From NCBI RefSeq assembly GCF_008189525.1, contig NZ_CP043314.1, positions 30,001-62,000 of the forward strand: a stretch of 32,000 bases of DNA, in the 5' to 3' direction. The DNA is from Candidatus Saccharimonadota bacterium. GTDB taxonomy: Bacteria; Pseudomonadota; Alphaproteobacteria; CAJXXZ01; 1604HC. Positions within the stretch are counted from its first letter, which is position 1; every line of letters starts with the position of its first letter. Under the pieces are notes generated by a model that saw nothing but the letters and a program-made list of their open reading frames with translations, was not told where the DNA came from and did no database searches. Position numbers and translations under genes: made by a program. Below are positions 1 to 32,000 of the stretch, piece after piece.

Positions 1-860
1 TGATTCTTTTGGAAAAAGTCACATATCTGAGCATCTAAACCATCTTCATGATATTGATTTACTACTTCATACAGAGATTTCTGAGTCCAAGCTCCGAAAA
101 TATTAGATTCATCTACGTTAGCAAACATGGAAATCTTCTTTTTCCAATCACTGTTCGTATTTCTTTCTGATCTACAAATAATCATGTCAGGTTGTATTCC
201 TGATCTTTGCAGCTCTCTAACAGAGTGTTGTACAGGCTTTGTCTTTAGTTCATTTGCGCTTTCTATATAAGGCATTAGCGCTAGGTGTATAAAAAGTGAA
301 TTTCTATCATTTTTTTGCCCTTTTTGGTTTTGTAATCCTGCTTGTTTTTTTATTGCCTCTAGAAACGGAAGGCCTTCTATGTCCCCTACTGTTCCTCCTA
401 TTTCACAAATCAGAAAATCTGTACCTTCAGGAATGTTTGAATTTATTATTTCAGATATTTTTTCAGTTATATGAGGAATTATTTGTACTGTCTTTCCTAA
501 ATAGTCCCCTCTTCTTTCAGCGGTTATGACTTCAGAGAAAATTCTTCCAGATGTTATGTAATCATGCTTGTTGCACTTTACGTTTGCAAATCTTTCATAA
601 TTACCTATATCCATATCAGTTTCTGTTCCATCTTCTGTTACAAAAACTTCTCCATGCTGTTCAGGACTTAAAGTTCCTGCATCTACATTTAAGTAAGGTT
701 CTAATTTTCTAAGACAAACATTATATCCTCTGGATTTTAACAATAGTGCTATTGAAGAAGCTGTGATTCCTTTTCCTAATGAGGACATCACACCTCCTGT
801 TATAAATATTGTGCTTACTTTGGATTGATTCTTTTTATTATTCTTATTTAGTTCTGTCAT
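1..860 (-). CDS. pyrG: CTP synthase, N-terminal part (gene continues past the window start)
   Basis: Manual minus-strand translation from the ATG at 858-860 gives MTELNKNNKKNQSKVSTIFITGGVMSSLGKGITASSIALLLKSRGYNV...LEPYLNVDAGTLSPEQHGEVFVTEDGTETDMDIGNYERF...GGTVGDIEGLPFLEA. These are the canonical PyrG synthetase-domain motifs. The frame stays open to position 1. Confidence 0.92.
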   Translation of the reverse strand, partial: MTELNKNNKKNQSKVSTIFITGGVMSSLGKGITASSIALLLKSRGYNVCLRKLEPYLNVDAGTLSPEQHGEVFVTEDGTETDMDIGNYERFANVKCNKHDYITSGRIFSEVITAERRGDYLGKTVQIIPHITEKISEIINSNIPEGTDFLICEIGGTVGDIEGLPFLEAIKKQAGLQNQKGQKNDRNSLFIHLALMPYIESANELKTKPVQHSVRELQRSGIQPDMIICRSERNTNSDWKKKISMFANVDESNIFGAWTQKSLYEVVNQYHEDGLDAQICDFFQKN

Positions 861-862
861 GT

Positions 863-1531
863 TTACGCCTTCTTATTTATATTAGATTTCCTGGTTATAT
901 TAGAATTATATTTCTTGTTTGGGCCTAAGGGCTTTAAGCTTACATTTCTTGTAGATTTTGCTAAATTATTCCTTTTTACAGGGTTTGTTCTAATTGACTT
1001 AGAGTTAGGAAGTTTATAGCTTATATTATTTTGGTTTCTTAGGTTTTTTGAATTTTCTGTTTCTGTAGGATTATTTAATTTGATAGTTTTTTGTTCATTG
1101 TTAATAGTGTTTCTATTTTTATTAATACCATCATCAATTAATGTGCCTTGATTATTAGGAGTATTTCCATCATAAGCTCCATTAATAGATTTCTGATCAT
1201 TATGGATTGGATTAGATGAGCTATCTGTATTCTTTTGTGCATTTTGTACATTAGATAGATTTCTAAGCTCAGATATATTCTGCTTGCTTTCTCTTTTTAC
1301 AAGAATTCCTGTGTATAAACAGAAAAAAACAAACATTGTAGCAAAGAAATAAGTAGCTTTTTCTGCTGGGTTTAATTTGTATCTTTTTTTTGGTCCTATG
1401 TTTTGCCCTATTCTTTCTTCTGGGTTTTGCAGAAAAATAACTAAAGACATTAAAATTACTGCCAAAAGGCTAAAAAACCATGAAATATATAACATAAGAT
1501 TTATTCTATTGAAAATTTTCTTCTTTATCAA
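863..1531 (-). CDS. secG: SecG-like preprotein translocase subunit with a ~140-aa Asn-rich C-terminal tail
   Basis: Two N-terminal TM helices in SecG layout: LMLYISWFFSLLAVILMSLVIFLQ, a loop, then KATYFFATMFVFFCLYTGIL (compare E. coli RMTALLATLFFIISLVLGNI). It lies immediately upstream of pyrG, which I recall as common synteny in alphaproteobacteria. The track start is TTG at 1531; the ATG at 1495 (MLYISW...) is an alternative. The tail is low complexity. Confidence 0.5.
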   Translation of the reverse strand: MIKKKIFNRINLMLYISWFFSLLAVILMSLVIFLQNPEERIGQNIGPKKRYKLNPAEKATYFFATMFVFFCLYTGILVKRESKQNISELRNLSNVQNAQKNTDSSSNPIHNDQKSINGAYDGNTPNNQGTLIDDGINKNRNTINNEQKTIKLNNPTETENSKNLRNQNNISYKLPNSKSIRTNPVKRNNLAKSTRNVSLKPLGPNKKYNSNITRKSNINKKA

Positions 1532-1622
1532 TCGAAATTGACTTCTTAATTTAATGAATTACAAATTGAGTTTAGAAAAGTTTTCCTGGAAACTTCATTG
1601 ATTATGAATTAGAATAATAAGC

Positions 1623-2042
1623 ATGTGTATATTTTGCGTGTTTTGGTTCTTACCATTTCTAACTAATGCTAATTTATTTGTTTTCTTTGCTCTTGCTGGG
1701 TTGTTTGTAATTTCTTTATTTAAGCCAAAGGTTTTGCCTATTTTCGTCGGCGCTACGTTATTTACCTTTTTGTTTAAAATAACATATGCTAATCCCTATT
1801 CTTTGCTAGTTACAATTCCTGTAATTGCTTTATTTCATAAGAATATGAAAAAAATATATTATAAGATGTTTGTAGAAAAAACTTGCTCAAGTACAAGTAA
1901 CGTATTCTTTTCTTCATCTATTGTGTTTGTGATAGCAATGTTCGTAGGCCATGGATTGTTCTACTTTATTCCAGTCAACCCTTACATTAAATTCTTGATA
2001 ATGAGCTTAGTATCATTCTTTGGGTACAAATATTTACACTGA
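1623..2042 (+). CDS. hypothetical polytopic membrane protein (about 4 predicted TM helices)
   Basis: A 139-aa ORF is long for AT-rich DNA, where stop codons are frequent. It has several hydrophobic stretches (FLPFLTNANLFVFFALAGLFVISLF, LPIFVGATLFTFLF, SLLVTIPVIALF, IVFVIAMFVGHGLFYFI, FLIMSLVSFFGY). I recognise no family and see no clear SD. Confidence 0.4.
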   Translation: MCIFCVFWFLPFLTNANLFVFFALAGLFVISLFKPKVLPIFVGATLFTFLFKITYANPYSLLVTIPVIALFHKNMKKIYYKMFVEKTCSSTSNVFFSSSIVFVIAMFVGHGLFYFIPVNPYIKFLIMSLVSFFGYKYLH

Positions 2043-2172
2043 AATTCTTTCTGTGTATTTGCTTTTTTAATATCTTATAATTCCCGTATTTCATGTGAGA
2101 AATTTGAATGAATGTGAATTAATAAGCTAAATAACTAAGTTGTATGTATTGGTTGTGATTTTGTTATTTTCC

Positions 2173-2203
2173 ATTTAAGTTTGTATTTAAGTTTGTATTT
2201 AAG
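2173..2203. repeat. 12-bp tandem repeat (atttaagtttgt), about 2.6 copies, ending 1 nt before the SD of the DUF4280 gene
   Basis: Read directly: atttaagtttgt at 2173-2184, again at 2185-2196, and atttaag at 2197-2203. AGGAG follows at 2205-2209. Confidence 0.8.
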
Positions 2204-2209
2204 CAGGAG

Positions 2210-2602
2210 ATGAAAATGATATCTGTTACTAGTTCAGGGTGTATGAGTTGTACAATGGGACTTATTCCTTCTATGTTGGGCGTTTTGCCAATAAATAGGG
2301 TTATGACTGACTCTAAAATTCAATCTAATATTATGGACCATATGCCTTTGGTAAATGTTATGTCTTTTGGTATGTGTAAAACTCCTACTAACCCTGCAGT
2401 TGCTGCAGTTATAATTGCTAGCTTAGGAAGTGTTACACAAGCACCATGTATTCCAATGACTATGTCCCCATGGATGCCAGGATCACCAACAGTGCTTGTC
2501 GGTGGAAAGCCTGCTGTTTCTAAGGATTGTAAGTTAATGTGTGCTTACGGTGGGATGATTAGTATAACTAGCCCTGGTCAATTCACAGCTAAGATTCCTT
2601 AA
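2210..2602 (+). CDS. DUF4280 / PAAR-like protein (putative T6SS spike-tip protein), stand-alone with no effector extension
   Basis: A small protein of about 130 aa with six Cys (positions 11, 14, 56, 80, 107, 111). Motifs match the DUF4280 pattern: CMSCTMG, MPLVNVMSFGMCKT, APCIP, W.PGSPTVLVGGKPA, DCKLMCAYGGMISI. AGGAG at 2205-2209 abuts the ATG at 2210, so the ATG at 2216 (MISVT...) is the more likely start. Confidence 0.75.
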   Translation: MKMISVTSSGCMSCTMGLIPSMLGVLPINRVMTDSKIQSNIMDHMPLVNVMSFGMCKTPTNPAVAAVIIASLGSVTQAPCIPMTMSPWMPGSPTVLVGGKPAVSKDCKLMCAYGGMISITSPGQFTAKIP

Positions 2603-2720
2603 AAATGCTTATTGAATTTTAGCTGTATGACTATGGAATCTATACACTTGATTGGTTAAATGATTTATTGTTATCAGTTGTTTTTTCAGGATTGAATGAG
2701 ATTTATGTTTAATATACAAT

Positions 2721-3785
2721 TTGTGTATGTTAATTTCCATTTTTCATGCTTTTTATACTAATATATCGGTTTTCTTAAGCAATTTTTATGTATCTATGAT
2801 CTCTTTTTGTATATTCTTATCTTCTTATTTGTACGCAATTTTATTTATAAGCATACTAGTGATTGCACACGAATTTGGTCATTTTTATGTTGCTTTAAAG
2901 CACGGAGTTAGGGCTAAAGAATTTTCAGTAGGAATGGGATGGAAGCTGTTTTCTACTAGAGATAAAAATGGCACAATATGGACTTTTAGATCTATACCGT
3001 TTGGTGGATATGTCTCTTTTTATGAGACAGATATAAACGGAAAAACAATAGATAACATAAGTTTAATTAGGAGAATTACAGTATACTTAGCAGGTCCAGC
3101 AGCAAATTTGATTGTAGCTTTCCTAGCTTTCAATTTAATGTTTGTTATAAGAGGAATACCTAAAATAAGGTTCACTTACAAAAACACAGAAATTATAAGT
3201 ATTAATAATGAATTACCCAAAGTATCTATAATGAAAATAATGAGAAATTCTTCAGAATATGAGTCTCTGGAAAATAGAAAAGTAGGGTTACAAACTAGTC
3301 AAGGTAACTTAGTAATAGATATTGGGGATTTGAAAAATAATTTGATTTCAAACATATATTATTTTAGGGGTAGTTTTATAAATATAATTCGAGCTTCCTG
3401 GAAGTATCTTGCTGATAGTATACGGTTGAATCTAACTTCTATTTTTGATTTGTTTTCAGGAAAGAAAGTTAATGTTTCAGGGCCTATAGGCATATTGCAT
3501 GCTTCTAAAGGGATAGCTAAATCATTTTCTGGAGCTTTAGAATGGATAGCTATGGTTTCCATAGGATTAGCTATATTTAACCTTATGCCTTTTGTACCAC
3601 TTGATGGGGGTAGAATTGTTCACGACTTGTTGTCTAGATATTTAGGGAAGAAAGCTGCTGCTTTATATGAACGAGCTTGCCTTGTATTATTTTATGCAAT
3701 GATTATTTATGTGTTTTCAAAAGACATAAATAAGATTGTTTCAAGCAAAATTATATCTCATAAGAAAGTCGGATTGTTAAAATGA
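2721..3785 (+). CDS. rseP: RseP-type site-2 zinc metalloprotease (M50 family)
   Basis: It has the HEFGHF (HExxH) motif in the first TM region, the C-terminal NLMPFVPLDGG motif, and the canonical position directly upstream of bamA (ATGA overlap at 3782-3785). The track start is TTG at 2721. The ATG at 2796 (MISFCIFLSSYLYAILFISILVIAHEFGHF) is more typical for the family. Confidence 0.88.
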   Translation: MCMLISIFHAFYTNISVFLSNFYVSMISFCIFLSSYLYAILFISILVIAHEFGHFYVALKHGVRAKEFSVGMGWKLFSTRDKNGTIWTFRSIPFGGYVSFYETDINGKTIDNISLIRRITVYLAGPAANLIVAFLAFNLMFVIRGIPKIRFTYKNTEIISINNELPKVSIMKIMRNSSEYESLENRKVGLQTSQGNLVIDIGDLKNNLISNIYYFRGSFINIIRASWKYLADSIRLNLTSIFDLFSGKKVNVSGPIGILHASKGIAKSFSGALEWIAMVSIGLAIFNLMPFVPLDGGRIVHDLLSRYLGKKAAALYERACLVLFYAMIIYVFSKDINKIVSSKIISHKKVGLLK

Positions 3786-6469
3786 TATTATTTTTATTTT
3801 TGATATGTAATGCATTCTCAGCAGCTAAATCTGTTGATAGTAATTTCAACCCAGATCAAGGAATAGATTCTAAAATAACTCGATCTATACAGGAGATAAG
3901 TAAAGATTTATCAAGTACAGAGAATGTAAGTAAAACTGATTCTGATAAGAAAGTTGACCAGTCTTTGAAGATCCCTGGAAAAGTACAAAACACAAAAAAT
4001 AAGAATAGTCAGTTAAGTGCACAAGATAAACCTAACCTAAGTTCTGAGAAAAGTAATGCAGTTAAATCTAGCCCTAAGATAGAAGTAATAGGAAATGGTA
4101 GGACTGAGAGAGATTTTATAGTAGGAATAGCTAAATCTTTTATAAAGAGTATGGATTTTACAGAAACAAGTAAAATAAAAAATAAGCTTTTGGAAAGTGG
4201 TTATTTTTCTGATGTTATTGTTACAAAAAAGAATAAAAATGTTATTCAAATAAGAGTTGTAGAAAATCCTATTTTAAAATCTATAAAGTATAAAGGGTCC
4301 ATATCTGTTGAAGATTCTATGTGGGAAGTTATTACAGGATTAAGGCCAAAAAGAATTGTTTCTCTAAAAGATATATTAATTGCAAAAGCTAGAATCATTA
4401 GAGAGCTAGAAGCTTTGCCAGATTCAGAATTAGAAGAAATAAAGATAATGCAAAAAACTGATAAGAACAGCATTGATCTTATATTTGATATAAAAACCAG
4501 GCCTAAGAAAACGATAGATTCAATACTGTTTGTAGGAAATAAAAATATTCCATCTGGAGATTTATATGCGAATCTAGAGAAATCTTCATCTCTATTTTTG
4601 TATGTCTTTCCTAGAGCTCATGTAATGGAATCGGAAGAAAAACAGAAAGAGTCCTTAGAAAGGTATGCAAAATCAAAGGGGTATTTCGATTTTAGAGTTA
4701 AGTCTATTGTTTGTGTAGATATAAATAAATCTAGACAAATGACTATCAACCTAGAAGAAGGAAAAAGATACAAAATCAAAAGTGTCGAGTTAAATATGCC
4801 AAATAACTTGAAAAAATATTTTGATATAAAAATAGGTCAATACTATGAAGAATCAGATATTTTCGACAGAAAGAAAAAGGCTAAATGTCATTTGTACGAA
4901 AAACAAGAGTTTAGTAAGGATATAGATGTTAAAACAAGTCAAAGTAATGGAGAAGTAGAAATAAGGTTCTTTTTGACGGAAGAATCCAGTAGAAATGTAG
5001 GTTTGATAAACATATATGGGAATGAAAGAACTTATTCAGAAGTCATTTTAAGAAGAATGAGATTAGAGCCAGGTGATAAGGTTTCAGAAAGAAGTTTTGC
5101 TATTAGTAAGGCTAAAATAGCTTCTTCTGGTTTTTCTGAATTAGCAGATATTGATGTAATGGAATCAGAAGAAAATTTGAGCGATGTAAAGGTTTCTTTT
5201 AAAGAAGCTGATACTGGTAAGATAATGGCATCTTTAGGCCTTGATTTAGGTTCTTATTTTAGTTGGAATGTTGGTTTTGGTTACCAGGATTTAAATATGT
5301 TTGGGCTCGGAAAGAAGTTTAATGGATCATTTGTTATGAAGAAAAATAAAGCATCGTTGAATTTAGATCTTGCAGAATCTTATTATAACTCAGGTCCATT
5401 TACTAAATCTTATCAACTTATGTTTGGTCTTATGGATAGAAATCACTCAAACTATCTACTAGCTAGGAGTAGATCTTCTTTTCCTATAGTTTTTGATTTT
5501 GGTACTAAAGCTGATAAAGGGTCCTTAAATTTCTCTACATTATCAAAAGAACTTTCAGAATCTGGATATTCAGATAAAAATGATGATTTAGAGAAATCTA
5601 AAGACATAGGTTTAGATAAAGATTGGTCAGAATCAGAGGAAGGAATTACATTTAACAAGCCTGGAGCGGAATTTAAGAGGAATTACTCTGTTTCTTTGAA
5701 CAATTTGACTACTGACTTAGGTGTTGGAGGTACATTGGATTATTTTACACTAAAAGATACAGGTGATTTAACAAACACTAAAAGAGGAGTTGGTATTCCT
5801 AGATTTTACGATAAAGATCATAGAAAGTTTGATAAAATTAAATATTCTGTATCTGGACATGCAGATTTTACTTATGGAATCTCTAATGATAATTTTGGAT
5901 TGAAAATACATTCGGCTAATGAGCTTTCTTTGGGGAGCTCTATATTCTTGAAGAGTATTCTATCTGGAAAATTATTTGCTGAATATAATGATTATGGAGT
6001 AGTTTTGTCAGCAAGATGTGGAAAAATATTTCATGGATCTAAATATAGCTGGATTGATAATTTTAAAGCCTCTGAGTCAGGAGTTTCAGGTTTTAAGGAA
6101 TTCGGGCCTAGAGAATTAATCTCTTATAGTACTTTAGGTGGAACTGAAATGTTTTCTTTTAAAGGAGAGGTGTTTGGTCCTTTGTTAGCTAAAAAGATAT
6201 TTGAAATAAGCTGGTTTTCATTCTTTAGTATTGGCTCTTTATGTGAATCTTCTATAAAAGAAAAGTTAATTCCTAATGACCTTGCTAAGAAAAGGAGATG
6301 GGGAAATGTTGCAGATATAGTGAACAATAAGAGATCTTTAGTTTCTTCTGTTGGTACTGGTCTTATTGTGAAATTCGGTAGATCTAAAGTTAGGTTCAGT
6401 ATTAATTATCCAGTATTAGGACGTGATTCTTCTTTTAATGCAATAGAGAGTTTTAGTTTGAATCTATAG
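3782..6469 (+). CDS. bamA: outer membrane protein assembly factor BamA (Omp85 family) with a low-complexity N-terminal extension
   Basis: 895 aa with a signal-like N-terminus (MILFLFLICNAFSA). A POTRA-like region starts near IEVIGNGRTERDFIV, and the C-terminal part is beta-barrel-like, ending SFNAIESFSLNL. Position is rseP-bamA-skp. Confidence 0.85.
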   Translation: MILFLFLICNAFSAAKSVDSNFNPDQGIDSKITRSIQEISKDLSSTENVSKTDSDKKVDQSLKIPGKVQNTKNKNSQLSAQDKPNLSSEKSNAVKSSPKIEVIGNGRTERDFIVGIAKSFIKSMDFTETSKIKNKLLESGYFSDVIVTKKNKNVIQIRVVENPILKSIKYKGSISVEDSMWEVITGLRPKRIVSLKDILIAKARIIRELEALPDSELEEIKIMQKTDKNSIDLIFDIKTRPKKTIDSILFVGNKNIPSGDLYANLEKSSSLFLYVFPRAHVMESEEKQKESLERYAKSKGYFDFRVKSIVCVDINKSRQMTINLEEGKRYKIKSVELNMPNNLKKYFDIKIGQYYEESDIFDRKKKAKCHLYEKQEFSKDIDVKTSQSNGEVEIRFFLTEESSRNVGLINIYGNERTYSEVILRRMRLEPGDKVSERSFAISKAKIASSGFSELADIDVMESEENLSDVKVSFKEADTGKIMASLGLDLGSYFSWNVGFGYQDLNMFGLGKKFNGSFVMKKNKASLNLDLAESYYNSGPFTKSYQLMFGLMDRNHSNYLLARSRSSFPIVFDFGTKADKGSLNFSTLSKELSESGYSDKNDDLEKSKDIGLDKDWSESEEGITFNKPGAEFKRNYSVSLNNLTTDLGVGGTLDYFTLKDTGDLTNTKRGVGIPRFYDKDHRKFDKIKYSVSGHADFTYGISNDNFGLKIHSANELSLGSSIFLKSILSGKLFAEYNDYGVVLSARCGKIFHGSKYSWIDNFKASESGVSGFKEFGPRELISYSTLGGTEMFSFKGEVFGPLLAKKIFEISWFSFFSIGSLCESSIKEKLIPNDLAKKRRWGNVADIVNNKRSLVSSVGTGLIVKFGRSKVRFSINYPVLGRDSSFNAIESFSLNL

Positions 6470-6576
6470 TTTCTTTTTTATGATATTTCTATTTTGAAGT
6501 ATTTTTCTTTATTATTGTAAGAGACCTTTTATTCGGAGGTTATTTGATTTAATATTTCTAGATAGGAAGGTAATAT

Positions 6577-7083
6577 ATGTTTACATCTAGAATATTGTCT
6601 GTTTTTTTAATGGCATTATGTATGCTTGGTTTTGAAATGAATGCTGAGGCTGATAAAGCTAAGTTTGCTTTTATTGATACCGTGCAAATTGCTTCTAAAA
6701 GTAATAAAATCAAAAACAAAATCGAAAAAACAAATGAAATGAAAAAATCCATCGAGAAAGAATTTAAAGGAAAATTAAAAACCTTACAAGACGAAATGGA
6801 AAAATACAATTCTTTCAAGAAGTCTGACCCATCTAAAGCAGAAGTTCTTGCTAAATCCATTGAAAAGAAGAGACAAGCTTTAGCAGAAGAGTACAGTAAA
6901 GCTCAAGAAACATTTAAGAAACAGCAATATGCAGATTTAACTGAGATCACTAAATCTATTGAAAATGCATCTGCTGCAATTTCTAAGAAACATGGAGTTG
7001 TTATAATTGATAGCAGCGTTATATTATCTGGAAAAGGTTTGCTAAAAGATTTAACTGAAGAAACATCTAAGTTGATTGGTTAA
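6577..7083 (+). CDS. skp: OmpH/Skp-family periplasmic chaperone
   Basis: 168 aa with a signal peptide (MFTSRILSVFLMALCMLGFEMNAEA) and a Lys/Glu-rich coiled-coil body. It sits directly after bamA. GGAAGG SD at 6564-6569. Confidence 0.8.
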   Translation: MFTSRILSVFLMALCMLGFEMNAEADKAKFAFIDTVQIASKSNKIKNKIEKTNEMKKSIEKEFKGKLKTLQDEMEKYNSFKKSDPSKAEVLAKSIEKKRQALAEEYSKAQETFKKQQYADLTEITKSIENASAAISKKHGVVIIDSSVILSGKGLLKDLTEETSKLIG

Positions 7084-7130
7084 TTCTTTAATTTGATTTG
7101 GTGAATTATTATAGAGGCTTTTGTTTATTT

Positions 7131-7157
7131 GCATAGATTTCATCTATGCTTATATTT
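7131..7157 (+). terminator. putative intrinsic terminator after skp
   Basis: Perfect 8-bp stem gcatagat (7131-7138) pairs with atctatgc (7142-7149) around loop ttc, followed by the T-rich ttatattt. The stem is AT-rich, so its stability is modest. Confidence 0.35.
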
Positions 7158-7338
7158 CGTTAGTTTTTATTTTTGTGTTTATAAAGCGTGCTATTAAAAT
7201 AAATTCAATTCAAATCACATACGGATCCAATATGAATCACAATAACGTTAGGAAAGTTTTTAAGGAATTCCTTATTTTAATTGATGTTTATCGTTTCTAA
7301 TTTTTTTGTTAAGTGTTAGGTTTAAGGTATTTTAAGAA

Positions 7339-7836
7339 ATGTGTAATGTTGAAGTAAAAAAAGTAAGTTTAGGGGTTAAAGACATATTTGAGCTTATTCC
7401 ACATAGATTTCCATTTTTATTAGTTGACAAAGTTTCCGAGATTGCGGAACTTGAATCTGCAAAAGGAATAAAAGCATTTAGTTATAATGAATATTTTTTC
7501 CAGGGTCATTTTCCAGAATCTCCAGTTGTTCCTGGAGTATTATTAGTAGAGAGCTTGGCACAGCTTGCAGTTTGCTGTGTGTCTTATTCTTTGAAGTACT
7601 TTAAGCAAATGCAATTTGAGAGTGTTGCTTTGATGACAGTAGATTCTGCTAAATTCAGAGTTGCAGTTGTTCCAGGAGATCTGGTGAATATGTCAGTTCG
7701 TAAAGTTAATGAAAAAATGTTGTCTAATAAAGATGGAAAAATTACTACAGTTTATACTTTTTCTGGATATGGTTTAGTTGGTGATAAAAAAGCTTTCGAA
7801 GCATCTTTTAAGGCAATTGCTGTTTTTTTTAAATAG
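7339..7836 (+). CDS. fabZ: 3-hydroxyacyl-ACP dehydratase FabZ
   Basis: IPHRFPFLLVDKV...GHFPESPVVPGVLLVESLAQL is the FabZ hot-dog active-site signature. Length is 165 aa. Confidence 0.92.
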   Translation: MCNVEVKKVSLGVKDIFELIPHRFPFLLVDKVSEIAELESAKGIKAFSYNEYFFQGHFPESPVVPGVLLVESLAQLAVCCVSYSLKYFKQMQFESVALMTVDSAKFRVAVVPGDLVNMSVRKVNEKMLSNKDGKITTVYTFSGYGLVGDKKAFEASFKAIAVFFK

Positions 7837-8216
7837 TATTCTAGCTTCTCTAATTGCATGTTTTGTATGTATTCTAGATATGTATTCTAAATGCGTTCTT
7901 ATTAAATTTCTTTCAAATATAGAAAATATTAATCATTATTAAAGATATATTCCTAGCAAATATGAATGGCTTTGTATTAATGAAATTGAGAAATGATACA
8001 AGTATATTGATTTAATAGATACTCTTTAATTCTGCATTAAGAGCTGTTTTCTCAAACATGCTGCTCTCGAGGATTATAACTTAAATTATATACGGCTGCA
8101 TTAGGCTATTAAAAAGATATTTACAGTAAATATAAGAGTTTATGTAGTCTAGAAATAGTATTTACAGAAACAGGTTTTATAGAAACAAGTTTTAGTGCAA
8201 ATATGCTAAATGTAAA

Positions 8217-11200
8217 TTATTTTTTAGCAAGTGATTTCTTGGTAGGTTTAGATTTAGTATTCTTACATGATTTAGGAGTAATTGTTTTTCTTTTAAAAAA
8301 TACTGCTGGAGCTTTAAGTTTAAAATTAGGCCATGATTTCAAATATCCATCAATCTCCATTTTTATCCAAGTGGAAACTTTCTCACCATTTTTTAGTAGC
8401 GCTTCATATTTTATTTCCTTTATATTTCCTTTAGTTTGTGAAATATATTTATTTATCCATTTTAGCAAAGGAATGCTTCCATTTAGTATTTCTTTATTGT
8501 GCTTATTCCCGTTCTTAAACAGCAAGTTGTTCTCCTTAGATAAGGATAATAGCGTTTTCAAAGTTGTTGAGCTTAACGGGATTGTAAATGGATCACTCTG
8601 CAATGAATATTCCTGGGTGCCGAATATAAATTTAGAGTTAGATATATTTTCAATCATTGATTCACAGTTTCTACTCCTCATGGTGATTTTAATATTTGTA
8701 GCCTTACCTTTTGGATCAAAATAAGCTGCTACGAATTTTATAGATCTTTCCATGTTTTCTAGAAAATCTAGAGTATTTTTGCTTAAATTTAATTTCTCTG
8801 CATTTTGCTCATATTTAGTATTATTCTTAAATTCATTCCATTTATTGTGCAATTTTTCTGCACTGGCTTTATTATTTATGTAAGGAAAAGTACTTGCTTC
8901 TTTCTCCATATATTTCTTGAATTTGCTATACTCTAGTTCGAAGTTTTGTTTGTTCTTATCTTTACACTGTGTCTTTATATTTGAAAATACTTTTCCTCCA
9001 ATTAGTTCGAATATTTTGCTTTGATTTACTTTGCTTGTAGCATCTGAATCACAGTTTGGATTCTCAAAATAATTCATTCCATTTATGATTATCTCTTCTA
9101 TTTGTTTTATAACCGAGTCATCTCCTTTTTTATGCTTATCAACTTCTAATAGTATTTTGCTCCACTTTTCTACTATTTCTATTTGAGGTTCATAATCTAT
9201 TTCATGTATTTTCTTTATCATTTCTATAACTGGCTTAGCAAAGTTGCAAATTTTAATTAGTTCAGCTTGCTCTCTTTCTAATTTAGAAATAATTTTATCT
9301 TTGTTCATAAAGAAAAACTTCTTGTTTTTAAAATCTATATACAAATTAGCATTTTCCAACATTTTATCAATTCTAAACAGTGATTTGTAGCATTGATCCA
9401 TCAGCATTGTTTTAAGGATTTGGTACATATTATTATCATTTTCCTTAAGTGTAGACAGTATCTTGATCAGAGAATGAGTATTCGATTCTAGATTTTTCTT
9501 AACTATTTGCTCTGATTGGTTCGGAACGCTAGAAATAGTATCTGTAAGAATCTTAGCATCTTCTAGCTCTGTTTCTATGAATTTTATCAAATGTTCTAAC
9601 GCCATAGATTCTAATGTAGGTTTTAGTTTAGGTTTCTTCTGAAGCAGTCCAGAAGACATGAAGCTTTCGAACGAAGATATAGCATCTACTGTAGATCTTA
9701 TAATTACAGAATCCCAGGTTAATGTTTTATGAGCAGGAATATTTGTATTCAGTGTTTGGGTTTCTTTTTGCATAAACTGTTTTGCAGAAAGTATGTTTAG
9801 ATAACCCTGAAATTCTTCGAATTCTTTGGAAAGTTCTACTTTTCCTGATTTTGTCTGGATTATCTTTCCTACCACAGGAACTTTGTGATTCTCTAAGATC
9901 TTTTTCAGTTTTACAGATGAATCTTTAAGGCTTTCTGTAGTTTTCCTATGAGCTTTTTCTCCAAGTATAGAGCTATTCTTTAATCTAAATAACATGGAAG
10001 TGAATTTAGATCCGAAGTTTATATTATCTTGTAAAATCCATTTTAACTCTTGCCTATTAAAGTGGCTTATAAAGTTCTCTACAATCTCTTTTAGAACATG
10101 TATGTTATGGAATTTATTTTTATTATGTTCAATGCTCCATAGTGTGTTTTCTAACTTAGTTAAGTGAGGGTTCACATTTTCATATTCGAATGTATTTTTC
10201 AAAAATCTTTCAAGTAATTTGTTGAATATTAAGTTTATTTTATTCTCAAATTTAAACACAGATTCTATTTTTATATTTATATGATTTATTGCTTTTATGA
10301 AAACTTTCTTGTTGTCGAAAAATATTTTTTGTAATTTTATGTTGAATAATTTTTCCATTACATATGTTAGATCATCTATATTTTTCAAATATGGAAGTCT
10401 TTCAATTCTGTAATAAATATTTTCTATTTCAGAAATTTCTTTTACATAGCTATATAACCTAATTAGATCGACTGAATTTGTTGGATCGTAATAATCTGGG
10501 TTTGATTTGTTTACTTTCTTTAGTGGTCCATTAGAAAGTGATTTTAGCTTATAAGAAAATTTGCTTTGTAGCGGATCAAACAATACTTTTTCGAACAATT
10601 GGCCAAGGAATTTTTCTAGATTCTTACCTAACTTAGAATTCCATGATGCAGGGATTGATACAAATTTTAGATTTTTTGCATTTAACTTGCTCATAGTAAC
10701 TATTAATGAGTCGACTTGCTTGGAGAAATTCTCATCTTCAGATTCTGCATAAGTAAGGCTTCTCAATGACTTAGATTTCTTTAGTATTTCGTTTGCTGAA
10801 TCTATATTTGCCAAGAAATCTACCTGTATTTTTTTTATGTTGTGAATAAAGTGAATAAAGTTAAATATTGATAAAATACTTAACGCTATTAAAGATGCTT
10901 GTATAAACATAATTTTACGTTTCTTAGAGAAAGCAATTTTTTTAATACTATTTGTCAGATATTTCTCTTGGAATATCTTGTTTGTAAATAGGTTGGTAGA
11001 GAAGAATATTTTGTTAACAGCATGTCTCATGCAAACATTTTTTAGTTTCCCAAACTTAGATTCTCTAAGTGACTCATTTATTTGGCTCTGCGCTTTTGAA
11101 AATGAAGTGGCAGATCCAGTAAAGTAAATCCCTCTAATATTTAAATTGTCATGATATGAATTGGATTTTATGATGTAATTTAAGAAAGTTTCTATTTTTC

Positions 11201-12095
11201 TCTTTATTTTCATGAACTGAAATGGAAAAACATACAGTCCACTGTGATTTTGGTAATCTACGCTTCCAACAGTTAGTTTCTGACTAATATAATGTATCCT
11301 AGAAATAATTTCATCAAACATTTCATCAACAAATATTGTATTGTTGGAGGAAGAATTCGACCATCCAAATATTTCATTTTTATCTTTTTCAGGGATAGAA
11401 TTGCAAAAGTTACCAAATCCAGGTATGCAATCTGCATTTGTAAATACTATGTATATAGGAAAGCTTATTGATAAGTTCTTTTGCATTTGCCATATTTTTA
11501 TGTAGTATTCTTCGGCTGCTTTATATATATTCTCGTCAGAGGTTAATATATCTTTCAGAGAGACAGTGAGTACAGCTGAATCTATTGGAGAATCAGGCCT
11601 GTAGTAGTTAAGTAGGTTTAACGTATTATGCCATTTCAAATCTGTGTTTTCTGATGAGGATGAGAATATTTCTGAGCTAGTATCTAATATTATTCCTTGA
11701 TTGAAGAATGACCATGTACAAGTTTCTCCAATTATATCTTCAAATGGCTTCTCTGTCTCCAAGCTCTGTATTAATGAGGTTTTTCCAGAGCTTTGCTTTC
11801 CTATTAAAATTGTTAGAGGAAGTTTGTATTTAAAGTTTCTGCCACCTATAAATGATTTTAAGGTTTGCATCGCCTCTTCAAATGCCTCTTCATCCTTGTT
11901 GCTTTTTAGGCAGCTTCTTTCGAGGGTTATATTGAAAGAATCTAATAAGTAGTTCTTAGCTTTTTCTGCCATCTTTTTTATATTTGTAATACCAGGAAGG
12001 AATTTTAATATTAAGATTATAAGAATTGCTATTAATGCGTACAAAGCATATGTTACGTACTGTAGATCAATTTTGCTTATTTCGTTTAAAATCAT
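8217..12095 (-). CDS. tssM: TssM / IcmF-family inner-membrane NTPase (T6SS membrane-complex component)
   Basis: 1292 aa with an N-terminal TM helix, then Walker A GKQSSGKT (nt 11778-11801, checked codon by codon). It shows the IcmF cytoplasmic-domain pattern: CTWSFFNQGIILDTSS, RPDSPIDSAVLTVSLKDIL, FPIYIVFTNADCIPGFGNF, EIFGWS, VFPFQFMKIK, IRGIYFTGSA. A TM helix follows (IMFIQASLIALSILSIFNFIHFI), then a long diverged C-terminal domain. ATGA overlap with tssL. Confidence 0.85.
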   Translation of the reverse strand: MILNEISKIDLQYVTYALYALIAILIILILKFLPGITNIKKMAEKAKNYLLDSFNITLERSCLKSNKDEEAFEEAMQTLKSFIGGRNFKYKLPLTILIGKQSSGKTSLIQSLETEKPFEDIIGETCTWSFFNQGIILDTSSEIFSSSSENTDLKWHNTLNLLNYYRPDSPIDSAVLTVSLKDILTSDENIYKAAEEYYIKIWQMQKNLSISFPIYIVFTNADCIPGFGNFCNSIPEKDKNEIFGWSNSSSNNTIFVDEMFDEIISRIHYISQKLTVGSVDYQNHSGLYVFPFQFMKIKRKIETFLNYIIKSNSYHDNLNIRGIYFTGSATSFSKAQSQINESLRESKFGKLKNVCMRHAVNKIFFSTNLFTNKIFQEKYLTNSIKKIAFSKKRKIMFIQASLIALSILSIFNFIHFIHNIKKIQVDFLANIDSANEILKKSKSLRSLTYAESEDENFSKQVDSLIVTMSKLNAKNLKFVSIPASWNSKLGKNLEKFLGQLFEKVLFDPLQSKFSYKLKSLSNGPLKKVNKSNPDYYDPTNSVDLIRLYSYVKEISEIENIYYRIERLPYLKNIDDLTYVMEKLFNIKLQKIFFDNKKVFIKAINHINIKIESVFKFENKINLIFNKLLERFLKNTFEYENVNPHLTKLENTLWSIEHNKNKFHNIHVLKEIVENFISHFNRQELKWILQDNINFGSKFTSMLFRLKNSSILGEKAHRKTTESLKDSSVKLKKILENHKVPVVGKIIQTKSGKVELSKEFEEFQGYLNILSAKQFMQKETQTLNTNIPAHKTLTWDSVIIRSTVDAISSFESFMSSGLLQKKPKLKPTLESMALEHLIKFIETELEDAKILTDTISSVPNQSEQIVKKNLESNTHSLIKILSTLKENDNNMYQILKTMLMDQCYKSLFRIDKMLENANLYIDFKNKKFFFMNKDKIISKLEREQAELIKICNFAKPVIEMIKKIHEIDYEPQIEIVEKWSKILLEVDKHKKGDDSVIKQIEEIIINGMNYFENPNCDSDATSKVNQSKIFELIGGKVFSNIKTQCKDKNKQNFELEYSKFKKYMEKEASTFPYINNKASAEKLHNKWNEFKNNTKYEQNAEKLNLSKNTLDFLENMERSIKFVAAYFDPKGKATNIKITMRSRNCESMIENISNSKFIFGTQEYSLQSDPFTIPLSSTTLKTLLSLSKENNLLFKNGNKHNKEILNGSIPLLKWINKYISQTKGNIKEIKYEALLKNGEKVSTWIKMEIDGYLKSWPNFKLKAPAVFFKRKTITPKSCKNTKSKPTKKSLAKK

Positions 12096-12931
12096 GACTT
12101 GCTCCAGTTGAATGTGTTGTTTATAAGGTTAAGTTTTCGGTTATTTGCAGAGCATGAATTTTGGTCACTGCTTTCTTCTTTGTTTATTCGTGCGTTCATT
12201 ATCTTTTTTTTCATTAAATGCATTTCAGACGTTTTTGAAATTGCACTATTTATATCATGTGTGAAATAATTCCAGAGAATATAAGTCGACCCTATATATA
12301 TAAGAATTCCCATAGTCATTATAGATATAATTCTTCTTGTGTTTTTATAAGTGTTTCTAGGTCTTCCAATCATATTGTGTTTCTCAGCTTGAGGGAACAA
12401 ATGTTCATCAGACAGATAGTCATAGCTTGTTTTATTTACGAAATCAAATAGATCCTGCTTTAGCTTATGTATTGTTCCATTATCATTTATGCTTCTGTAC
12501 TGACCTCTAAAACCTGATCCAAGAAGAGTTATATAAATTGATCCTAACTCGTATTTGTTGTGTGAGTTTCGTTTTAGAAAGCTATTTATATTTTCAAATA
12601 TCTTTGACCCAGCATAATATGTGGAGAAGAATTTTTGTTCCATAAGAGATTTTTGCCATTCTTTCTTCTGGTTCCAATTTACATTGATAAAAATTTCATC
12701 AGCAAAAGCACAGCAAATGTAGCTATATTCTTCATATGCATTGCTCATTAAACTTCCCTCATTATCAAAAAGTTCCTTCTGATCTTTTAATAGTCGTATT
12801 AGTACATTTTTGATTTCTTCTTGATTTATTTTTTCTGGTTCTATTAAAGCCTGCTCTTTGAACTTTAGTACTTCTATATAATAATTTTGGAAGTGCTTTA
12901 ATAGAAAAGATCTAGCTATTAAATTAATCAT
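12092..12931 (-). CDS. tssL: TssL / DotU-family protein (T6SS membrane-complex component), no peptidoglycan-binding extension
   Basis: DotU signature: YEEYSYICCAFADEIFINVNWNQKKEWQKSLMEQKFFSTYYAGSKIFENI...ELGSIYITLLGSGFRGQYR, then a single C-terminal TM (IISIMTMGILIYIGSTYILWNYF). The track start is TTG at 12958. I prefer the ATG at 12931 (MINLIARS...), which follows AAGGA at suitable spacing. Confidence 0.8.
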   Translation of the reverse strand: MINLIARSFLLKHFQNYYIEVLKFKEQALIEPEKINQEEIKNVLIRLLKDQKELFDNEGSLMSNAYEEYSYICCAFADEIFINVNWNQKKEWQKSLMEQKFFSTYYAGSKIFENINSFLKRNSHNKYELGSIYITLLGSGFRGQYRSINDNGTIHKLKQDLFDFVNKTSYDYLSDEHLFPQAEKHNMIGRPRNTYKNTRRIISIMTMGILIYIGSTYILWNYFTHDINSAISKTSEMHLMKKKIMNARINKEESSDQNSCSANNRKLNLINNTFNWSKS

Positions 12932-13067
12932 TTCTATTCCTTTTAAACATTTGAACAAAAGATAGTTTTTAATTGTAAAAAAAGTATAAATTTTAGTGTA
13001 ATTTTTATTTGTTTTTATTATTTATTTTGTAGAAAATAAATATAAGCTGGGTTTTGTTTTAAGTTAA

Positions 13068-13158
13068 TGGCGGAAGGAGAGGGATTCGAACCCTCGATAC
13101 GGTGATTCCGTATACACACTTTCCAGGCGTGCGCCTTCAGCCGCTCGGCCACCCTTCC
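13068..13158 (-). tRNA. tRNA-Ser (anticodon GGA), long variable arm, CCA encoded
   Basis: The reverse complement is GGAAGGGTGGCCGAGCGGCTGAAGGCGCACGCCTGGAAAGTGTGTATACGGAATCACCGTATCGAGGGTTCGAATCCCTCTCCTTCCGCCA. The cloverleaf folds by hand, with anticodon loop CTGGAAA. Confidence 0.9.
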
Positions 13159-13167
13159 ATTAACAAA

Positions 13168-13241
13168 TCGGGGCGAGAGGATTTGAACCTCTGACCCCCT
13201 GCTCCCAAAGCAGATGCGCTGCCAGACTGCGCTACGCCCCG
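13168..13241 (-). tRNA. tRNA-Pro (anticodon UGG)
   Basis: The reverse complement is CGGGGCGTAGCGCAGTCTGGCAGCGCATCTGCTTTGGGAGCAGGGGGTCAGAGGTTCAAATCCTCTCGCCCCGA. It is 74 nt with anticodon loop TTTGGGA, and CCA is not encoded. Confidence 0.9.
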
Positions 13242-13415
13242 TAAGACTAATCTATAACAAATATTGTGAAACCACAATGAAAAACGGAACATTTTTTCTT
13301 GTATAAAGTTTTTTTTGAATGATTTATTGAAAAAAATGCATATTTATCTAAATAAATAATAAAAAGTTGGGTTTTTACTATTGCATAATATATACAATTT
13401 GGACTATTTTTAAGT

Positions 13416-13826
13416 GTGAAAATAAGATTCTTTGATAGTTACAAAAAAGGGATACTTTACGAGGTTTTCTCAATAATATATTTAAAGCTTAGAGGTTTTA
13501 AGATTTTAGCATGGAGATATAAAACTCCCGTGGGTGAAATAGATATAATAGCATTTAAGAAAAATACAGTATTTGCTTTTGAAGTGAAGTATAGGAAAGA
13601 AATGGAAAGCTGTGCATGGGTTGTAGCAGATTTGGTGCAGCAAAAAAGAATAGAAAAAGCGCTGTCATGGTTCTTAAATAGCAAAGAAGCAGAAAATAAA
13701 TTAAGTTATTATCATTTGTCTAAAAACAGAAAAAGTTTATCTAATAATTCATATATAAATAAGCTTAACCCAAAAATAGAGTATATTTTTTGGTACAAAG
13801 CATTTAGAATGTACAGAATATGTTAA
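13416..13826 (+). CDS. yraN: YraN-family (UPF0102) endonuclease-like protein
   Basis: GILYEVFSIIYLKLRGFKILAWRYKTPVGEIDIIAFKKNTVFAFEVKYR matches the YraN core (GEIDLIA....VFVEVK.R). GTG start, and a 7-nt overlap with rnhA. Confidence 0.7.
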   Translation: MKIRFFDSYKKGILYEVFSIIYLKLRGFKILAWRYKTPVGEIDIIAFKKNTVFAFEVKYRKEMESCAWVVADLVQQKRIEKALSWFLNSKEAENKLSYYHLSKNRKSLSNNSYINKLNPKIEYIFWYKAFRMYRIC

Positions 13827-14248
13827 TTACAGATGGATCTTGTTTAGGTAATCCAGGAAAAGGTGGCTGGGCTTTTATATTAAAGTTAGGTGATACAGTT
13901 ATATCCAAATCAGGGAACGAAAAACAAACAACTAATAATAGAATGGAATTAGTTGCCCTTATAAGAGGGTTAGAAGAATATATGAAAGTGTCGTCAAGCT
14001 CTGATTTAGAGGTGATTCTAGATAGTAATTATGTTCTAAAAGGGATTACAGATTGGATTAAAAACTGGAAAAAAAACGGTTGGAAAAATTCCCAGAAACA
14101 GGATGTTAAAAATAAAGATTTATGGCTTGAGTTAGATTCGTTTATGGATAAGTTAAATATTAAATTTACTTGGGTGAAAGGGCATAGTGGACATGAAATT
14201 CATGACAAAGTAGATGTTATGGCCAGAGAAGCTGCAAGTGAGCTGTAA
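13820..14248 (+). CDS. rnhA: ribonuclease HI
   Basis: TDGSCLGNPGKGGWAFIL, NNRMELVALI, DSNYVLKGITDWIKNWKKNGW, VKNKDLW and WVKGHSGH are classic RNase H1 motifs. Confidence 0.92.
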   Translation: MLITDGSCLGNPGKGGWAFILKLGDTVISKSGNEKQTTNNRMELVALIRGLEEYMKVSSSSDLEVILDSNYVLKGITDWIKNWKKNGWKNSQKQDVKNKDLWLELDSFMDKLNIKFTWVKGHSGHEIHDKVDVMAREAASEL

Positions 14249-14587
14249 TCCTATTTTAAGCGCATAGTGGAATTTTATTCTAAACATTAATTGCTCCTAT
14301 TTATAATTTTAATAAAAACGAAAATATGTATTTGGTTAAGTGATTAGAAACTAAAAATGTTTTTTATGTTTTATAATTTCTTTATGAATTTCCTTCTTTT
14401 ATAAAACGTTTGAAACCAATCTTTAATTAGAAAAAATATTATATACAAGTTTAATAGAAAATGATTTTGTAAACATACATAATATAATGTATTTATTTTT
14501 TGTTCAAAAAGCATAAAAATTCAACCATATTATAAAATGACATTTTTATAAATCAGACGATTAGGCAGGAATAATTGAGCTTACTTC

Positions 14588-14657
14588 ATGCAAAGAATTG
14601 TAATCAATAAAACGGTAAGGTTTTAGAATAAAAGCTTATCAATAGGAGTCATGCATA
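14588..14657. repeat. copy 1 of a ~70-bp repeated element, inverted relative to the copy at 19217-19289
   Basis: The reverse complement of 14588-14657 aligns by hand with 19217-19289 as tatgcat/[8-nt indel]/ttgataagcttttattctaaaaccttacc (29/29 identical)/[indel]/ttttatt/9 nt (4 of 9 match)/tctttgcat. Confidence 0.8.
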
Positions 14658-15147
14658 AACAAGTCATAACCTCTTAGAAGCATTTGGAATTGATGAAAAA
14701 CCTTAATGATACATAGTGATACATTAAGTTTTTTATAAGGATTGTTAATAGACTGTTTTGATTTATTTTTTCTTATTAGTTTTTAATTTCATTATTGCTT
14801 TATTTCTTCTTTATTTAATTTTTGCCTATTGGGTTAATGAACACTACTTTAGTTGCTCTGAGCTTACTTAAGGCCCTGCTTGCTTTTCTTGTAGGAAAGA
14901 ATTTAGAAGCTTTATTATTTGGCATATAGATTTAAATTTTTTTTTAAGATTTCGTGTAGTATTTTAAATGAAATACGGTTCCACAGAGGTGTATATTTAA
15001 TACAACTGTGATAAAGAAGAGTATTAAATATAAAACAAAGTTTAGAAATTTTATTAAATAAAAGCTAAAGAGAGGAATATATTTAGTCTTTATAGAACTC
15101 AAGCTGAAATTGCTGTTACATTCTATTAAGGTTAGTTTTAATTCTTA

Positions 15148-17556
15148 TTAAATTGCACCAAAGAAAAATAGCTTACCAAATCTTCCGACTTTTACTATAA
15201 ATGAGTAGTTTTCAGATAAAGAAATATTTGAATTTCTAAAATCTTCATTTTTCTCTATTTCTATCAATGTTCCATCAATAGCTTTAGCAGATATACTTGT
15301 TTCTGTTTCGCTAACAAATAAAACATATTTTAATTTGGTTTTTGATCTAGGTTTAGAGTGTATTATAGTTATCATTCTATCTACAGCATCTGATAATAAT
15401 TGCTTATTAATTCCATGTATTTTGATTTCATTTTGTTCTTTGTTTAATGTAAATCCTACAGATCCAGAGAAATTATCTGTTATTACAGCGTTCAGCTTTT
15501 GCAGAACATTAGATTTTAATTCTGAACTTAGTTTAATTAAGTGTGATTCTACAAAGTTAGGGTTTTTGCCATCAGCTTTTTTATTAGACTGACTATCCTT
15601 AGGATTGACTGACTTTTTCTGGTCTAAATCTTCAACAACAGAGCTTCTTTTTTTGTTATTATCTTTCTTTTTATTTCTAAAATCCTCTGCATCATCTTTT
15701 GGATTTTTATGCTTACCTGATTCTGTTAAAGATATATTGTCACTTTTTCTGTCTTTTTTAACATATTCGGATTTGTTGTTATTGTCAGATTGAGGTTGTG
15801 CCGAACTTTTTTCACTATCTTCTTTAGAGTATGATTTTTTACTTCTTCTTAGATTTTCACTTTCAGGTCTTTTAGTGTTAGGTTCACTTTCATCATCTTT
15901 TGGGTTTTTATGTTCATTTGACTTAGAATTAAAGTTTTTGCTAGAAACTTGTCTATTGTCAATTTCATGATCTGTTTTTACATTTTTACTAGATTCATTC
16001 TGTGGATAAAGATTCTTAATTATTTGAATTATTTCCTCTTGTCCAGCTATAAGTCCTGAGTTTAGATTTGAAACTGATATAGAGGATGGTTTTATATCTA
16101 ACTGTATAGAAGTAAATCCATTAACTGTTCCAGAGACTTTTAAGTCCATATCTCCTGCAAAATCCTCAAGCTCAGTAATGTCAGACAATATATAGCTTTC
16201 AAAACCATCTGATACCATTCCTATGGAAATTCCTGCTACAGGGTTTGTAATATTCACTCCAGCATCAGTCATTGCAAGATATGCTGAGCATAAACTTCCC
16301 ATAGAAGAGGATCCATCTGAAGAAATAACGTCGCAAACAACTCTCATAACTCTTTTATCACTTATTAAAGGCTTCAAAGATCTCTTTACTAAGTTTCCAT
16401 GCCCGATTTCTCGTCTAGTTACAGATAAGTTCCTCTTTACGCTTCCGCAGGCATGTGGTTCAAAAATATATTGAACCATAAACCTATCCCTGTAATTACC
16501 TTCAAGGCTTTCTACCATTTGATTGTCTTCTGGATTCCCAAATGTGATTTTTGAGAACACCTTAGTTTTACCTTTTGAGTACAAAGCATTCTTATCCACT
16601 GGAATTACATTTGTCATAACATTCATTTTTCTAGATTCTAGGAAAGATCTTCCATCTAATCTTTTTTTAGACCAGATAATATATTTTCTAATGATTTGTT
16701 TTACAGATTTGTTCCACTCATCACTTCCTATTGATTTGTTGTTCCAGTTTGATAGGAATTTTAGTTTCTCTCCAGATAAGTCTTGGTCGTTTTGTAAAAG
16801 AGATAAAATCTTTTTATGATCTACGACTGAATCTCTAGACTCAGACATAGGTGCTACTTGAGCTGCTTTTCTTTTTACAGAATAGATAGCTTCCAAAACT
16901 TCATTGTTTTTTCCAGAAAACTCTATGATTCCTTTTAGGATTTGTTTCCTAGATGCAGGTTCTCCATAGTAATCTACCATAGTAAGCCCATTTACATTTG
17001 AACAGAACAATAGCCCATTTTTTTCATTATTAGCTGACTTTTTCCATACTCCATCTTTAAAAGTTATTTTGCATGCTGAAATGGGTTCAAAAGGAACTCC
17101 AGATTCATAAAGAGCTGCAGAAGCTCCTATTGTAGCTAACTCTTCATTGGAGTTGTTCTTGTCATGACTCATAACTGTACAGAAGATCTGTATTTCGTAC
17201 TTAAAGGAAGGCGCTATGCAAGGTCTGATAGATCTATCTATGCTTCTAGAAATAAGCATATCAGATTCTTTTCTAGGTTCTTTTTTTATAAATCCGCCAG
17301 GTATTCTATTTGCTGAATAAGAACGCTCTTGGTAGTTTATTTGTAATGGAACAGAGGAAAATGCCTCATCCCAAGATCCAATGCAAACTTTACAAAGTAT
17401 AGCAGTATTGCCTTTTTTAACCAAAACAGAAGAATCAGACCTTGAATCAAAAGTAGAAAAATCTAAAGTTATTTTTTGATTTTCCTCTTCGTTTCTAAAT
17501 GTTATAATTTTATTTGTTTTGGGTTTTTGATTTAAATTTTCAGTTTGAAAGTGCAT
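15148..17556 (-). CDS. pnp: polyribonucleotide nucleotidyltransferase (PNPase) with a ~145-aa charged low-complexity insertion
   Basis: Both RNase PH domains are recognisable (YSANRIPGGFIKKE...SRSIDRSIRP; RLDGRS...; SSDGSSSMGSLCSAYLAMTDAGV; EDFAGDMDLKVSGT). A KH/S1-like C-terminus is present. Position is truB-rpsO-pnp, starting 3 nt after the rpsO stop. Confidence 0.9.
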   Translation of the reverse strand: MHFQTENLNQKPKTNKIITFRNEEENQKITLDFSTFDSRSDSSVLVKKGNTAILCKVCIGSWDEAFSSVPLQINYQERSYSANRIPGGFIKKEPRKESDMLISRSIDRSIRPCIAPSFKYEIQIFCTVMSHDKNNSNEELATIGASAALYESGVPFEPISACKITFKDGVWKKSANNEKNGLLFCSNVNGLTMVDYYGEPASRKQILKGIIEFSGKNNEVLEAIYSVKRKAAQVAPMSESRDSVVDHKKILSLLQNDQDLSGEKLKFLSNWNNKSIGSDEWNKSVKQIIRKYIIWSKKRLDGRSFLESRKMNVMTNVIPVDKNALYSKGKTKVFSKITFGNPEDNQMVESLEGNYRDRFMVQYIFEPHACGSVKRNLSVTRREIGHGNLVKRSLKPLISDKRVMRVVCDVISSDGSSSMGSLCSAYLAMTDAGVNITNPVAGISIGMVSDGFESYILSDITELEDFAGDMDLKVSGTVNGFTSIQLDIKPSSISVSNLNSGLIAGQEEIIQIIKNLYPQNESSKNVKTDHEIDNRQVSSKNFNSKSNEHKNPKDDESEPNTKRPESENLRRSKKSYSKEDSEKSSAQPQSDNNNKSEYVKKDRKSDNISLTESGKHKNPKDDAEDFRNKKKDNNKKRSSVVEDLDQKKSVNPKDSQSNKKADGKNPNFVESHLIKLSSELKSNVLQKLNAVITDNFSGSVGFTLNKEQNEIKIHGINKQLLSDAVDRMITIIHSKPRSKTKLKYVLFVSETETSISAKAIDGTLIEIEKNEDFRNSNISLSENYSFIVKVGRFGKLFFFGAI

Positions 17557-17559
17557 TCT

Positions 17560-17820
17560 TTAAGATCTTAATCCTAGTTTAGCAATTACTTTTTTATATT
17601 CCTCTGGATTATCAGATTTTAGGAATTTTTGTAATTTTTTCCTTTGAGAAACTTTTCTCATCAGTCCTCTCATGCTGTGTTTATCTTGCTTATTTGATTT
17701 CATATGATCACTAAGATGAAGTATATCATTAGTGAGAATTGCAATTTGTACACTAGAAGAGCCTGTATCTTTTTCACTTGCTCCGAATAATTCTATTATT
17801 TCTTTTTTTGTTTTTTTCAA
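17560..17820 (-). CDS. rpsO: 30S ribosomal protein S15
   Basis: GSSSVQIAILTNDILHLSDHMKSNKQDKHSMRGLMRKVSQRKKLQKFL is the S15 signature. The TTG start at 17818-17820 follows GGAGG with a 6-nt spacer. Confidence 0.92.
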   Translation of the reverse strand: MKKTKKEIIELFGASEKDTGSSSVQIAILTNDILHLSDHMKSNKQDKHSMRGLMRKVSQRKKLQKFLKSDNPEEYKKVIAKLGLRS

Positions 17821-17838
17821 ACAAAGCCTCCAACTATG

Positions 17839-19203
17839 TCAGAATGCTAACATACGTTGTGAAAAAAGAGTAGATCCAGAGATATAACCTATTCCAATAA
17901 TTTTATTGTTAGATTTTATTATTATATTTTTTAATGTGTAATTTGTATCATTATTGTCAATATTATTTTCAGTTATCTTCTTAAGAATGTTATCAAGAGA
18001 TTGCTTTTCAGGGCTTTCTAACTCAAGTGAAACCACTTCAGATAGATAGATTGGTATTCCATTTTTAAGGCTATTAGCATGTTCAGTAGATATTTCCAAA
18101 GTTACTAGCTTTTGCTCTATATCAAGGCTTGAGAGATCTGGATTTTGTTCAGTACATGTGTTTATTTTGGTATTTGAGCGATTAAAATCAATGTCATCTA
18201 TGTTTACGCAAAATTTTAGCATTTCTACAGAAAATAACTTTTTATCTTCAATTCTATATGGGTTAGTTTTTCGTTTAGAGCTCTTAATCCATTTTTGACC
18301 TCCATTTTTTATATTTCTAGAGTTTGTTTTTTCTTTTAAATGTTCTTTTGTATTTTCTGATGAAAAATCTTTAGTAGTTATATATTCTGATAGATCCAAA
18401 CAATCCTCATAATTGAAGAAAGAGTGATTTTCTCTGTAAATTTTAGTTACGCAACAAAGACAGCCAAGCTTAGAAGCGATTTCTGCAGCCAAGGATCTAA
18501 CATAAGTTCCTGAGCTACAAGAAACTCTAAAGCAAGCTTTAGCCTTGCACTCGCTGGTTTGAATTGTTTTGTCAGAGTTAGTGTCGGAATCTAAGCTCTG
18601 ATCGTAATCTAAAGATCTAGAGTGATCATGATTAGCGCAAGAATATTCCAACAAATCAATTGTAAAAATATTTATTTCTTTAGGTTTTAGGATTACTTCC
18701 TTCCCTTCCCTAGAAAGCTCATAAGCTCTTTTTCCATTTACTTTACATGCTGAGAATTTTTGAGGAACTTGGAAGTTTATTCCGATCAAATCTTTAAGTA
18801 CATTTTTCAGATCACTCTCGTTAGGAATTTCGTTGTTTTTATCTGTTACATTTCCTTCTAAATCCATTGTGTCAGTTGTATATCCGAAATCTACTGAAAA
18901 AAAATATGTTTTAGGTAATAAATGCATTATGTCTGATAATTTCGTTGCTTCATTGAATAGTATTGGAAGGACCCCTTCTGCCATAGGGTCTAGCGTTCCT
19001 CCATGTCCTATTTTCTTTGATTTAAATGTGCTTTTTATAATCCTTATTACATCTGAAGAAGATACTCCCTTTGGTTTGTTAACTTTCAATATGCAGTTTT
19101 GTTTAATTTCTGCTCTATCTTCTAATTTCTTCCTGCTTGTTTCATTAAGAGTTTTTTTTATGTCTAAAGACGTAGTTTTAGATCCCACATTCATTACACT
19201 CAT
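17839..19203 (-). CDS. truB: tRNA pseudouridine-55 synthase TruB, expanded to 454 aa
   Basis: KPKGVSSSDVIRIIK...KIGHGGTLDPMAEGVLPI contains the catalytic Asp motif, and SGTYVRSLA is present. Position is upstream of rpsO-pnp. It has extra N-terminal, internal and C-terminal segments. Confidence 0.88.
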   Translation of the reverse strand: MSVMNVGSKTTSLDIKKTLNETSRKKLEDRAEIKQNCILKVNKPKGVSSSDVIRIIKSTFKSKKIGHGGTLDPMAEGVLPILFNEATKLSDIMHLLPKTYFFSVDFGYTTDTMDLEGNVTDKNNEIPNESDLKNVLKDLIGINFQVPQKFSACKVNGKRAYELSREGKEVILKPKEINIFTIDLLEYSCANHDHSRSLDYDQSLDSDTNSDKTIQTSECKAKACFRVSCSSGTYVRSLAAEIASKLGCLCCVTKIYRENHSFFNYEDCLDLSEYITTKDFSSENTKEHLKEKTNSRNIKNGGQKWIKSSKRKTNPYRIEDKKLFSVEMLKFCVNIDDIDFNRSNTKINTCTEQNPDLSSLDIEQKLVTLEISTEHANSLKNGIPIYLSEVVSLELESPEKQSLDNILKKITENNIDNNDTNYTLKNIIIKSNNKIIGIGYISGSTLFSQRMLAF

Positions 19204-19216
19204 TATTATGTAAAAG

Positions 19217-19289
19217 TATGCATTTGATAAGCTTTTATTCTAAAACCTTACCTTTCTGATAAGCTTTTATTCCTGATAAGTCTTTGCAT
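19217..19289. repeat. copy 2 of the ~70-bp repeated element, with an internal 16-bp duplication, just upstream of truB
   Basis: See the alignment with 14588-14657. Internally, tgataagcttttattc occurs at 19225-19240 and 19257-19272, followed by ctgataag at 19273-19280. Confidence 0.8.
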
Positions 19290-19457
19290 ATAACTCAACA
19301 AGCTGATTTAAAGAATGATCTGAATGTTTTTGCAAATTATTTTTATGTATATTTTTTATAAGAAGCACGAATAGATGTTTATTGTTGATAAATAAGTTCT
19401 TGATTAGTAAGCTTTATTAATAATGAAAAATATGAAAATTAGAGAATGACTTAATAA

Positions 19458-20711
19458 TTAAGATTCATATTTTTTGAATATTAATGAGATGTTTGTTCCA
19501 CCGAATCCAAATGAATTGCATAACGCGTAATTAAGAGGAGCAGCAACAGATTTAGGTACAAAATTAATTCCTTCTATAGAATCCATAGCATTTTCTACAT
19601 TAATAGTTGGAGGAAGAACTTGGTTTTTTAGAGCCATCAAAGTGAAAGCTGATTCTAATGCTCCAGCAGCTCCCAAAGCATGCCCTGTTGCAGATTTTGT
19701 AGCAGAAACTGCAAAGTTTTTGCTTTTAGCATGATCTCCAAATATTCCTTTTATTGCTTCCATTTCAGACTCATCCCCTACAGGAGTTGAAGTGGCATGT
19801 ACATTAACGTAATTTATATCTTCAGGCTTTAATCCTGATCTTTCAATCGCTATAGACATAGCTCTTTTGCAATGCTCTTTCTCTGGCTTTGTAACATGAC
19901 TAGCATCTCCAGTCATTCCACAATCCAAATACTCACCATATATTTTAGCACCTCTTTTTAAGGCGTGCTCTAAAGATTCCATGATCAATACTGCAGATCC
20001 TTCAGCTATTACAAATCCATCTCTATCTTTATCGAAAGGTCTTGATGCTTTTGAAGGGTTGTCATTGAATTTTGTTGATAAAGCTGTAAGTGCTGAAAAT
20101 CCTGCAACCCCTATAGGGCAAATAGATGCTTCAGCTCCTCCACTTATCATTATATCTGCATGACCAGATCTTATCAGCATGGCTGCATTAGAAATTGAAT
20201 GAGATGCTGATGCACACGCTGAAGTTAAGCTGTAATTAGGGCCGTTTGCTTTGAATCTCATTGAAACATAACCAGCTGCAAGATTGCTTAAAACAGAAGG
20301 AATAAAAAAAGGATTTACAGACCTTATTCCTCTTGCATTGAGCTTTGTGTTTACTTCACCTATCTCAGGTAATCCACCTATTCCTGATGAAATGTTTACA
20401 CCTATTTTGGTTCTATCTTCAATTTCATCTAATTTTCCATCTTGAACTGCTTCGCTTGCAGCTCCAATTGCATAAGATATGAAAAGTCCATTTCTTCTTT
20501 GCTCTTTAGAATCCATAAACTTTGATATGTCAAATTCACCTTTTTCGGTTCCCCTAGGAACTAATCCAGCTACTCTAGAATCATAGTCATTATATTGCTC
20601 TGGTAAATTAGATATTCCTGATTTGCCTTGTAAAAGCCTATCCCAAACAAAATCTAATCCAGATCCTAAAGGAGAAACAATTCCTATCCCTGTTATTACA
20701 ACTCTTTTCAT
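19458..20711 (-). CDS. fabF: 3-oxoacyl-ACP synthase II
   Basis: MKRVVITGIGIVSPLG..., SACASASHSI (active-site Cys), HATSTPVGD, and GHALGAAGALE...NSFGFGGTN. It lies directly after acpP. Confidence 0.93.
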   Translation of the reverse strand: MKRVVITGIGIVSPLGSGLDFVWDRLLQGKSGISNLPEQYNDYDSRVAGLVPRGTEKGEFDISKFMDSKEQRRNGLFISYAIGAASEAVQDGKLDEIEDRTKIGVNISSGIGGLPEIGEVNTKLNARGIRSVNPFFIPSVLSNLAAGYVSMRFKANGPNYSLTSACASASHSISNAAMLIRSGHADIMISGGAEASICPIGVAGFSALTALSTKFNDNPSKASRPFDKDRDGFVIAEGSAVLIMESLEHALKRGAKIYGEYLDCGMTGDASHVTKPEKEHCKRAMSIAIERSGLKPEDINYVNVHATSTPVGDESEMEAIKGIFGDHAKSKNFAVSATKSATGHALGAAGALESAFTLMALKNQVLPPTINVENAMDSIEGINFVPKSVAAPLNYALCNSFGFGGTNISLIFKKYES

Positions 20712-20719
20712 GCTTGTTA

Positions 20720-20977
20720 TTAACCTGCTTTTTTAGCTTGAGATATGTAATCAAGAATTTGTTTTACATTTGTTATTTTCTGTGAAACTTCTTGTGGAAT
20801 TTCTAATCCAAAAGAGTCTTCTATAGCCATTACTAGCTCAACGCTGTCTAGACTATCCAATCCCAAATCTTTTTCTAAGTTAGAATCTTCTTTTATTTCT
20901 ATCTTTTTGTCACTTTTAACAAAGTCAGAGATGATTTCTTTTAACTTTTCAAAATTTTCGACTTTTTGCTCACTCAT
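20720..20977 (-). CDS. acpP: acyl carrier protein
   Basis: [25 protein letters not shown] contains the DSL phosphopantetheine-attachment motif. GGAGG lies 9 nt upstream of the ATG. Confidence 0.93.
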
Positions 20978-21259
20978 AGAACTTAACCTCCTAAATAAGT
21001 TTCAGCTAAATTTTATTCAACGAAACTTTTAATATAGTAGTAAACAGATAATTAAGTATGAAATAATTATGATTTCTACTTAAAATTGTTTTACTAACAG
21101 AACACATAATTACCATGAATTTCTTTATAAAGCAAATTTGTGGAAAACGTAAATCGTTACAAAAGGCATTATTAAGCTCCATTAAAGGTGCTTAAATTTA
21201 ATTCTGTATAATCCGATTTGAGTATATTAACTTTCTAAACAAACCTCAAAGAATTGATT

Positions 21260-21940
21260 TTATGAATCTGATTTATTATGGTTATTTGTTTTTTTGTAGA
21301 TTTCCTTCATCTTTTCGTACGCCTCATCTTTTGGAATTTCTGTATCAAGTTCTTTGTTCCAAAATTTACATGTTTCAGGAGATATTTCATCTATCAAAAC
21401 CAAGTTTTCTTCATTTTTACCGAATTTCAAAGTTATTTCTGAAATGTAAAGTTTCCATGAAAGAAAGTAAGAAGAAATAACATCATTTACTCTCAAAGAT
21501 ATATTCTTGATTTGTTCTGCCTCTTCTTTTGTTGTTACTTCGAAGTGTACAATATGCTCTTGTGATATTAAGTTTTTGCTACTGTCTTGTGTTAAATACC
21601 ACTCAACCAAAGGTTTGTCGAACTTTGTACCTTCTGGAACTCCAATCAGTTTATTTATTTCTGGAGAAGATATATTAGTCACTTTCAAAGAAAATGGATA
21701 AGGATGAGTAGATTTTACTAACTGCTCTCTTATATTTAATTTTTGTATGTAGTGAGTTTTGATTCCAAAATTATCTAGTATTTCCCAAGAAAATCCAGAT
21801 AAATAATTTCTCCATACATCATTTTTTTCTTCTTCAGGAAAGTGCATGATAATATAGTTATTATTATTAGTTGCATAAAGCAGTTTTTTTTCCTCAGAGC
21901 TTATAAGACGTCTCTCACCAAAAGCGTAATTTCTAAACAT
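21260..21940 (-). CDS. PurC (SAICAR synthetase)-like protein, apparently degenerate
   Basis: It is collinear with PurC as I recall it: GIKTHY, PLVEWYL and LIDEISPETCKFW correspond to GIKTHF, PLVEFF and LGDEISPD..R in PurC. Nucleotide and substrate motifs look altered: EEKK in place of GK[TA]K, and KVT in place of VVR. Confidence 0.55.
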   Translation of the reverse strand: MFRNYAFGERRLISSEEKKLLYATNNNNYIIMHFPEEEKNDVWRNYLSGFSWEILDNFGIKTHYIQKLNIREQLVKSTHPYPFSLKVTNISSPEINKLIGVPEGTKFDKPLVEWYLTQDSSKNLISQEHIVHFEVTTKEEAEQIKNISLRVNDVISSYFLSWKLYISEITLKFGKNEENLVLIDEISPETCKFWNKELDTEIPKDEAYEKMKEIYKKTNNHNKSDS

Positions 21941-22172
21941 TTACTTTAGAAATAATGTCAGTGTTTTTTATTTCTTGCAATATATTTTATGTAATATTTT
22001 GAATACTTTTTTATAATTTTCATTTAAATTTAAAGAAATTTTATTTAATCCGCTGTTTTGTGTGAGAATTCTTGAAAGTTAGAGAAGATATATAAAAGAA
22101 ATACTTTAACATGGAATTAAGAATTCAGTATTTTATTATTTGGAATTATTTACGATACAGCAAAATTCATTC

Positions 22173-22244
22173 AATCAATCTAAACTTAGTAATCAATCTA
22201 AACTTAGTAATCAATCAAAACTTAGTAATCAATCAAAACTTAAT
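22173..22244. repeat. 18-bp tandem repeat, 4 copies (aatcaatc[t/a]aaactta[g/a]t)
   Basis: Read directly: copies at 22173-22190, 22191-22208, 22209-22226 and 22227-22244. It lies between the prmC stop and the purC-like start. Confidence 0.9.
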
Positions 22245-22257
22245 AAAAATAGGTTCT

Positions 22258-23091
22258 TTAGTAATTTAAATATTCTAAAATCACTATTTCTCTATGAGAT
22301 GTATTGTGCCATTTATAATTTTTCTTGAATTTTTCTTCCATTAATTGTTTTTGATAAGTTGGAACTTCGCAAAGGAGTATTCCATTTTCAGATAATGGTA
22401 AGTTGTTTAGCATTTGTATTCCATCCTGATCAAAAAGAGCTTTGGTTGGATCAAATTTAGTAGCATAATCTACGCAATAATTTTCTGGTTCTTTTGGATT
22501 ATCTAAATTTGCAGGATTTGGATTGTGTATATAAGGAGGATTACAAACTATGATATCAAACTGATCTTTATTTTCTTCAATTTCGCTTGTATGCATAAAT
22601 GTGCAGTTGTTTACCTTAAGAGATTTCGCATTCTGTTTTGCAGTCAATAGAGCATATTTGCTTATATCTACCCCTGCTCCACTTATTAAAGGGTTTGCAA
22701 GTAATATACTTAAAATTATACATCCAGTTCCAGTTCCCAAATCTAAAATGTTTTTGGATTTATTTTTCTTAGATAAAGATATAGCTAATTCTACTATTTT
22801 CTCTGTTTCTGGTCTTGGATCTAAGGTATATGGGCTTACATGGAAGTCATGGTTCCAGAATCCTCTTGTCTTCGTAATTCTGCTAAGTGGGACTCCATAT
22901 TTTACGTAATTTATTGCTTTTTTACATTTTTCTAGATTTATTTCGCCTAAAACTTCATCCAATTCTCTATGTTTGTTAAGCCATATTTCAGTTCTGCTTA
23001 GATTTGTTATTGCAGATATGTAGGCAATAGATTCATTTTGATCTAACAAATATTTAGAATATTCTTGTATTAAGTGAGACAGTTTTGCCAT
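22258..23091 (-). CDS. prmC: release-factor glutamine N5-methyltransferase (PrmC/HemK)
   Basis: ILDLGTGTGCI (SAM-binding motif), IVCNPPYI (NPPY catalytic motif) and a typical HemK N-terminal domain. Confidence 0.88.
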   Translation of the reverse strand: MAKLSHLIQEYSKYLLDQNESIAYISAITNLSRTEIWLNKHRELDEVLGEINLEKCKKAINYVKYGVPLSRITKTRGFWNHDFHVSPYTLDPRPETEKIVELAISLSKKNKSKNILDLGTGTGCIILSILLANPLISGAGVDISKYALLTAKQNAKSLKVNNCTFMHTSEIEENKDQFDIIVCNPPYIHNPNPANLDNPKEPENYCVDYATKFDPTKALFDQDGIQMLNNLPLSENGILLCEVPTYQKQLMEEKFKKNYKWHNTSHREIVILEYLNY

Positions 23092-23311
23092 ATTTATAAG
23101 ATTTCCCTAACCCAAGTGATGATATAGATTTTTTTCTTAATATGTAATTCTTGCTCAAATAAATGCTGACTAATTTCAGTTTTATAATTCAGTTTTAGTT
23201 GAGTTAATCATATATTAATCTTAGTTAATATTGGTATCTAACTGGGTTTATAATTTATTTAGACAAGTCTCTAATTTGTCTTTTATTGGTTTTTGTAATA
23301 TTATGTAGCAC

Positions 23312-24580
23312 ATGAATTCTAACAAAGAAGCCGGGATGGGCATTATAGGTGCTACATCTATTTCGGTTGGTACGATGGTTAGTAGCGGTATACTTATTAT
23401 ATCTTCGTCCATTGCTATTTATGGAGGATGGGGTCTATTAGGCTGGATATCTTCAGCTTTTTGCGCAGTTTTACTTGGTTACAGTTTTTCTCAAATGAGT
23501 AGATCAGAGGATGGTAAAAAGGGAATACCTGTTTACGTATCCAAAGCATTTAAATCTTGTGGATCTTATTTAGGTTTCCAAACATCTTGGGATCATTGGT
23601 CTGGGTTATGCATGGGTTGTTCTGCTGTTTCTATAGCATTTGCTACACATTTTGTAGAATTATTCCCTTTTCATGTTTCTAAAGCAGGACAAGCTTTTCT
23701 TGCTATCTCTTTACTTTGGTTGCTTATACTTGGAAACTGTAGAAGCTCTGTATTTTCTGTTGGTATGATCACAGCCATAGCAATTCTAAAGGTAATAATT
23801 TTTTCTAGCATATTTTTATTCAGCATACCCAATATTTCTTTAGATAAAATAATGATTCCTTCAACTGTGAATGTATCTTCTTTGCAGTCCGTTTTTAAAT
23901 CTATGCCTTTGGCTTTATTTGCTTTCCTAGGGCTTGAATCAGCGACTTCTTCTTATGAATCTGTTAAGAATCCAGAAAGAACAGTTCCATTAGCTACTAT
24001 TCTTGGTGTAATTATAGCTGCATCTTTGTTTATAGGTATGCATATTGCTGTAATGGTTACACTTCCACAAGATTTACAAATTTCTTCAGCAAAACCTGTT
24101 TATGACACAGCGTCTATTCTTATGGGTAAGTTTGGTAGTTTTATAGTATTGTTTATAGCTGTATTAGGACTTTTAGGTGGTGTGAATGGACTTGTATTTA
24201 TATCTTCATACATTATGTTTTCTTCAGCATCTTCTGGATGGGTTTCTGCAAGAATAAACAGTGTTAATAAAAATAATTTTCCTGTTCCAAGCTCTTTATT
24301 AACAGGTGCTTTGGTTACTGCTACAGTGCTTTCATATTATTATGGATTGCTTTCTATGCACGTGTTGATTAATTTAACTTCTTTTATGTTGATTAAAGTT
24401 TATATAGCAGGTGTTCTAGCTCATTATATTCACTCTAGAGGGCTGTCATTGTTTTTGATTAATATGTTTTCTTGCGTAATATTGCTTCTTGGGTGCTCCT
24501 TAGAAGCTGTTTTGTATGGAAGTTTAATTTCTGCTTTGGGTTTAATATTTTACTTATTCAGACCTTCTGAAAAAATCTAA
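23312..24580 (+). CDS. APC-superfamily amino acid/polyamine antiporter (AdiC/PotE/ArcD-like)
   Basis: About 12 TM helices. GIIGATSISVGTMVSSGILI...GWGLLGWISSAF and LFAFLGLESATSSYESVKNPERTVPLATILGVIIAA align with the AdiC motif [31 protein letters not shown], recalled from memory. Confidence 0.8.
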   Translation: MNSNKEAGMGIIGATSISVGTMVSSGILIISSSIAIYGGWGLLGWISSAFCAVLLGYSFSQMSRSEDGKKGIPVYVSKAFKSCGSYLGFQTSWDHWSGLCMGCSAVSIAFATHFVELFPFHVSKAGQAFLAISLLWLLILGNCRSSVFSVGMITAIAILKVIIFSSIFLFSIPNISLDKIMIPSTVNVSSLQSVFKSMPLALFAFLGLESATSSYESVKNPERTVPLATILGVIIAASLFIGMHIAVMVTLPQDLQISSAKPVYDTASILMGKFGSFIVLFIAVLGLLGGVNGLVFISSYIMFSSASSGWVSARINSVNKNNFPVPSSLLTGALVTATVLSYYYGLLSMHVLINLTSFMLIKVYIAGVLAHYIHSRGLSLFLINMFSCVILLLGCSLEAVLYGSLISALGLIFYLFRPSEKI

Positions 24581-24855
24581 ATTACTTCCTTAAGTGATTA
24601 CCCTTTATACATCTAACTAAAAGTTAGTAATGAAATTTATTTTAAATATATAGATATATCTTTTAGAGTCTTTAATCTTATTTGGATTTATGGAAATTCG
24701 AAGCTGAAAAGTTTTATATATTAAACAAGTAGGTTTATATTATGAGTAATTTCTTTGAGCATAAAATCAATACTAGTAAATATAAATCATAAAACCATAC
24801 AAAGATTCATAAATAGTTTTTTTTCAAGTATATAGTTTTTACAAATATTTTCTAT

Positions 24856-26238
24856 TTAAACAGACAAATCGTAGAATTTTGTAAAAGATTCCTCGAATCC
24901 CATTTGTATATTTCTAATAGGACCATGTCTTTGTTTAGCAACTATTATATCTGCTAAATTATATATTTTATCCATTCTTGCTTGCCAAGCTTCAAGTTTC
25001 TCAGATCCTTCAGCAGGTTTCTTTCTGGATTCATAATATGCTTCTCTGTAAACAAACATTACTACATCAGCATCTTGTTCAATTGTTCCAGATTCTCTTA
25101 AATCTGATAACTGAGGCCTTTTATCCTCTCTTTGCTCTACTGCTCTTGAAAGCTGTGATAAGGCTATTATAGGGACATCTAAATCTTTTGCTAAAGCTTT
25201 CAATGATCTTGTTATTGTAGAAAGTTCTTGGACTCTATTTTCATGATTTCCTCCAGAGCTCATTAATTGCAAATAATCTATAATTATAAGATTTATGCTT
25301 TCTTGTCTTTTTAGTCGCCTTGCTCTAGTTCTCAATCCAGCTATAGAAAGAGCAGGAGTATCATCTATAAACAGAGATAAGTTTGAGATTTTCTTAGAAA
25401 TAGTAGAAAGTTTACTTATATCTTTATCGCTTACTGCTCCTCTTCTTATCTTGTCTGAAGGTATCATGGATTCATGCCCAAGTATTCTTAGAGCCAGCTG
25501 CTCTGAAGACATTTCTAATGAAAAGAATAAAACTTTGTTTCCAAGCTGTGCAGATTGAAATGCGATATTTGTAACAAATGCAGTTTTACCCATAGATGGT
25601 CTTGCAGCAAGTATTAATAAGTCAGATTTATGTAATCCACCTAAGTACCTATCTATAGATTTAAACCCACTAGGAACTCCCACTAAGTGATCTGATCTTT
25701 TGAAAGCTAGCTCTGCATTTTTCATAGCTAAACCTACAGCATCACTGAACCTATTTTCTTTTGTAATGCTGGTTGAAGCAAGTTTAAATAGTCCAGATTC
25801 TGCATTCTCTATTTGACTCAAAGCTCCGTTGTTTATATCCATTTTATAGGCCTGTGAAACCATGGATTCTCCAACTAATATAATTTTTCTTCTTAAGTAT
25901 CTATCATATATTTGCTGAGCATAATCTTTTGTATAGTCCAATGAAACGATATAAGAAGATAATGTATCTAAGTATTCTTTTCCACCATACTCTTTTATAA
26001 GTTCATCATCTACAAAAAATGGCCATAAAGTAATACTGTTTGCTAGTTGCCCTTTATTAATACAAAAAAGAAAAGCTTCGAAGATTTTCCTATGTAAAGG
26101 TTCAAAAAAATGTTCAGGCTTAAGAAAATCAGATATATTATCAAAAAGAAGATTATCATGTAATAATGCAGCTAACAAAGATCTTTCTGCCTCTACTGCA
26201 TTAGGCATGGATTCAGGCCTTTTTATTTCTTGATTCAC
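24856..26238 (-). CDS. dnaB: replicative DNA helicase DnaB
   Basis: N-terminal EAERSLLAALL, Walker A ARPSMGKTAF, IIIDYLQLM, ALSQLSR, and RESGTIEQDADVVMFVYR. GTG start at 26238; the ATG 10 codons downstream is an alternative. Confidence 0.93.
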   Translation of the reverse strand: MNQEIKRPESMPNAVEAERSLLAALLHDNLLFDNISDFLKPEHFFEPLHRKIFEAFLFCINKGQLANSITLWPFFVDDELIKEYGGKEYLDTLSSYIVSLDYTKDYAQQIYDRYLRRKIILVGESMVSQAYKMDINNGALSQIENAESGLFKLASTSITKENRFSDAVGLAMKNAELAFKRSDHLVGVPSGFKSIDRYLGGLHKSDLLILAARPSMGKTAFVTNIAFQSAQLGNKVLFFSLEMSSEQLALRILGHESMIPSDKIRRGAVSDKDISKLSTISKKISNLSLFIDDTPALSIAGLRTRARRLKRQESINLIIIDYLQLMSSGGNHENRVQELSTITRSLKALAKDLDVPIIALSQLSRAVEQREDKRPQLSDLRESGTIEQDADVVMFVYREAYYESRKKPAEGSEKLEAWQARMDKIYNLADIIVAKQRHGPIRNIQMGFEESFTKFYDLSV

Positions 26239-26556
26239 TTTTATTCCAAACTTTCCTAGAAAATTATATTACGAAACTTTAAAAACATAAACAGGAAAGT
26301 ATTCTTGGGATGTTATTAGGGCTCTAAAAAGTCATACTAATAATAATTAAATATTATTTACACTAGTTATAATTTATCTAAAATTCGTTAGGGTATATGC
26401 ATTTATTAAAGTTTATAAATTTAACACATATAATTAACGCATAATTAAATATGCTGAATATGGAATTTTGAATTTTAAGTTCTAAAAACTGATTCATGCT
26501 CTTAAAAAAAATTCCAAGAGTTCTGGTTCTTAAAACTTACTTATGTATGTAAGAGT

Positions 26557-27027
26557 TTAGGAATTTTCTTCTTCAGGGAATACGTTTAATGTAACAGTCG
26601 CCTGTATTTCTCCGTATATATAAATTGTTACAGGAAAATCCCCTATAGATTTAGCATTTTTCACTACTATATCTTCTTTTCTGATTTCATTTATAGAATT
26701 TTTCTTCAAGATTTCTTCTATGTCTCTATTTGTAATAGCTCCATAAAGCTTATATCCATCAGAAGTCTTTCTGATTAAGCTGAACTTAATTTTTTCTACT
26801 CTACTCTTTAGAAGTAGAGCTTCTTTTCTCATGGCTTCATTTGCTTTTTCAAGCTCAGCCTTGCGAATTTCCATTTCTTTTATACTTTGTTCTGTGGCTC
26901 TAACAGCTGATCCTGAAGGAATAAGGTGATTTAATGCATAACCTCTTTTTACAGGCTTAAGTGCACCTGAATTTCCTAATTTTCTTATATCTTTTGTTAG
27001 AATAACATTGATTACTTTAGATGTCAT
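26557..27027 (-). CDS. rplI: 50S ribosomal protein L9
   Basis: VILTKDIRKLGNSGALKPVKRGYALNHLIPSGSAVRAT is the L9 N-terminal signature. Length is 156 aa. It is not adjacent to rpsF or rpsR. Confidence 0.9.
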   Translation of the reverse strand: MTSKVINVILTKDIRKLGNSGALKPVKRGYALNHLIPSGSAVRATEQSIKEMEIRKAELEKANEAMRKEALLLKSRVEKIKFSLIRKTSDGYKLYGAITNRDIEEILKKNSINEIRKEDIVVKNAKSIGDFPVTIYIYGEIQATVTLNVFPEEENS

Positions 27028-27274
27028 TTTTCTCTCTAGTCACAATTCTCCAATAAAATAGTAATAAAATCAATGGCCAGAAAAGCAAGTATACATAAAA
27101 CATAGAAAATGTAAGTAAAACCAACATGATTTAATATAAAAAATATAAAACTATTAGTCTGTCATGGAATAAATTAACTTGAGATAAGATAAAAAAGATA
27201 AAAAATAACAGTTATAAGTTAAAATAAATTATGAGTTAATTGATTATAGAAAAGTGTTGTAATAGAATATTCTT

Positions 27275-29068
27275 GTGTTTAAGAATAAAAATCTAATACT
27301 AACTTTTATAATATTTTTTCTAAGTCTAGGTATAGTTAATCTCTATCTTTCTAATGGAGAGCAGGAAAGGAAAAACATCCCCTTTTCAGATTTCGTACAA
27401 GATACATCTAAAGGTGAAGTATCTCATGTCTTAATAAAAGGATTCGAGGTAAATGGATCTTATAAAAATGGAAGTAAATTCTCTACAATGGTTCCTTATC
27501 AGGACAACATGCTTATTAAAAGATTGATGGAGAACAAAGTGCATATAAGTGTTTCTTATTCAAATCAAAGTACAGCTGGATCTATTGTGTCTCTAATTCT
27601 ATCAGCAGCTCCATCTGTTCTGATATTAATATTGATAGTTTATTCATTAAGGCAAATTCAAAGCGGATCTGGCAAAGCTATGAAGTTTGGAAAATCTAAT
27701 GCTAGGCTTATAGATCAAAAAAATAACGGAAAAGTGACTTTTAAAGATGTTTCTGGGTTAGAAGAAGCAAAAAGAGATTTAGCAGAAATAGTGGATTTCT
27801 TAAAGAACCCTAAAAAATATGAAGAATTAGGAAGCGTAATACCTAAAGGTGTTTTGTTGTATGGAATGCCAGGAACTGGTAAGACTCTTTTAGCTAGAAG
27901 TGTAGCAGGAGAAGCTGGTGTTCCTTTCCTTTCTGCTGCTGGATCTAGTTTTATAGAAATGTTTGCAGGTGTAGGAGCTAGTAGAATGAGAGACTTGTTT
28001 GCTCAAGCCAAGAAGAATGCTCCTTGTATAATCTTTATAGATGAAATAGATACTATAGGAAAAGAAAGAGGCTCTGGTCTTGGTGGCGGATATGAAGAAA
28101 GAGAGCAGACCTTAAACGAGCTTTTAGTTGGCATGGATGGGTTTGAAAAAAATGAAGGTGTTGTGATAATAGGAGCTACAAATAGATTTGATGTTTTGGA
28201 CAAAGCACTTTTAAGACCAGGAAGGTTTGATAGAAAAATTCCTTTACATCTTCCTCTTACAAAAGAGAGAGAAGAAATCCTGAACATATACATAAAGAAA
28301 ATAAAAACTAAAGGACAAGGTATAGATGCTGAATCTTTGGCAAAAGGTACTCCTGGGTTCTCTGGTGCAGATTTAAGGAACTTAGTGAATGAAGCGTCCT
28401 TAGTGGCTGGTAGAAAAAACAAAAAGAGCGTAACAATGCAGGATTTTGAAGATGCTAAAGATAAAATAATTATGGGATCTGAGATTAAATCGTTATCCTT
28501 GTCTGAAGATGAAAGAAAATTGATAGCTTATCATGAAAGTGGACATGCTATAACTTCTATTCATAGTGAAAGTTCTGATCCTATTCACAAAGCTACAATA
28601 ATACCAAGAGGCTCTGCTTTAGGTGTTGTTGTCAGGCTTCCTGAGAGAGATGAAGTTTCAATAAGAAAAAGTAAATTACTAGATGACTTAGTGGTTTCTA
28701 TGGGTGGTAGAGTTGCTGAAGAATTGATTTTTGGTCCTGAAAATATAACAACTGGAGCTTATTCTGATATTCAGTTTGCAACTAAGATAGCTAGAAGCAT
28801 GGTTACAAAATGGGGAATGGGGAAAAGCGGAAGAGTTAATTACGAAATGGACCCATATTCTGGAGCAAAAGTTTCTGAAGATATGATTAAGCAAAATGAT
28901 TTAGAAGCAAGAGAGCTTATAGATTCTGCTTATGAAAGGGCGAAAAATATACTAAAGGATAATTTAGATGATTTGCATCTTTTAGCCTCTGAACTTTTGG
29001 AAAAAGAGACTTTGACTGGTAAAGAAATTTCAGATTTACTTTCTGTGAGTCAAGAACCTGTTTCTTAA
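27275..29068 (+). CDS. ftsH: ATP-dependent zinc metalloprotease FtsH
   Basis: N-terminal TM, Walker A GMPGTGKTLLA, Walker B IIFIDEID, SRH ATNRFDVLDKALLRPGRFDR, and zinc motif HESGHA. GTG start. Confidence 0.95.
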   Translation: MFKNKNLILTFIIFFLSLGIVNLYLSNGEQERKNIPFSDFVQDTSKGEVSHVLIKGFEVNGSYKNGSKFSTMVPYQDNMLIKRLMENKVHISVSYSNQSTAGSIVSLILSAAPSVLILILIVYSLRQIQSGSGKAMKFGKSNARLIDQKNNGKVTFKDVSGLEEAKRDLAEIVDFLKNPKKYEELGSVIPKGVLLYGMPGTGKTLLARSVAGEAGVPFLSAAGSSFIEMFAGVGASRMRDLFAQAKKNAPCIIFIDEIDTIGKERGSGLGGGYEEREQTLNELLVGMDGFEKNEGVVIIGATNRFDVLDKALLRPGRFDRKIPLHLPLTKEREEILNIYIKKIKTKGQGIDAESLAKGTPGFSGADLRNLVNEASLVAGRKNKKSVTMQDFEDAKDKIIMGSEIKSLSLSEDERKLIAYHESGHAITSIHSESSDPIHKATIIPRGSALGVVVRLPERDEVSIRKSKLLDDLVVSMGGRVAEELIFGPENITTGAYSDIQFATKIARSMVTKWGMGKSGRVNYEMDPYSGAKVSEDMIKQNDLEARELIDSAYERAKNILKDNLDDLHLLASELLEKETLTGKEISDLLSVSQEPVS

Positions 29069-29523
29069 AAAGATAATTATTTATGAGTTTAATTAATAGA
29101 TAATGTAAATGCCTTTTCGGGATTGGATTATTTTGGTCAAATGTTCTTGAGTCATATTCTTATCTTGTTTTTTGAATATATTCCATGTTCAATCTAGTTT
29201 TCTCGACCACTAGGAATATGGAATAACTAAATATTGATATTAGCTTTTTTATATTTAGTGATTTATAAGAATGCTAGCTGTCTTTGTTAGCATTTTACAC
29301 TACATTTCTGAATAAGAGTGACTTTACTCTGATATATAAAATAAAAGATTAGAGATACTAAAAATGTATTTATAAAAAGTGCTTTGGTTATAATGAGAAT
29401 ATAATGAATTGTGTTTATTATTTTGTATTATGAGAATGATTCTAGTAATTTATTATTTTTCTGAATTTGATCAGGGAGATGAGGTTGGTAGCTATCATGA
29501 GTAGAGAGTAATGCTTTAAGTTC

Positions 29524-29988
29524 TTAAAACATATTTTCTTTTGATTTCTTGTTTGGATGACCAAGCTTGTTTTTTAATGCAAGCTCTCTTCTAAAGAGAG
29601 AATATGAAGGAGATACAGATGGATATGAATCAGGCAGATTCCATTTTTTCTTATATTCCTCAAATGACATGTCAAATTTCTTCAAATAAGGACCTAAAAC
29701 CTTGACTTTTTCTCCATCTTCTAAGCAAACAAGGTGATCTTGAAATACAGATTCTCCAATAGGAACTGCAGGATTTTGTTTCTTTTTTTCTTCAAAAACT
29801 TCTTCTAATGTTTTCTTTATGTCAGAAAGGAAAGTGACTATTCTATCTGAAGATATTCCAGGATTGGCCTTTATATAAGAAGAAGTTAATTTTACTGCAT
29901 GAGTTATTAGATCAGTTTTTATATCGCTGTCTTGCAAAAGTTTTTGCTTAGATATGTCTTTCTTGTCAATATTGAACTTTAAACTCAT
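29524..29988 (-). CDS. mucR: Ros/MucR-family transcriptional regulator
   Basis: The C-terminal VCLEDGEKVKVLGPYLKKFDMSFEEYKKKWNLPDSYPSVSPSYSLFRRELA matches the Ros/MucR domain (..CLECG......H...H..MTPEEYR.KW.LP.DYPMVAP.Y). I prefer the second ATG at 29988 (MSLKF...), which is preceded by AGGAG plus a 5-nt spacer. The track start is 30003. Confidence 0.85.
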   Translation of the reverse strand: MSLKFNIDKKDISKQKLLQDSDIKTDLITHAVKLTSSYIKANPGISSDRIVTFLSDIKKTLEEVFEEKKKQNPAVPIGESVFQDHLVCLEDGEKVKVLGPYLKKFDMSFEEYKKKWNLPDSYPSVSPSYSLFRRELALKNKLGHPNKKSKENMF

Positions 29989-30131
29989 TTTTTCTCCTAA
30001 CATGGTCAGAAATTAAACATAAATAATAAATTAACACGTTGGTTTTATTTTACAGTAACAGCTCATAAAACACAAACAACTTTTGTGATGAGAATATATT
30101 AATAAATTAGAATATTTGGTAAGGTGTATAT

Positions 30132-30653
30132 GTGCATTTGTCTTTAAAAAAAGAAAACTTAGTGGGGAAATTCTTGATATCCTCCCCTTTCTTAGATGAA
30201 AAAAAATTTAAAAAAACACTGATCTTAATTACAGAGTGTGTTAATTCTAACATAATAGGTGTAGCTGTTAATAAGAAAATGTCTAAATCAGAATGTGATA
30301 AAACTTACAAAGATTATAAAATATATTATGGTGGAGATTTAAGTCCTGGAAAAGGCTTGGTTATGTATGATGAGAACATTCCGGGAGTAAATAAAGTAGA
30401 AATAATGAAAAATATATTCATTTCTAATTTAGAAGAAATGTTTTCTAAAAATATAGTTCCTAAAAGCCATATAGCAGTTATGGGGCATTTTAAGTGGAAT
30501 TACTCATCTCTTATTGAAGAGGCAAAAGAAGGAAACTGGATTCCTGTAGAAGGCTTTCCAAGTGGTGTGATAGGAATGGCAGCTCCTAGCAAGTGGTACG
30601 AAGCGTATCATTCTATAAACATTAGGCCAGAATGTTTATGCAGAACACAATAA
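30132..30653 (+). CDS. yqgE: YqgE/AlgH-family (UPF0301) protein
   Basis: Size and layout fit: GKFLISSPFLDEKKFKKTLILITE...GVAVNK...YYGGDL...GLVMYD. GTG start, with AAGGTG upstream. Confidence 0.65.
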   Translation: MHLSLKKENLVGKFLISSPFLDEKKFKKTLILITECVNSNIIGVAVNKKMSKSECDKTYKDYKIYYGGDLSPGKGLVMYDENIPGVNKVEIMKNIFISNLEEMFSKNIVPKSHIAVMGHFKWNYSSLIEEAKEGNWIPVEGFPSGVIGMAAPSKWYEAYHSINIRPECLCRTQ

Positions 30654-31345
30654 AATAATAACATTGAGGTAATTGAGATCATAATACTTTTCTGTATTTG
30701 TTTGTATTTTAAAGTTAAGTGATTCTGAGCTTTCTCTAATTCAATTCTTCTGCAATATCTTTGGGACTATATAGCATGGCAAGCATATTAACATGACAAT
30801 TTCTATATAAGACTGATCAAGGTATATAAGTGATGTGAAAAAAATAGGTAAAAGCGCGTTAAGTATTATAAAGATCAGCAATTTATTCTCCTAGATTAAA
30901 TATAAGTACAAGATAGCAGAAATATGTCCTTTGTTAAGGGTTTGTGAGCATTAGAGAGTTATCAGGAATAGATTCCATATTTCTCACTTTAAATTATTAT
31001 GTTTTATTAATGAGTATTTCTCCTATATTGTTTATACAAAAAGCTTATAAGATATTTATAAAATTTAATTGATGACAAAGATTTTTTGTTTTTATATTGA
31101 AAATGAATTTATTTGAAATTATAATTGAAATTTAAAAAATGAACAAAACCCTATAACAAAAATTTTTTTGGACGAAAATAAAATCAAGAGTTTAATTCAA
31201 CAAATCAACAAACTAGAACTAAATTTAATAAATAGACAACCAATTTAATAAATCAAACTAATATGTGAACAAAATTTTTTTACTAACCAAATTATTTAAA
31301 CTAAAATAACTCAATACACGTAACTAATTTAACAAATACATAAAG

Positions 31346-31419
31346 CACGCTCTGTAGGGTTCGAACCTACGACCTACGGCTTAGAAGGCCGTCGCTCTAT
31401 CCAGCTGAGCTAAGAGCGC
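31346..31419 (-). tRNA. tRNA-Arg (anticodon UCU)
   Basis: The reverse complement is GCGCTCTTAGCTCAGCTGGATAGAGCGACGGCCTTCTAAGCCGTAGGTCGTAGGTTCGAACCCTACAGAGCGTG. It closely resembles E. coli argU, with anticodon loop CTTCTAA. CCA is not encoded. Confidence 0.9.
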
Positions 31420-31518
31420 ACCAAACAATTCATATCATTAAGAATAATAAAAAGCAATAAGAAAAGGTAAATATAACCCAAAATTGTAAATAAATTGTAA
31501 ATTTTTTTAGAAAAAGAG

Positions 31519-31592
31519 CACGCCCAGAGGGAATTGAACCCCCGGCCTCAAAATTAGGAATCTTGCGCTCTATCCTACTGAGCTATGGGCGC
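31519..31592 (-). tRNA. tRNA-Arg (anticodon CCU)
   Basis: The reverse complement is GCGCCCATAGCTCAGTAGGATAGAGCGCAAGATTCCTAATTTTGAGGCCGGGGGTTCAATTCCCTCTGGGCGTG. The cloverleaf folds by hand, with anticodon loop TTCCTAA. Confidence 0.88.
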
Positions 31593-31869
31593 ATATAGTA
31601 ATTCAATAACATGTTGATGTTTTTATATCAATGTTTGATAATTTTTTCAGAATCACAAATAGAACAGAAATAAGCATTGTTACCTATATAAGTTCTCTGA
31701 CTAGAAGAGTTAGTTAGGTTCAAGGAATATTGATAGCTTTAATTGATTGCAGGGTTTGGTTATTTGAATTATTTACAGCTAGTCTGATGCAAAATAGAAT
31801 GCTTAACTGAATATATATTTAATTAAAGTTGGTGTTATTTTTAATGAAATAGTAATATATTCCTATTGT

Positions 31870-32000
31870 ATGTATGTATTCGAACAATTTAAAATACTTG
31901 AAATAATTCCTATTAATGTATTTGGGTATGTTATATCTTTTACTAATTCTACTTTGTTCATGGCAATCACAGCTTTGTCTTTGGGATTATTGTCATTTAT
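31870..32000 (+). CDS. atpB: F0F1 ATP synthase subunit a, N-terminal fragment (runs off the window)
   Basis: Translation from the ATG at 31870 is MYVFEQFKILEIIPINVFGYVISFTNSTLFMAITALSLGLLSF. The EQF.I.P......ISFTNS.LFM pattern is typical of the subunit a N-terminus. The frame is open to the window end, and only 43 codons are visible. Confidence 0.6.
   Translation, partial: MYVFEQFKILEIIPINVFGYVISFTNSTLFMAITALSLGLLSF

Follow-up and report, generated by a model that had tools for sequence, protein, structure and literature searches.

A stand-alone DUF4280 gene as the probable source of the PAAR-like spike tip of a dispersed T6SS in a reduced endosymbiont genome

A modified T6SS has been described in all diplonemid endosymbionts (George et al. 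2019/2020). Table S3 of that work lists "iglG/PAAR" for each of four endosymbiont genomes and, in one of its columns, lacks tssA. The T6SS of Holosporales is dispersed and modular (Midha et al. 2021; PMC8163844), the published modules being [tssB-tssC-hcp], [ywqK-vgrG] and tssK-tssL-tssM-tssA (PMC8163844). A stand-alone DUF4280 gene of 393 bp, CPBP_01201 of the relative Ca. Bodocaedibacter vickermanii, is listed under T6SS in Table S3 of Midha et al. 2021; in a shallow RNA-seq data set it received 0 reads, against 12-133 for the other T6SS genes. The gene analyzed here resembles the stand-alone DUF4280 genes of Holosporales endosymbionts in family, in size (130 aa in Bodocaedibacter), in its separation from the other T6SS modules and in belonging to the dispersed T6SS of a protist endosymbiont, and no substantive difference separates them. 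The papers give these genes as supplementary-table entries, without discussion.

DUF4280 has been classed as type PAAR_H (Zhang et al. 2021), and four conserved cysteines are the defining feature of the family (PMC5014421, PMC5349215). In Francisella IglG, a DUF4280 protein proposed to cap VgrG (Rigard et al. 2016, PMC5014421), each of the four cysteines is needed for secretion, and the four contribute to Fe/Zn binding (PMC5014421). A DUF4280-type fold sits on the VgrG tip in Bacteroides, where it belongs to BtpeA (Bfe5; PDB 9jg8/9jg9), a 608-aa effector that has a DUF3289 toxin part and needs the adaptor BtapC. Other tips belong to other families. The canonical PAAR proteins (PF05488; V. cholerae VCA0105, PDB 4JIV) have PAAR motifs and a His3Cys site. 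In the case of the non-PAAR DUF4150 "PIPY" tips (Sachar et al. 2025, PMC11883445), the tip gene follows vgrG and an accessory gene; the latter specifies the DUF2169 chaperone on which these tips depend (PMC11883445).

The gene considered here lies at 2216-2602, on the forward strand, of a 32,000-nucleotide stretch of DNA, the window of this study (positions 30,001 to 62,000 of contig NZ_CP043314.1), and is almost certainly the "iglG/PAAR" entry of Table S3 in George et al. It encodes 128 aa plus stop, as a single domain of the DUF4280 (PAAR-like, PAAR_H) type without extension. A slightly longer open reading frame, 2210-2602 (+), 130 aa, includes an additional in-frame ATG at 2210. This first ATG is directly abutted by a Shine-Dalgarno-like AGGAG (2205-2209, +; read directly from the sequence), which leaves 6 nt between itself and the ATG at 2216. 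The publicly annotated gene has the 128-aa form (100% identity), and homologues are 127-131 aa long (n=79, from genome records). Together with the spacing of the AGGAG, these data indicate that ATG 2216 is the likely start. It is very probably the true one, in agreement with the first-pass annotation, which had chosen it from the placement of the AGGAG.

The 5′ leader also contains a perfect 12-bp tandem repeat (ATTTAAGTTTGT x 2.6) at 2173-2203 (TRF score 62, 100% identical). The first-pass annotation had noted that it abuts the ribosome-binding site. The repeat itself is genuine, but it has no special standing, as 37 arrays in the genome score at least 62. Its unit does not recur anywhere in the genome, the leaders of other T6SS genes included; being confined to 2173-2203, it is rejected as a regulatory motif common to T6SS genes. 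Probably, the repeat is a slippage product without demonstrated function.

The Cys-rich product had been read as a DUF4280/PAAR-like protein, with a Pfam PF14107/PAAR profile search and a structure prediction proposed as checks. The profile search gave PF14107 (DUF4280) at E 2e-29, with 102.8 bits against a cut-off of 26.3; the alignment runs through residues 7-124 of the 130-aa form and profile positions 2-109 of 109. The canonical PAAR_motif (PF05488), by contrast, remained below threshold, with 16.7 bits against 27 over one short stretch (residues 89-114). Two alignments, with 25 and with 129 members from many phyla, show no variation at four cysteines (C12, C54, C78 and C109), nor at P60 and W86. 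The spacing of the cysteines (42/24/31) is close to that in IglG (Cys 64, 105, 122 and 152).

With 25 sequences the AlphaFold2 model was unusable (pLDDT 51); 129 sequences gave a confident model with pLDDT 83.1 and pTM 0.74. The best match of this model in a Foldseek search of the PDB is 9jg8_B (E 2e-4, probability 1.0, TMq 0.67, rmsd 2.8 Å, 123 columns). This chain holds the N-terminal, PAAR-like part of BtpeA, seen by cryo-EM in a cargo complex on a VgrG spike. The third PDB match is a phage P1 baseplate chain. The alignment profile, too, matches 9jg8_B, over residues 6-114 and with all four cysteines aligned. A single-sequence search of the PDB returned noise plus a weak match to an eCIS tip protein, and a fold search of BFVD gave nothing significant, small phage proteins (one named "PAAR motif") appearing only at E of 0.07 or above. 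[quoted passage not shown] Profile, cysteines and fold together confirm that the 2216-2602 product is a genuine DUF4280 (PAAR-like) tip protein.

Within this class the protein is a bare domain. DUF4280 begins at residue 5 of the 128-aa form, and all 128 aa lie within it; the lack of an effector extension, noted at the outset, is thereby upheld, and the protein falls outside the specialised (evolved) PAAR effectors, which carry a fused toxin or other domain. This is one difference from BtpeA, whose DUF4280-type fold and four aligned cysteines are reproduced in the model; in addition, the two proteins are 22% identical, and BtpeA serves a T6SS-iii whereas the present system is of the proteobacterial type (TssL/TssM). 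The protein shares with IglG the four conserved cysteines and the proposed capping of VgrG, but it is not of the IglG type. IglG has an N-terminal amphipathic helical extension of about 58 residues that binds IglF, and the present protein lacks such an extension. Moreover, IglG belongs to an atypical T6SS-ii, and the sequence likeness is at family level only. Finally, in its proposed role and its predicted conical beta fold the protein resembles canonical PAAR proteins, but these differ in their profile, in their PAAR motifs, which are absent here, and in their His3Cys zinc site, in place of which a Cys4 site is predicted.

The genome consists of a single contig of 616,088 bp with 29.8% GC. 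Profile searches of the contig brought up a single DUF4280 gene and nothing of the canonical PAAR type. The T6SS genes among which this tip has to be placed are scattered. In contig coordinates, the DUF4280 gene is at 32 kb and tssM-tssL at 38-43 kb; a gene for a fused TssB-TssC (tssBC, 677 aa) is found at 369 kb, tssG-tssF at 375-378 kb, tssK at 508 kb (G000:C1:508486-509445, G000:C1 being this contig), about 465 kb from tssL-tssM, and MORN-vgrG at 596-599 kb. Within the window, tssM (IcmF-related; 8217-12095, reverse strand; PF14331, E 4e-42), for the membrane complex of the same T6SS, is overlapped at its start by 4 nt by tssL (DotU; 12092-12958, reverse strand; PF09850, E 1.8e-23). The dispersal of T6SS genes among housekeeping operons, which the first-pass annotation had proposed, is supported, the genes standing at separate loci at 32-599 kb. 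This layout conforms to the dispersed T6SS pattern of Holosporales endosymbionts, with tssK apart from tssL-tssM here and TssA and Hcp giving no Pfam match.

The spike-tip role had been made to hinge on the presence of VgrG or Hcp in the genome. On the first count the genome qualifies: vgrG (597-599 kb) is complete and encodes 857 aa with gpD, gp5 OB and gp5-C beta-helix domains, in which no toxin domain was found. Beside it is the gene for a MORN_2 protein of 192 aa, and nearby lies a second vgrG piece, a 249-aa N-terminal (5′) fragment. From vgrG to the DUF4280 gene the distance is about 565 kb by contig coordinates, shrinking to about 49 kb should the contig close into a circle. Four paralogous genes of 600-670 aa with near-identical N-termini flank vgrG and the 249-aa fragment (G000:C1:589495-601225). 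On the second count, Pfam found no Hcp in the genome; it found no TssA either, and a gp25/TssE-like match at 72.7 kb is sub-threshold. The position occupied by hcp in the published [tssB-tssC-hcp] module is taken here, right after tssBC, by a 209-aa ORF (G000:C1:371130-371759) whose C-terminal part is Hcp-like by eye only. This ORF has no Pfam match and no homologue among 5.8 billion proteins, and its assignment as Hcp is not borne out.

With Hcp and TssA unmatched and TssE below threshold, this T6SS may have undergone modification or partial decay. The same three results could be taken to mean that the T6SS is decaying and that the DUF4280 gene, detached from its operon, has become a disused relic. 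The 0 reads of the Ca. Bodocaedibacter homologue would fit such a picture, as would the outcome of a promoter search at the DUF4280 gene, which yielded nothing recognisable above chance. However, the reading frame is intact, the Shine-Dalgarno sequence is good and at the right spacing, and the four cysteines are kept along with every other invariant residue; the other large T6SS genes are intact as well. Furthermore, one DUF4280 copy is present in each of six same-family genomes (about 0.6-0.8 Mb each), where useless genes are normally lost, and retention in genomes so reduced argues for function. Five of the same-family copies are 46-51% identical to this gene and the sixth 31%; the gene is also found in several same-order genomes. 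Pairwise dN/dS values among six copies (this genome and five closer relatives) range from 0.12 to 0.34, with dS saturated. The gene is under purifying selection, and we consider it very improbable that it is a disused remnant.

The surroundings of the gene in the window are of the housekeeping kind. On the upstream side lie pyrG, a 222-aa ORF and then a membrane ORF of 139 aa (1623-2042, +) that belongs to no Pfam family; on the downstream side, rseP (2721-3785, +; Peptidase_M50, PF02163, E 2.4e-49) is the first gene of rseP-bamA-skp-fabZ. The end of tssM, at 8217, is 5.6 kb downstream of the DUF4280 gene, and more housekeeping genes follow beyond tssL. As originally reported, no VgrG, Hcp, chaperone or immunity gene adjoins the DUF4280 gene, its neighbours being the 139-aa membrane ORF and rseP. 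The 139-aa ORF has homologues in 5 of 6 same-family genomes, where they are about 7-50 kb from the DUF4280 gene; conserved in the family but that far apart in relatives, it is rejected as a DUF4280 partner. The 222-aa ORF (863-1531, reverse strand), between pyrG and the 139-aa ORF, gives weak matches to SecG-like or small membrane proteins (E 0.04-0.3) and, on these matches, may be an elongated SecG.

The DUF4280 gene and rseP are on the same strand, 118 bp separate the former from the first possible rseP start, and a search for a terminator-like site between the two found none. Such an arrangement raises the question of whether the gene was recruited to the envelope operon rseP-bamA-skp-fabZ and serves envelope biogenesis instead of secretion. 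The adjacency, however, is unique to this genome: DUF4280 was never found beside rseP among five same-family and five same-order genomes. Nor does family biology give any pointer to envelope assembly, and we regard recruitment of this kind as very unlikely indeed. A comparison of synteny upstream of rseP in related genomes, suggested in the first-pass annotation, found the DUF4280 gene of the relatives among unrelated housekeeping genes, and these surroundings differ from genome to genome in all six same-family genomes. The location directly upstream of rseP-bamA is correctly described, but it carries no conserved meaning; absent from every relative searched, the site before rseP is rejected as an ancestral or functional one. 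Given a different housekeeping context in each relative, the placement of the gene before rseP-bamA, at 5.6 kb from tssM, is put down to an accident of rearrangement in this genome. The uppS-cdsA-rseP order of the E. coli type is well established; it has no bearing here because synteny is broken throughout the family. In two same-family genomes, matches to rseP contain in-frame stops (G005:C1:69199-70119 and G004:C1:562248-563171; one TAA in the former, one TGA and one TAG in the latter). Either rseP may be eroding in these genomes or the matches may cross a gene boundary.

Very diverse bacteria have proteins of 128-129 aa that share 50-61% identity with this one. The genes of free-living homologues (50-60% identity) are often part of canonical T6SS clusters, where they come after vgrG and a MORN/YwqK-like gene and ahead of tssK-tssL-tssM. 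For instance, a 55%-identical homologue is encoded within the cluster tssF-tssG-clpV-vgrG-MORN_2 (248 aa)-DUF4280-two small genes-tssK-tssL-tssM-tssA. Among 60 non-Firmicutes genome loci, vgrG is within 7 kb at 35 and any T6SS core gene within 7 kb at 40; the remaining 20 are stand-alone, as exemplified by Competibacter, whose DUF4280 gene is found between ffh and hrpB. Homologues of 128 aa are equally conserved in Firmicutes without T6SS, so that the DUF4280 fold is not tied to T6SS alone, although one of these loci (L066, below) adjoins a baseplate gene.

We favor the interpretation, at a probability of about 0.8, that the 2216-2602 product forms the PAAR-like tip of the dispersed T6SS in this endosymbiont and that its gene was split from a vgrG-MORN/YwqK-like-DUF4280 module. 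The single 128-aa DUF4280 cone, presumably held by a metal ion on the four cysteines, would most likely cap the blunt beta-helix end of the trimer formed by the 857-aa VgrG. Capping would sharpen the spike and permit spike and baseplate to be assembled, and the DUF4280 protein would be fired out with the spike. With no toxin domain on the cone, any cargo would have to be carried by VgrG, by the tube or by a partner with a gene of its own. We infer that the DUF4280 protein is expressed, binds a metal, docks on this VgrG and is secreted. As for gene order, the MORN gene remained beside vgrG, as in the published [ywqK-vgrG] module, and the DUF4280 gene is separated from them; the latter would be the third member broken off the ancestral module, left as a lone gene by rearrangement in a reduced lineage and placed upstream of rseP by chance.

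The association of DUF4280 with MORN/YwqK-like genes recurs well beyond the canonical cluster described above. A MORN_2/MORN gene is within 600 bp of DUF4280 at 25 of 92 loci (examples are L032:7255-8387, L107:6971-9203, L027:7747-9020 and L028:7674-8693). It typically stands between vgrG and DUF4280 in Gram-negative T6SS clusters; two reduced same-order genomes (G007 and G011) have it next to DUF4280, and in Paenibacillaceae a gene for a MORN protein of 500-800 aa begins directly at the DUF4280 stop. The T6SS-b of P. phymatum has a YwqK-family gene directly between vgrG and a PAAR-like gene, an order given without comment (PMC8356804). The recurrent pairing across phyla seems to be undiscussed in the literature searched. 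In endosymbiont papers, the MORN/YwqK-family protein encoded beside vgrG is annotated as a T6SS "immunity" protein. Since the VgrG of this genome has no toxin domain, the label leaves the MORN neighbor without a cognate toxin.

Tentatively, the MORN/YwqK protein may instead be a dedicated partner of the DUF4280 tip (an adaptor, a chaperone or membrane-binding cargo), the trio being an ancient spike module that was pulled apart in this genome with all three members kept. As part of this proposal, which is drawn from gene order, the trio may be common to the T6SS of several Gram-negative phyla, and the DUF4280-MORN pair to phage-tail-like systems of Gram-positive bacteria. By analogy with other tips and from gene order, the MORN protein may act as accessory or cargo. 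The closest parallel is offered by the DUF4150 tips, in that the succession of vgrG, accessory gene and tip gene compares with vgrG-MORN-DUF4280; the tip family is a different one, however, and so is the accessory family, DUF2169 being a chaperone.

One may go a step further and view the DUF4280 protein mainly as a loading platform, which would work with MORN/YwqK as adaptor or cargo (not immunity); although their genes are now about 565 kb apart by contig coordinates, the two proteins would form a tip complex on VgrG that presents MORN repeats to host membranes. All of the above would be in keeping with this possibility: the 25 loci with a MORN_2 gene close by, the adjacency in the two reduced same-order genomes, the touching stop and start in Paenibacillaceae, the P. 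phymatum gene order, a VgrG without a toxin domain for an "immunity" protein to neutralise, and the precedent of the DUF4150 tips with their DUF2169 chaperone. On the other hand, this possibility is drawn from gene adjacency, 67 of the 92 loci have no adjacent MORN gene, and MORN and DUF4280 genes are unlinked in this and the other five same-family genomes, indicating that tight co-expression is not required. We rate a loading platform as conceivable but less likely than not, next to the simpler spike tip that we favor.

Gram-positive bacteria that lack a T6SS also have a DUF4280 protein of 128 aa, which shares 50-55% identity with its proteobacterial counterparts; its gene is linked to those of a large MORN protein and of a conserved protein of 550 aa (L066; also L049, L055, L062, L103 and L107). 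The Pfam scan of Gram-positive DUF4280 loci covered L066, from Paenibacillus sp. CF384. There (L066:6971-14071), DUF4280 and the MORN gene are followed, about 2.7 kb past the latter, by a baseplate gene of the Tail_P2_I (phage-P2-gpI) type. Judging from these genes, the locus is probably the edge of a phage-tail-like injection system.

The finding is correct, the gene is already catalogued, and the scattered layout of the T6SS is in print (George et al. 2019; Midha et al. 2021). What the present analysis fills in is the spike tip of this secretion machine, which the endosymbiont has preserved in a 616-kb genome marked by extreme gene loss. That it was retained supports the idea that the machine still operates where symbiont and host meet. 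The MORN/YwqK-DUF4280 pairing is the one possibly useful lead beyond the catalogued gene. Should the pairing prove real, what is at present labelled an immunity factor would be re-assigned to spike assembly or cargo, and DUF4280 tips would gain an accessory protein, as DUF4150 tips have in DUF2169.

What the first reader, a model, noticed from the sequence alone, without database searches (positions are those of the whole stretch)
8217..12931. Isolated tssL(DotU)-tssM(IcmF) membrane-complex pair in a reduced, AT-rich genome
Two overlapping minus-strand genes carry clear DotU and IcmF/TssM signatures, including an intact Walker A (GKQSSGKT) and the TM-NTPase-TM layout. In canonical T6SS loci these genes sit among tssJ/K, sheath, tube and baseplate genes. 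Here the pair stands alone, with tRNA-Pro and tRNA-Ser upstream and fabZ (convergent) downstream. The C-terminal ~800 aa of TssM, normally the periplasmic TssJ-binding part, is too diverged for me to recognise any motif. TssL has only a ~55-aa periplasmic tail and no OmpA-like domain. Keeping a 3.9-kb intact ORF in an eroding genome argues for function, possibly a minimal or rewired secretion apparatus used towards a host.
Basis: partly seen in the sequence, partly recalled or inferred. Interest (0 to 1): 0.72.

Follow-up and report, generated by a model that had tools for sequence, protein, structure and literature searches.

The report
Known endosymbiont T6SS membrane-anchor gene pair
These two overlapping genes are the TssL and TssM membrane-anchor subunits of the type VI secretion system already described in the protist endosymbiont Candidatus Nesciobacter abundans, so the finding is real but ordinary.

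Summary
Window 8217-12095(-) encodes a 1292-aa TssM/IcmF-family protein with Walker A GKQSSGKT. Window 12092-12931(-) encodes a 279-aa TssL/DotU protein. They overlap by 4 bases, with tRNA-Pro and tRNA-Ser upstream and fabZ convergent downstream.

The window comes from the 616-kb genome of Candidatus Nesciobacter abundans, a Holosporaceae endosymbiont of Diplonema. George et al. (bioRxiv 10.1101/719211, Table S3) already list tssB, C, E, F, G, I, K, L, M, vgrG and iglG/PAAR for this genome. The PAAR-like gene (DUF4280) lies in this window at 2216-2602.

The pair is a trimmed remnant of a module conserved in about 70 related loci: lipoprotein-tssK-tssL-tssM-tssA. It is T6SS, not Dot/Icm.

The "unrecognisable" TssM C-terminus belongs to a distinct, widespread TssM subfamily. 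Its last ~175 residues are homologous to the canonical IcmF_helical/IcmF_C domains (hhalign Prob 97%, E 3e-11).

The "isolated minimal apparatus" reading is not supported. The published "modified T6SS" reading remains open.

Side observations: a probable divergent TssJ lipoprotein sits upstream of tssK in relatives, and two metagenome contigs show Afp/PVC-like injection-system operons ending in tssJ-like/tssL/tssM.

The parts
8217..12095 (-). tssM (icmF-family T6SS inner-membrane subunit), 1292 aa, intact ORF
   Evidence: PF14331 E 4e-42 and TIGR03348 E 2.6e-48, N-terminal half only. 100% identical to an NCBI protein named 'type VI secretion protein IcmF/TssM N-terminal domain-containing protein [Candidatus Nesciobacter...]'. 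Keeps all 27 invariant columns of a 20-member family alignment.
11988..12056 (-). TssM N-terminal transmembrane segment (residues ~14-36)
   Evidence: Kyte-Doolittle hydropathy only. All 20 family members show one N-terminal hydrophobic block. By the same method, canonical TssM P0034 shows two.
11778..11801 (-). Walker A / P-loop GKQSSGKT (residues 99-106)
   Evidence: Regex match. G99, G104 and K105 are invariant in the family alignment. Every family member has GxxxxGK[ST].
10914..11636 (-). IcmF-related N-terminal (cytoplasmic) domain, residues 154-394
   Evidence: Pfam PF14331. hhalign against canonical TssM over residues 85-392: Prob 99.96%, E 8.4e-39.
10842..10910 (-). TssM second transmembrane segment (residues ~396-418)
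   Evidence: Hydropathy.
8925..10841 (-). TssM periplasmic, mostly helical region (residues ~419-1057), specific to this subfamily
   Evidence: Conserved within the family. The AlphaFold2 model is helical. No Pfam hit. No profile match to canonical TssM at default hhalign settings.
8400..8924 (-). TssM C-terminal IcmF_helical + IcmF_C (C2-like) homologous region, residues 1058-1232
   Evidence: hhalign of the family profile against a 112-sequence canonical TssM profile: Prob 96.7-97.2%, E 3.7e-10 and 2.9e-11. It aligns to P0034 residues 872-1066, which carry PF21070 and PF06744. Ten column-shuffled controls gave E 0.27-0.92.
12092..12931 (-). tssL (dotU-family T6SS inner-membrane subunit), 279 aa; overlaps tssM by 4 bases
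   Evidence: PF09850 E 1.8e-23. Matches solved TssL cytoplasmic domains: 4v3i (V. cholerae) E 1.1e-7 and 3u66 (EAEC) E 1.2e-5. Matches the TssL of relative L004 at E 5.6e-33. AAGGA lies 8 nt before the ATG.
12272..12331 (-). TssL C-terminal transmembrane anchor (residues 201-220), followed by a 59-aa tail
   Evidence: Hydropathy. No OmpA or peptidoglycan-binding domain in Pfam.
2216..2602 (+). DUF4280 PAAR-like spike-tip protein (IglG-like), 128 aa; belongs to the same T6SS but is unlinked from the pair
   Evidence: PF14107 E 2e-29, NF041248 T6SS_IglG E 2.3e-12. The public gene call is 128 aa. Listed as iglG/PAAR for N. abundans in George et al. Table S3.

Best explanation

Shown here:
- Identity of the organism.
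- Family membership of both proteins.
- An intact P-loop in TssM.
- A TM-NTPase-TM-periplasmic layout for TssM, from hydropathy only.
- A TssL with a cytoplasmic DotU domain and one C-terminal anchor.
- A TssM C-terminal domain homologous to the canonical IcmF_C domain.
- In relatives, the same subfamily of TssM sits in a conserved lipoprotein-tssK-tssL-tssM-tssA module.

Inferred from what is established for T6SS-i: TssL and TssM form the envelope-spanning anchor. The baseplate (TssK/E/F/G, VgrG, PAAR-like DUF4280) and the TssB/C sheath dock onto it, and sheath contraction drives the spike and its effectors out of the bacterium into the host cytoplasm or into competitors.

The pair looks isolated because Holosporales keep their T6SS genes in several separate modules. 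In this 616-kb genome the tssK-tssL-tssM-tssA module has been cut down to tssL-tssM. According to the published inventory, tssK lies elsewhere and tssA was not detected.
For: Organism and prior annotation:
- The exact protein lies on NCBI GCA_960610765.1 OY490516.1 (616,058 bp) and is named for Candidatus Nesciobacter.
- George et al. Table S3 lists tssBCEFGIKLM, vgrG and iglG/PAAR for N. abundans.

Family membership:
- PF14331, TIGR03348, PF09850 and TIGR03349 all match.
- TssL matches solved T6SS TssL structures.

T6SS rather than T4BSS:
- The closest TssM relatives are flanked by tssK (PF05936) and tssA (PF06812).
- About 70 genome loci, including Ca. Caedibacter acanthamoebae, Paracaedibacter symbiosus, Odyssella thessalonicensis, Finniella and Holosporaceae MAGs, show tssK-tssL-tssM-tssA with this TssM subfamily.
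- IcmH_DotU_IVB scores 34.4 bits against a cut-off of 50.
- A DUF4280 PAAR-like gene lies in the window.

Dispersed modules:
- They are the published norm for Holosporales.

Constraint on the sequence:
- All 27 invariant family columns are kept, seven of them in the periplasmic part.
- The alignment to relatives is continuous over residues ~20-1130.
- The C-terminal domain is homologous to canonical IcmF_helical/IcmF_C.
- GC content (29%) matches the flanks, so this is not a recent import.
Against: - I could not scan the whole genome. The presence of sheath and baseplate genes elsewhere rests on the paper, not on my own search. A TssK-profile search did not show a Nesciobacter protein among the 120 hits listed.
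- The same paper reports no Hcp, TssJ, TssA or ClpV in this genome, so a canonical firing cycle is not assured.
- TssM fails the TIGR03348 whole-protein cut-off, and Pfam sees no PF06761 or PF06744.
- The structure models of the C-terminal part gave no significant Foldseek match to solved TssM.
- There are no expression or functional data.
Confidence: 0.9

Rival explanations
1. The pair works in a truly stripped-down or rewired apparatus. Nesciobacter has really lost Hcp, TssJ, TssA and ClpV, so TssL-TssM anchor a system that does not fire like a canonical T6SS, or they do some other membrane job.
For: - George et al. report no TssD, TssJ, TssA or TssH in N. abundans.
- In 52 kb around the pair I found no homologue of the TssJ-like lipoprotein, TssK or TssA that flank the pair in relatives.
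- TssM is the shortest (1292 aa) and most divergent member of its alignment.
Against: - 'Missing' parts may be detection failures. In relatives, a conserved lipoprotein occupies the tssJ position and hits PF12790 only weakly.
- A tssJ-like gene and an Hcp-like gene were found in the Holosporales symbiont Bodocaedibacter.
- Sheath, baseplate, spike and PAAR-like genes are reported or seen. Those make sense only for a contractile machine.
Confidence: 0.12
2. The pair is IcmF/IcmH(DotU) of a Dot/Icm type IVB secretion system.
For: IcmF and DotU families are shared between T6SS and T4BSS. NF038228 IcmH_DotU_IVB gives a sub-threshold match (E 1.4e-8, 34.4 bits).
Against: - The IVB model scores below its cut-off of 50 and below the generic DotU/TssL model.
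- The same TssM subfamily is flanked by tssK and tssA in about 70 loci.
- A PAAR-like gene lies in the window.
- The published secretion-gene table for this genome lists T6SS genes and no Dot/Icm genes.
Confidence: 0.01
3. The genes are decaying relics that no longer work but have not yet acquired a stop codon.
For: The genome is strongly reduced and AT-rich. TssM is only 17-24% identical to relatives in the family alignment. The adjacent module partners tssK and tssA are gone from this locus.
Against: - A 3.9-kb ORF with no stop at 29% GC is unlikely without selection.
- Walker A and all 27 invariant family positions are kept.
- The 4-base translational overlap and the ribosome-binding site are kept.
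- The T6SS is retained in nearly all Holosporineae, including the smallest genomes.
Confidence: 0.05

Closest known systems
T6SS of Holosporales/Holosporineae endosymbionts (George et al. 2019/2020, bioRxiv 10.1101/719211; Midha et al. 2021, PMC8163844; review PMC11909080)
   Same: This is that system, in the same organism. tssL, tssM and iglG/PAAR are already listed for N. abundans. The genes are dispersed over several loci, with [tssK-tssL-tssM-tssA] as one conserved module.
   Different: In Nesciobacter the module is reduced to tssL-tssM between tRNA genes and fabZ. Neither tssK nor tssA is adjacent.
Canonical T6SS-i TssJLM membrane complex (e.g. EAEC Sci1, V. cholerae VCA0115/TssL)
   Same: - TssL cytoplasmic domain plus one TM anchor, matching 4v3i and 3u66.
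- TssM with a P-loop NTPase domain between TM segments and a large periplasmic part.
- The periplasmic part ends in an IcmF_helical/IcmF_C-like domain.
- The tssJ-position/tssK/tssL/tssM gene order is seen in relatives.
   Different: - TssM belongs to a separate subfamily. The family HMM gives 750-1800 bits and the canonical HMM 100-265 bits on its members; the reverse holds for 112 canonical TssMs.
- The subfamily is longer (about 1300-1450 aa).
- No Pfam PF06761 or PF06744 hit.
- One rather than two N-terminal hydrophobic segments.
- No recognisable TssJ next to the pair in this genome.
Francisella T6SS-ii (PdpB/IcmF, DotU, IglG)
   Same: Intracellular bacterium. DUF4280 PAAR-like protein similar to IglG (E 2.3e-12).
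   Different: - The IglG score (47 bits) is far below the cut-off of 200.
- Relatives carry ordinary TssK (PF05936) and TssA (PF06812), which are T6SS-i marks.
- TssM keeps a Walker A motif.
Legionella/Coxiella Dot/Icm IcmF-IcmH(DotU)
   Same: Homologous protein families. In those bacteria the pair also acts as an inner-membrane accessory.
   Different: The IVB-specific model is below its cut-off. The neighbours of this subfamily are tssK/tssA, and no Dot/Icm genes are seen.

Membership tests
T6SS TssM (IcmF family) | IcmF-related N-terminal cytoplasmic domain with P-loop (Walker A) | tested here: met
   PF14331 E 4e-42. GKQSSGKT at residues 99-106. hhalign against canonical TssM: Prob 99.96%.
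T6SS TssM (IcmF family) | Whole-protein score above the NCBIfam TIGR03348 equivalog cut-off | tested here: not met
   164.8 bits against a cut-off of 388.15. Only model positions 37-551 of 1168 are matched.
T6SS TssM (IcmF family) | Membrane topology: TM segment(s), cytoplasmic NTPase, TM, large periplasmic domain | tested here: met
   Hydropathy segments at 14-36 and 396-418. That is two segments rather than the canonical three. Hydropathy only; no dedicated topology predictor was run.
T6SS TssM (IcmF family) | Periplasmic IcmF-related domain (PF06761) | tested here: not met
   No Pfam hit in this protein or in any of the 20 family members. No hhalign match at default settings.
T6SS TssM (IcmF family) | C-terminal IcmF_helical/IcmF_C (C2-like, TssJ-binding) domain | tested here: met
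   Pfam itself sees nothing: only 1 of 20 members each, at E 0.04-0.09. The family profile against the canonical profile gives Prob 96.7-97.2%, E 3.7e-10 and 2.9e-11, onto the PF21070+PF06744 region, with clean shuffled controls. The Nesciobacter sequence is the most divergent row. Structure comparison was inconclusive.
T6SS TssM (IcmF family) | Genomic association with tssL, tssK and tssA | tested here: met
   tssL overlaps tssM here. tssK and tssA flank the same subfamily in about 70 loci, though not in this genome locally.
T6SS TssL (DotU family) | DotU cytoplasmic domain | tested here: met
   PF09850 E 1.8e-23, 83.7 bits against a cut-off of 27. PDB TssL matches: 4v3i at E 1.1e-7 and 3u66 at E 1.2e-5.
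T6SS TssL (DotU family) | NCBIfam TIGR03349 DotU/TssL cut-off | tested here: inconclusive
   89.4 bits against a cut-off of 89.95, so 0.55 bits short.
T6SS TssL (DotU family) | Single C-terminal transmembrane anchor | tested here: met
   Residues 201-220 of 279, then a 59-aa tail with no peptidoglycan-binding domain.
Type VI secretion system (whole machine) | Sheath TssB/C, baseplate TssE/F/G/K and VgrG spike encoded in the same genome | not tested
   Not present in the 52 kb I could read. Listed for N. abundans in George et al. Table S3. My TssK search did not list a Nesciobacter protein among its top 120 hits.
Type VI secretion system (whole machine) | PAAR or PAAR-like spike tip | tested here: met
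   DUF4280 PF14107 E 2e-29 at window 2216-2602.
Type VI secretion system (whole machine) | Hcp tube, TssJ lipoprotein, TssA, ClpV | not tested
   Reported absent in N. abundans. No TssJ-like or TssA homologue in the 52 kb.
Dot/Icm T4BSS IcmF-IcmH | IcmH/DotU IVB-specific model above its cut-off | tested here: not met
   NF038228 scores 34.4 bits against a cut-off of 50.
Dot/Icm T4BSS IcmF-IcmH | Other dot/icm genes in the genome | not tested
   None in the 52 kb read. None listed in Table S3. The whole genome was not scanned here.

The most novel reading that the evidence does not exclude
The TssM subfamily seen here has no Pfam-detectable periplasmic domains and only one N-terminal TM segment. 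Together with the conserved lipoprotein found upstream of tssK in relatives, it may define an under-recognised variant of the T6SS membrane complex. That variant would be widespread (Holosporales, Myxococcota, Acidobacteriota, Gemmatimonadota). In at least two metagenome lineages it has been attached to Afp/PVC-type contractile injection operons. In Nesciobacter the variant would work without the lipoprotein, TssA, ClpV and a recognisable Hcp, giving a truly minimal host-directed T6SS.
Probability: 0.12. Interest if true: 0.6.

Novelty: already known. Interest (0 to 1): 0.15.

Why it matters
For the finding as given, very little. The genes, the organism and the "modified T6SS" reading were published in 2019/2020.

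It does serve as a check that a sequence-only reader can spot a TssL-TssM pair in a 29%-GC genome.

Two points may help people who study Holosporales symbionts:
- The TssM periplasmic part is a conserved subfamily whose C-terminal domain is still IcmF_C-like.
- The less reduced relatives carry a lipoprotein in the tssJ position. The repeated statement that the Holosporales T6SS lacks TssJ should therefore be re-examined with better profiles before a non-canonical mechanism is assumed.

Tried and rejected
- A second homologous-protein search with the family alignment returned no new proteins.
- A TssK-profile search meant to catch the Nesciobacter TssK listed only the top 120 of 1432 hits, none from Nesciobacter.
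- hmmsearch of the TssM family profile and phmmer of the protein against PDB sequences found only generic P-loop proteins or nothing.
- AlphaFold2 models of residues 421-1292 (pLDDT 74.9) and 1020-1292 (pLDDT 67.0) gave no significant Foldseek match in PDB.
- hhalign against only two canonical TssMs recovered only the cytoplasmic domain and a weak C-terminal hint (E 0.028). A 112-sequence canonical profile was needed.
- The promoter and terminator scan gave no more matches than shuffled sequence, so the operon structure (tRNA-Pro, tRNA-Ser, tssL, tssM on one strand) stays an inference.
- Walking 10 kb beyond each end of the window found no further T6SS genes.
- I considered and rejected Francisella-type T6SS-ii membership. 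The IglG hit is far below its cut-off, and relatives have ordinary TssK and TssA.
- I considered and rejected Dot/Icm.
Full report
**What is in the sequence**

The minus strand carries an uninterrupted 1292-codon ORF at 8217-12095 and an upstream ORF ending at 12092.

- The upstream ORF most likely starts at the ATG at 12931, giving 279 aa. An AAGGA lies 8 nt before it, and the public gene call uses the same start.
- The two genes overlap in ATGA.
- tRNA-Ser(gga) at 13068-13158 and tRNA-Pro(tgg) at 13168-13241 lie upstream on the same strand.
- fabZ (7339-7836, +) converges on the 3' end of the long ORF. It is the last gene of an rseP-bamA-skp-fabZ row.
- GC content is about 29-30% throughout, with no local deviation.

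**Family assignment**

The long protein is a TssM/IcmF-family protein.
- It hits Pfam IcmF-related_N (PF14331, E 4e-42).
- It hits the NCBIfam TssM equivalog TIGR03348 (E 2.6e-48), but only over the N-terminal half and below the whole-protein cut-off.
- It has Walker A GKQSSGKT at residues 99-106 and a Walker-B-like IILDT at 135.
- It has two hydrophobic segments, at about 14-36 and 396-418.

The short protein is a TssL/DotU-family protein.
- It hits Pfam DotU (PF09850, E 1.8e-23).
- It scores 0.55 bits under the TIGR03349 cut-off. The type-IVB-specific IcmH/DotU model scores well under its own cut-off.
- It matches the solved TssL cytoplasmic domains of V. cholerae (4v3i, E 1.1e-7) and EAEC (3u66, E 1.2e-5).
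- It has one transmembrane anchor at residues 201-220, a 59-residue tail and no peptidoglycan-binding domain.

**Where the window comes from**

The exact TssM sequence is encoded on NCBI GCA_960610765.1, record OY490516.1 (616,058 bp), and on a second contig of 616,088 bp. NCBI names it as a TssM N-terminal-domain protein of Candidatus Nesciobacter. Window position plus 331,525 gives the record position.

Candidatus Nesciobacter abundans, renamed Ca. Ignotibacter abundans in PMC11909080, is a Holosporaceae endosymbiont of the diplonemid Diplonema.

George et al. (bioRxiv 10.1101/719211) sequenced it and describe a "modified" T6SS.
- Their Table S3 lists tssB, C, E, F, G, I, K, L, M, tssI/vgrG, cts2N and iglG/PAAR for N. 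abundans.
- They report that the tube (TssD/Hcp) and TssJ are missing. tssA and tssH are not in their list for this species.

So the two genes, and their interpretation as part of a host-directed T6SS, are already in the literature.

**Is the pair really alone?**

Locally, almost.
- I read 52 kb of this genome (record 322,388-372,178) through three look-ups.
- Besides tssL and tssM, the only T6SS-related gene is a DUF4280 PAAR-like protein at window 2216-2602. It scores PF14107 E 2e-29 and matches the Francisella IglG model at E 2.3e-12, far below that model's cut-off.
- Profile and phmmer searches of all ORFs of at least 40 aa in these 52 kb found no TssK, no TssA and no member of the lipoprotein family described below.

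In the genome as a whole the pair is not alone, according to Table S3. I could not verify that independently. My last homologue search, with a TssK profile, did not list a Nesciobacter protein among the 120 hits shown.

**Why it looks isolated**

The closest TssM relatives are 19-25% identical and all come from uncultured bacteria. They sit in tssK-tssL-tssM-tssA rows flanked by housekeeping genes.

A scan of one genome per species with a TssK profile returned 80 loci.
- Holosporales hits include Ca. Caedibacter acanthamoebae, Ca. Paracaedibacter symbiosus, Ca. Odyssella thessalonicensis, Ca. Finniella, and Holosporaceae and Holosporales MAGs.
- Other hits include Sorangium, Polyangium, Chondromyces, Azospirillum, Stellaceae, Bryobacterales and Longimicrobium.
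- Wherever the contig is long enough, the order is lipoprotein-tssK-tssL-tssM-tssA.

Midha et al. [quoted passage not shown]

The Nesciobacter pair is thus the remnant of one such module. It has lost its neighbours on both sides during genome reduction. This last step is an inference from the comparison.

**The C-terminal 870 residues of TssM**

Pfam sees nothing there, in this protein or in any of 20 family members. The region is nonetheless not random.
- phmmer aligns the Nesciobacter protein to relatives in one piece over residues ~20-1130.
- The 20-member alignment has invariant columns at Y919, P955, W978, F1029, Y1056, P1071 and F1258.

This is a separate TssM subfamily.
- An HMM of the family scores its members at 750-1800 bits, while an HMM of 112 canonical TssMs scores them at 100-265 bits.
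- The reverse holds for all 112 canonical proteins.

Profile-profile comparison shows that the end of the protein is still canonical.
- Family residues 1058-1232 (Nesciobacter numbering) align to residues 872-1066 of the canonical TssM P0034. That region holds Pfam IcmF_helical (PF21070) and IcmF_C (PF06744).
- The match has Prob 96.7-97.2% and E 3.7e-10 and 2.9e-11. Ten column-shuffled controls gave E 0.27-0.92.
- Shared motifs include GKFPF against rYPF and GxWxLLRLL against GxWalFrLL.
- The helical middle part (about 420-1057) has no detectable counterpart at default settings.

AlphaFold2 models show a long helical region followed by a beta-rich domain. Their confidence is moderate (pLDDT 74.9 and 67.0), and Foldseek found no significant PDB match. 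The structural test is inconclusive.

By hydropathy, the subfamily has one N-terminal hydrophobic segment where canonical TssM has two.

**Mechanism**

Established knowledge of T6SS-i is that TssL and TssM, with TssJ, form the envelope-spanning membrane complex. The TssK/E/F/G-VgrG baseplate docks on it, and the TssB/C sheath polymerises from the baseplate. I infer the same role here.
- TssL would hook the baseplate from the inner membrane.
- TssM, with an intact P-loop, would span the periplasm through its helical region and reach the outer membrane with its IcmF_C-like end.
- The PAAR-like DUF4280 protein would cap the spike.

Because the bacterium lives free in the host cytoplasm, the target would be host structures or co-resident bacteria, as George et al. 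proposed. None of this is shown experimentally.

**Rivals**

- Dot/Icm IcmF-IcmH is excluded for practical purposes by the tssK/tssA linkage of the subfamily, the model scores, the PAAR-like gene and the published inventory.
- A decaying relic is unlikely. The ORF is 3.9 kb and intact at 29% GC, and the Walker A motif and all 27 invariant family columns, seven of them in the periplasmic part, are retained.
- A truly stripped-down system lacking Hcp, TssJ, TssA and ClpV remains possible (about 0.12). Detection failure is a serious alternative, as the next section shows.

**Side observation: a TssJ candidate**

A protein of about 160-250 aa lies immediately upstream of tssK in nearly all related loci.
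- It has a signal peptide ending in an invariant lipobox cysteine, for example LLVSC|SG, LIVGC|AK and ALVTGC|G.
- It has further invariant residues (N49, E99, P102, G103, F124, A125, Y127, G131, H133, R134).
- Two of 15 members hit Pfam T6SS-SciN (TssJ, PF12790), with best E 0.0021.
- No PDB sequence match was found.

Its position, size, lipidation signal and this weak hit make it a probable divergent TssJ. The literature says the Holosporales T6SS lacks TssJ, although Midha et al. noted a tssJ-like gene in Bodocaedibacter. I did not find this lipoprotein in the 52 kb of Nesciobacter DNA that I could read.

**Side observation: contractile injection operons ending in tssJ-like/tssL/tssM**

Two independent metagenome contigs share one gene order (L003, 364 kb, and L088, 67 kb, both about 58-59% GC).
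- The order is CIS tape-measure (PF19268), AAA ATPase, Pvc16_N, one or two unknown ORFs, the TssJ-like lipoprotein (family HMM E ~2e-39), DotU, and a TssM of this subfamily.
- There is no tssK in this row.
- A full-text search did not turn up a description of such an arrangement. I did not pursue it further.

**Verdict**

It is partly wrong: this is not an isolated minimal apparatus, and the C-terminus can be recognised. The finding is already known for this very genome, so interest is low. The side observations are leads, not results.

Noticed in passing
L004:6997-7749, L002:6810-7727, L032:7370-7975 (Ca. Caedibacter acanthamoebae CP008936.1) and about 60 further loci (alignment A6): A conserved lipoprotein of ~160-250 aa lies directly upstream of tssK in the tssK-tssL-tssM-tssA module. 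It has an invariant lipobox cysteine, and 2 of 15 members hit Pfam T6SS-SciN/TssJ (best E 0.0021). It is probably a divergent TssJ, whereas published accounts say the Holosporales T6SS lacks TssJ. It was not found in the 52 kb of Nesciobacter DNA I could read.
   Followed up: partly
L003:1364-13975 and L088:1-14002 (JGI metagenome contigs Ga0669160_0000005 and Ga0210611_12219323): Two independent contigs carry an Afp/PVC-like contractile injection operon tail (CIS_TMP, AAA ATPase, Pvc16_N). On the same strand it is followed by a TssJ-like lipoprotein, DotU and a TssM of the window's subfamily, with no tssK. This may be an eCIS-type particle coupled to a T6SS membrane complex. A full-text paper search found no description of it.
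   Followed up: partly
window 2216-2602 (+): A DUF4280 PAAR-like (IglG-like) T6SS spike-tip gene stands alone next to rseP-bamA-skp-fabZ, 5.6 kb from tssM. It is preceded by two small membrane-protein ORFs with no family hits: 863-1495(-) and 1623-2042(+).
   Followed up: partly
L002:5692-6813, L004:5978-7000 and L008-L029: In the clade of uncultured Alphaproteobacteria closest to the Nesciobacter TssM, a SPOR-domain (peptidoglycan-binding) membrane protein precedes the lipoprotein-tssK-tssL-tssM-tssA module. It may be a peptidoglycan-anchoring accessory. It is absent from Caedibacter, Paracaedibacter and the non-alphaproteobacterial loci.
   Followed up: partly
L007:15425-18404 (Nesciobacter record OY490516.1, about 324.6-327.6 kb, outside the window): An SrpI-like encapsulin shell protein (PF19307) lies next to a cysteine-desulfurase-like aminotransferase, in a 616-kb endosymbiont genome.
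   Followed up: no
window 15148-17556 (-), 17839-19203 (-), 21260-21940 (-): Several housekeeping ORFs look atypical. PNPase is 802 aa, with only residues 22-524 matched by the family models. TruB is 454 aa, with the TruB model covering residues 36-272. A 226-aa purC-like ORF scores far below the purC cut-off (88.6 against 189.9 bits).
   Followed up: no
L089:1-15045 (Logan SRR29757248 contig, GC 66%): The same TssM subfamily also occurs in an ordinary compact T6SS cluster: tssG, vgrG, DUF2169/pentapeptide, DUF3540, PAAR-like, TssJ-like lipoprotein, tssK, tssL, tssM, tssA. The subfamily is therefore not specific to endosymbionts or to dispersed gene layouts.
   Followed up: partly
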